The position numbers and the translations under genes were made by a program. Below are positions 1 to 64,000 of a stretch of DNA of 64,000 bases, in pieces; position 1 is the first letter of the stretch; each line of letters opens with the position of its first letter. Below the pieces are notes generated by a model. The model saw only the letters and a list, made by a program, of their open reading frames with translations. It was not told the DNA's origin and did not search any database. Where the stretch lies: contig CDPCPM010000074.1 of NCBI GenBank assembly GCA_976551045.1, positions 6,076,001 to 6,140,000 on the forward strand, written 5' to 3'. The DNA comes from Glaucostegus cemiculus. Lineage: Eukaryota.

Positions 1-637
1 GTAAGAAAGTCAAACGTAATGTTAGCATTCATTTTGAGAGGACTAGAATATAAAAGCAAGGATGTAATGCTGAGGCTTTATAAGGCATTGGTCAGATCAC
101 ATTTGGAGTATTGTGAGCAGTTTTGAGCTCCCTATCTAAGGAAGGACGTGCTGACATTGGGGAGGGTCCAGAGGAGGTTTACAAGAATGATCCCGGGAAT
201 GAAAAGATGAGTGTTTGATGGTTCTGGGCCTGTGCTTGCTATGGTTTAGAAGGATGAGGGAGGATCTCATTGAAACCTATGGAATATTGAAAGGACTTGA
301 TAGAGTGGATGTGGAGAGGACGTTTCCAGTGGTGGGAGAGTCTAGAACCAGAGGGTAGATTCCTGGAATAGAAGGATATTCCTGTAGAACTGACGAGGAA
401 GAATTTCTTTAGTCAGATGTTGTTAAATCTGTGGAATTCATTGCCACAGGCAGCTGCGGAAGCCAAGTCATTGGGTATATTTAAAGTGGATGTTAATAGG
501 TTCTTGATTAGTAAGGGCATCAAGGGTTATGGGGAGAAGTCAGAAGAATGGAGTTGAGAAGGGAAAATAAATCAGCCATGATCAAATGACAGAGCAGACT
601 CAATGGGCCGAATGGCCTAATTCTGCTCCTATGTCTG
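1..637 (+). mobile_element. CR1-clade (HER1-like) LINE, 3' part of ORF2 plus 3' tail, decayed
   Basis: Encodes remnants of LRLYKALVRSHLEYCEQF..YLRKDVLTL.RVQRRFTRMIPG; ends in the CR1-type tail GGGCCGAATGGCCTAATTCTGCTCCTATGTCT. Confidence 0.9.
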
Positions 638-744
638 AGTTAGGCTGCAGCACAATAATTGTACACAGCACAGCACACAATGACTGTTCTAGCTGTTGTG
701 TATTAAAGGACTCCTCTATATCTGCCTATATCTTCCAATATCAA

Positions 745-907
745 AATTTAAAAGATATTTGGATAAGTACATGGATAGGAGGGGTTTAGAGGTATATTGG
801 CCAAACACGGGCAAATAGGACTAGCTTGGTGGGCACCATGGTTGGGATAGTTAAGTTGGGCCAAATGGCCTGTTTCCATGTTGTATTACTCTGACTCTCT
901 GACTCTC
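745..907 (+). mobile_element. CR1-clade LINE 3' tail fragment
   Basis: FKRYLDKYMD end of ORF2, then GGGCCAAATGGCCTGTTTCCATG and a (TGACTCT)n-like tail. Confidence 0.85.
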
Positions 908-982
908 GTTGCCCCAGATACATTTTCAAGATGCTGGTGTTTATTTCGATCACTCCTTTTTGGTGCTGCTAAGCTTCATTGG

Positions 983-1375
983 TGGCTGCAGACAGCTGTA
1001 GACTCCACCTGCTCCATCACGGGCACAACCCTCCGCACCATCGAGGAGATCTTCAAGAGGCAGTGCCTCAAGAAGGCGGCATCCATCATTAAGGACCCTC
1101 GCCATCCGGGACATGACCTCTTCACATTATCACCATTGGGGAGAAGGTACAGGAGTCTTAAGGCCCACACTCAACGTTTTAGAAACAGCTTCTTCCCCTC
1201 TGCGATCAGATTCCTGAACAGTCCATGAACACTACCTCATGATTCCTCTTTTGCACTATTTATTTATTTTTGTAACTTATAGTAAATTTTTAAGTCTTGC
1301 ACTGTAGCTAGTCTGGGTCTCACAAAAATACAAATTTCACAACATATGTCAGTGATAATAGGTGTGATTTTGACT
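983..1375 (+). mobile_element. Rex1/Babar-type LINE 3' end
   Basis: ORF 878-1228 contains CLKKAASIIKDPRHPGHDLF..GRRYRSLKAHTQRFRNSFFPSAIRFLN, the C-terminus typical of Rex1/Babar RT proteins; the same 3' UTR occurs at 39430-39585. Confidence 0.88.
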
Positions 1376-3242
1376 ACTGTTTTTTATTTCAGATTTCCAG
1401 CATCTGAACTCTCTTGATTTTCTTTACCACCACATGTATTTGTTTTTGTTTTTCTGATCAAATATCTGCCAAAGTGCTTATCCTTCTCTTATTTTTCCAC
1501 TCTGAGGGAACTTGTGCACCGGAAACTGTGACTCTTCTTTCCCTCTACAGAAGCCAAGTGGCACTGGGTTTCCAGCTTCTGCCAACTCTTTCTGATTTCT
1601 CGTGTTTTACCTTTTACTTCATGTGAGAACATTATCAGCTGCCATGGGTGTCCAAGGGCTTTATGCCTTGTCACTTTTCATTGGCTGCTGGATTGTCTTG
1701 CCATGGCCACAATGCAGAATGCAGTGCTGAAACTGAAACATGGCTGAGCCTGTGCATTTAGAAAGTTGATGAGCTGCTGCCAGATTTTCCTGCATTCTCC
1801 ATCTATGGTGCTCTACCTGGTGCATTTCAGCTTCATAGTGAGATAATGCAGTCAAATCAAGCCACCCGTCAGCATCAGCTAACTTAGCAATCTTTCAGAG
1901 AGTGGCAAATTTGCTCCTCTATTCCCAAGACCTGGACTTGCTTTTTACTATCCCTGTTTAGACTTGTGCTGCACCTTGGAAATTAATTCTCTTCCATTCT
2001 TGGAGGAAGAGAACCTGGCACTGTCCTGCCAGTAGGTATCCAAATCTAGTCCTCAGACAATATCTTTTTGTCATCCTTGGCTTGGTGCAGTTGTTTCTAC
2101 CTCACACCAGCAATATAGCTTTAAGACAACTGGCTGCACTTTAAGAGGCAACAGATGCTATATTCCTTTGCTTCAGGTACAATGCTGTAAAACCTCACCA
2201 AGTATTTTATCACTAAGGCACTTACAGCAATGCAGATATATGGAAGATTCAGAAGAGAATCAACTTCCTGTTTTGGCAATGCAACTACATTACTAGTCCT
2301 TGTATGTTACATTTATAGTGAAAGATTTAACCTGTAATAAAATAATAATATGAAAACATTAAATACAAAAGGTTTTCAATCTCAATGTTGTATGGCTGAA
2401 AGCTCACTAATGACATTGGAATAGTATTGATTCCTGATGCATTAATTTTACTTAGAGTTCAACCTCCATATCTCACCTTCCTTAAGGTATGGGTTCTGGT
2501 TTAGTGCAGTTTTTCTTTGATGCTGTAAATCAAAAGGCATTAAAAGGTTGGATCCTCCTAAAAGTGCCAACAGCACATTTTTCAGTCTAGTTTCTGGTGA
2601 ATAATACAGGATTCAAAGAGAAATATCACAATGCAACCAAAGGAAACAAGTATCTGTCAATGTGTCACACAGAAGAAACTCCTTGTAAAGGGCAGATCTA
2701 CAATTTTCAGTTTATTCAGTCTTCATAGAAAATTTCAATAAATCCAGTATAATAAAACTCAGCAGTGAAGGATCACACAAAACAGCTGTAACATCAAACA
2801 TACACTGCTTCTCTATCAGACTACAAAAGACAGAGCTTCAGTTTATATGCTTTGAATGTGTGTGGTTGGTATCTCATGCAATGTAATTTAAAAGGTTATA
2901 ATTTTACTATTATTTTCACTTCTGGGTAAGTGAAATATTTAATGTTAGAGATACTGAATTGCACCTGTGAAGCAGAAATTAGTTTGGCAAGTTGAGGTGC
3001 TAAAACAAAATAAATAATAATGCAAGCTATATATTAAACTGATTCTAGTGACAAGAAGCTTTGTGTATTATCTCTTGGATGGTATTATGGATTTTGCTTC
3101 CACTATTGTCATTGATAGGGATCTGTATGCTATAAGAGATCACTGTACATACATCAAGAGCAAGAGGATAACTAGGAAGACAGTAAAGGAGGAAACCTGT
3201 GCTTGGAGGCAGAGGATGTGGCCAGAGCCCTTGATAGTGTTG

Positions 3243-3952
3243 ATACAGAGGGATCTTGTGGCTCAAGTCCATTGCTCCCTGAAAGTGGCTGCACAATTTG
3301 ATAAGGTGGTAAAGAAGGCATTGACTCAAGTCAAGGCATTGAGTTCAAGAGTCAGGAAGTCATGTTGCTGCTTTATGAAAATCTGGTTAAGTCACACTTG
3401 GAGTATTGCATTCAATTCTGATCATCCCATTATAGGAAGGATGTATAGGTTTTGGATAGGATGCAGAAGAGGTTTACCAGGATGCAGCCTGGAATAGAGG
3501 GCCTGTGCTATAAGGAGAGGTTGGTTAAACTAGGGCTTTTTTCTCTGGAGCGGTAGAATCTGAGCAGAGACCTGATAGATGTTTGTGAAATTAAGAGAGG
3601 CACAGATAAAGTAGACAGCCAGTATCTTCTTCCCAGGGTTGAAATATCTAATACTAGAGGGCATGCATTTAAGGTGAGAGGGGACAGTTCAAAGGAGAAG
3701 TTCAGAACAGATTTTTTTACACAGAGAGTGTAGGTGCCTGGAATGTGCTGCTAGGGGTGATGGTGGAGGCAGATATGATAGAGGCGTTTAAGAGACTCTT
3801 AGATAGGCACATGAATATGCAGAGAATGGAGGGATATGGACCATGTGCAGACAAAAGGGGTTAATTTAATTAGTCATCATTAGCTTAATTAGTTCAGCAG
3901 GATATCGTGGGATGAAGGGCCTATTCCTGTACTATACTGTTCTATGTTCTAT
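3243..3952 (+). mobile_element. CR1-clade LINE 3' region
   Basis: QRDL.AQVH.SLKVAAQFDKVVKKA ... HLEYCIQF remnants; tail GAAGGGCCTATTCCTGTACTATACTGTTCTATGTTCTAT. Confidence 0.9.
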
Positions 3953-5344
3953 TAAGAGACGTCTCCATGAATACACTCTCAAGCCTTTCCTCCAGTCTTT
4001 TGATGATATGAAATCATCCCTTGTGGATACCAACCTCCTGACCATTTGAGTAAGTCTTTTTACCAGATAACTTCTCAAAACCTCTCACTATTTTCTATAT
4101 GCTTGTGATTTACTTTTAATTTACCCATTTACATCATACAGGCATTGCTGTAAGGTCAGTATTTATTGCTCATTCCTAACTGATCCAGAGAAGGAATGAT
4201 TAACAATGAGTGCTGGTACAACGTGTTCATTAATCTCCTGCAAATTGCTTATTTTTCCTGGGATGGAATCAGATGTCTCTCCAATGAGAATCATTCTGCA
4301 AAAGCTGATATTAACCTGAAACCATTTTTATGGATATAAGTTGAAGTAAATTTTCAACCTTCACAGACCTCTTCATGTAAATCTTCCATCTTATCAATAT
4401 GCAGCTCTGACCAAAAAGGGAATTAGTGTACTGGTTGAGCAGAGATTGAGCAGATAGTGAGATTAACAGAGAATCATATTGGGATAAGCCATAGTTTGTT
4501 GTCTAAAATGGATTAAAATTGGTTTCTTCAAAGGTGATGACCATGAAGCTGTAGGGAATTGAAAAAATCCCTAAGAGTGTGTTTGGCCAGTAAAAGAAAT
4601 GGAAGTAGTTACCCAGAGTTCATGAAAATGTTCCAAATTTAAATTGAGAGCTGATGTTATTTGTTTTAATTGTCCAATGTGCTGCATTGATTTACTTCAT
4701 AAAGATTTGCTTGAAGGGAAGTGTTACCTCCACACCAATGAACCATTTTCAGAGTCACAAAAGAAATCTATGCAACTTGTCCATACTTGGTATTTTCCCA
4801 GTTTCCTCTATTTGATAAAAATCTCTCATCTCTTATCACGGTTTCACTACTACATAAACAATCAAATATTTTGGTTTACATTAAACTCATTCATCTTTTA
4901 TCTGAGCAGCTGTTTAGTAAAAAGAGAACAAAAGAAAGTAAAGGGCATTTGACCATATGGAGACAGTTCCCTCAAACCTGCCTACCATTAACTCAATCTA
5001 CATAGTCAATCTCCTGAAGAGAGGCTTTTCAAAATATCACTCCATTCCTTAAAACCAATCATGTGAATCAGTGGAAACACCATGGGCAAGTTTTTTTTTC
5101 TCTTAAGAATATGTGTTAACAGTGTGGGGAACCTGAACTAGTTTCGATCCAAGACCACGACTAACTGATACACTTTCCTCGCACCTGCACAGTGGAATTA
5201 CAAATACTGGATCTTAAGTGGCCAATCACACATAATGTCTGGTTAACCTGCAAAGTGTGATCTTCACTGCATAATCTCCTGTTGTAGTGGGAACTACCAC
5301 TTCAACCAGTTGTGTCACTTTGTGGCATCTCAGTAACGTAATTT

Positions 5345-5995
5345 ATTCATCTATTTGACCTCTCCATTTGACCTCCGTGCCTTTGGCCTCCTACATTGTT
5401 CCAACAAAGTTCAGTGTAAGCTTGAGGACCCGATCTTCTGGCAAAGCACATTGCAGCCTTCAGGAGTGTAATTCAAGCAATTCAGTTAATCATCCATAGT
5501 ATCTCACATTTTCAGCATTTATTTTCTTCCTCTCTTCTCTCTGTTAAATTCAGATTTTATTATTCTCCTTCCAGTTACACCTACCCTAGGCATACTATTC
5601 ACCATTCATTAGTCATTACCATCCTTTTTCAGCCAGCGCCACCACCAGTTGCATCTCTCAATATCTTCTAGTCTCCACCATATCACGATGAATGATCTTT
5701 GACTTGAAACTTTAACTCTGTTTCTCTTTCCACAGATGCTGCCTGACCTGCTGAGTGTTTCCAACATTTCTTCTTTTTATTTTCAGATTTCCAGCATCTG
5801 CAGTTTTTTTTAATTTTTGATCAAAGACACCTCCATTTGTGCTCTCCGCCCTCCCGCATTTCTACACAACTTAGAGCTTGTCTTATTTTTATCATTTCTG
5901 TTTTGATCAAAGATTGTTAACCTGAACTATTAACTGGGTTCCACAGTCTATAGTTGCTGCCTGATTGTTTTTAATATTTGCTATTTTTATCTCAG
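5345..5995 (+). mobile_element. Penelope-like element fragment (GIY-YIG C-terminus plus terminal repeat units)
   Basis: FGLLHCSN..Q.KLE..IF...LQPSG remnant, followed by TGAAACTTTAACTCTGTTTCTCTTTCCACAGATGCTGCCTGACCTGCTGAG..ATTTCAGATTTCCAGCATCTGCAG, a unit repeated elsewhere in the window. Confidence 0.75.
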
Positions 5996-6162
5996 TGAAA
6001 GAATAGGCATTGCACCGTTGGAGTGGGGCACTCTTAGCCAAAGCACTCCAAGGACAAGTTCATGCTGGTTGATCTCAGGGAAAGTCCAGGTCGGTTGAAA
6101 ACATAAGAACATGAAGAAGGAGCCTACCGTTCCCTTCATGCCTGCTCTAACATTCAAGAGAA

Positions 6163-6688
6163 TTGTGTAGCACGTTGGCTACCCTGTTACAGGAAAGACA
6201 CAACTAAGCTGAAAAGAATGGAAAGAAGATTTACGAGACTGTTGCCAGGACTTGAGGGCCTAAGTTATAGGGAGAGGTTGGGTAGGCTAGGATTTTATTC
6301 CTTGGAGTATAGGAGACTGAAAGGAGATCTTATAGAGATATATAAAATCATGAGGGGCATAGATAAGATGATGCACAAGGTCTTTTTTTTCCCAGAGAAA
6401 GGGAATCAAAAACTGGAGAGCATAGGTTTAAGGTGAGAGGGGAAAGATTTAAAAGGGACCTGAGGGACCTTTAAAAGGGAATATCTTTATGCAAAGGGTA
6501 GTGCCTATATGGAATGATTTGCCAGAGGAAGTGGTTGAGGCAGGTACAATAACAACATTCAAAATACATTTGGACGGGAAAGGTTTAGAGGGATATGGGC
6601 CAAAAGCATGCAAATAGGACTAGCTTAGAAGGGTATCTTGGTCAGCATGGACGAGTTAGGCCAAAAGGCCTGTTTCCATGCTGTATTA
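6163..6688 (+). mobile_element. CR1-clade LINE 3' region
   Basis: ORF 6218-6436 RRFTRLLPGLEGLSYRERLGRLGFYSLEYRRLKGDLIEIYKIMRGID; CR1-type tail. Confidence 0.92.
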
Positions 6689-6691
6689 CCA

Positions 6692-7454
6692 GAGAATCAG
6701 AATCAGGAATCAGGTTCATTATCACTGACGTATGTTGTGAAATTTGTTGTTTTGCAGCAGCGGTACAATGCAAGATAAAAATCACTATATGTTACCAAAA
6801 AAAATTAAATAGTGCAAAAGAGGAATAACGAGGTAGTGTTCATGGATTCAGGGACCGTTCCGAAATCTGATGGCCGTGGGGAAGAAGCTGTTCCTGAAAT
6901 GTTGAGTGTGGGTCTTCAGGCTCCTGTACCTCCTCCCTGATGGTAGTAACAAGAAGAGGCCATGTCCCAGATGGTGAGGGTCCTTAATGACGAATTCCAC
7001 CTTCCTGAGGCACCGCGTCTTGAAGATGTCCTTGATGGTGGGGAGGGTTGTGCCTGTGATGGAGTTGGCTGAGTCTGCAACCCTCTGCAGCCTCTTTTGA
7101 TCCTGCACATTGGAGCCTCCATACCAGTCAGTGATGACTGGTGTGTGTTTTCCCAACTTGCCCTTCCTGAATCAATTCCCCTTCCCTTCCTCTTCACACA
7201 ATCAATTCTTTGGTCTTGCTGATGTTGAGTGCAAGGTTGTTGTTGCGACACCATTCAACCAGCCGATCTATCTTTCTCCTGTACACCTCCTTGTTGCCAT
7301 CTTATATTCTACCAACAACAGTGGTGTCATCAGTGAATTTATAGATGGTGTTTGAGCTGTGGCTAGCCACACAGTCATGAGTATAGAGAGCAGTGGGCTA
7401 AGCACACATCCTTGAGGTGTGCCTGTGTTGATCTTCAGTGAGGAGGAGATGTTA
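6692..7454 (-). mobile_element. Rex1/Babar-type LINE with RT core remnant and an internal deletion
   Basis: Minus strand reads INTGTPQGCVLSPLL..YTHDC..SSNTIYKFTDDTTVVGRI (RT, FxDD) at about 7200-7454, joined directly to the C-terminus (ORF 6848-7156); (CTGATT)n tail near 6692. Confidence 0.9.
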
Positions 7455-7725
7455 TGTCACGGAGTCATAGAACAATACAGTATGGATACAGGCCCTTCAG
7501 CCTAACGAGTCTGTGCTGACCACAGTGCCCATGTAGCTAGTCCCAATTTCCTCTGTTTGGCCCATATCCCTCCATGTACCTATCCAAGTGCTCCTTAAAA
7601 GACACTATTGTACCTGCCTCTACCACTTCCCCTAGCAGCTCATTCAATATGCTCACCACTCTCTGGGTGAAAAAGTTGCCTCTCAGGTCACCTTTAAATC
7701 TTTCCCTTCTCACCCTGAGCTCTAT
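7455..7725 (-). mobile_element. CR1-clade LINE 3' end
   Basis: Reverse complement of the CR1 tail (GAGTCATAG..ACAGGCCCTTCAGCC..CTAGTCCCA) and of the GERFKGDLRGNFFTQRVV region. Confidence 0.88.
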
Positions 7726-7987
7726 GACTGTGTCAGATTGTGTCTGATTTTACCTTAGTGCCACTTTCCTGCACTTATTCTCTTAATATCCAAAAACCTA
7801 TTGCTCTCTATCTTGAGTATAGATTGAATTGGACATTCCTGCAACAGATTTTTCAAGGACCTTAGGCCAAGGAAGGACAGACCCTTCCAGTAACACAAGC
7901 CATCAGTGAGGGCCTGCTCCAGTGTTTGAGGACTGCACTCTTCATTAACCACCTACATCTAGGTGAACCTCCTGACACTGACATCAA

Positions 7988-8497
7988 TCCAGGACTGCAA
8001 GAAACTGCAGAGAGTTGTGGACACAGCCCAGCGCATGACAGAAACCAGCCTCCCCTCCTTGAACTCTGTCCTTACCTCTCACTGCCTTGGCAAAGCAGCC
8101 AGCATAATCAAAGACCCCACCCACCTGGGTCATTCTCTCTTCTCTCCTCTTCCATCAGGTAGAAGATAAGTCTGAGGGCACATACCACCAGGCTCAAGAA
8201 CAGCTTCTTTCCCACTGTGATAACACTATTGAACAGTTCCCTTACATGATGAGATGGACTCTTTACCTCACAATCTACCCTGTTGTAACCTTGCACTCTA
8301 TTGTACTGCACTTCCTCTGTAGCTGTGACACTTTACTCTGCACTGTTATTGTTTTCACCTATACTACCTCAATGCACTCTGTACTAACTCAGTGTAACTA
8401 CACTGCATAATGTATTGATCTGTATGATCGGTATGCAAGACAAGTTTTTCACTGTACCTCAGTACAAGTGACAATAATAAACCAATACCAATACCAT
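7988..8497 (+). mobile_element. Rex1/Babar-type LINE 3' end
   Basis: QDCKKLQRVVDTAQ..CLGKAASIIKDPTHLGHSLFSPLPSGRR; tail TTTCACTGTACCTCAGTACAAGTGACAATAATAAACCAATACCAATACC. Confidence 0.9.
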
Positions 8498-10120
8498 TAC
8501 ATGCTATTTGGTAACACTGTACACAGTCAGTGGTTTCCATCTGTAGGTCCATCATATACATGGATGAGCCCCCTATAGTTTCCAGAAGCATGGAGGTATT
8601 AACAAACAGTTCCCCAGATCTCACCTAGCCTGTTGGGTTACATTGAAGCAATCTTGCTAGAGTATCCACTCCACTTAATCCACTACACTTAATGTGTAGT
8701 CAAGCAGCAAATGCTGGCAGCGAGGTGCTTTGACTAGACTTTAGGATAATACTTATACATTTTCCTTTTATTCCTGGATTCTGCTTCCATTTTTTTTTCC
8801 AGTGGGATAATCCATTGCAGGTATAAATCTGAGAGGGTAAAACTCGTTCCAGCCGCACAGCTACATTTCTGACCTGCACCGATATTTCAGCGTTAGGTTA
8901 ATTTGCCGTCACTGCTGGTATGGATTCTGAAATCAGGAAAAGCTGGAACCAGGTCTGTCAATAATGTCTCTGCAGTCTCCTGTGGGTTTTGAGGTTTAAA
9001 GCTTACAATTATTCCATGGCTGTCATGTGTGATGTAAACATTTCCCTTGTGCTGAAACCTGCTGCACCATTTCACTCTGCATGCTTACCCCTCTCTCTTT
9101 CAGCCTTGCATCTCTCCTGCTGATACCAACCAAAACTGGCTGCGCTATCAGATTTCTTTCCCTCTCAAACAACTGCCTCTCAGGATGTGGGATTAGACTT
9201 GAAATCTTTTCTCCTGCAAGCAAATTGGCTTAATCCCATGCATTCTCCATCTGATTGGGCTATGGACAGGATAGGTCCCCACCACTATCTGAACAATGCT
9301 GCTATCACTAATGAAGCCAAATACCCTTCCGGTCTGGACGTAGATTCTAAGTTTAAAATATTATTTTTTCTGTTGTTCTGAGTAACAAGATGATCTGTGC
9401 TTCAATTTTAAGGATAGCTTCCTCATTGGTTCACTTATCAGTTACCACATAAACCATTTTGCAGCATGTTTTAACTTTGCCTCCATTCAGTGTGAATTTG
9501 TCATTTGTACAGAAAATGGAAAGGTGGGTATGATAATAACATGTATTCTATTTAACAACTGAGTATCATTCTTAGCACAGATCATATCACTGCACAGTTT
9601 GATAGTACTATGGTGTAGTATTAAAAATTAAATGAATCTAAGAGCCTGAGAGAAAGACTGGGGTGTGTATAACTCCTAGTGTGATTACCTAAACGAGAAA
9701 GGTAGTTGTCAGCTGAAAGGCTGCCCCAGGTGCTCTTGGTAGATTCAGAATGATGACCTTTCTATGAGAGAACATCTTTGCTGCAGAAACAAGCAAGAAC
9801 CAAGATAAGTTTGTTACAGACTTGCAGATATAAGCACTTGATCTGATCAATGTGAGACAATATTGCACTCCAATCAGGTCTGATATCTTGGTCTGAACAG
9901 AAGCAAAGGAACTAATGGCTTGCTTCATATGCTTGAATTTCTCCTGCACAGGGTCAGTAAATAACAACACACATTGAGAAGTAAAGGTAAATTCTTAATC
10001 AGGCCAACACAGTATCGACATCTTCATCTGGACTTGCATTTAGCATTACTCCCTAGAGAATATCTAATGTACTTCTCAGGTAATAGTCTCTTTTCTGAAC
10101 CCCTAAGAGTAGAGCAATAA

Positions 10121-10280
10121 GGGTATTATTGGTATTGGTTTATTATTGTCATTTGTACCAAGGTACAGTGAAAAACTTGTCTTGCATACATACCGATCAT
10201 ACAGATCAATTCATTACTACACAGTGCAGTTACATTGGGTTAGTATGGAGTGCATTGAGGTAGTACAGGTAAAAACAATA
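10121..10280 (-). mobile_element. Rex1/Babar-type LINE 3' UTR fragment
   Basis: Reverse complement of the 8360-8497 tail. Confidence 0.85.
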
Positions 10281-10329
10281 CTAGTACTCCTGGCACAAAG
10301 ATTAGAGGCAAGCCTTTCAGGATTGTAGT

Positions 10330-10530
10330 TGGGCAGTGGCAGATGGTAGCACAAATTTGAAACTCTGTTCTTCAGACAGTAATTGATGCTTGGTCAATGG
10401 CTAATTATTATGTGAAATTGATAACTTCTTGTTAATGGTTAGAGGGAAAAGACACAGGTCAGCTATGCTCTTGCTTAATAGCAGACCAGGTTTGAGGGCT
10501 AAATGGCCTATTCCTGCTAGTATGTTCCTA
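10330..10530 (+). mobile_element. Old CR1-clade 3' tail
   Basis: Ends TTTGAGGGCTAAATGGCCTATTCCTGCT..ATGTTCCTA, resembling the tail at about 600-637. Confidence 0.6.
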
Positions 10531-11289
10531 CATTTGATAAAGATCACAATGTTTAAAGTGAACAATTTAAAGCAAAGTAACGATTGCAAATGATGTGAGC
10601 CAAATGCACCATATGTACAAGGATGTAACACCATGCTAAAGGGAAATATCATAAATTAATAGTGAAATGATAGTTCCTATTAACTTATGTTAATGAACAG
10701 GATTTCACTTAAATACAGAGAATATGGCAGATAATGTGTAAAAGTAGTTTTGACATCTTTCCATTTGGAACAAATCAATTGATTTTCATTTAATGGAAGA
10801 CCAAAAGATTTTGTCTCCAAGCATCTACCAGTTCCTGTATAATGAATCTTGCAACTGTTTATTGATGCAGTGCAATGGGAAACAAGTAGCAATGGCATGA
10901 AAACTATTAAATTACATGTTCATCAGGAGCAGTGGAAATGTCAGAGATAGGAGCTGGATTTATCACCTGCTGGCACATAGTAAGGAGAATTCCAATAAAA
11001 AGTAGAAAAGATTTGTAAACATTTTTACTATGAAAATGTGGCCTCACATTAAACCCTTGCTTTGTGGCCCTCCTGCAACTATATTAGAAACTCAAAAGAA
11101 GGAGCTAAATCTTATGTAATACCTTGACATTCCACTCAGAGTACTGATTGTTGAAATGTAACTTCTGTTGTTATATGGATAAATGTGGCAACCGATTTTG
11201 AACACAGAATAATTGAAGCTGAGGTGCTGATATAAATAGGGGATACTTAGCAATGTAGTGTCCAGTGTGGGATTCACATGTGTGTTGGA

Positions 11290-11760
11290 GCCACTACTGC
11301 CTTGATGTCAAAATTTATTTTTTGTGTGGATAACATGAGCTATTGAAAATTTGTAATTTATGGAAGAAAGAAGCCAGACAGCCGACACGGAGAACATTGA
11401 GGAATTGCAGTCTTGGTGTAACAGTGGCATGTGTTATGTTATTGACAGCTTGTAGAATGTTGTAGGAAAGGAAAGGGGTGTTGCAGCAGGAGCAGGATAA
11501 AGAAATGTTTCAGCCCTCTTGCTTGATATTGAAGATAGTGAAGAGATGAGGCATTGCTGGTGGGAGGGGGAGGTTGGGAGGACATGCCAGAGAGAGTTGG
11601 GAAGGTGAATGGGTGGCTTTTGCCTGCCAGGATGACTCTAGAGTGGTGAGGGTGGTTTGACTGGGGAGAGTGAGACAGAGCGGGTGTAGCTGATTCAAAA
11701 CATGTTATTGAATTTGTGAGCACTGGGCTTCAAGAAATGAAAGTGAAGATTGTACTAAGG
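11290..11760 (-). mobile_element. Highly decayed L2-like LINE ORF2 fragment
   Basis: Minus strand shows a HHSRVILAGK remnant resembling the L2 endonuclease-RT linker; strong purine skew on +. Confidence 0.45.
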
Positions 11761-12111
11761 GAATGGCTGGCATGAGAGAAGGGAGTGTGTGACTTGGTGT
11801 GAAGAATGATATTGAAGGGTAACTAAGAAAATAGTTACTCTGGCCAGCAGCAGAAAGTACATGACCAAAGGAAATAAATTGGATTAGTGAGGAAGTTAGA
11901 TCGTTTCATCAGTGGCAAATGGAGATTACTCTAGGAGAGAGGTGGTTGGGGGTTGAGAGGGCAGTGTAAAGGGATATTAGAGAGATGCACATAGCAAAGA
12001 AAATAAGAAGTCATCAAATATATTGGTGATTGAGAACTCAAAAGAGGTGATGAATAACCTGTACATGAAGTGAAGAAAAAGACTAAGTAAAGATAGGAGG
12101 ATAGAAATATC

Positions 12112-12365
12112 TTAAACTTTATAAACTTTATTCATACAACACAGTAACAGGCCCTTCTGGACCAACAAGCTCGTGTTGCATAATTACACCCGTGTTAATC
12201 TACTAACACATAGGCCTTTGGAACGTGGGACGAAACCGGAGCATCCAGAGGAAACCCATGCAGTCACGGGGAGAACGTACAAACTCCTTACAGAAATCAG
12301 TGGGAATTGAACCTGGATTGCTGGCACTGCAATAGTATTACACTAACTGCTATGCTACCACACTG
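12112..12365 (-). mobile_element. tRNA-derived V-SINE (HE1-like) with CR1-type tail
   Basis: Reverse complement of the core GTTTGTACGTTCTCCCCGTGACTGCATGGGTTTCCTCTGGATGCTCCGGTTTC; B-box-like GGTTCAATTCC. Confidence 0.88.
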
Positions 12366-12379
12366 TGACACTCAGGTGA

Positions 12380-12545
12380 GTGTTTTTAAATGATGAGAGG
12401 TGGAAAGGTGTTTGTGTTCATAGGGATCTGGGTATCCTTGTACATCAGTTACTGAAGATTAACTTGGGACTACACCAAGCAATTAGAAAGGTGAGTGGTT
12501 CATTGGCCTATATTGTGATAGAATTTGAATATAAAAATATATGTC
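12380..12545 (+). mobile_element. Old internal CR1 ORF2 fragment
   Basis: FLNDER..VCVHRDLGILVHQLLK....QAIRK.SG.LAYI..EFEYKN matches the CR1 post-RT region. Confidence 0.75.
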
Positions 12546-14094
12546 ATGTTCATTTTTCAGTTTCCTGAATAAATTAAAATTTCAGCAAATAGATATTGTG
12601 TCAAGAGATTTCACTTTCCCCATTCAAAAGCAGGGTAAACACATTACCAGAATCCAAGTAGAAGATCACAAAGAATGCGGAAGATTACAAGGACAGTTTG
12701 ATGACTTTCAGGTCAAGTTTGAAGACTTGCAATAGTGGAGATAACGCTTCACCTAACCTACTCTTCACTGATGAATGTCCAGTTCCCAAAATTGTTGGTA
12801 CAGAAATATCTACCGGAGTATTGGAATCTCAAGAAGGCCAAACTTTAAGGAGGATGCATTAATCACAGTCTACAACTGAATTCTGCGAGCATGAAGACCA
12901 ATATGTGACTGACTTCAATTTTCAGAAAACCTACTGCTGTGAATCAGTGTAGCCTTTGATGGTGTTCATAAAGATGGAATGAGCAACCCTTAAAAATCAA
13001 CATCCTCTCCATCACCCTGACAACATATCAACCAGATTTCCAAAGAGTCTGACTAGCTCTCCAGCTCTGATAGTAATTAGCCAAACTGCAGTAAACATGT
13101 GTTTAGTGTTTTTCTTTTTATGAGGGGGAGTGATAGCAATAAAAATGGGTGTATTGAAGCTCTCTGACTTCAGAATATTAACACATGCAGCTCCAAGTAC
13201 GAGCAGGTTTCTGAACCATCTACTTTAGTTCATGCAGAACAATTGCTAAAAGATACAGCTGAGAAGAAAAAGATTCAATGTAGGCACATGATATAATATG
13301 AAAAGGTTATGCAGTCCAATATTTGAAGACTTGTTTTAAAAAGTACTGTATAACTATGTGTGACCCACCTTGTATATTATGTATCAAGTTGCATAACAAT
13401 GTGTGGTACTCACACACATTGTGGAATGCATTCTGTATGAAGTCATAGCCTAAGGAAATGTAAGCTTCTAAAAACACTAACACGGTCCAACCTAAGCACC
13501 AGACTAATATTTATACATTGTGTGAGATAATGGCCTGATATTTAATAGGATGGAAGGAATTTTAGTCAGGGTACTTGCAAGCCACAGGTCACGGAGCATT
13601 ATGAAGATTTGACTACACGGTAGATGTTGGGAGTTTATTTAATAGCGGATTCTCTTCCCGGAAACCAGCTTGATGGACAAACGTAGCTACTTATGGGAAC
13701 CCTGCAGTTCTCAGTCAAGGAGCACATAAGCCTAGAGTGTCAGAGGTTGAACGTGGTAGAGGTTGTGTGAGGGGATTGGAGGATATGTTTACTGATTCAT
13801 GACAGGAATGTTGGACATTGTGGGTTTAGGTAAATTAATTGCAAGAATGGAAGCAGCTTAGTAGTAGGGCCTGGGAATGCAGTCCTACCTCTCACCCTCC
13901 TCCTGGCCCATAAACAGTGCCGAGAAGTTATTCCTTCCACAGAGCTACCCTCCCCTCCCTTTAGCTGCTGAGTGTCCCAAGGTTAAGGCTAGTGCTAAAG
14001 CTGAAAGAGAGATGGAATCTGGCTTAAGCAGCCTCATTAAAATATTTCAGTGAGACAGTGGTCTCCACTTGCAAGTCCCCATCTAGTCTCTGTT

Positions 14095-14550
14095 AGGATA
14101 AGAGCATAAGCAGCAGGAGTAGGAGTAGGGCATGCAGCCCCTTGAGCCCACTCCACCCTTACTAGGGTCAATGCTGATCTGATCATGGCCTCAGCTCTAC
14201 TCTGCTGCCTGTTCGCCGTAACTTTTGATTTGTCCAAAAGTCACCCCTTAAAGATATTCCGCTTTTTAGGGTAGGAAATTCCACAAATTTAATGGGACTA
14301 GCTTACAAAATTTCCCATTCCAAAATGGGACTAGCTTAGATATGCATCTTGGTCGGCATAGACGAGTTGGACAGAACAGCCTGTTTCCGTGCTGCGTGAC
14401 TCTATGACTATTCACAATCATATAAGAGAAGAAATTCCTCCTCATCTCCATCTTCAATGGAAAATTCTTTATTCCAAAAGTAGTTCTGGATTACCTCACG
14501 AGAAGTCACATCCTCTCAGCATCTCCCTCTCAGATCCCCTCAGAATCTTC
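14095..14550 (-). mobile_element. CR1-clade 3' end interrupted by an opposite-strand CR1 tail (14291-14410, +)
   Basis: Host shows the ATAAGAGCATAAGCAGCAGGAGTAGG tail and KMEMRRNFFS on minus; insert reads AATGGGACTAGCTTAGAT..GCCTGTTTCCGTGCTG..ACTCTATGACT. Confidence 0.8.
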
Positions 14551-15413
14551 TGAGAAGGTTCATGTCAGTTGGGGTTTGAGGTTTTACGTCCCACCTCACC
14601 CGAGCAGACCTGCTTTAGGGAGTTAAAGTTACACAGGCACTTTTATTATTATGATAGCATACCTTACCATAAGTAGCACATCGGATATTCACCAGTACAT
14701 TATAAATAACAAGTAGTATCAGAGGTAGACTTCTCTGCTGTGCTCCAAACTGAAGGTTCACATGTTTGCCATAAAATGTTTAACAGGATCATCCAAGTTC
14801 CTCTTTCATAGGTCCATCAATAATTCTTATTTTTTCAGTCCTGTTTTCTCTGGACTTTTTACAATCTTTGCTCTGAAAAGATCATTCGTTTATCTTTATA
14901 CATTGGCTTGATGAAGGCCATGATTATGTTCAATTAGTGCTTGAAATGGACTGATACTTTTCCTTCCTTCCTTTACAATTTGTAGGATTTAATATCCTTA
15001 ATTATTTAACAAAATCAGAATATTGTTAACTAATGTGGATGAGGACACAATTAGGAAAATATTCCTTAACATGTGAGAATTAATCCAATTCCACTGATCG
15101 TGGAGTTCAAGGTCTTGCACTCTTTTAATATATTGTTATGTTCTACATGATTGAATTGAGGTGTAAAATGAATTGATGAATGAAATTAGGACTTTGTGCC
15201 ATGTTCAGCATATAAAGCAATCCTCCATCACCTTCTCTGTGCATGGATCCCTCACACTCAAAGACTTTGGGCTTACAGCAGTGATATCAATCACAAATGT
15301 CAAGCACACTTGATGATCCTGCTGCAAAATTGGACCATGGATACACGATGAAGAAGCCACAATGGTCATCAACGACAGAATAGGACCTAATGAAAGAAAA
15401 CAGGCTTTGTTGT

Positions 15414-15631
15414 GGACCACAAAACAAACTGCTGGAGGAGCTCAGCAGGTCGAGCAGAATCTGTGGGGAGAAAGGAATTGTCAATGTTTCGGGTCAAGAC
15501 CCTGTTATTAGGGTCTCAACCTGAAATGTCAACAATTCCTTTCACTTCACAGATGTTGCTTGATACGCTGATTTCCTCCAGCAGTTTGTTTTTCTGATCC
15601 AGATTCCAGCATCTGCAGTGTCTTGTGACTC
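15414..15631. repeat. Fold-back (head-to-head) copy of the PLE terminal repeat
   Basis: AAAACAAACTGCTGGAGGA..GACCCT / AGGGTC..TCCTCCAGCAGTTTGTTTT arms of about 90 bp around a 6-nt centre (GTTATT). Confidence 0.85.
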
Positions 15632-15944
15632 CATACTCTTTTGCAATCTCCCTAAAGGAATGAATATTACCTTTTGGGAAAAATTACGCATGAGTAGATT
15701 CAGTCCAAATAAAATGATAGATCAGATTTATAATTGTAAATTAGGTGAAAGCTTCCATATGCTTTTTGGGTGGGGGAGCCCCAAGCTCCCCAATTCACAC
15801 CAGAGTGCCCACCTCCGCCAATGAAATCTCCAATTCAGTGTTGAGCAAGTGGGGTGCCCACTCCCATATCTGGCCTGGGACACCCGACGCTAGTTTATTT
15901 AAACTATTCCATTATTTCCAGTTGTGTAAGCACTGTCATTAGAT

Positions 15945-16196
15945 TCAGAGTCGTAGAGTCATACAGCACAGAAACAGGGCATTCGACCCATTTTGTCCAT
16001 GCCAATCAAGATGTCTATCTGAGCTAGTCCCATTTGCCTGCATTTAACTTATATCCCTCTAAACCTTTCCTATTCACGTACCTATCCAAATGTCTTTTAA
16101 ACATTGTAAACATTCCTCTGGCAGCTTGTTCCATATAACTGCCACCCTCTGTGTGAAAGAATTGCCCCTCAGTTTCCTTTTATATATTTCCCCTCT
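15945..16196 (-). mobile_element. CR1-clade LINE 3' end
   Basis: AGAGTCATACAGCACAGAAACAGG..CTAGTCCCATTTGCCTGCATT..CCTATCCAAATGTCTTTTAAAC. Confidence 0.88.
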
Positions 16197-17929
16197 TTCT
16201 CTACAATGTGCCGTTATAACTGCTCCAACATAATAGCAATTAGCTCAGGAAAATGTGTGGTTCAAACTCAGCTCTGAGAATTACACATATATAAAGTGTG
16301 TGGCAATACAAAAGACAAGTAATTCACAGTATGTACATGCGCTACGGTTAATGGAAAGTATATGCACAAGAATCACCCCCTCAATGGCACTGATCAAATT
16401 TGCATAGAATCTCCATATTTTTGCCCAGTGATTTTCAGCAAGGATATCTTTCTTGTGCATTATACATATATTTTTTAGAACAAGTTTGGAACTGAGAGAA
16501 AATTGGAGCTTAATGAGGAAAAATCTAAAGGGTCAGGTAGAAAAAGTCCCAAATAAACAAATATGATGTGCTGAAGGGCATGTTTCTATACTTTATGATT
16601 CAAAAGCTATATAAAAGAGAAATGCAAAGGGAGCAAATCAAAAACTGTATTTCGACCAGTGGTAAATTGACTTTAATAACTTCACATAACTCATCCTTTG
16701 AAATGGGAGATGGTCATTATCAGCTTTGTGTTGGCAAGCATTGAAATTTTATAGCAAGGCTTCTATTGTATTCAAAACAACAACAAGAAATCATATCCAG
16801 AGGCACAAACCAGTTTTCAAAAGGATACCAATAAAATCAACTGAGATAAATCATAATCTACTGTAATAGAGAAAGTGCAGTGATTTAGCAGGTCAAGGGC
16901 TGTTTTTATGCACCTTAGGTGGCTATAAGCAGCAATAACCGCAGGTGAAAGTCACATACATCTTCATGTTTATCTCCTGTCCCCTGCAGACCTCTGCACT
17001 GTGCTGCCATTTGTTTAAAAGACTGCAGCGCACTGTTACACCACAGGCAGGCACCTTGTCAAGAGGCCAAGGACAAAACTAATGAGGCATTTAGAAGATA
17101 CCTGCAGGATCATCGTCTTCTGGGACTGCTTGAGAAGTGATGAAATTGGTTTCCTCTTATATTGTGCTTTAAACCATGGCAGAATGATCAAAGGAAATTA
17201 AATACAACTTATTCCATTGGGCCATACACTAAAACGAACATTTTGAGAATAGCTAAAATCCTCAGAGCATTTGAGATTTTCTGCATTCACTTGGTAACGC
17301 TCAGAAGTAGTTACCCAGAAGATGTTAGAATAATTCAAATTTCTCTCAGACTTACACATTAACACAATAAAAACCTACTCTATTTGTTATTGTTTTCATC
17401 TCTGACACTCGTACTAATTGTCTGTTGTACACGTCTCTATGTGTGCGTTTGCCGATTGTACCATGCCCCTGATACTCAGTTGCACTGCCTTCAGTGGAAT
17501 TGATGATCAGGAGGGGAATAACAAGGGTGGCCAGTTCTAAAGCACACAGTATATTTCACGTTGGGGTCAAGGATATATTGGTTTAAATCTGTTCAGAAAT
17601 TAATAGCTGATTCACTTAAGTCACATGTTTGTCATAGATGCATAAAAGGACATGTGAAACACTTTAGACTGCTGATCTATAGACAAGCAGCCTGATTTCT
17701 TAAATGTCTTTTTATCAATGTGGAAAATGACAAAAACCAGGTTAGACTTTAATACCCTGGGGTGGATGGATGGATGGGTTGTTATTCTGTTGTCAATACT
17801 CTCCAACGGATGACTGATCAGAAACGAAGATAGTTCTTTATACAGAGCCCTACTTAAACTGCTGACTCTTCATGTTGTTTCTATTTGACGTTAGAATGCA
17901 TTGAACGATGCCAAATGACGGAAGCAAAC

Positions 17930-18845
17930 TAAAAATGGAAGAGTGTAGAGTTCTGCATTGGAAGGAGGTAAAAGGGTAAGTGTTGCACCTCTGGTGGTTG
18001 CACAAGAGGTGGAGGATAGAACTGGAGCATGCAGAGTGAATGATCCCAAAGGAATGGTAAAAAGGGGGTAGAGGGGAAAACGTGGCCCTTTTACCTGAAC
18101 TTTTACCTCCTTGCCTTATATCATCCAAAACCCAATATACTCCTTCCAGTTGAAGCTATGATTTACTCATATTTCTTTCAAGGTACTGTATTGTTTACAA
18201 TGCTCATGATACAGTCACCTCCAAAATGAAGAGACCAACTATAGACTTAGTGACCACATTAGGAAACACCTCCGCTCAGTCAGAGTGTCGTGTCAACTAC
18301 CTGCTTAATTATTCATCCATTTCCCAACTTAACCTCTCTATCCAAGGCTTTCTACACTGCCAATGAAGTTCAATGTCAACTGAAAGAAACACACTTCATC
18401 TACTGACTGGCTGCATTACAGCCTTCCAGAATCAACACTTTGGTTCAGAAGTTTCAGGTGATCAACATTTCCAGCATTTAAGTTTCAGATTTCCACCATT
18501 CACAGCATTTTCCTTTGGTAATTGCAAATAACAACTTGACTTCTGCCATTTACACCTATCTCAGACCAGTTTTTTGTTTCTTTATGTCCAATTACTGCCT
18601 GCTTTCACCTTGTGCCATCATCCCTTTTTATTATTAAAACTCTTCCACCCTTCCCTCCAATCACAGACCTTCCCTAGTGTTCTCCCTCCACTTTCCTCTA
18701 CACCTTAACATTTGTTTATCTTGAACTTTTCCAATTGGAGGTCATGGACCTGAAATGTTGTCTATTTCCCTCTCCACAGATACTGCCTGAGCTACCTGAG
18801 TATCTCCAGCATTTTCTACCTTTATTTCAGATTCCTGGCATTTAT
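17930..18845 (+). mobile_element. Penelope-like element: inverted linker segment, GIY-YIG endonuclease relic and terminal repeat
   Basis: 18135-18460 (+) resembles SFQ.K..FT.....YC..CS......ET..RL.DH...HLRSV..GFLHC..E.Q..LKE.HFI..L..LQPS; 17930-18090 (-) gives CNHQRCNTYPFTS; terminal repeat at 18730-18845. Confidence 0.78.
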
Positions 18846-19107
18846 ATTCTGGGTGCAAGATCACTGCCATTATTCAGTGACTCTCTATTAATTTTGCTCT
18901 CTATTTATTTTACTAAAATGGGCAGAGGAAACAACGGATCCATACCATCCCACAACATTATGAGCATTATTACCCAAATGTCTTTGGTTGATGGCTCATT
19001 GCTTGCACATAATTCAAGGTCTCACTTTATCAGACTGTAATCTGTGCTTTTATTTTCCTGAGGAGCTGTATGACTGTTTGACTGGACAGGAAATAAAATT
19101 TTCAAAT

Positions 19108-19712
19108 CACAGGGATATGCAGTGTGGAAACAGGCCCTCTGGCCCTCTGACCTTAACTGACCATCAACCACCCATTTATATTAACCCTGCATTAATCCCA
19201 TTTTTTTTATTCACCCCACATTCTTGTCAACTCTCTCAGACTCTGCCACTCACCTGCACACAAGGGGCAATTCACAGTGGCCAGATAACCTACCAACCTG
19301 CATGTCTTTGGAATGCGTGAGGAAATTCGGGGTGGCACGATAGCGTAGTGGTTAGCACGACGCTGTTACAGCACCAGTGATCGAGGTTCGATTCCCGTCG
19401 CTGACTGTAAGGAGTTTGTACGTCCTCCCGTGTCTGCGTGGGTTTCCTCCGGGTGCTCCGGTTTCCTCCCACATTCTAAAGACGTACGGGTAGGGGGTTT
19501 ACAATGGGCGGCGCAGACTCGTTGGGCCGAAAGGGCCTGTTACCACGCTGTAAATCAAAAAAAATCAAAAAAAATCAGATCATCCGGAGGAGATCCATGT
19601 GGTCACAGGGAGAAATTGAAAACTCCACACGGACACCACCAGAAATCAGGATTGAACCCAGGTATCTGGCACTCTGAGGCAGTGACTGTAGCTGCTTCAC
19701 CGTGTTGCCATG
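19108..19712 (-). mobile_element. HE1-like V-SINE interrupted by a younger SINE
   Basis: Host core TGAGGAAAT / AGATCATCCGGAGG is split by the 19329-19577 insertion. Confidence 0.85.
19329..19577 (+). mobile_element. Young, short V-SINE with intact Pol III A and B boxes
   Basis: A box TAGCGTAGTGG 19341-19351, B box GGTTCGATTCC 19385-19395, many CpGs, CR1-type tail, AAATCAAAAAAAATC repeat at the end. Confidence 0.92.
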
Positions 19713-19733
19713 TTATGATTTTTTTTGTCTATA

Positions 19734-19911
19734 GTGGTGTTTAAGAGGCGTTTAAACAGGCACATGAACATGTAGGCAATGGAGGGTTATGGATCATGTG
19801 CAGGCAGATAGGTTTAGTTTAGCTTAGTTTAGTTTAATTTTGCATCATGGTCGGTACAGACATCGTTGGCTGAAGGGCCTGTTCCTGTCCTTTGCTGTTC
19901 TATGTTCAATG
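19734..19911 (+). mobile_element. CR1-clade 3' tail
   Basis: FKRRLNRHMN end, then GCTGAAGGGCCTGTTCCTG..GTTCTATGTTC. Confidence 0.85.
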
Positions 19912-21224
19912 TTTCCTGCAGAAAAGTGTCCTCCAGAATACTCGCTGCCTCCAATCTTCCTTGCAGAGGAGTGAATAGTCTTGCAACATGCTTCCCTCTA
20001 ACTGCAATGAATGACAGTTAATTATCATCCATCACAGATTGAAATTCAACTAAAGGAAGGCAGGGCAATGTCAGCCTTTCCTTCATTCTGCTACTCTGCA
20101 CAAGGAGAGCACCCTATCCCTCTTCAACACAACACCCCGGTGAGCAGCCAACACAGGAGACAACCAAACCCAGTAAAACTCTTCCTCTGACTTGAAATCT
20201 TTAAATGAATCTCGCAAGAAAGTCAGTTGGCTTTTTCTTCCAAAAAAAGTGATCATTATGCTTGGTGCAGCACTGAACGAAATCCACATGTTCTGATTAT
20301 CTTAAAGTGTAGCTTTGACATTAGGTATCCCTTCACCAGGCTGTATTGTGTATAAGTTCATTTACCCTAGTCATGTCATCATGTCTTGCACTTATTGTAG
20401 AATCATTTTGGAGCCTTCCTAATGATTTCCTTGGCATTTGGAGTAAAAGTTCCATTTGGTTGTTGCTAGGAAATTGTATCTGAAGAGCTTTCTTGTAAAT
20501 GAAAACAAATCTGGTGGCATTCTTCTGTCACTTTCAGTGTTATGAGTCATTGCACTCTGAATGTATGTTCCCAATTTGTCTCTTTTGAATTGTTCCCATT
20601 CCCACAATTCAACAGATAACAGATTTCTGTGTTCTGAGTATTAATCAAAAATAACTCAGGCGTGATGCATACATTTTCCATGTGTAATAAAATCGCGGGA
20701 GCAGTGGTAAACAAAACAGTTACCTTTGCCCCTCTAGAAAATAGCAGCAACAACAGCATCGTGTATTCAATCTTTAAAATTAAATGGTCACAAAAAGCAA
20801 ATTGAGACAATTTGTTAGACGAGGTTCTTTTTTTTGTGTTAGGAGAACTGAAGTTGCATTTGTTTCAAAGATGTATTCAAGCAAACCCAGTTTAGAGTCA
20901 AAACAGAAAGCTATTGCAGTAAGGCAAACTCTGCACGATTAGAGGAACTTAGGATTCATTGGTTCCATTGTTAATATCTTAGAAGTAGCAAGGCAAAGTA
21001 GATGAAAAGATAAATACAGTCCCATGTTTTGTAAATATGGAGGTTACATTTCAAGACTTTTGACCATTTTGGACAATTAGATTAGTAAAAGCATGGGTAT
21101 TAATTTTGAATATTCTCATCTGACATCAACAGAATTGTTATTACCTCAAAATAGGCTTGGTTACCCATTAGAATTATCATTGCAGGCATTTTTAACAGGG
21201 CCAAAGGCCCAAGTAGAAGACAAC

Positions 21225-21380
21225 CAAAAAAACTGCAAAAGAAATCTAAATAAAAACATAAAATAAAATGTTGTAAAAGGCAGTGTCTGTGGAAAGAAAT
21301 GATGGGCCATAGAGCTGAAACATTACCATTTTTCTTTACCTAACCTGCTGAGTTTTTCCATCATTATCTGTTTTTATAAC
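21225..21380. repeat. Decayed fold-back PLE terminal repeat
   Basis: AAAACTGCA..ATAAAAACATAAAAT..TCTGTGGAAAGAAAT / CTGAAACATT..ACCTGCTGAGTTTTTCCA..CTGTTTTTAT. Confidence 0.55.
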
Positions 21381-21674
21381 TATTCATAGTTTATAGTTGG
21401 ATATTGTCCTTTGACATAAGTTGGACCCCCATTGTTATTTCAGGTAGGAAATGGTTGGGTTTTTTTTGTCTCTGGGGGCTTTGGCCAGTTCTATGGGTGG
21501 CGAGTTGGAAGTATTCCTCTATAAAAGCATCTTAATTTTCTCTTGTGGTTCCTGATGAGTTCCCCAGGGCCAACCAAATTAAGCTGTGCCGTTGCTGCAT
21601 CAGGCTCCCTGTCCTTTCAACTTCCAACTTGTGAGTTGCTTTATCAAGCCAGCTCATCTGCCAGATTTAAGTCA

Positions 21675-22026
21675 GGCAGCATAGTGATACAACATTTAGT
21701 GCTGTAGCCTCAAAGCTCCAGATACCCAGGTTCCATCCTGAGTTCAGGTGCCATCTGTGGAGCTTTCATATTCTCCCTCTAACCATGTGGGCTTCCTCCC
21801 ACATCCCAAAGGTAAGCTGGTGGGTTAATTGGCTACTGTAAATTGCTTTTCACTGGGTAAGTCGTAAAAGTATCAAAGGAGAAATTGATGGGTATATGAG
21901 AGGGAGTAAGTTTAAAGACTAAAGGAAATTAGACAAGGAGAATGAAAGTGATGGGATTGCTCTGCTGTGAGCCAGTATTATCCCTATGGGTAGAATGGCC
22001 TTCTTCTGTGTCATATTAATAAGTAA
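21675..22026 (+). mobile_element. Old V-SINE (HE1-like)
   Basis: tRNA-like head, CTTCCTCCCACATCCCAAAG core, TTAATTGGCTACTGTAAATTG, tail GAATGGCCTTCTTCTGTG. Confidence 0.82.
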
Positions 22027-22109
22027 ATGAGCTCACCTGGGCCAGATCACCATGTACAGCTGAATGAAAGTCAAAATTAACCTCACTGCATTCTCAAACA
22101 ATAAAAAAA

Positions 22110-22980
22110 TGTTGGGCTGAGATGTACTACCAAAGCATTATTTTTCATATGCTTTCCAGTTCTCGACCTGACTATTCTAACTGCCCCTTGCTCACCACAT
22201 TTCTGCACTGGCAGTAAACTTGAGCTTATCCTATACTCTAGGACCCACGTCCCAACCCACACTAAGTTTCATTCATCATCACCTAGTACAGCAATAACTT
22301 CTTTTAAAATTTCACATCTTTGCTATCTTCTCATCTTTGCTATCTTCACCGTGCCTATTTCTGGAACATCTTCCCAACCATACAGATCTCTGAAGATTCA
22401 GTGTTCCTCCTGTTGTAGCTTCCATGCTCACTTTAAGTGTTCCACTATTGGCGATGGTGCTTTCAGCTGCCTAAGCTCCAGGCTCTGTGATTCTGGCCCT
22501 AATCCCTCTACTACATTAACTCCCCTTCTTTATGACTTTTTAAAATCTTAATCTCTCCTTGTGTACTGAAAGAGTTGGATAGAGTGGATGTTGCAGAGTA
22601 TGTTTCTATTAGTAGAAGAATCTAGGATCTGAGGGCACAGCCTCAACATAAAGGGACATTCCTTGAAAACTGAAATGAGGAGGAAGTTCTTCAGTCAGAG
22701 GGTGGTGAATCTGTGGAATTCATTGCCACAGAGGGCTGTGGAAGCCAAGTCATTGGGTGTATTTCAGGGAAAGATTGATAGGTTCTTAGCTGGTAAAACG
22801 GTTAAGGGTTATGGGGTGAAGGCAGGAGTGTGGGGTTGAAAAAGATCAGCCATGATTGAATGGCGGAGCAGATATATAAGATACCTTATGATCTTATATA
22901 ACTTTGTATTCGGCTTTAGTTGCTACCACTCTTATGAAGCTATTTGGCATGTTTTACTGTGTTAAAGGTACTAGCTATTG
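22110..22980 (+). mobile_element. L2-clade LINE 3' end, split by a CR1 insertion
   Basis: DYSN, KLELI and STIGDGAFSCLSSRL remnants; the L2-like tail GGCATGTTTTACTGTGTTAAAGG resumes after 22900. Confidence 0.7.
22565..22897 (+). mobile_element. CR1-clade LINE 3' region nested in L2
   Basis: ESRI.GHSL.IKG..LKTEMRRKFFSQRVVNLWNSLPQRAVEAKSLG; same subfamily as 1-637. Confidence 0.88.
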
Positions 22981-23414
22981 TTGGAATAGTTAACAATCAT
23001 CGTGTTAATCCAATAGCCAGCTGTAACAGAAAGGATGCCATGTTCTTTATTTTCTGCAAATATCTGAGTTTTGTTTAAACCATGAGCCCAGATACTGCTA
23101 CTGCTCTGGATGTTCCCCACATGATTAATTAAAATGGGTATCAATTTGTATGAAGCTTCACTCACTCAATATTCATGTTCAGAGATTAGACCAGCTCACT
23201 TGTGATAGATAGTTTTGAAGGGGGTATTATTTTTTAATCTCAGGTAATATTATAATAAACCAACTTCGGCACAGGTAAAATATGCAGATTATTCATGGAA
23301 GTGATCAATGCTACTGAATCCAAGGAGCAACTTTGGCAGACTCGTATTTGCAAGGGGGCATAGAAAAGTAAAGCAAGGTGTTGATGTTCAAATTAATAAA
23401 GTGATAAATCATCT

Positions 23415-23770
23415 GGGGCTAACTAGGTAGTATGCTTTCCTGAATCCATTTATATGTTTAAACCTCACTCCAGAGTCTCAAGCACAAAAATCTGGGCTGG
23501 CACTTCTGTGAACAACTGGGAAAATACTGTGACATCAAACCATATGCCCTCTTGGATGAAAAAAGATTACATGTCACTATTCAAAGAAAACTAATGGAGT
23601 TCCAGCAATTGTTTCTCCCTCTTTCAACAACTTACCAGTTTTGTGCTGTCAAATTATTTGCTGCATTTCCTACATTGCTGCAGTGAGTCCTCTTTGGAAA
23701 TATTTAATTGGTTGTAAAGTGCCTTGGGATGTCCTGAAGTTGTGAAAACCACATCAAAAATACAGGACTG
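23415..23770 (+). mobile_element. Deu-domain SINE (SacSINE1/AmnSINE1-like), old
   Basis: ACTCCAGAGTCTCAAGCACAAAAATCTGGGCTGGCAC..AAAAGATTACATGTCACTATTCAAAGAA..GCTGCATTTCCTACATT..ATTGGTTGTAAAGTGCCTTGGGATGTCCTGAAGTTGTGAAA. Confidence 0.7.
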
Positions 23771-23809
23771 TTTCATTCATCTTGTTGATTATGTTGCAGC
23801 TGGAACACA

Positions 23810-24332
23810 CTGTTCAATAATGCACGGCCTCACTTTAAAAATGATGTAAAGGTGATGGAGATTGTGTAGGCAAAATATATTAGGATGATAGAATCTTAGT
23901 GAATGGTAACTTTATATAAATACAGGAACCTTTATTTATGAGGAGACACTAGAAAAACTGGGCTTTGATCACTTGAACATTGAAGTTATTTGATAGACTT
24001 GCTCAGACTTCTGAAGGGTTTTGATTGGGTAAATTGGGAAAACATATTTCCTCTGATCAGTGAGTAGTAACTAGAATACAAGGATTTAAGGTGAAAGTGA
24101 GAGGCGATAATTTCATTATCCAAAGGGATATACATAAGTGGATTTTTTTTCCAAAAACAGAGGTGGGAGCAAACTCCATAACAGCTTTTGAAAGGAACAT
24201 GAATGCATATGGAAAATAAAGTTTTATCAGGATATGGAGGAACAGCTGGGAAATGGAGTAAAGGAGATAATTCTCTCAAGGACCAAATGCATTGACTTAA
24301 ATAGTCTGCTTCTGTGTTGTACGATTCTATGA
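23810..24332 (+). mobile_element. Old CR1-clade 3' region
   Basis: YEETLEKLGF, KGFD.VN.ENIFPL remnants; tail CTGCTTCTGTGTTGTACGATTCTATGA. Confidence 0.65.
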
Positions 24333-24711
24333 TGCAAAGTGCAGGCAACAAATTATAAAATTCACCATGATGAGATTTGCAGCCATTTGCTCAGAATGAA
24401 CATGAAATCCTGCACACGTTCTTTATCGTTCCATTGATAAATATTTGTTTCTCATGCAGTTACAGATAGTCAAAATGCTCAACCTGATTCTCAATGATTT
24501 TAATTTTGGGGGAATAACACCAAAGGCATCATTTGGTAATATGCAACTTCACACATGACACACACACAAACACATGAATTCCATGTAACATAAAAACAAC
24601 ATATTTTGCCTTGAAGCACAATTTACTTATTTGTGTAAAGTTATTTTGATGATAAGATAATTTTGGTACTTTGCTACCTAATTGAATAGAATTTATGTTA
24701 TTTTTAATCGG

Positions 24712-24903
24712 GTTCACCCAGAAGGTGGTCAGTATATGGAATGAGCTGCCAGAGGAAGTGGTTGAGGCAGGTATATTAATAATATTTTAAAGTTTTAGAG
24801 AGATATGTACCAAATACAGGCAAACGGGGATAGCTTAGTTGGGAATCTTGGTTGGCATGAACCAGTTGGGCCGAAGGTCCTGTTTCCGTACTGTATGACT
24901 CTA
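24712..24903 (+). mobile_element. CR1-clade 3' end
   Basis: FTQKVVSIWNELPEEVVEAG; GGGCCGAAGGTCCTGTTTCCGTACTGTATGACTCT. Confidence 0.9.
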
Positions 24904-27317
24904 ATGTTCTAGGACTCTAATATTGACCTGCTATAGAAGATATGGCCTGCTTACTTACATTTTGCTCTGCAACTTTCTAATGCTTCTGTACTTCACCTAT
25001 CTACAGCAAGTGTTTTTTATTGATACATTGTGGAGTTTCCTTTGGAGCTGGTGAGCTTGCTCCTTCCAGCTCTGTTTGTTTGGCCAGTTCTTGGACAGCA
25101 GGATGTGTATACTGGCTGAGCCTCCCACAAGCTGATGGCTGAGTGCTTGTTCTAATGATCCAGCTGGTGTGAAGCTTCACCCACCGTGCCATTGAGAATA
25201 GGGAATGCCTGCAGCAGGTTCTGTTCAGATTCAGTTTAAGCTAACGACTGCATTTCAACTAGTACAAAGCAAAGTTATAAATCTTTAAATATTTTCGTCC
25301 TTAACAGCTGATTATCTCAGTAGCTCCTTGCTGAGACTGGTAGAGCAGCAACAGGGATATGCTCACATAGGCTAGCACATTGAGGTAGAACTTCTGTTAT
25401 AGTGAACAGAGTGAAGTGGAGCCAGCTATATGTAATAGCTTTGTGGTTTCTTTTTACCCATATTCACTACTCTAAAGCACATCCTATGATTAAAATAGTT
25501 GAAAATGTAAAAAGTGCAAAAGGTTATGCCTGCTCAACTACAAACACTGTTGTCATTGCAGAAAAGTGAGGCAAACCAAAGTTTAAACCAAAGGAAAAAA
25601 ATAATAACACAACAAAAAGTAAATAGAGTTCATAGGAAAAAAGTTGCTGTGCTGAGAAAATGCAAGGAAGCAGATGGGTTACCAAGCTAACCCTCTCAAA
25701 GAATAATTGCAATTTTATTTATTTGGAGTTGTCACTGCCTCATTGGCCCCATCTGGATTTAAATTGCATTCCCACGATGATTTGTTATCAATTGTTAATC
25801 ATTTACAACTGTTTCTGGTGCTCCTGCAGTTTTCTGCAGCTGTTGGGAGGTTGTTTACCGACTAAATCTAACCAATTCTTGTCGGGCCTATTTCTTCTGT
25901 GGTGTTTACAAAGGAAACTCATGATGTAAAACTGTGAGGACAAAAATGTGTAAGTCTGTGCTTTCCTTCTATGAGTCATTTTTTTTCTTTCTGCGTCCTC
26001 CAATGTTGAAGGAAGGTGAGGCTATAAGTTTGTCTCATCATTTCTGATTCCAGGGTTGCTGAGCTACAGGAAGACTGGAACATTAAAAAGTATAAGATTA
26101 CTCGCTTCACATATAATATCATTCTGCAATTCAGAATAAGAGGACAATTCACAGTGATATCTTTGACTTGATTGGCCTATAGCAGCCTGGAATAAATATT
26201 CTATATGTTCCAAGTAAACTTGTAACTACTCACCCTTTTCCAATAGGCTGACTGAGGAATGTCTCAGTGAGCCATCACACATATGTGATGGATAATGTAA
26301 CTGTCAGAGTAGGGCAGAAACTCAGAGGAAAACCAAAAACTACGCAGATTAACTGCATTTCAGAAAAAATGAATAGTTTAAGAACATATGACTGCATGCT
26401 ATGCAAATACTAAATTAAGTTCCTTTCTAAAATAACAACATAAGTATATCAATTCTCTCTCCAGCATTGCCGGGCAAAGTATGACTCAATTGATGTACTG
26501 AACTCCACAAAGACAAAGGATGACATAAATCTACTTGAACAATTAGGTACTGAGATATGAATCTGACCAGAATGCAGTTAAGTGTCTTAAAATATGAATG
26601 GAAATCCAAAGGAGCACATCTGAAAAAAGAGTCATTACTCTCTGGCTAAATAATGTTCTTGTTTTTAAAGGAAGAAGAGTCAGAAGGATTGTACACCATT
26701 ATTACTATGAAGGAAGTAGCACTCCCATGCTAGGACATTGGCACTAACTTTAACTCAACCAGCCCAGCAGGGATAAAGTGTGCAACTGGTTAAAATTACA
26801 AAAAAGAGCACAGTTAATGTTATGTCTATCAGAAAGCTGCCAACTATCATTTTTATGCTCCAGAACTGACGCAACTCAGAAATGCACCCAACCAGGAACA
26901 GGCATGTGCTCACAAATAATGTGGAGATCCTGCTCCATGCAAATGCTCTGAGTAATGCTTAACATCATCAGTAAAATTCAAAGCCCCACATCTGCAGGCA
27001 TTCAAACTTGGGATCTGTGTGCCATTGCGAGCAATGCCTTGTCTCAGCTTCATGATTTTTATTTCCTATATCTACTTTTGCTGAGCATTTACTTCTTGGC
27101 ATATGTGCAATACTAACTACGTACGTTTGGGTAGATGAGTTGCAAAAGGAGGAGGAAGATAAGCTCCTGCAGATTCATGAACAAGCAACCTGTTGGAAAA
27201 CAGCAGGTGAGGGAATTTTGTACCTAATTTGTAAGGTAATACTCTTCTGGCTCACCAATTTGGATGACTGGCTGAGTGTTTCCACTCCCCAAAATGGGCA
27301 TGCTGAAAACAAATGGA

Positions 27318-27657
27318 GTCATGGAGTCAGAGTTATAGAGCAGTCACAGGCTCTTCAGCCCACTGAGTCACCACCGATCATCAAGCACCTAGTTGCCCTA
27401 ACCCAATAAAATTACCATTTTATTATCGGCACAGTCTTGTCAATCATTCCCAGATTCTACCAGGGCAAAGTACAGTAGCCATTTAATTTACTGCACACCT
27501 TTGGGATGTGGGAGGAAACCAGAGCATCCAGACAAAACCCAAACAGTCACAGGGAGATAGTGCAAACTCCACATAGACAGCACCAGAGGTCAACACTGAA
27601 CCCAGGGTGCTGGAGCAGTGAGGCAGCAGCTCTGCTAGTTACACCAGTGTGCCACCC
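27318..27657 (-). mobile_element. HE1-like V-SINE
   Basis: TTTGGGATGTGGGAGGAAACCAGAGCATCC..CAAACTCCACATAGACAGCACC..GTGCCACCC. Confidence 0.88.
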
Positions 27658-27729
27658 TCAAGTGTTTAGACTCAGGAATATACATTTACCAAAATCTGAC
27701 GAGACTCATGACACATTTGCGTTATTCAC

Positions 27730-27925
27730 TCTTTCTTGGTCTTCGCCCTATCATGTCCCCTTTTTTAACCTCCTCCCTCCCCTTCATCTGCAACTTTAAA
27801 CATATTTGTTTTCTAACTTTTCTAGCTCTGATGAAAGTTAATTGATCTGAAATGTGAACACTTCTTCTCTCTCCACAGATGCTGCCTAACCTACTCAGTA
27901 TTTCGAACATTTTCTGCTTTTATAT
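27730..27925 (+). mobile_element. PLE terminal repeat with hammerhead remnant
   Basis: CTGATGA 27828-27834 and GAAA 27849-27852, followed by CTCTCCACAGATGCTGCC. Confidence 0.75.
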
Positions 27926-28723
27926 CATAAGACATCAGTTTGCAAAGGAATCAACCTATTATCTCTCCAAGAAGCGTGTGCCTTATGTTAAATTTTGCAA
28001 AAATTTTCCTCTCATTCTCTTCTGATTGGTTTGCTAGTTTAAGTCTTTAAGAACAGATTTCAGACTACAGTGCTTGGAATGATTTCAATATCTTGGTTTT
28101 AGCACTCTCTTCTCTAAATAACTCTCTTTGTGGTTATGAAGTTCAACTTGCTGCAAAATGCCTAGCATGTCGCAGTGTTTTTGATTTCCTTTAACTTATC
28201 TGACAACAATAAAACTGCCAGACATGTTAACTGTAGTGATATCATCTCCCTTACCAAATGTATCAATGCAATCTATTATGTTTACAATGTATTTTGTAAG
28301 ATGTTTTAGCACACTGGCCATGGGGCATAAAATTGTTATTTTTTTTACCTTTCAGAGCAGAAAATTAATTTATGTTCCTAAGCCTAAATTTTGCTTCATC
28401 ATCTATTGCAGACGACTTGATTATAACCACAGGTTATCAATGAGGGGCCAACAGTGGGAATTTAAAATTCACACACTGTTCCAGAAATGAGGACTTTAAC
28501 TCCCAGATCTCCTTTAATTCCCCATCTGTATTTGATGATTAGTTGGACAAAGTCAGTGGAACTTTGGATGACTTGGAGAATGCCAATCAACAGAAGGTAT
28601 GTATTTGGATTGGTCAGCAGACAATCTTGCAGTAGGAGGGGACAAATTTGGCCAAGGGGGAATAGGTGGGCAGGGGATGGGGCAGGTGGGGAGATGTGGC
28701 AAGGAAGGGTGACATGATGAGGA

Positions 28724-29071
28724 GGGCGGAGTGGCAGCAGCTAACGATGCTGCTTCCTCACAGCTCCAGTGACCCAGTTCAATCATGACCTACGGATGCT
28801 CTCCTTGTGGAGTTTGCATGTTCTCCAAGAGACCACTTGGGTTTCCTATGAGTGTTCTAGCTTCTTCAACATCCTAAAGACGTGCAGGTTGGTAAGTTAA
28901 TTGGCCACTGTGAATTGCTCATAATATGTAGGTGAGTGGGAAAATCTGGAGGGACTTGTTGTAGGGAGAATATGATGGGATTAACATAGGGTTATTTAAA
29001 TGGCTGCTTGATGGACGATGCAGACTCAGTGGATTGAAGGACTTACTTCCATGCTCTCTGACTCTATGACT
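28724..29071 (+). mobile_element. HE1-like V-SINE with CR1-type tail
   Basis: CCTCACAGCTCCAGTGACCCAGTTCAATC..GTGGAGTTTGCATGTTCTCC..TTAATTGGCCACTGTGAATTG..GACTCTATGACT. Confidence 0.87.
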
Positions 29072-29169
29072 AAGTTTGTGACTGTTTGGAATGCAGATGC
29101 TGTGGGCTCAGACAGACACTTTTGCATCTCTTGGTCACCTCAAGACTATTAACACAATTCTAAACTCTA

Positions 29170-29910
29170 AAAACCAAGAAAACTGCAGGTACTGGAAATC
29201 TGAAAACAAAAGATGCTGGAAACACTCAGAAGGTCAGACAGCATCCGTGGAAAAGGAAGCAGAGTTAATGCCTCAGGCTGAAGACTCTTTTTCAAATATG
29301 GGAAAGAAAGGGAAGGTTAGTTTTAAGTTGCACAGAAGGTTTGGGGAGGGTTGAATAATACCTGTGCTACGGTGAGGACAGGATTGTTGTGAGGATAAGT
29401 TACTGATGGGAGCAATTAAAGGGTGTCAAAGGAGTATGATGTATTGCAAACAGCATGTCAGGGTGTGCAAATGGAGAGGGGAGAAAGCAGAGCCAATATC
29501 ATAGACAGATGACTCACTGCTAAAATTGGTTTGTTCTGGTATTAACAGAGAAAGTGCATTACCTGAAGTTTGAGAATTCACTATTGGATCTAGAAGCCTA
29601 CAGTGTGTCTAGACAGAGTCATAGCATCATACAACACAGAAACAGGCCCTTCAGCCCATCGTGTCCATGCCGACCAAGATGCCCATCTAAGCTACTCCAA
29701 TTTGCCTGCGTTTGACCCATATCCCCCTAACCTTTCCTATCCAATGAGATCCAATGACATAAGAGGTGCTGTTCCTCAAGGCATTGGGCCTTGATATAAC
29801 ATGATTCACAAGTCACAGAGGGAGTGGAATGGAGAATTAAAGTAACAGGCAATGGGAAGGTAGGGTTGCCCTTGCAGATTGAGTGCAGGTGCTCCACCAA
29901 GTGTTCCACC
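29170..29910 (-). mobile_element. Penelope-like element (GIY-YIG C-terminus plus terminal repeat) with a nested CR1 tail at 29614-29742
   Basis: Minus ORF HLVEHLHSICKGNPTFP and LEEQHLL; reverse-complement terminal repeat AACTGCAGGTACTGGAAATCTGAAA..CATCCGTGGAAAAGGAAGCAGAGTTAA. Confidence 0.78.
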
Positions 29911-29934
29911 GCCTTTATTGTGCCTTCCCTGGGC

Positions 29935-30365
29935 TCAATTCCATCTTGGTGACTGGCACTCCATCCATTACCCTAAAAATTCATCCCCTCCACCAGATAC
30001 ACAATACCTCTGCAGTGTCTACAATATGTAGCACAGTTATTCACCTAGGGTACTCCAACAGCACCTCCCCATCCATGACTCTCCCACCAAGAAGGACAAG
30101 GGGAGTGAGCACTTGGGAACATCACCACCTGCAGGTTCATTTCCAAGTCACACACCATCTGGACTTCAAAATTTATCAACCTTCCTTCATTGTCACTGGG
30201 TCTAAACTTGAAACTCCCTATCCAGCTGTTTGATGGAAGCATTTTCAACAGGAAGATCACAGCAGTTCGGAAGATGGCTTACCAACACCTCTTCAAAGGC
30301 AATTAAGGATTAGTAATAATTGATATCCTGCCAGTAATACCCAAATGCCAAAAAGTGAATAAAAC
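29935..30365 (+). mobile_element. Non-LTR LINE 3' end (CR1/L2 group, distinct family)
   Basis: ORF 29883-30233 GTPSITLKIHPLH..AVSTI..PPRRTR..WEHHHLQV..HHLD..SFIVTGSK; tail GCAATTAAGGAT..GAATAAAA. Confidence 0.7.
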
Positions 30366-33300
30366 AACCCTAACTTGGTTTCTGATGGGTAAACAGGGTT
30401 TAGATTGGAGCATGCCCACTTGTGCAAAGCAGTAGAGCTTAGCTGAACTAGTTAATCAACGGAAAAATAACTGAGTTTACTTGGTCGAAATACTTTTCTG
30501 TACTGTTAATTTGTGGCTAAAGACATCCTTCTTGAAGTTTTTTAAATGCCCATTTAGGTCAGTACACCACCTTTTAATATCACTCAGTCCAGATTAGCTA
30601 ACTTATTTTAGCTGTCCAAATCCATTACCGTTCCTGCAGGCTCCTTTTATATTTAGTTTGTCTGCATATGGGTTAAATATTATTTCAATCAAACAGCTTA
30701 TACAGTTCTTTAGTATTGTATTTCCTAATATGATGGAAGTTTCCGCAAAAATGTAATGGGTTGGAATTCAACGTATTGTGCTGGTTACTGCCAATTCACT
30801 GAACAGTTTGCAAAGAATTACATTTGGGGATTTGTTCTGTGAAACAAAAGAAACTCATGACTAGGGCTTGCTGAGTCCAAGCAATCCTGACAAAGCTGAT
30901 TTGCAATACTTTTGTGCCTAATTCTACCTGCATGTGTCAGATTATACCAGCATCTGCTGTCTTGTGCAAAACAGAAAATATTTCTGTGGATCATGGCTGC
31001 TTTACATTAGTAATCACAGTGAGAATCCAGTGGGCAAGGATTCAGAAGCAAGAAACAGAAGATGTCTGCAGAACGTTAATAGCCAAACTCTATGTCAGAA
31101 CCACTCCCTCCCCCACAATCTTCCACACCATATTACCCCCTGCCCTTCACACCCAACTGTGATCATTTTAAAACCTGTCGAATGCATGAAGCAACTATCA
31201 AATGGATTCACAGGAGTAAATCCAAAGAATAATTTGACACTGTCATGTCTATTAGCAAAGAGTTCTCTTTTCTTTTAATATCATATTGCTAAAGAATCAT
31301 CAAAGTCACAGAAAAAACTCCATGGGCCAGTCTTCACTCCATGCGCCAGTCTTATCACATGGATGAAATTCTCTAGATGACATCAATGAAGTTGATGTAT
31401 AGTCAATGATGTTACTTTGCTGCTGTGGAAATCAGGATGATAACTCATTACCGTAAAAAATATCATTCTACTCCAGGTGTTCCGTCACTCTTATAAAGCA
31501 GTGGTCAAGTAGGAGCTAACCAAAAACAGGTGAGATCCTTTAGTTAAGTTCTTCAAGCACTCTGCACCAAAAAAGAATCTATAACTTGGGCTGGCCCATT
31601 GCCTAGCTTTTCAAACTTATTGGAAGCAAATGGTAATTTGAACAGAGTGCTATTTGCAGTGGGCTGAGAATGATTGCCTTCACTAATTTGAAAAAAACCC
31701 TGCATCATTTCCATCTCACTACTATCCTGACATTAGGGAGAGACTGAACCATTACAGATGTAACATTAAGCACCATCAGTGGTCTACTTATTTTGCATGT
31801 ACTGTACAGCATTGAGAAGTGACATATTATTATGTAGATACATATTTGATGATGTTAAATTGGCAATTTGAAACAAATTATGAAAGAAAAGGGAGCTTGG
31901 ACTTGAAATTGCTAAAACTCTGCCCTACAGCTTAGAACATGTTTGTAGTCATACCCGAATTACACTTCCTGGGAAATATAGGTTTAAAAGATTCTTAAAG
32001 GGCATTGTTTGCTTCATGTGTGTTTTGTTTTATTTGCACAGGTTGATGTAAAGTCAGTGCTGGTCCAAATTACACATGATGTAATCAGCTAGAGTGCTGA
32101 TTAATGGGAGCAAAGGATCTTCCTGAAGCACATCATTTATAATTTGAGACTCTGCTGTGAGGTGGTCATTCACAAAGACAAATCTGTTTGAGTTGTAATA
32201 GAGTAGCCCAACTACCTGCACCAGCTTTTGACAAATGCCAGAGTGGTTCATGGTGATACAAGTCAATATACGTAATTGGTTTATTGAAATCAATGACAAA
32301 TACAAGAAGGGTGATTGTTAGTTGTTACTCTCTTAGTGACTGCATTGAATTTATGTCAGTTCGACGCACTATTTCCTTACATGAAAACAACCTAACTTCC
32401 TTTGGACAAGCCTATGCTGTTGAGTGAATTTTTTTCTACAAGATCTTGTGTTGATTGACATAAGACAGAACCAAACATAGGTTGTCATTGATATAATGCC
32501 CTTTCTTAAGGTAAGAAGACAATTACATTTATCTTTGACTTTTTGGATGTTTCTTTGTGTTCAAAGTGTTGACAAGGGGGATTTGCTGTATGACAATGTT
32601 TCTGTTTTTCCATCAAATTCAGGCTTTGTAAGAAGGGTAGGATTCTGCTCTGTCATGTATTTTGTAAAAAAAAATAAGAAAAATCCCCAGTTGTACAAAT
32701 TTGACTTGAAGCGTTCATCGGTTTGTCTTGTGGATGATAATGAAAATGCCTATAGGGCATGTATGGATGACATGTGCTTTACATAGCAAGGAAATTTTGG
32801 GCTTTCATGTGACTTGATAATGAGTAATGACATTAAAGCACTGGTAGTAAGAACTGCATGGTATGACTACATGAAACTGAAACTGAGGGAATATCTAGTG
32901 CAGAATATGTAACAACCAACAGCCCAGAAAAAGCATCACAACAGGACTCAGGACAAACACCAGCAAGATTCTTTAGCATTTTGATTATAAAACCCAATTT
33001 AAATGCATGTCCTCATTTTCCTTCTGGTTATAATTTCTTCTCTTTCTATTCCTATTTCATCCTCCGTATTGAATTCATTTTCCTGTTGTTTCTTTCTTCC
33101 TCCCAGTAGCCACCCCCAGCAAAAGGAGTCAATATTGTATTGATTATTTTTATAAAACTGTTTTGATAGACATTTGAAAAGGAATGAAATTCTAGTTTCT
33201 GTGGGTAAGGATAGATAAGGATATTTGATACAACAATGCTTTTGAGGTATTGCGATCTTGGAGGAATTCTGCCACAGAAGTCATTGACAGCAGGACATGA

Positions 33301-33934
33301 AGAAAGTGCATTGATATTCTGGAGCTTTGATTAACTTTAGAAGAATAGAACTGACATGATTTTCCCCAGGGATGGAATAAAATGAATGACAAAAGTTGAG
33401 ATATCATTGATGAATTTTGCCATTGTGTAGGTTTTTAAATATAGTTTCAGATTCTAATCCTCACTCTTCAGAGTCTATCACTTCAATTACTCAGTCTTGT
33501 TTCACGTTGCCCATCTATTCCAGTATATTCAAACCTCAGCCAATGCAGAAGTTAATTCCAGCTGTTGTTTTCATACTCTAGCTTCACGTAATTGCAAATC
33601 TTCATTCATTCAAACCTTCACACATCAAGTAGCCAAGAGTTGCCTTCCCATTATCTACAGCAAGATATGCTTCTTAAGCCTTACTGTTGCTTAACAATAT
33701 GCAAGTTATTTTAAGCAGTTATTTGCAGATGCAAAGGTCAATGGGGGTTTCACAAAAACAAGGAAAAATAAAGTAGTATGAAGCAGTAATAAGATGAGGC
33801 AAAACTCCTTTTATCAATACATTTTTACAAACAAAATCTGGCAATAGATACATTTGATAATGCACATGACTTTGTATGCTTGATGGACAATATCAATTAT
33901 AATAGTGAATGCTTACATTAATAAAATGCCTTTT

Positions 33935-34050
33935 ATGAATACAAAATGCTTTGCAGCCAATGAAGTACTTCTGAATGTAGTCACTGGCATAATGTAGAAT
34001 ATTATGTAAACATTATGTCCCATAAACCACAAGACCACAAAGCCAATGAT
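33935..34050 (-). mobile_element. Deu-domain SINE 3' fragment
   Basis: AATGCTTTGCAGCCAATGAAGTACTTCTGAATGTAGTCACTG..AATGTAG resembles the reverse complement of 23665-23730. Confidence 0.65.
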
Positions 34051-34136
34051 GTTATGAACGTAGAAACCTGCTTTTTTTCACGATGGGGAGATTGTGAGGT
34101 AAGAAGTTCAGCTCAGGATCAAATAGTTTACCAAAG

Positions 34137-34432
34137 TTAGACAAGATGTCTTTATTAGTCACATGTACATCGAAACACACAGTGAAATGCATCTTTTGCG
34201 TAGCGTGTTCTGGCGGCAGCCCGCAAGTGTCACCACGCTTCCGGCGCCAACATAGCGTGCCCACAACTTCCTAACCCGTACATCTTTGGAAGGTGAGAGA
34301 AAACTGGAGCACCTGGAGGAAACCCAGGCAGACATGGGGAGAACGTACACACTCCTTACAGAGAGCAGCCAGAAATGAACCTGGGTCGCTGGTGCTGTAG
34401 TAACGTTATGTTAACTGCTACATTACCATGCA
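34137..34432 (-). mobile_element. V-SINE subfamily with Rex1/Babar-like tail
   Basis: Same core as the other SINEs; 3' end (minus) GCATTTCACTGTGTGTTTCGATGTACATGTGACTAATAAA. Confidence 0.9.
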
Positions 34433-36464
34433 TGTTCTGGCTTGGAAGGGGAGGGACTCAGCAACAAGGATACAGAGTTTGTGCTAAGATGATGGCTTGT
34501 GTATTCCCAAAGGTAACTGATCTCATCCAAGGCTGTCTTTACACCTGTTGCTGATATTAGTAAGGTGTTGTTTAGTTGTTATGCTATGTTATTGTTAGGC
34601 TGTATTAATACATTTCTCTTTTAAGAACATCAAGTGTGTTTCCTTCTTAAGATTCCTGAGTATTGTTCTGAGTGTCCTCAGTATCTTGTGTATGGTGTTA
34701 ATGGAGCAATCATTGTTCATGATATGCTCAGCAGTGAGCCTATGTAAATAATCACAAATATAAGGGCTAAAATTGCCAGAGTTTACACCGGCAAGAATGT
34801 TAAATAAGCTAAAGTGCAGTTGCTGTCTGGTTTGGGCATTTTGTGTGTGTGAATCTCATCCATTTTTTAAACAACTGTGTGGGACTTCTTTTATGCTACA
34901 TTTCAAAATTAAGTCACACTGCTACTTAATCCTGGAACTTCTGAGGAACAAATAAACTCGCATACCTAGTCTAATTAATCTAAATCTGTGCAACTCAACT
35001 AATGTTTAGAACATAAGTTTAGCTGAATGGTAGTGTTCAGTACATCCCACTTACCTACACTGCATCTGTGTACTTTTGAGATGGCCATGCCATTTGACGT
35101 GCATTTCCATTATCCTCCATCAAATCCCGCTGGGAAAAGTGATTTCGTTGGTTTGAAAGGGCAACGACAAGTTTAGAATCAAAGATTACGTAAACAAGAA
35201 GTCCTATTACACAACGCTGGGACTTGTTATGTAACATTATCACAGCAACTGATGAAACCATAGGGGAAAAATGCACTAACCGCACATTTTATTCTATAGC
35301 AGAATCTGCTTCATGAGACAATGATATTCCCTTGCACGAAGCCAAAGAAAACAGTATGAAAACAATCATAGAGAATCACTTGAAATTTAGAACCATGCCT
35401 GAGGATACAGTTTATCGGAAAGATGATAACCATACCAGCAAGCAAGCAACTCCATATGACATACAGCCATTTGAAGCGATCACCATGTATCACAGCTTCA
35501 TAAGGCTCACAAAACATCACACAGAACGCATTACTCTTCAATTCTCTCCAATCCAACCTGTCACTGAATCTGAAATGGATAATGTCAGATTAGAGAAAAT
35601 ATTGATGATCTAAGAGCCAATGTTCTCAAACCTAAAAGTCACTAGGTATTATTCATGCAAGCCCAAACTCCCTTGTATCTGAATAACTTTGTGATGCAAG
35701 ATTTAAAGGAAAATAGAAAGATAAAAAAAATCAGCACATTTTTTTTAATTAACAAGGAGAGATATGTGATATTATGTTATTGTTGTACTGCTGGTGCATT
35801 TCTTTATTCAGATCATTGTGTGTATTCCCTCTTTAAGGGCACTATAGATCTATGAATACTGAGTGCCCAGTGAAGCAAACAACCATTGTTTATATTGTGC
35901 TTACATCAAGTCTATCATTAATTATGTATATAAACACTGTAACAGTTGGAGTTTCCAGTCAGTAAAATGGATTTGGGGGGGATTCCAAAGACAACTATCT
36001 AGAAGTGGGAAGAGCAGCTATTGCTGCAGTTCCTCTTACAATAAGTCATTGGCCAAAAGTGGAATCAAGCAACAGCAGCAGAGAAAAGAGGGCTGGCATT
36101 GGATGAGCATGGTTGGTCAACTGCATTAAGGCATGGACAGAAATCTATGGAAAGAAATGGAACAGAAAAGAAGGTTGAGACAGGATAGTTAAAGTCAGAT
36201 TATTTTGGGAAGTAATAAAGTCAGTTTCTACAGAGAGAAATGATTGCTGAAAATGGTGGGAAGATGATGTATGGGTCAGATCCTTGGAAAGAGAATTGAT
36301 TCATTCAGACCTGATGGCTATTACCAATTCCTTAAACAAATTGTTTACTCTATGAGAAATGAAAGAATAAAGCCAATAGTTTATACTTGTTAAGTATTGA
36401 AGCAAATGTATAGTAATACATACAATTACATAGCATGGCCAAGATTGTCAGAATAGGAAATGAA

Positions 36465-36575
36465 AATCAAAAAACTGCAGATGGTGGGAATAATAAATAA
36501 ATAAATAGAATGCTGGGAAAACGCAGTATGCTACCTCATCTGGAGAGTGTTACCAGCAATTTCTGTTTTTATTTT
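36465..36575. repeat. Collapsed fold-back PLE terminal repeat
   Basis: AAAACTGCAGATGGTGGGAAT..AGAATGCTGG / CCAGCAATTTCTGTTTTTATTT. Confidence 0.55.
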
Positions 36576-36949
36576 GTCTTTATAGGTGTTGATTCTTCCT
36601 AAATGCTACATGCTATAAGATTGTAGATCAATTTATAGGGGCTTATGGGTTCATTACGAATAAATTTCCTCTGATCATATCCATTGAAACTGTGCAAAGA
36701 ACAAAATTATCTGATAATTTCCTTGCATTGCCTTAAGACAAGAAAGATAATTTTGCTGCCTTGCCATATCCTGGGCCAACTTCAAATGAATTTGGATAAA
36801 TTCACCAGTATAATTCTAATCAGCTTTCTGCTGAAGCAGTAGTAATACAGCATGGCTTGTTGTATCCTGTAACACTTTAACCTCGCTACAGCTTTATGAA
36901 ACTTTCATCTGATTGAGCAGTTCTGCAATTTAAAGGTCTAATCTTATGC

Positions 36950-37180
36950 TTGTATTCATGGGTCTTGCAGGAAAACTCCAAGCTAAATTCCCCTGAATTC
37001 TCTGCACCTAAGGAGATGAGGATGCTTAGTCATTGAGATCAGGAGACTTCTGGCATCCAGGGGAGTCAATGAATAAGTGGATGGGGCAGGAAAATTAACT
37101 TTAAGATGGAAGATGAGCCTTGATCACGACTGGCCAAATGGATTCAAGATGTCACATGACCTGCACCTCCTCCTTCTTAT
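36950..37180 (+). mobile_element. Old CR1-clade 3' end
   Basis: GAATTCTCTGC..GAGGATGCTTAGTCATTGAG..GATGAGCCTTGATC..ATGACCTGCACCTCCTCCTTCTTAT. Confidence 0.5.
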
Positions 37181-37459
37181 ACTTAACTTGCTTTCTCCCT
37201 TGATAGATTAAGATGCTTAAGGAGTGTAGAAGTTCATACTCACCGTTGCTGGGAAGTTCACATAGGTTGGAAGGCCTTGTGAAGAGATGCCTTAGGATGC
37301 TTTCCAATACTGGGCTTCAGGAAGCCCTTTAATGAATCATCGTCTGAATAGGTAGTGAAACTAGAGATTCCAGGGAAGATCTTAGCCATAAGGAAACAAT
37401 CACAACCAAAATGGGCCTCTGACTTCCACACTGACCCACTTGGTCAGAGCCTCAGAGAG

Positions 37460-37665
37460 TTATTCCCATTCTTTATCCTCTCTCTGCCCCACTTTCTCTG
37501 CTACTGAAACCTAACTTGTTTCTATCTTTCCTAGTTCTGATGAAGGTACCCAGACCTGAACCCTTAACCGTTTCAATGTCCACAGGTATTGCTTGACCTG
37601 CAGAGTGTTTCCAGCACTTTGTTTTAATTTCATTTTTCCAATATCTGCAGTTTTTTGATTTCTCT
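37460..37665 (+). mobile_element. PLE terminal repeat with the best-preserved hammerhead remnant
   Basis: AGTT-CTGATGA-AGGT-ACCCAG-ACCT-GAA-CCCT-T-AAC at 37533-37568, then CCACAGGTATTGCTTGACCTGC..ATCTGCAGTTTTTT. Confidence 0.78.
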
Positions 37666-37779
37666 TCACTCCAGTGGTTGTGTTTTACTGATTATACATT
37701 TCCTCTGATAGTTGTTTTCAACTTGATAGTTAGTCACAAAATTCTTTTCTAATGAGATCTTTATTCAACTGCTTCTGCT

Positions 37780-38185
37780 GTTTTGTCACCTCCCATTTCT
37801 TCCTTGGCCACTCAACCAATCATCCCTAAGGCTCCATCCTACCTAAGCCCTTACCCTGATCTTTCTCTGGTTTTCCATCTGTTGCTCTTTGTGCCCTTGC
37901 TGGGCTTATCTTCTCCTTTGATCCAAATCCCAGTTTGCTTATGACCAAACTTCCTTTTAGCCACCATTATTCTTTAAGGCCTTCAAAACCAGACATCACT
38001 TTCATCATCAACAAAGAGCCTCCATCCTGGCAAACCACTATCCGATTTCCACTCTCCCTCCTTCTCCAAAGTCTTTGAAGGTGTTGTTGCATTTAAAATC
38101 CACGCAATGTCTCTTGCAACTTCCTTGTTGAATCATTTCACTTTGGTTCACTCCACCACAGGATCAAAACTGCCCTAACCAACAA
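37780..38185 (+). mobile_element. L2-clade LINE RT N-terminal fragment
   Basis: Remnants DP.P, FK..IT, LAN.YPIS.LP..SKVFE.VVA, HHR..TAL of RT domains 1-2. Confidence 0.7.
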
Positions 38186-38784
38186 CTTGCATTTACTTTG
38201 CTCCTTTGGAAGTAGGAAAGTGCCCTTATGAGACCATTATGAAATAAAATTTGATTCCAAGCTGCATAAGATGATGTCTAGTTGAACAGTTAAGTTTTGA
38301 AGCGTGACTTTAGACAACAGGGCTAGGGAAGAAAATTCCAGAATTAGATTCCAGACAGCTGAAAATATGGTTTGTAAAGGTGGAGTGAAAAGTGAAGATA
38401 TGCAGATGGAACAGCAATAGAGTAGGGCAGAATTTTGGCAGGTTATAAGTTTGGTGAGGCTTATAGAGATAAGGGGTGGGCGGTTTGGAGGAAGGTGATG
38501 GGAATGTGAGTTGTTGAGGTCCTGGAAATATTTTAGTACTGAGAGTTTGCCAGAATGAAATCAAATGCAGGTCAGAAAGCACAGGAGTGTTGCATGCTTC
38601 AGAGTCATAAATCAAACATGAGGAGTGATATCGTCCATACATGACTCTACAGTAATAAGACAGTCATAATTGGCTTTACCAGTATAGGTTTAGCAATAAC
38701 AATATTGCTCCAAAAGGATTAATTGTAGCAAGATTAGATACTTTCACTCATTTTGGGAGTTCATCTTTTAACATAGATTGTGAA

Positions 38785-39090
38785 CTCAAGAATTTCTCTA
38801 CTCCTCCAATTCTGACCTCTTGCTGATTCCGTATGTTAATTATTCCATTGGAAGCCATTCTTTCAGCTGCCAGGGCCTTAACCTTTGGAATTCCTTCCCT
38901 AGGCTTCCCAACTAGTATTTCTTCTTTATAAACATTTGTTAAAACCTAAATTTTTGTCAAACCTTTTGGTTCTGTTCCCTAATGTTTTTTTATGTGGCTT
39001 AGAGTCAAATGTTGTTTGATAACACTTCTGTGAATTGCCTTGGGATGTTTTACTGTACAAATGTATTTTGAGAATGAAGATTGTTACTTA
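38785..39090 (+). mobile_element. L2-clade LINE 3' end
   Basis: IGSHSFSCQG.NLWNSFP..F..FVKT remnant; tail TGCCTTGGGATGTTTTACTGT. Confidence 0.7.
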
Positions 39091-39251
39091 TTGTTGTGGA
39101 AGTATCTCCTTTCCACTCCCTTCTAAATGATATATGAAGTGTTATATTAAAATTGTGTTTGAACTTTGACTGGAATTCAGTGAATAGCTCTGGTCATCTC
39201 ATTGCAAAAATATCCAAAGAACATGCAAAAAAAGATTTGCAAGGATGATAT

Positions 39252-39585
39252 TAGTTCCATCATGGGCACAACCCTCCCTGCCATAAAAGCATCTATCATT
39301 AAGGATCCTGACCACCCGGGACATACCCTCTTCTCGTTACTAACATCAGGCAGGAGGTACCTGAAGACCCACACTCAATGTTTCAGTAATAGCTTCTTCC
39401 CCTCCGCCATCAGATTTCTCAACAGTCCATGAACCCATGAACACTACCTCACTATTCCTTTTTTGCACTATTTATTTATTTTTGTAAATTGTAGTAATTT
39501 TTATGTCTTGCACTGTATTGCTGCCACAAAACAACAAATTTCAGGGCATATATCAGTGCTAATAAAGCTGATTCTAATTTTGATA
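39252..39585 (+). mobile_element. Rex1/Babar-type LINE 3' end
   Basis: ORF 39202-39432 ASIIKDPDHPGHTLFSLLTSGRR..NSFFPSAIRFLNSP; 3' UTR as at 1230-1375. Confidence 0.9.
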
Positions 39586-39712
39586 TGAGAATTTAAACCT
39601 GTTAGAAATCATTGAACAGGTGGGGTTCTTTATAGAAAGGAAAAGTTGAGTTGTGATAAGATAAAGGTCTTTAAGATAGTGACAGGGTTTGACGGATGGA
39701 TGTCAGGAAGAT

Positions 39713-40073
39713 AGAGTCAGAGAATCATGAAGAGATACAGCACGGAATACAGCCCAACAAGTCTGTGCCAACCTTCAACCACCTATCTACACTAATCCTA
39801 CATTAATCTCATTTTTATACTCCCCACATTCTTTCAACTCTACCCCAGATTCTACCAACAACCTACATACTGGAGGCAATTTACAGTGGCCAATTAACCA
39901 ATCAACCTGCACATCTTTGGGATGTGGGAGGAAACTGAAGCACTCAGAGGAAACCCACTCAGTTACAGGATGAATGTGCAAATTCAATACAGACAGCACC
40001 CCCATTCAGCACTGAACCCAGGTCTCTGGCATTGTAAGGCATCTGCTCCACCAGCTGTGTCACTGTGGCACCC
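39713..40073 (-). mobile_element. HE1-like V-SINE
   Basis: GGCAATTTACAGTGGCCAATTAACC..TTTGGGATGTGGGAGGAAAC..CACTGTGGCACCC. Confidence 0.9.
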
Positions 40074-40310
40074 AAAGTCAAAGATGAATTTATTGTCATG
40101 TGCACAATTACATTTATGTACAGGTGCAATGAAAAACTTGCAGCAGCATCGAACGCAAAGCATCATATAAGCAGCATTCACAAGAAAAACATAAACATTA
40201 ATTGTACACAATTTTTACAAGAAAGAACACAATGAGAACAAAAAGGAACAACGTCCATTTCTGTGCAAAATGATCAATGTGGTCATAGTGTTGCTAAACT
40301 GTAGTGATGT
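40074..40310 (-). mobile_element. Probable LINE 3' UTR (Rex1/Babar-like)
   Basis: Starts AAGTCAAAGATGAATTTATTGTCATGTGCAC, i.e. ..TGACAATAAATTC on minus, like other Rex-type tails. Confidence 0.55.
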
Positions 40311-43300
40311 TTCTATTTGTGAGAGTGATCAAAATTAAGGGTAATTAGTATACATCAACAATGAAACTAGAAGGAATTACTGCCAAAAGAGGGGCTAGGA
40401 TATGAAATATCCTGCCACTTAGGATGGTTGGAGGACAAAATTAGGAGACAAGAAATAGATTGCCAGCATGTTTCTTTGCTTTACATTCTATGTCATTCCA
40501 TACATGCTAGGAGCCATCTCTGAAAGATGCAGTAATATGTTATTGAAATGTAACTCTGGCCTTTCATTCCCTTCCTTCTCCCAGTGTGACCAAGTGAAAA
40601 TGGTGATCTCACTGTGGTGTGAAATGTTTTTCAAATCTGGAATCCCAATTTGTGTCTCCAAGACACAAGTCCAAATTCTTTAAGCTGTAGCTGCCAGGCC
40701 ACATCTTCTAGTGACATGCAGCAAACTCCCTCAGTAATCCCTCCAACACTTCCACTAACTTGTTTATCCAAGGCTCAGCTTCCTCTTTAAATTTGGAGAT
40801 TCTTATACAAATGTTTAAGGTGGAGGATAAACATTGTTTCCTTCTTGTGCTCCCTCCTAGGCCTCATTGTGTGTTGATAGCTGCAGTAAACTGAATGTGT
40901 CACCCTCTCCCACCACCACTCCCCACCCCCCCATCAACCCAACGCCGCTTCCCTATGGTATGTCTGTGTGATAACGATCAGTGTTTACAGCCAAGGAAAG
41001 AGGGAGTCCTTCTTGTTTATGCAATTGGCCCATTTGTGTCAGTGTTTTCAAACTGTGACCAATTTTCTCAATCTGTAGGTCTGATGATTTCCAGAACAAA
41101 CAAAATACAAGATGATGATTTGTGTTTGTAGATTGAGTGCACACGTATTTATCCATCAGCAGTGGGGGCCATGTTCTTTAAGCACATTATCCAAATGGTT
41201 TCCAGAAAATAATGGGCAAAACTCCAATGATACATTATTGAGAGCAGTGTCCAAAGAACATGATGATGGAGCAGCGTACAAATTGCCCTAAACAATTGCA
41301 GCAGTCCTATCCAGGAGATCATCACATGAAAAAAGTGGCCATCCATCACGTCGCCACAATCGTTCTGACATGAAGTCATCATTAATTATTCTGGTTACTC
41401 CTCAGATGTGTGTTTTTCTCTCTTTTTTTAATGTCAATAATTTCCAAATGTTTCCTATTTGACCAGCAGATCTTGCAATAGGCCATGGGAATGTTTAATT
41501 GGTTTTTAATGAACTCTCGCATTGCAGATGTGGGTGAATGTCTAACAGGTGCTTGCGTTGATCTGAGAATTATATCTTTCTGAAGTGGGGTGTGATGGTT
41601 AAAAATAAAAGGAGGTCGCAGCTGCACCACAGTTAAAGCAGGTCAAGTTTTATTGGAAAGTGGTATCGACTCACCACAGGTTGCCTTCAGCTGTTTTTTG
41701 TTGAGGAAATTAAAATAATTTTTAAAAACGTTTGGAGCTGACGAGATTTATGTACTGCAGTGGACAACCTTGAGTGCAGCTGCATGGTGCGGCCTCCATA
41801 TTAAAAGCAGATGATATTTAGTCACCACAAGAGTGTAGCATTCACGCTGTCGTACATCTTGCTAAGAAGGTGCACTGCAAATGTCAGACTAGGGTTGAAA
41901 GAACTGCTTCAAAAGGACTCCAAAGGCTTCAATAAATTAGATTGAATGGCTAGGCCATTTTTATTAAAAGATATTGTTCATTATATCAACACAATAGGGT
42001 TGATTTTGACTTTGTGCAGTACTGTGAAACACGTGACAGCAAATTAGCAACCTGTGTTGCATCTCCCACAATTTTTATTTCCATTTACCTCAGTGGGAAT
42101 GAAAGCTGTGAAGGATGTAAACCGAGCCGCCAATTTGATGTCACCTGCTTTAAACCTGCACACAAAACCAAATCTCCACCAATTATTTTACCCACCTGAA
42201 GGATTTAAGAAAATGTAATGGGATACCCATATGATGCCTAGCATAATTTGAAGTATCTGTATACACTGTAGAGCTGCAGACGTTATAATGATTGAAAAAA
42301 ATGTGCTCCCCTTTGTGTGTGGTACAATGAGCAAAGAACTCAGATTCAACCTCTTATCTATGTTGCTTGTAGAGTATCAAATCTGGATCCTATAAACTGC
42401 TGGAACATCCTTTGGTTTGGAACAAAGAGAGAACTTAGTTGCTGTGGACGACTGCCTTGTGTTGGAAGGAGGCTGCAAAGTATGAAGGTGAGATTATGAC
42501 AAAATTATTATTTCCCAAACCACACCCATCCCTCCCCTCCCCGAAAGTGGCAGCTCTCTCTGCTGGGTATTAAAAATATTTTTACTTTGGAACCACTGGG
42601 ATATTGTCAAGGCTCATGGATTTGTTGGCCAGACTGAGTTACCACGTTCAGGATGAGACAAGGACAGAGAGAAAAAAATTAAGTGGTGTTGGTGGGGGAA
42701 CTGGAAGGATTAAGGAAAAGCAAAGTTGTAGTATTATTAATTGGATATTGTTTGAAAAAATGTTCTAAATATGAATTTCAAAGAATATACATCTGTGAAA
42801 CATTAGTATAACTGTTAATACTAAACAGCTGCTACTGACCTAAATGCTTCATCTAAAATAACAACACCACAGTTGGTATTTTAAACATGTCCAGCTTCCC
42901 AATGGAAGTCATAGGGGAAAATGACCTGCTGGTTCTGATTAATTTCAACAATACTTACCACTGCATTGAATAACAGCATTGATTATGGAGGACCTTTGTT
43001 ATTTTAAATGTGTGAAATCTTTTACAGGGCTGGTGTGTGCAGCAATGCTGACAAAATTTTATCAACAAACTTCATGTCTTATGCATATTGCAGAATTCAA
43101 ACTATTGTCCTTTACTTTTTGTTTTTGTTTTAAATTCAATCAGAGAATTGGGACCAAAGCCACTGCTTTTCTCAATCAAATTGTCAGTAACATCTGAGAA
43201 TGTTGAAAGAAAAATAATCTGTTTTTGATTAAATAAATCTAAAGTACTACATTTTTTTAACGTATCAGAAAGCACATCCTAGGTAAATAAGCAGATCCTT

Positions 43301-43712
43301 TTTGTATGTCTAATTATTCATTTTCATTTTTGTGTTCATTAAATTGAAGGTTTTAAACATTGGACAGCTGAGATTTGTCCCCATTTTATATCTGCCAATG
43401 CTTCAAAAGCAAGAATTGTTTTGTATTAAGCAATATTTTTGCCTTGTTTGATTTTTACTACCTTTAACCACATCCGTGAAAAAGACATAAACCACTTGAA
43501 TTAGTAAACTTTGCATATAGGTTTGAATTCACTATCCTGTAAAATATTCAGTAGTCTAGTGATAGAGAAAGTTATTTCAGAGCACTTACATCTGTAGAAA
43601 TCTGATTCAATTGTTCATTGCTAGACTTGCAGGGTTTTGACATTCTACTTCCAATGGTATCGAACTCCAGTTGTCCACAAATGAAGACACCAGACTCCGA
43701 TCAGTTATGGGT

Positions 43713-44062
43713 ACCCTTCCCATCAGGCAGAAGACACAAAAGCCTGAAAGCACGTACTACCAGGCTCAAAGACAGCTTCTATCCCGCTGTTATAAGTCTA
43801 TTGAACAGACTACTGAACGATAAGATGGACTCTTAACCTCACAATGTACCTCGTCATGGCCTTGAACATGATTGCCTGCCTGCACTGCACTTTCCCTGTA
43901 ACTGTGACTGTAACACTATATTCTGCATTCTGTTATTGCTTTTCCCTTGTACTACCTTGATGTACTGATATGATGAAATGATCTGTATGGGTGGCACGCA
44001 AAACAAAGTTTTTCACTGTACTTTGGTACACATGACAATAATAAACCAATTTACCAATTTAA
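43713..44062 (+). mobile_element. Rex1/Babar-type LINE 3' end
   Basis: PSGRRHKSLKARTTRLKDSFYPAVISLLN; tail TTTCACTGTACTTTGGTACACATGACAATAATAAACC. Confidence 0.9.
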
Positions 44063-44447
44063 TTTACTTTAAATCTGAGCTACCCAAAGTTTGTATGCTT
44101 TTTTTCAGCTCAGATTAATCATCATGAATTTGAACAATTCTATCTGCTTATAAAAGTGAAGAAAACACATATGACAATAAATTCCAATGATCCATGTTTC
44201 ATTTGTGTCCGGTAGATTCAAAATTAACGTTGGATGATCTTGTTAGCATTTGTCTTGCCTGTGACAAGTTTCAACATTAAATGTAATTCCATAACAAGTT
44301 ATATGAAAACTTTCTCTGGTAACGGGACAAGAACCGGACAAAATTTTACTGTTGCTGCTTGCATCAGCAAATGCTAATACAGACAACATTCATGCAATAA
44401 ACTCCCTTATAAGTCTATATAAATCATTACTCAGATTTTCCATTTAG

Positions 44448-44810
44448 GTCTCACCATAAGAAATTACAATTCAGCTTGCGAGACCAAATCACTATTGACC
44501 CCACATAATTACCATGGTTGGCAATATTACTGCACTTTGGGTAAGCTCCAGACATTAGAAATGGATTTGATTGGGAGTTCACTGGCTGGGACAGAAAACC
44601 CTGTGGTCCTGAAAGATTTAAATGATTGCAACAATTTAAAGATCCAGACGTCATCATTAATATCTGTGTTAGGAAAAGGTCTAAGGTTGCCAATAGCTGT
44701 CTGCTCTGGGAGTGCTTCCATATCATATGATGAAGCAATGGAAAAACTGCTGTACTTACTGTCAAAGGAGGGTGAGAGCACAGAGCAATGTAGGACTGCT
44801 CAGGGCACTG
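44448..44810 (+). CDS. Candidate internal coding exon (363 bp, phase 1-1), product unknown
   Basis: Acceptor ATTTTCCATTTAG at 44447, donor CTG/GTAAGT at 44811, open frame across the whole interval, in-frame stops just outside (44420, 44816); no family recognised. Confidence 0.4.
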
Positions 44811-44879
44811 GTAAGTGATCGCCAGGGACGTGAGTTCCAGCCCTACTGCTCATTGGTTAGGCAGTGTCGAAGCTTCAAT

Positions 44880-45062
44880 GGAGTCACAAGAGACTGCTGC
44901 AACAAACAGTCTGCTGGAGGACCTCAGCAGATCGAGCAGCATCTGTGGAGGGTAAAGGAAATATCAACGATTTGAGTCGAAACTCAGAAACACCGACAAC
45001 TCTTTTCTCCCCATAGATGCTGCTCGACTTGCTGAGTTCCCCCAGTAGATTGCTTGTTGCTT
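44880..45062. repeat. Fold-back PLE terminal repeat
   Basis: GCAACAAACAGTCTGCTGG..TCGAGCAGCATCTGTGG / CCATAGATGCTGCTCGA..CCAGTAGATTGCTTGTTGC. Confidence 0.82.
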
Positions 45063-45424
45063 CAAAACTTTGTTAACCTCATTAAAGAAGCCATCAATAC
45101 CAAATGCTTTCTATCCAAAATATCTTCTAATTCCAAAGGTGGCTAAACACACTGTTACAATTTTATAAAATTTCACATCAAATGCCTGGAGACTGTTCTA
45201 TGCATACTTTAAAATTTATCCACTCCAAGCCTTGTGTCTTTTCACCCCCAGTCACTGGAAGGCTAGAGGACCAGATCTTCCAATGTCTCCAAGATCACTG
45301 GATGCCTGCTCTTGGATCCTACTGTTTCTTCTAGTGTGATCGCAGGCGCAATCGTTCACAGTGAGGCAGGCTCTCAGTCCATCAGCAGGGCCTAAAGTAG
45401 CTCAAGGCCTCCCCCAGTATGTGG

Positions 45425-45520
45425 CTATTGTCCAGATGAAGGACCCAAAATCTTGACTGTCCATTTTCCTGCATGGATGCTGCCTGACCCCCTGAGTTCC
45501 TTCAACATCTTGTGTGTTGT
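45425..45520 (+). mobile_element. PLE terminal repeat fragment
   Basis: GTCCAGATGAAGG..TTGACTG..GGATGCTGCCTGACC..CTGAGTTCCTTCAACAT. Confidence 0.6.
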
Positions 45521-46053
45521 CACTGAATTAATGGCTTTGACAGCTAATGAGGCCCCACCGCCAGATGCATCAGCCACCAAAGCTGTTAATGAAGTTCAAT
45601 GTTTGTGAATCTATGATTTTCACAAACATTCAAAAGCAATGGGTGTTCAAAGATTATCCGTATCAAACATTAAAGGATATATTTCGGAACGTAATGAAAC
45701 ACCAAAAACACTCACACTCCCCTTGAAACAACAAAGTCAATTTGAAGCAGCTGAATTAAATAAAATGAAAAGTTCTTCTTGCCATTCTTCCAGCTGTCTT
45801 TTTTTTCTCCGTGGCACTGCTTACTCGTGCCAGGTTTAACGCAGCATAAGCTCAGTATGCGTATTTCCCATCTCTAGAGTTAGCATGGCTGCAGAAGACT
45901 TCATAGCAAGCTTCGGCACAACTTTGTGGGCCGAAGGGCCTGAATTGTGCTATAGGTATCTATGTTCTATGTTCAAACTGCGCAGTGCAGGGGAACCAGG
46001 AAATGGGTTATGTTCAACCTGGCACTTGTCAGGAAGATTTGCCCCATTATTTT

Positions 46054-46355
46054 GGGGTGGCACAGTGGCACACCTAGTAGAGCTGCTGCCTCACAACTCC
46101 ATCCAGCAGAGCCCAATTCTGACCTCTGGTGCTGTTTGTGTGGAGTTTGTACATTTTCCCTGTGATTGGGTGGTGCCCAAAGACATGAGCGTTGTTACGT
46201 TAATTGACCACTATAAATTGCCCCAAGTGTAAGTGGATCGTAGAATTTGGGGGTAGTTAATGGGAATGTGGGGAAAATTAGTGTGGGATTGGGATTGTTC
46301 TGTGAGCCAGCACAGATATGATGTGACAAATGGTCTCCTTCTATGTTGTAAGGAA
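46054..46355 (+). mobile_element. HE1-like V-SINE
   Basis: GGGGTGGCACAGTGGC..GTAGAGCTGCTGCCTCACA..TGTGGAGTTTGTACATT..TTAATTGACCACTATAAATTGCCCC. Confidence 0.87.
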
Positions 46356-46662
46356 ACACAGAGACAACCTCCTTGGCTTTTACAGTGTGCTAATTTGAGG
46401 GCAGGACTTTCCCAGATGCCGAAGCTTTCATTTCCACCTCTCGGTCTGGAATCTGGGATTCAGAGAAGCAGCAAGGTAAGCCCTCTGCACCCAGACCAGG
46501 AAAGCACAGAGGTGGGGAGATAACCAGTTGGATCTGGGATGAAGGAGATTTGGCCAGCAAGGCCTGCCTAGCTAAGCATGTGTAGTCGAGCTAATAAGCT
46601 ATTTCTGGTTGAATGCAATAGCTTTAGTGCTGTTGAATCTGTCTTTAAAATCCAGATTGTTT

Positions 46663-47153
46663 CATAGAACATAGAACAGTACAGCTCTGGACAGGCCATT
46701 GACCCTACGATGTTGTGCCGATCATGATGCCAATTTATGCTGAATGTCCTCTTCCTGTATATCATCCATTTCCCTCCGTTCCTTTCATATTTATGTGTCT
46801 ATCCAAAAGCCTCTTGAACTCCACCAAACTGCTCGCTCCGCCTGGTAACCCATTCCACACTCTGCGTAAAAAAAATTGTCCTTCACATTACCTTTAAACA
46901 TCCCCCCTCCCCGCCCTACCTAACCTTGCATGTCCTCTGGTGTTTGACATTTCTATCCTGGTGAAAAGATTCTGACTGTCAACCCTATCTATGCCTCTCA
47001 TCATTTTAAAACCCTCTATCAAGTCTCCCTTCGGTCTCTGATGCTGTAGGGAGAACAACCCAAGTTTGTCCAAGTTTTCCTTATAGCTCATACCCTCTAA
47101 TCCAGGCAGCATCCTGGTTAACCTCTTCTGCACCCTCTCCACAGTCTTCACAT
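46663..47153 (-). mobile_element. CR1-clade LINE 3' region
   Basis: ORF 46894-47151 VERVQKRLTRMLPGLEGMSYKENLDKLGLFSL..GDLIE.FKMMRGIDRVD; (CATAGAA)n tail. Confidence 0.92.
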
Positions 47154-50100
47154 CCGTATTTTACATCTGCATGTATCACCAGTTTTTATTTATGAAACAA
47201 ACAGTAGCTGTGAAAAATTTAATTAGCCAGGTCGTTAATTTAATTTACCTGACATTCCAGGGAGTACTGCAGTCACATTGAAGTTTGTCATTCAGCTCAT
47301 CTGCATCTATTCATTGAAACTCAGAATTCAGCGACAAGTTGGAAGACAGATGCTGAAACATCTGGCCTCCTATACCACCACTGGATTCATTGGTGCTGAA
47401 GAGAAGGGCTAGATGTGAAATGTAACAGGGACGGCTAGATTGTGGAGGTTTGCTCAGGTATAAAAATTAGAAGCTGACCCTGTCAGATCCCCCCAGGTTT
47501 GGGGTGTCACCAAGCTGTACAATGAAGCTGCACACTGGGAAATAGGTATCCCTTCCTGTACTGTCTGCACTCTGCCTTATGTGACCTACAGCACTGAAAC
47601 CTTACAGCATTTCTTTGTAAATGGCTTGCTGGGCCCAATTCAACCTAAGTTTGAAGGCTTGCAGATTATTCAATATTTGATCGACATGAACCTGGAACGC
47701 ATGACTGAGTTTTGTCGGGTATGGATTGGATAGCCAAGCTCGAGTGGCAGCTCAGGCAGACTTCCATTTCCAAATCTGGTTAGTGCAAGTGGATGGGCAC
47801 CACAGGAGGTAAGGTTGAGTAGCAGGCAGGGATTTATTCAATCCAGCCCATTGCTTTTCATTCAAAAAATCCACAGGACATCTGAAGACAAACTAGTGGG
47901 ACTGTAGGGAAGTAACAGACACACATCAGCAGTTTACAACATACTCAGAGCGAAGGATATAAGCAGCAAGATTGGAAACTCATATGAACAGATGTTGTTG
48001 AATGTGATAACCTATTCATTGATGCACGTGCCAAGTTAATATTTCAAGTGAAGACTAGAGGAAAGTTCAAAGTTATGTATATCAGATGGTCTGCCAACAT
48101 AAGTAAACTGAAACTCTGTGAAGTGTTTTATCACGCGGTCAAAGACATCAAAATGCTTTACACAATTATTTTTGAAGTGCTGTATGAGAAAATGTAAAAG
48201 CTCTTCTATGTAAATAAGCATTGAATCAATTCCTCCCTCATTTAATTTTGTATACAGTAATACCAACTACCTTTCCAATAAAATCCCTGAATGACTGTGC
48301 AGTTTGGTTTACTCTATTTATTTAGTGCAAAGGTTTTTGACTTTACGGGTGAATATTTAATGGAGGTACATTTTCGTATTCATAATTTGGAAGTAAATTC
48401 TGAATATGTATCAAACACTCAATGATGCAGGAAGAATCATAGTTATAGAATCAGACATTTTCAAATGAATGGATTCAGTGTGTTATTCAGATGTTGGGTT
48501 TTGTGCTGTTCAAATGCAATTTCTGCCTCATGACCACACAATTTTTTTTTGGTTGAATGATGCCTTCAGCTGTTTCTCAGAGCTTTGTTACACATCCTTA
48601 TGGTGCAGAACACAGACTCTGATCCATTTATCCTGAGGGAGGTTGCAGGAAATTCCCTAATCCAACCAGGACACTAGAACCTCAGTTTAAGATTTGGCTA
48701 AAAACAGAGTATTGTGTGGTTGCCCCACCTGAAGAACGACGGAAAGAGTGCAGAAACGTTTTACCAATAATACTCCAGGGATGAGGGACTTTAATTGTGA
48801 TGATAAACTGGAGTAGGTTTATCAGTAGCTAAGTATCTTAAAGGAAAGAATATACAGGGCCATGGTAAGACCAGATCCAGCTGTACCACTCTTACAGAGC
48901 CAGTATGGAGTGAATGACCCACCTTCTCTGCTTAGTAAATCTGTGATTTACAATGTGATCCATGATTTCCTGATGACCCCATGACTCTCACCACAATAGA
49001 CTGTGAATCCCAGAACAATTGGATCCTTCAAGATTGAAATAGATAGATTTTTCTTGAATAAGAGCCTTAAGGAATGGAGCAAAGCTTCTGATATTTCTAG
49101 GTTTCCATATTGTACTTGCACAGCTGAAGCATGGGAGGTGCAGCGATTTGGAAACCAGGAATATGTGATATCTTCATCCTTTACATCCTCCTGAAATGAT
49201 GATGGATGGGTGTGTCTCAGAAGAAAGCATTGTGACAGCAACCAGCCAAACTGGGCCTGTCTTCCCCGAAACTTCAGAGGTGGTCACATGACAACTGACA
49301 AAAGGTCTTGGAGCCTTCTGTTTGTCCATTAAAGCAATCAATGATTGTAGCATCATAGTGTCACAGAGTCAGAGTCACAGAGAGACACAACACAGAAATA
49401 GGCCTTTCGACCCACTGAGTCCATGTTGATCATCACACTCTCATTTTTAATCTGGACATCATATAAGCCAGTCATTGCTTTAAATCCAATGGCTCCCTCA
49501 CCGGGAATGTAATACACTCTCTGGTTAAGAGGATGTCCATGACCTGCTCTATGATACAAGCTGGGGCATGAATATTGAGAACAGTGGTGGACTTTGGCAA
49601 CTGCTGGTTAATCGCAATCAACTCCTGCTTAGTGAGGTGTGATTGTCTGTGGAACTCTTGTTCTGAACCTTTCAGAAAAGAAATTCTCCTTATAGATCCA
49701 ATATGTGCATGACCTTCCATGATTGATTCTAACCTCTGCTGTGCTTTAACCAGCCCACCTGCAATTAGTCTTGGTTACTCAGACATGATGCTCCATCTTC
49801 TCAACCACCCAATCACATTGAGCAGGAAATGAATAGTCATGAGAGGTAGAAATTTATTGCCACAAATTTTTGGAGCCCCAAATCACAATTGGGAGGTGCA
49901 GGAGGCAGGAGCTGGGACTGAGGTCTAAGATTCAGAAGATCAAAGATTCAAGAGATGGTAGGGTGGAAATGGGTGGATGGGACGTGGTAGAGCATGGAAT
50001 TGATTGGGAGATCACAATCCTAGATGTTTGGGACATCAGAGGCCTGGGAGGGACAGAGGTTGTTGGAGTCAGAGGGTAGTAGTGTTCGGAGGTCAAAAGC

Positions 50101-50169
50101 ATGGATGGTATTTTAAAAAGAATTGCAAAGCCTTAAATCATCTTGGTAATACAATAATCAGAAATACAC

Positions 50170-50870
50170 AGAGATACATAATTCCCTGAAGGTAGAGTCA
50201 CAGGTAGACAGGGTTGTAAAAAAAGGCTTTTGGCATCCTGGCATTTATAAATCAAAGTATTGAGTATAGGAATTGGAATGTTTTGGTGAGGTTGTATAAG
50301 TCATTGGTGAGACCAAATTTGGAATATTGTGTGCAGTTCTGGTTGCTGAACTACAGGAAGGATGTCAGTAAGATTGAAAGAGTGCCAAGGAGATTTACTA
50401 GAATGTTGCTAGGTCTTCAGGAGTTGAGTTACAGGGAAAGATTGAGCAAAGTTAGGACTTTATTCCTTGGAGCAGAGAAGAATGGGGGGAGATATGATAG
50501 AGGCTTACAAAATTATAAGGGGCATAGACAGAGTTAAAGCAAGTAGGCTCTTTCCACCTAGATTAGGAGAGATAACTACAAGAGGACATGGCTTTAGGGT
50601 GAAAGGGGAGAGGTTTAGGGGGAAATTTAGGGGGAACTTCTTCACTCAGAGTGGTGGGAGTGTGGAATGGGCTGCCATCTGATGTAGTAAATGTGGGCTC
50701 ACTCTTAACTTTGAAGAGTAAATTGGATAGATACATGGACGAGAGAGGTCTGGAGGGATATGGGCTGGGTGCAGGTAAATGGGACTAGCAGAATAATGTT
50801 TCAGCACAGACTAGAAGGGGCGAATGGCCTGTTTTCTGTGCTGTAGTTTTCTATGGTTCTATGGTTCTAT
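50170..50870 (+). mobile_element. CR1-clade LINE 3' region, relatively well preserved
   Basis: ORFs 50283-50537 and 50467-50682 (LYKSLVRPNLEYCVQFW..; GDMIEAYKIIRGIDRV..TRGHGFRVKGERFRG), frameshifted; (TTCTATGG)n tail. Confidence 0.93.
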
Positions 50871-51004
50871 AATTTAATCCAAATGATTGCAGGTGACTGC
50901 CATTTTACATATCATGCCAGACATATCTGTCTGATTTTGAGGCCATTATGAGGTTGTACAGAATGGGTTGATCTCTGGGCAACATTTCTGGCATATCCAG
51001 ATAA

Positions 51005-51405
51005 AATATTCTTTTTATCTTTCATAAATAAACTTAATTCATAATAAAAAATATATACAAAAGATGAAACAGTGCAAAATGTTTAATGTTCATGGTCATT
51101 GCATTCAGTGGTGTAAACTTATTTTTTAAAAACCATAGCACCATTGCCACTTATGTGACTGCCTGGAGTGATGCACCATTGCATTGTTTGAAGGGCTCCC
51201 CCCCCCCCCACCGCCAGCTCAGCCTGTTCATGTGCAGTAGTGGAAGGAGCCCAGACTGTGGTCCTTCCCCATGGAAACCTTGCATTGGCTGCCCCGAGCT
51301 TCAGTGCATCCCTCAGCACATACTCCTGCAGCATGGACTGTACCAGTTGGCAGTATTACCTTACAGACATCTCGCTGTGCTGGAAGACCAAAAAGTTTCA
51401 GGTAA
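51005..51405 (-). mobile_element. Tx1/L1-clade LINE 3' end
   Basis: Minus strand NFLVFQHSEMSV..CQLVQSMLQEYVLRDALKLGAANARFPWGRTTV, resembling a Tx1-like ORF2 C-terminus, followed by an AT-rich 3' UTR. Confidence 0.7.
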
Positions 51406-51784
51406 AATAACAATGATGTCCCAGTGACATCAAACAACATGAATATTTTTAACATGTGCAGGCCAGTTTCAGGTTAATATGATTCTCAGCCATCGGTTGG
51501 GTTGGGTTGTGACGGCAGAGTTCACAGCAAGAACAGGGTAGTGAAAGGATTCCTCCAGTCTTCCCACTTATCATTCCTGCCATGCCAAAACTAGTTAAAA
51601 GCTGAGACTGCAGAGCCAGTGCATGAACTCCTCACTGGCATCCAATAACTGGGTCGCGCCTCAATCAGCATGCTTCTCTGAGCATCATTGTCCCTAGCTA
51701 TGAATCTGGTACAAAATCAGGACAAGTGCGCCTTTGTGGCACATGTTTTTGCATTGGCTTTCTCTGGCTCCTGACCAACCAACT

Positions 51785-52090
51785 GTGACACACAGTAGTG
51801 TAGTGGTTAGCATAATGCTATTACAGCACCAGCGACCTGTGTTCAATTCCCACCACTGTCAGTAAGGATTATGTACATTCTCCCCATGTCTGCGTGGCTT
51901 TCCTCTGGGTGCTCCGGTTTCCTCCCACTTTCGAAAGATGTACAAGTTAGGGGCTGTGGGCATGCTTTGCTGATGCCAGAAGAGCAGCAACACTTGCGGG
52001 CTGCCCCCAGCACATTCTCAGTAATGCAAAAGGATGCATTTCACTGTGAGTTTCGATGTATATGTGACTAGTAAATAAATATCTAAATAA
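51785..52090 (+). mobile_element. V-SINE subfamily with Rex1/Babar-like tail
   Basis: TAGTGTAGTGG A box, GTTCAATTCC B box, core CTCCGGTTTCCTCCCAC; tail GCATTTCACTGTGAGTTTCGATGTATATGTGACTAGTAAA. Confidence 0.9.
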
Positions 52091-52299
52091 GTCTCTATTA
52101 TCTAAACATTTAACATATGATGATGCACTTGGCAAAAAAATGAAGATAAGAGCATCATTCCAGTGACAAACTTGCCCTTGTTGAGGGGTTATAACAAGAG
52201 ACAAACATCTGGACATGGTATTTTTCAAATTGTTACTTAAAACAACCCTATTTGAAGAAACTTCTTCTACCCTTCCCAATTCAAAGAAAGGATATCACA

Positions 52300-52692
52300 T
52301 AGTCCCTGGAGCACAGGAGGCTGAGAGGTGACCTTATAGAAGTTTATAATATCATGAGCGAGATAAGGTGAATAGCCAAATCCATTACCCCAGGATAGGG
52401 GAGTCCAAAACAAGAGGTCAGAGGTTTAAGGTCAGAGGGGAAAGATTTGAAGGGGACTTGAAGGGAAACTTTTTCATAGGGAAGGTGGTGGGTCTGAGGA
52501 ATGAGTTACCAGAGGAAGGGGTAGGTGCAGGTACAATTACAATGTTTAAAAGATATTTGGACAGGTAGATGGATAGGAAAGATTGAGATGGATATGGGCC
52601 TAATGCTGGCAAATGGGACTAGCTCTGGTTGGCAAGTTCGTCAGCAGGTACGAGTTGGGCTGAAGAGCCAGTTTCCATGCTGTATATGACTA
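52300..52692 (+). mobile_element. CR1-clade LINE 3' region
   Basis: RRLRGDLIEVY..ESKTRGQRFKVRGERFEGDLKGNFF..NELPEE..FKRYLDR. Confidence 0.92.
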
Positions 52693-53724
52693 AATAAATG
52701 GGCAAGGCTTTCTGTGAATTAATATCTATATTTTGGAACCTTTATGTCTATTTTATTTTTTAATTGTTCTAATAGCCGCAAGGAAAATCATAGCAAGACA
52801 GAACTTATGAACCTCAGACAACATTTCCATCAGGCTGTGAGATGTGGGGGATTGGACTTTGTGGGGAGGGCGTTACTGAGGGTCAGGGAATCAAAGATCA
52901 GAAAACATCAGAGCGAAGGCAGGTAGAAGTAGGGACTGGGAGGTGGGAGGGCAGGAGGGGGCTGGTCAGGAGATTGCAAGCCCAGAAGAGTGGGAGGTCA
53001 GAGGCCAGGATGCTAGAGGATGTTTGGGTTAAAGGCAGAGAGTGTTGGTAAACTGGAGACTAGAGGTTCTAGAAAAGATGGGCAGGAGTGTCAGGAGATC
53101 AAAGGGTTTGCCAGGTATGAGGCTGTGGGAAATGGGTTGGTAGAGGTAGGCATAAGTTACTGGAGGGTGCAGATAACTACAGCTTCCCAGGTCTTTTGTG
53201 AGTGAGTTGCCATGCAGATAATGAACCTGTTATCTTAATACACAAAAGTCTTATGCACGAAGCTTGCAAGAAAACGTCAGTGGATTTCTCATGTTCAACT
53301 GCTGTAACTTTGACAGAATATTTGCAGAAATCCTAAGGAAATGACATAAGTGCCTAAAAGCAGGAGTTTTGATTACTTCCCCTGGTGTGCATTTTTGCTG
53401 ATCTTGCACTGAAGTTGCAGAAAAGATCAGGACAAAAGCAATGACATTCCAGGTTTATACTTCCAGTAACCACCTCTCCACCTATAAATCCATGAGAACT
53501 TTCCTTAGGCATACGCCAGCACTGGGAAACGGTGGCTACATTGGATACCATCTACAAAAAGCACTGCAGAAACTTGGAAAGGCTTCTTCAAATGCCCCTC
53601 CCAACTCCACAGCCTCTATTAATGTAAAACTCCTTCAATCTGGGGCATTGGTGCTATCGGATGTTATTTCATTAATGCCCCATCACATATTTAATTCAAT
53701 TTTTCTTTAAATGTTACACAGTAC

Positions 53725-53995
53725 GGTGATAAGCTTGTTGAACAGTTCCCTTATATGATGAGATAGACCTCGCAATCTACCTTATTTGACCTTACTGTCT
53801 ACCTGCAATGCCCTTCCCTGTAGCTGTGACACTTTATTCTGTATTCTGTTATTGTTTTTACCCTGTACTACCTCAGTGTACTCTGCACTACCTCAATGCA
53901 CTGTGTAATGAATTGATCTGTACAAATGGTATGCAAGACAAGTTTTTTACTGTACCTCAGTACAAGTGATAATAATAAACTAATACCAATGCCAA
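53725..53995 (+). mobile_element. Rex1/Babar-type LINE 3' UTR
   Basis: Similar to 8215-8497, including ACTGTACCTCAGTACAAGTGATAATAATAAAC. Confidence 0.88.
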
Positions 53996-54304
53996 CAGTA
54001 AAATAATAAATTTTACAGTGAACCCTAATTTCAAGGTGAGTGTGGATAACAAGGCCCTGATAAAAAGAGAACATGGGAATCAGAACCAGCTAAGTTTCAA
54101 GGGACCAGCTGAGTTTAAGAGAACATGGGAAGGGAATGCAGGGACCTTGGCACTGGCAAGTGGAAGTGGAGCCCGGGAACTAAGGTCCTGTTGAGTAGAG
54201 GGAGTAAATGTTTTGGGAGGTAAATGGGATGTTAATCAAGCAGGCTGCTTCTGCTCAAGTGATTTTGGCCTTCTTGAATGTATCTGTGTAACACAGATAA
54301 CAGC

Positions 54305-54650
54305 ATGAGGATAAAACAGCAGGCAGTAGATAAAACTGTTTCACAGCTTTAACGACCCACATTCAGTCCTGGCTTTGTGTGCTGTCTGTGTGAAGTTAGT
54401 TCATTCTCCCGATGAACGCCTGGGTTTCCCTCCAATGCTCTGGCTCCTCCCACATCTCATAGAGGCCCTGGTAGGTTAATTACCCCTGTAGTAAGTAAGT
54501 GGCAAAAGCATCAAAGAGGTTCTGATGGGCATGTGAGAAAGAATGTATTGTAGGTCTATTTGGAAACAAGGAGAGGGGAGTAGGACTCATGCTGGAAGCT
54601 GGCATGGATCTGATAGACCAAAGGGCATCCATCTGTGTTGTAATAAGTAT
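54305..54650 (+). mobile_element. Old V-SINE
   Basis: GTGCTGTCTGTGTGAAGTT..TGGGTTTCCCTCC..CTCCCACATC; middle region resembles 21675-22026. Confidence 0.75.
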
Positions 54651-54727
54651 GAAGAAAGTCAGTGGTTAATCCACTACAATATAATATCAGATAGAGAGGA
54701 AGAGAGGTCAAAGGAGAGGTTGAATTG

Positions 54728-55115
54728 TTTCCTATAGAGCCCTGGAGTCTGAGGTGTGAACTGATCAAAGTGTATAAAATAATGAGAGTCATGGATAAGG
54801 TTGATGGTCAGAAATATCAAATATTAGAGGGTGTAGCTTTAAGGTGAGGGTGGAAAGTTTAAAGGAGATTTGCAAGGCAGGTTATTGTTTACACAGAGAG
54901 TGGTAGGTGCCTAGAGTGCGCTGCCAGGAGAAGTGGTAGAAGCAGATACCATAGCAATGTTTAAGAGGCATTTAGCTAGATACATGAAGAAGTAGGAAAT
55001 AGTGGAATATGAGCCATGTGCAGGCAAACAGGCAGATGAGATTGATTGGAATGGCATCATGGTTGGTACAGAAGTGGTGGGCCATAGGGCCTGTTCCTGT
55101 GCTGTCTATTCTATC
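54728..55115 (+). mobile_element. CR1-clade LINE 3' region
   Basis: LR.ELIKVYKIMR.MDKVD..FTQRVVGA..LPGEVVEADTIAMFKRHL; GGGCCTGTTCCTGTGCTG tail. Confidence 0.9.
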
Positions 55116-56515
55116 TTCCAAAATAATCATAATTAGCAGAGCTAGCAGTTGAAATGGGCAAAAAAAAGTCCTGTTAAGGCAACAGACAGTTTAAAGAAGA
55201 CAGAAGTAATGACTGCATACTTCAATGGCTCCAACATTGATAGGGAGGCAGGGACAATTCAGGGAGGGGTAATACAGGCATATGGTGGTGATGGGGTCAC
55301 AGCCTTAATAACAGAACCTCTTTCAACTAAGTCATTGATCTGTCCTGTCTGACTGGATGGGTGGTGGTTAGGAGCAGAACTTAATGGCATAAGAGGCTGA
55401 GGAAAAGATCTTTCAGCCTCTGTGTCTGCTGCACCATTCAATAAGATCATGGCTGATCTTTTAGCTCAGCACCATTTTCCTACACCAACCTTATCTCTTC
55501 TTCCTTCCCTGCATTCTGTACTGGTCCTCAGTCTCCTCCTCAGAAATAGGGAGCAAGCAACCATTCGCTGGGAATTCAACAACAGCCTTGCATTTTCTTT
55601 GTTGCATGCAGTTAAAGATTTCTCAGTGATCCCACAGGCCCCAGGGCTATCAGAGGTGGGGCTGGCTCTCATTCAGGGCAAAGCATAAAACAAAAATTCT
55701 GCTCCATATATCACACAAGAAATTTTGGAACATGGAACATCAAGACATTTATTCCCCTGCTTTTTCCCCAACTAGTTCCCTGCTATTTGAGTTCATAGTA
55801 ATGGTCCTCATACAGATGCTGTTCTGTTAGCTTAATAAGCTTGCTTTCTTGGCAAGGATTATCTGACAGATTGCAGGTTGCATGCAATCATGGAAACTAA
55901 TGTTCCAACAATTTTGTGTTTTCTAATTTTGCTGGAAAAATATGATCATTGTAAAGTAATGGAATGTCAGAATGAAAGGAGAATTATTCTTGTTTAGTGC
56001 TGCTTCAGTTATCCTAACCTTCACAGAAAGGTAAAATTTATAGCATTAATGGATGAAAGGCCAACTTAACTGATTAAGGTATAGTTATATATTTTTAAAG
56101 TAGATTCTGTGAAAGATTGCACTGTCAACAATGGGAAATATTTCCATGAAGATTTCACTGGGGAAATAATGAGCAATTTAAAGCTACAAATGCTCCACTA
56201 CTGTGGTTACCAGAATCCTTGAACAAACTTGTTCTTAGCTTAATCTTTTCAATATTAATATTTGGACAAACCTAGTCTCCACTGAGTAACAATACATGCA
56301 ACTGCGGACCACTGTGAAGGTGTGACTTCATTGAACATGTTATACCTTCATTGAATAAGGTAGCACTAGAACAAAATGGGTATCCATGGTGATTCAGATA
56401 ATGAAGAGGACATTGCTGGTTACAGCTTAAAAAGGACAGTGTACGGGTGTAGACAGCAGATGTGGCTACATATGTATTTGACCTTTTATGTATAACCACC
56501 TCCCTCTCCACCACC

Positions 56516-56865
56516 TGTGTATAAAATCATAACAGGCATAGATAGCGTGAACACGCGCAGTCTTTTTCTCAAGGTTGAGGAATCAAGAGCTAGAGGGCAT
56601 AGGTTTAAGGTGAGAGAAGAGAGATTTAATAGGGATTTGAGGGGAAGCTTATTCACCCAGAGGGTAGTCAGTATATGGAATGAGCTGCCAAATGAAGTGG
56701 CTCAGGCAGGTATATTAATAACATTTAAAAGGTACTTGGACAAGTACAAGGTTTAGAAGGATACAAGGGCAAATGGGACCAGCTTAGATGGGAATCTGGT
56801 TCAGCTTGGACCAGTTGGGCTGAAGGTCCTGTTGCTACTCTGTATAAATCTATGACTCTATGACT
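56516..56865 (+). mobile_element. CR1-clade LINE 3' region
   Basis: ORF 56517-56756 YKIITGIDSVN..RARGHRFKVREERFNRDLRG..FTQRVVSIWNELP. Confidence 0.92.
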
Positions 56866-56965
56866 GTAGCACCTCTGAAGATATTTCACAAAGGACAGAA
56901 CAGGTACTGAGAAGTGACGGATAACTTAATATAGATGAATGATTGTGAAGTTGTAGTGTTTTAGG

Positions 56966-57306
56966 GAGATTCAGCACAGAAACAGTCTCACTGAGTCCAT
57001 ACTGGCCATCAACTACCCACTTACACTAATCCGACATTAATTCCACTTTTATTCTCTCCACAGTCCTGTCAGTTCCCCAAGATCCTACCACTCACCTACA
57101 CACAAGGGAAAATTTACAGTGGCCAATTAACACACCAAACCACATATCTTTGGGATGTGGGAGGAAACCAAAGCATCTGAAAGAAACCCATGTGGTCACA
57201 GGGAGAGCATGTAAACTCCACACACACAGCATCAAAGGCTGTGACTGAACCCAGGGTCTCTGACCCTGCGAGGGAACAGCTATACTAGCTGTGCTACTGT
57301 GCTGCC
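56966..57306 (-). mobile_element. HE1-like V-SINE
   Basis: AATTTACAGTGGCCAATTAAC..TTTGGGATGTGGGAGGAAACC..AAACTCCACACAC..CTGTGCTGCC. Confidence 0.9.
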
Positions 57307-59377
57307 AAAGATTTTTCTGAGGACAGAGAGACAAGTGTCAAATGAGAAGGAGATATAAGGCTCTACATCAATAAAGACAGGCTGAGGCAAAAGAGGTCCT
57401 ATGCTGGACTGGAGAAAATAGCAGGAGGACAGATGAGGGTCGAACCATGAGATTTGTGATGAGATTTGTGGAGAACAACCAGCGTGTATTCACTGGATAA
57501 CTGCTGAGGGTTCATCTTCAGAGCTGCAGTTAGGCTTGTCATACAAACTGTGCCTGAGTAAGAACACCCTGTTCTTATTCTGCTCCAGTTTTTATTCCCT
57601 TCACTGACTTAGCTTGTGTGTAAATGGTGGCCATTTGCAGGGTGGGCTGTCAGTTGCCAGTGAAATAACTGTCAAGTCATAAGTCCAAACTCTGAGTGGT
57701 TAAGAGGGATAAAAGTGTACTGAGACCTGCAGGACTGAAAAGACACTGACAGTAAGATATTGATTTATGCCACACAAGTTGTATAGATCTTCTTCAGAGG
57801 ATCAATGTGAAGCCTCTTATGTTAAGACAAATACTCTTTCTACATTTGCCGAAAACATAAATAAGGAGGTCAAATAGTACAGGGTCAGTCTAAATTGGGC
57901 AGAAGAACAGGTTTGGAAAACAATTCAGCAAAGTACTTTAACCTCTTCTTGGATCGTTTGATCTTCCATTTGGACCATTTCATTCACGTGGAAGATTTTC
58001 CCATTAAAAAGCAAAGCAATCTTCGTCTATTATTTTGTCCTTTGCATACCTTGTAATTGTCAGGAATTAGCTCTTTTTTCACCCTTTGATACAAATGGTT
58101 TTCCACTTGAAACCAGGCTGAATCCAGAAGTTGAGATGTTGCCTAGTGACTGATGAGTGGACAGGAACAAAACCATGAACAATAACTTTAAAAGGATTAG
58201 TATTCAGAGCTCTAGCCTCAGGATGCTGTTACTTAAACTGAGTGAGGAAAAAGCAGAATAGCAGCATGTTTATAGGAGAGTTAGAAATTCCACCATATGG
58301 GCAATTACACCTCTAATCTGAGTTTTAAATGCCAAACGCCTGGGTCTTAGGTGTGACAGATGTAGCCTTGTGATAAAATTACCTTTGTAATTTTAGTTTG
58401 TTGATGGCATTTCAGAATTGGCTTTACAATTATGCCTGTGATAAGGTGTAGATATGTCTCTTATAAAATAGCTTTGTTCCAGAAGATACATTTAATGTTT
58501 GCCATGGTGTGTAATTAAAATCCATTGGAATGTTTGCCACAGTGATATTCCCATATCCCACGACCAAATCTGATTAACAAATCTGATCAATTTTGTTGTT
58601 TGGTACTCACGTAATATTTTTCAAATTATTAGCTGGTCCATTATCACTTAAAAATCCCATTGCTAAGCAGTCAATCCATTTTCAGCTCAGGATTCTCCTT
58701 TGCCTTCAAGAGAATGTTTCTTTTCGTGGGAAGTTTGCCATCTTAAAGATGTTACAGCATGGTCAAAACTGTTCATAAACTGTCAAACTCCTATTATCAA
58801 GGAATATAGGTTTGTAGTCCATATGGCAAGGTAAGAAGTCCAGGCTGAAAGAGAACAGGAAAGAGGACAAGATAAATAAAGCAGCATTGCTTAAGTGGTG
58901 CCAAACTTCAATCTGTGAAAGCCTGTGTATTACAGCGAAAAGGGAGGCTGATCTGATGCAGTTGAAATGGATTAATTGGAATCATTTTCTTGGATTCTTT
59001 CTAACTGCTATCAGTCATTCTCAGTGTAGAAAACAGCAGGCTGTAATCCATTATGCTTTCTGGCTTGCAATGTGGTATTTCATGAAGATGCATTTCCACA
59101 AGCGCGAAACTTTGCTGAATTGCACAATGTTTGCTTCAGTGTGAATCAAGTGCCTGTGGCAGATATACTGGCAAAACCACAGAGGCGGCAAGATTACATT
59201 GGCATCAAATTGAGAGGAACAAAATCTTGGCAGCATCAATATCTAATTATCATAAGAAAAAATAGCTGCAAAGCATCAACAGATGTTTGAGTATCTATTA
59301 AATATTTTAAGTATGAGAATAGAATAAACAATTAACCCTTCCCTCAGTTGAAGGTGAATAATATCTCATATCTTATG

Positions 59378-59998
59378 ACATAGAAAAGGGCCATTTGGCC
59401 CATCAAGTCATGTTGACATTCCTATCAGTCCCATTCGCCCATTTATTTCCTCTCGGCCATTCTCTCCCTCATGTGCATCAACCGTTCCCAGTTCTCCTGC
59501 CACTGACTTACACTAAGGGTAATTCATAATGACCAATTCTCCTACCAACTAGCATGACTTTGGGAAGTGAGGGGAAAGCAGAGCATCTGGGGAAATACAG
59601 GCAGTCACTGTGAGAATGTGCAAACTCCACACAAACAGCACCCAAAGTCAGGATCAAACCTAGGTCACTGGAGTTCTGTCATAGAGTCATAGAGAAATAA
59701 AGCACAGACACAGGCCCTTCAGACCACCAAGTCAAACTAACCATCAACCACCCATTTATACTAACCCTAAATGAATCACTTTTTCTTGTCTTGCACATCA
59801 TCATCAACTCCTCTACATACTAGGGGCAAGTTACAGTAGCCAATTAACCTTTGAACCCACACATCTTTTGGATATGGGAGGAATCCCATGAGGTCACAGG
59901 AAGAATATACAAACTCTACGGCATCCGAGGTTCGGATTGAACCCAGGTCACTGGAGCTGAGAGGCAGCAGCCCTGCTAGCTCTGTCACTGTGCCGCCC
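59378..59998 (-). mobile_element. Two adjacent HE1-like V-SINEs (about 59378-59675 and 59678-59998)
   Basis: Two successive tail-core-head units, each with a CAAACTC..GAACC(C/T)AGGTCACTGGAG-like segment. Confidence 0.85.
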
Positions 59999-60104
59999 AG
60001 GAATGAATGGTCTCAGCTGCATGAGGAGCAATGTTATCTATTGGACTATTATGCCACCTAATAAAATTAAGAACTCTGCAAAAAGGTACAGGATTACACT
60101 TCAT

Positions 60105-60324
60105 CAAGAACAAATAAAAAATGGCATTACCTTCAGATAACTGGTAAGATTCCTGTTTCTGGGGCAGAAGCTTGCAGAGACGTATTCATTTCTCACCCAT
60201 AGGGCAATCCCTCCAATAGTGCAGCACTCCTCGGGAACCATGCATACGTCCCTGCAAGCTTCTGCCCCAGAAACAAGAATCTTACCAGTTATCTGAAGGT
60301 AATGCCATTTTTTATTTGTTCTTG
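60105..60324. repeat. 81-bp inverted repeat (60105-60185 / 60244-60324), 58-bp spacer, 2 mismatches
   Basis: CAAGAACAAATAAAAAATGGCATTACCTTCAGATAACTGGTAAGATT.. and its reverse complement; a third, direct copy lies at about 60985-61108. Confidence 0.97.
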
Positions 60325-60344
60325 GAACAAAATATGGAAAGTGC

Positions 60345-61015
60345 ACACAATTTCAGTGTGTTTGCATCCTCAGGATATGTCAAAGAACTTCATATTCAAT
60401 GTGCTACAGTTTAGAACATAGAGCACTATGGCACAGTACTGGCTCTTCAGCCCACAATGTTGTGCTGACATTTTATCCTGCTCTAAGATCTATCTAACCT
60501 TTCCCTCCCACATATCCCTCCCCCATTTCTCTATTATTCATGTGTCTAAGAGTCTCTTAAATATCCTTAATGTACCTGCCCCCACAATCTCTGCCAGCAG
60601 TGCATTCCATGCACCCACCACTCTCTGTGTAAAAATACTTACCTCTGACATCCCCCCTATGCTTTCCTCCAATCACCTTAAATTTATACCTCCTGTTAGC
60701 CATCTTTGCCCTGGGAAAAAGTCTCTGAATGTCTACTCAATCTATGCCTTTTATCATCTTGTACACCTTTATCAAGTCACCTCTCATCATCAGTTTGGTA
60801 TTACTGAAGTCCAACCAAATGTAGGAAATAAATGAGGACTAGATTTGTTTTTTTAACAATATTATTAAGGAATTGTGCTTTGCCCAGGACAATGCCTCAA
60901 CTGTTCTTCAAAAAGCACTGAAACCCATCAACCTGAGAAGGCAGAAGAGTTTAACTGCAGTTTCATTTCTCCCTTTGGAGGGAGGGGCAGTCCCTCCAAC
61001 AGTGCAGCACTCCTC
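60345..61015 (-). mobile_element. Deu-domain SINE interrupted by a CR1 insertion
   Basis: CCTCAGGATATGTCAAAG..[CR1]..AATGTAGGAAA..CCAGGACA..TTCTTCAAAA..ACCTGAGAAGGCAGA..CTCCAACAGTGCAGCACTCC. Confidence 0.65.
60413..60790 (-). mobile_element. CR1-clade 3' end with candidate target-site duplication CAGTTT
   Basis: AGAACATAG tail; minus strand MRGDLIKVYKMIKGID; CAGTTT at 60407-60412 and 60791-60796. Confidence 0.88.
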
Positions 61016-61482
61016 GGGAACCAAGCATACGTCCCTGCAAGCTTCTGCCCCAGAAACAACAATCTTACCAGTTATCTGAAGGTAATGCTATTTTTTATTT
61101 GTTCTTGGGATATAAACATAGCTAGCAAGGCCAGCATATAACGTCCATCACTAATTGTCCTTCAGCTGAGGAAGCAGTTAAGAGTCAATCACATTGGTGG
61201 GTCTGGACTGTCACTTAATCTATATCGAAAAAGTCATAACCAATATGAAAGAAATAATTGAGAGATCAGTAAATCAACTTTAAGATATGTTTTTACCTGG
61301 TCTCTCATCTATACCTGACATTTTCCAGTTTTCACATTTTAACAAACAAAATGGTGGTGAAGTGAAGGGGATTGATTTTGGTGTTTGTACTTCAAAAAGG
61401 TTGTCCGAAATGTTTCCATCTCAAATGTTTTGAAATGTTTCAATAGGTTAGCAATTGGGAAGTACACAGATTTGATTTATTT

Positions 61483-61770
61483 GGAGAATGGTAGCATAGT
61501 GGTTTACAGCGCCAGCAACCCGGGTTCAAATCCGGCCACTGTCTGTAAGGAGTTTGTATGTTCTCCCCGTGTCTGTGTGAGTTTCCTCCGGGTGCTCCGG
61601 TTTCCTCCCACTCTCCAAAGACTAACAGGTTAGGAAGTTATGGGCATGTTATGTTGGCGCCGGAAGTGTGGTGACACTTGCGGGCTGCCCCCCAAAATCA
61701 GTAGGCAAAAGATGTATTTCACTGTGTGTTTCGATGCGCATGACTAATAAAGATCTTATCTTTATCTTAT
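61483..61770 (+). mobile_element. V-SINE subfamily with Rex1/Babar-like tail
   Basis: GGTTCAAATCC B box, TTTCCTCCGGGTGCTCCGGTTTCCTCCCAC core; tail TTTCACTGTGTGTTTCGATGCGCATGACTAATAAAGATCTTATC. Confidence 0.9.
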
Positions 61771-61856
61771 GTTATAATCACACGTTTTATATATACATAT
61801 GCAAATCAATAATGTACTCAGTGTTACTCTGTTTAATGATCCCACTTTCCTCTCCA

Positions 61857-62637
61857 TCTCAGAATCAGAATCAGAATCAGTTTTATTGTCACAACCATAT
61901 ACATACATAGTATGCATAGGAACAAGATACCGTCCTCCTCAGGTGCTCGTCCCATTAAATAACAAACAGCAGAGACACACGGACACACAGAACAAAAAAA
62001 ACATTAAAAACTACGAAAGTTTAAATTAAATTAAATATGGCAGGTTAAATTAAATACGGCCGGTAATTAAATAAATAGTTATTAAAGTGAACAGGCTGGT
62101 GGCGGGCATTTAAAGTGCTGGTGCATTTCTGTGCACCTAGCATCCCTTAGTGTTAACAAGGAAGATGGAGGAATGAGAGAGTTTGCAGTTCTGGTGGCTT
62201 GCGGAAAGAAGCTATTGCTCAGCCTGGTCGTTCTCGCCCTGATACATTTGAGCCTCCTTCCAGATGGCAAAATTGTAAAGAGATGATGGGAGGGGTGTGA
62301 AGGATCCGCCATTATATTTTTGGTCTCCCTAACACAATGGTCCTTGTATATGTCTGCGAGGGATGGAAGAGAAACACCTATGATCCTCTCTGCAGCCTTA
62401 ACTATCCTCTGGAGGGACTTCTGCCCAGCAGCTGAGCAGCTTCCAAACTAAACAGTGATACATTGGGTTAAGATGCTCTCAATGGTCCCTCTATAGAAAG
62501 TTTTCATAACTGAGGGATGGGAGTTCGCTTTCCTCAGTCTCCGCAAGAAGTAGAGGCGTTTCTGGGCTTTCTTCGTGAGGGCCGTGATGTTAGTGGACCA
62601 GGTCAGGTCATCGGTGATGTGCACCCCCAGGAACTAG
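61857..62637 (-). mobile_element. Young Rex1/Babar-type LINE, 5'-truncated, distinct subfamily
   Basis: Minus strand FLGVHITDDLTWSTNITALTKKAQKRLYFLRRLRKA..FYRGTIESILT (DUF1891-like) through DPSHPSHHLF..RLSNSFFPQA, with one stop at 62448-62450; (CTGATT)n tail. Confidence 0.93.
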
Positions 62638-63165
62638 GCTCTTTGGCTTCCTACATTGTTCTAATGGAGCTCAAGGAAGAGCACCTCATCTTCAGAGTTG
62701 GAACATTGCAGCCTACAGAAACTCGACATGGAAAAGAACAACTTCAGATAATCGGCCATTCAAGGCTTGTATCTCACATTTACAGAACTCAGTTTGTTTT
62801 TCACTTTTGCTCTCCTTCCTTAATTTCAGATTTCATTCATTTCCTCTGATTTACACATCTTCCAGGCTTAGCTATTGCTACATTGTTATTCACTAGACTT
62901 TACTACTCTCTTCCACCCAGTACCACCACCACCCGAACCCTTCAGCCCCCTGCTGATCTCCATCCTATCACAAACATTCCCTTTGCTCCTTCTCCAATTC
63001 TCTGCCACTTTTAATTTGTTTCATTTATAATTTCACAGTTCTGCTGAAAATTCATCAACCAAAATCATTAGCTCTGGTTCTCCTCCCACATTCACTACCT
63101 GACCTGCTGAGTACTGCCTGCATTTTCTGTCATTCTATATTTCAGATTTTCAACATCTGCAGCAC
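62638..63165 (+). mobile_element. Penelope-like element 3' part
   Basis: FGFLHCSN..LKEEHLIFRVGTLQP (ORF 62517-62849); terminal repeat AGTTCTGCTGA..CCTGACCTGCTGAGT..TTTCAGATTTTCAACATCTGCAG. Confidence 0.82.
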
Positions 63166-63242
63166 TTTCTGTTGGATATAATTAATAACTAATATGCCTA
63201 ACAACCCCCATCTACTAATCTCATCTGCTTTGCACAAATCAG

Positions 63243-63432
63243 GACACAAGAGAGAGCAGATGCTAGAATCTAAAGCAACAAACAATCTGCTGGAGGAACT
63301 CAATGGGAAGAGAATTATCCTGATGCAGGACTTTGGACTTGAAACATTGCCAGTTCCTTCCACCAACCCCACCTCCCCCAAACAGATATTGCTCGATCTG
63401 TGGAATTTCTCCAGCAGGTCGTTTGTTGCTTT
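63243..63432. repeat. Fold-back PLE terminal repeat retaining a hammerhead remnant
   Basis: AAAGCAACAAACAATCTGCTGGAG / CTCCAGCAGGTCGTTTGTTGCTTT arms; centre CTGATGC-AGG..ACTT-GAAACATT at 63320-63348. Confidence 0.78.
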
Positions 63433-64000
63433 GTACGCATCTCTGATTCAAAATGATGCACTGAATTCTTATTTTTCTTTCAACAATATAATGTCTCAAT
63501 CCTTGATACTCCATCATTATGTAAAGATTAAAAATATGTTATGAATCTAAGACAGCATGTATAAATTCCCACATACAGAATATTGTGGTTGATGTTATTG
63601 ATAGAACCTGGACATGTAAACTAAAAAGCACAAATATAATAAAATATCCAGATTCTAAGGAGACAAAGGCTACTTTTGAGATCTCTGTAAAGCCACTGAA
63701 ATTAAAGAATGCAACATTAAATTCTGAATCATAGCACATTTACATAAAAATGGTCACTTAAGTCAGTTAGGAAAGAGCTCTTAAGAGTCATAGAGTCATA
63801 TTGCTGTGGAAGCTACTATCTTCAGGAAGGAAGATATAAAGTAAGAAAATTACGGAAAAAATTTGATGTAGTTGGGAATATTTCTTTCCACTGGTGAGGG
63901 AAAAAGTAACGTATTTACCGATAACAACACTTTCAGCAAATCCACAGCTGTAACTGCAGGATCACATCAGTGACACCTGTGTATTTAAAATTTTAATGAA

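Follow-up and report, generated by a model that had tools for sequence, protein, structure and literature searches.

The motif at 37533–37568 is very likely a decayed copy of a minimal type I hammerhead ribozyme at the end of a Penelope-like element (PLE), inactive and functionless at this spot. It lies in a window of 64,000 nt from Glaucostegus cemiculus (contig CDPCPM010000074.1, positions 6,076,001–6,140,000, in an assembly of 2.85 Gb), which has a GC content of 40% and a CpG observed/expected ratio of 0.20. The best explanation, which we regard as highly probable taken as a whole, is that the copy is a relic from the end of a Neptune-type PLE, that in the source elements cutting would need a dimer or a protein, that the RT of the element stops early, and that the inserted copies decay neutrally.

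The features are collected in Table 1. The piece that carries the motif is about 180 bp long, with a left edge that is uncertain within 37462–37490, and has neither an ORF nor a paired partner copy. In blastn it is 69–75% identical to PLE loci, with the ends of the matches gathering at 37650–37670, and repeat-depth contigs span 37483–37661. Positions 15.1 (37561) and 16.2 (37563) are both C. A15.1 and G16.2 have thus gone, destroying the invariant 15.1–16.1 pair and the palindrome. The earlier note had drawn stem II of this copy as AGGT paired with ACCT, which is out of register with the family; in register the stem has two mismatches. An active hammerhead has an A15.1–U16.1 pair and an intact stem II, and this copy has neither. 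Forced into the target dimer fold it reaches +20 kcal/mol, compared with −10 to −19 kcal/mol for five intact natural copies. The insertion is present at the orthologous place, together with its flanks, in contigs of three other organisms, and is about 7% diverged in the one contig that spans it.

Table 1 Positions of the 37533 copy, its parts and the other PLE-derived pieces in the window
Feature	Position	Strand	Remarks
5'-truncated PLE end piece (pyrimidine-rich 3' UTR, hammerhead motif, ~95-nt tail)	37483..37661	+	29-nt class; no ORF
Stem I, 5' strand (AGTT)	37533..37536	+	
Core C3–A9 (CUGAUGA, intact) and the extra nucleotide typical of PLE min-HHRs	37537..37544	+	published consensus CUGANGAH
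Stem II and 3-nt loop	37545..37557	+	2 mismatches in family register (covariance-model alignment)
G12–A14 intact, then 15.1/16.2 lesions up to predicted cut site 37565/37566	37558..37565	+	
Stem I, 3' strand, AAC pairing with GTT	37566..37569	+	
29-nt-class copy, core and stem II decayed	5680..5793	+	blastn, covariance model
Inverted pair of two 5'-truncated copies, neither with CUGAUGA	15410..15600	both	single long hairpin, −119 kcal/mol
GIY-YIG endonuclease remnant of PLE ORF, decayed	18087..18296	+	~450 nt upstream of 18739 copy
29-nt-class copy lacking CUGAUGA, terminating a longer PLE fragment	18739..18840	+	
29-nt-class copy	27823..27861	+	11/11 core positions kept; G at 17; palindrome decayed; stem II broken
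29-nt-class copy, core heavily decayed	29179..29340	-	blastn
Second inverted pair	44879..45050	both	source of spurious sub-threshold miRNA match
U4A-core copy (CAGAUGA), stem II deletion	45428..45510	+	covariance model (motif 45428–45459)
A9C-core copy (CUGAUGC), stems decayed	63315..63424	+	blastn, covariance model (63315–63353)

The repeat is dispersed. Seeded blastn finds 15 merged pieces in the window, and a profile of the tail only, with the ribozyme part excluded, finds 142 copies in 664 kb (the window and 600 kb of flank) compared with none in the reversed control, a local density of about 214 repeat pieces per Mb. The six motif strings that had been quoted from the window are all found at the positions given for them. 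The copies at 37533, 27824, 18739 and 5701 belong to a class with a 29-nt motif, while those at 15509 and 63320 bear the tail or core of a subfamily (A9C) of a 28-nt class. A covariance model, built from 100 core-selected genome copies, matches the window best at 27823–27861 (E 0.0008) and then at 37532–37570 (E 0.003). Six of its seven best window matches include five of the six cited copies, the copy at 18739 reaching E 1. Every copy in the window is defective and none is intact, just as had been supposed when they were described as mutated and probably inactive.

Some further observations concern the window. There is a weak match to the covariance model on the minus strand at 10012–10035 (E 0.05), with a U4A-type core and a deleted stem II, which is absent from the blastn pieces. 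A sub-threshold match to MIR8643 at 44909–45050 (E 2e-6, 47 versus 135 bits) was rejected as the hairpin of an inverted PLE pair. The bare pattern CTGANGA-N6-30-GAAA occurs 13 times in the window, weakly above the 6.3 ± 2.5 occurrences given by chance, and does not match at 37533. Pfam has no match to the 149 window ORFs of at least 72 aa. The short frames at 851–1228, 6107–6436, 6848–7171, 50220–50537 and 62082–62447, also without a Pfam match, look like C-terminal ends of CR1/L2-type LINE proteins.

The identity of the motif is clearest in the family as a whole. Genome-wide, CTGAYGAA-N11-15-GAAACGTH is matched at 4,865 places compared with 54 in the reversed control, and a perfect core with a G–C stem II is found 442 times genome-wide compared with none. 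In copies that were not selected by their core, the hammerhead base is the majority base at every core column, CpG decay having split G12 in the 28-nt class. The family layout consists of stem I, CUGAUGA, one extra nucleotide, a stem II of 4–5 bp, GAAA-C-G-U-H, and the second strand of stem I; the extra nucleotide, between A9 and 10.1, is A in 42/45 and 31/34 copies. The consensus has the CTGANGA..GAAA core and paired stems on which the earlier note had let its reading depend, and CUGAUGA with GAAA is rightly called a hammerhead core. There was no need to reconstruct it, since thousands of intact copies exist in the genome.

At positions 15.2/16.2 the unselected copies carry TG, CA or CG (23, 13 and 12 of 59 in the 28-nt class; 11, 17 and 4 of 40 in the 29-nt class), which confirms an ancestral palindromic ACGT, with no helix III. 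ATGT and ACAT had been proposed to be the two CpG-decay products of ACGT, and this holds in both classes. The ancestor that had been inferred is accordingly right in its ACGT. It is not a single ancestor: it blends at least four subfamilies, and it omits the extra nucleotide after A9.

In 96 distinct core-selected rows, 74.5% of cells are paired under the named structure, compared with 14–41% when the partners are slid. Covariation over the whole structure is barely above that of shuffles, of which 17/500 reach the score, or 68/500 for pairs changed on both sides. It consists of two inherited events at the level of subfamilies rather than of many: a full compensatory change at pair 2.1–1.1, which in unselected copies is CG in 23/36 of the 28-nt class and UA in 20/25 of the 29-nt class, and a G–C, G–U, A–U series at 10.1–11.1, which is G–C in the 28-nt class and G–U in 13 and A–U in 13 of 33 copies in the 29-nt class. 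Covariation of stems I and II between subfamilies, which had been suggested as a test, is thus found at these two pairs and is weak over the structure as a whole. The U–A cells at pair 10.5 in the structure test were set aside as double CpG decay. RNAalifold, run on core-selected copies, predicted another helix, of 4 bp, on columns fixed by the selection, and the active dimer was the lowest-energy dimer in none of the natural copies folded. Taken together, the evidence supports a minimal type I hammerhead with a palindromic ACGU and a GUC or GUU triplet, at which its homologues suggest that it would cleave.

There are at least four subfamilies. The dinucleotides at 11.1 are CA 24, TG 12 and CG 12 of 57 in the 28-nt class, and TG 35, CA 1 and CG 1 of 44 in the 29-nt class; as the second CpG-decay product, CA, is nearly missing from the latter, its ancestral base at 11.1 was U. 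The exact stem-complete 29-nt form has only 2 matches genome-wide, so the 29-nt class is the older. Within the 28-nt class there are two core variants. The U4A core (CAGAUGA; loci L152–L171) was counted by eye in 83 of the first 100 of 1,775 matches, and the A9C core (CUGAUGC then A; loci L172–L191), counted in the same way, in 80 of the first 100 of 1,700. Each has its own tail, found in 10/15 and 8/14 copies respectively compared with 3/37 and 1/37 canonical ones. The A that follows A9C could substitute for A9. Further 28-nt-class variants were seen at loci L002, L224, L231 and L233 and at flank loci L093, L099, L110 and L121, among them a recurring one marked by A at position 7, in which loop 2 and the tail are both different. 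Young-looking copies with a G–A mismatch at stem I pair 2.2–1.2 were seen at several of the loci L001, L003, L005–L008 and L033–L060; those at L001, L003 and L005–L008 lie inside larger duplicated blocks with long shared flanks, and were possibly amplified passively.

The origin of the repeat from PLE ends, which had also been proposed, is borne out by its surroundings. A single ORF piece from the upstream frames of motif loci was used as a query for GIY-YIG domains, and in 29/30 of the best loci (the best 30 of 31,741 first-look candidates) the repeat lies 600–700 nt downstream on the same strand. By a strict regular expression, the upstream frames of motif loci read as GIY-YIG in 3/129. The window's own GIY-YIG remnant, which tblastn aligns to the natural ORF pieces of loci L224/L227 at 41% identity (E 4e-7), lies ahead of the 18739 copy and so ties the 29-nt class directly to PLEs. 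The natural ORF pieces of loci L224–L228 contain RT motifs, a CX4CxxC linker, and a GIY-YIG domain with two internal cysteines and downstream histidines. Their Pfam matches to RT and GIY-YIG are sub-threshold (E 0.01–0.03, in 3/6 ORF pieces), and Pfam has no match to two short PLE pieces. The source on Neptune and Nematis (10.1101/2021.04.23.441226), as far as it was consulted, gives as their signature a C-terminal GIY-YIG with a CCHH motif and a CX2-5CxxC linker after the RT. The ORF pieces suggest a Neptune-type PLE, Neptune being preferred to Nematis because it is the clade with the linker that has been reported from vertebrates.

No complete pLTR-ORF-pLTR element was found in 20 ten-kb loci chosen by GIY-YIG match; all 20 are truncated or broken, several with an inverted partner. 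The ATG of the core opens only a short frame in the copies seen. At one locus (L222:2834–4240, G000:C255) a PLE GIY-YIG remnant has grown into a long array of 33-bp tandem repeats with the frame kept open. Beside PLE fragments at L230:651–2327 there is a piece of a leucine-rich-repeat transmembrane gene, 559 aa in a single frame, presumably LRRTM-like.

The inserted copies decay neutrally, with CpGs decaying quickest. Among the 67 of the 142 copies that could be aligned (the other 75 having too little core aligned), none keeps both core and palindrome, and the mismatch in the core is similar to that in the flanking tail (8.2% versus 9.8%, and 12.1% versus 14.8%; Fisher p 0.45 and 0.29). This is in keeping with the earlier picture of an abundant family that spreads relics. 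In the 664 kb, direct pairs within 600 bp number 9 compared with 9.0 expected, and divergent inverted pairs 28 compared with 4.5 expected, involving 52/142 copies. Inverted pairs would form long hairpins and not the dimer, and since copies are single or inverted with no excess of direct tandems, dimers in cis are not favoured.

The action of a dimer would therefore be a property of the source elements, as published homologues suggest. There, stems I and II of the motif would form without a helix III, and cutting after GUC or GUU would need either a second copy, by pairing of the ACGU palindrome, or a protein of the element. The anatomy of the copies shows that the element RT starts about 60–130 nt past the motif and mostly stops early, which scatters short end pieces and inverted pairs.

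The 5' ends of the copies provide clues as to the RNA from which they were made. Copies of the main 28-nt subfamily were chosen by a 20-nt tail match alone (3,245 and 716 genome-wide), and 100 and 40 were mapped. The ends are not scattered evenly: 15/57 of those in a 55-nt span sit 3–5 nt ahead of C3, where simulated uniform truncation would place 4.4% (corrected p 1.5e-5). The weighted share of copies starting there is 15.5%, with 30% within 0–9 nt. The test rests on the main 28-nt subfamily, and 37533 belongs to the older 29-nt class; in core-selected loci of all classes a cruder caller shows the same tendency, with 30/124 ends within 6 nt. At the cut site there are 1/100 and 2/40 boundaries, a weighted 1.7% over two positions compared with a background of about 0.5–0.6% per nt, which is compatible with a footprint of about 1%. 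The shortest copies thus begin just ahead of the motif and not at the cut site, and were likely copied from uncut RNA. We take this to mean an uncut template RNA whose start lies at stem I. Neither these ends nor the arrangement of the copies, with its inverted pairs and no surplus of direct ones, hints at an origin from cleaved RNA.

The sequence at the pile-up, YCAGTY, is initiator-like; no downstream promoter element matches at the expected spacing. Drosophila Penelope is described, in the material consulted, as having an internal promoter in its pseudo-LTR. A splice acceptor (CAG in stem I) was rejected as the cause of the pile-up: most such copies keep the AG and have no common upstream sequence, and there is no GT-AG joint among the 15 joints listed of 78. 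Stalling of the RT at the hairpin is disfavoured, as the ends should then gather at the stem's 3' foot. A pyrimidine tract with CAG at the start of stem I looks acceptor-like at 37510–37534 and at loci L013–L030, and a second such site lies at 37570–37585, just ahead of an ATG about 25 nt past the cut site; clean spliced reads were not seen. Drosophila Penelope has an intron whose end lies at helix I. Against the reading of the template RNA, reads from a related organism cover the motif deeply and yet neither start nor end preferentially at the cut site or stem I; this test is a weak one, as the libraries were fragmented and the species is a different one.

On the basis of the template reading and the amplification of the U4A and A9C cores, we tentatively hypothesise that the ribozyme is the extreme 5' end of the element RNA, that transposition in vivo used uncut RNA, and that cutting is uncoupled from copying. 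It would then serve another step, such as freeing or translating the element RNA.

Three other explanations have to be weighed. That the likeness to a hammerhead is chance in a repeat end is exceedingly improbable. It is true that a scan with Rfam gave no hammerhead match in the window and that covariation is weak overall, but Rfam equally misses six loci with core-pattern copies, so that its negative is uninformative, and the published class is matched in the position at a PLE end, the complete core, the extra nucleotide, the palindrome and the compensatory change. Another reading has the family acting on host RNA, with intact copies still cleaving host transcripts either in cis or in trans. 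Core-intact copies do number in the thousands, and in the related organism reads over the motif are abundant, with 91–96% continuing into unlike flanks. However, none of those reads ends at the cut site, direct pairs are at chance level and inverted pairs in excess, and published PLE hammerheads do not cut as monomers and cut only weakly as dimers. We thus consider an action on host RNA improbable.

A more serious contender, though still an unlikely one, accepts the descent from a hammerhead and supposes that the motif is now mainly a structural, promoter or protein-binding signal, with cutting weak or dispensable. It would account for the spread of U4A and A9C as subfamilies with tails of their own and for the absent cut-site footprint, and in PMC11167929 catalytic mutants leave insertion in vitro unaffected. 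Against this, all subfamilies retain the rest of the core, the two stems and a cleavable H17, PMC3088659 reports that natural core variants can remain active, and the A after A9C could take the place of A9. The preferred reading remains that of a decayed relic of a PLE hammerhead.

The 37533 copy itself matters little, being an ordinary worn PLE end. The family, by comparison, is a large natural series for studying the role of PLE hammerheads in the transposition cycle. It has four or more subfamilies distinguished by their stems and cores, its intact copies run into the thousands, and its insertion ends allow the template RNA to be read. What deserves to be followed up is the 5' ends at stem I and the amplification of the U4A and A9C cores.

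In kind, the motif is already published. Cervera and de la Pena (2014; PMC4209133) described min-HHRs in the pLTRs of metazoan PLEs, including Neptune and Poseidon of fishes, coelacanth and Xenopus, and in the part of their alignment compared, rows such as Xenopus and oyster match the family motif. Shared with the sections consulted are CUGANGA with the extra nucleotide, the G–C opening of stem II, GAAA-C-G-U-H without helix III, a short stem I, mostly lone copies and opposite-strand pairs, and several consensus families per genome. Of the alignment rows compared, none is from a cartilaginous fish and none has a U4A or A9C core; in G. cemiculus the 29-nt class opens stem II with A–U or G–U, loop 2 is only 2–4 nt, and the copy number is far above the cases given there. 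A literature search, covering sources other than Lunse et al. (2017) and parts of the PMC4209133 supplement, found no paper on the repeat family or the 5'-end pile-up. The dimer-cleaving PLE variants of Lunse, Weinberg and Breaker (2017), compared by their description in the review PMC6765202, are likewise of type I, with a palindromic, very short stem III and a dimer mechanism, and that work may already list such shark-type motifs.

The closest functional parallel is PAc, the Poseidon element of Anolis carolinensis (Frangieh et al., 2024; PMC11167929, in the parts consulted). There too the hammerhead is near the element end, with fixed copy ends downstream, uncut RNA is the main template in vitro, and no RNA-seq reads are found at the cut site. 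PAc differs in belonging to the Poseidon clade and in having an ORF that starts at stem II, whereas the ORF of G. cemiculus carries a Neptune-type linker. The non-LTR retrozymes (10.64898/2026.07.22.740005, as far as consulted) are also type I hammerheads derived from PLE pLTRs, with one chondrichthyan genome reported, but they are direct tandem arrays, whereas the pieces in G. cemiculus are truncated PLE ends in which, in the local sample of 664 kb, direct pairs are not enriched.
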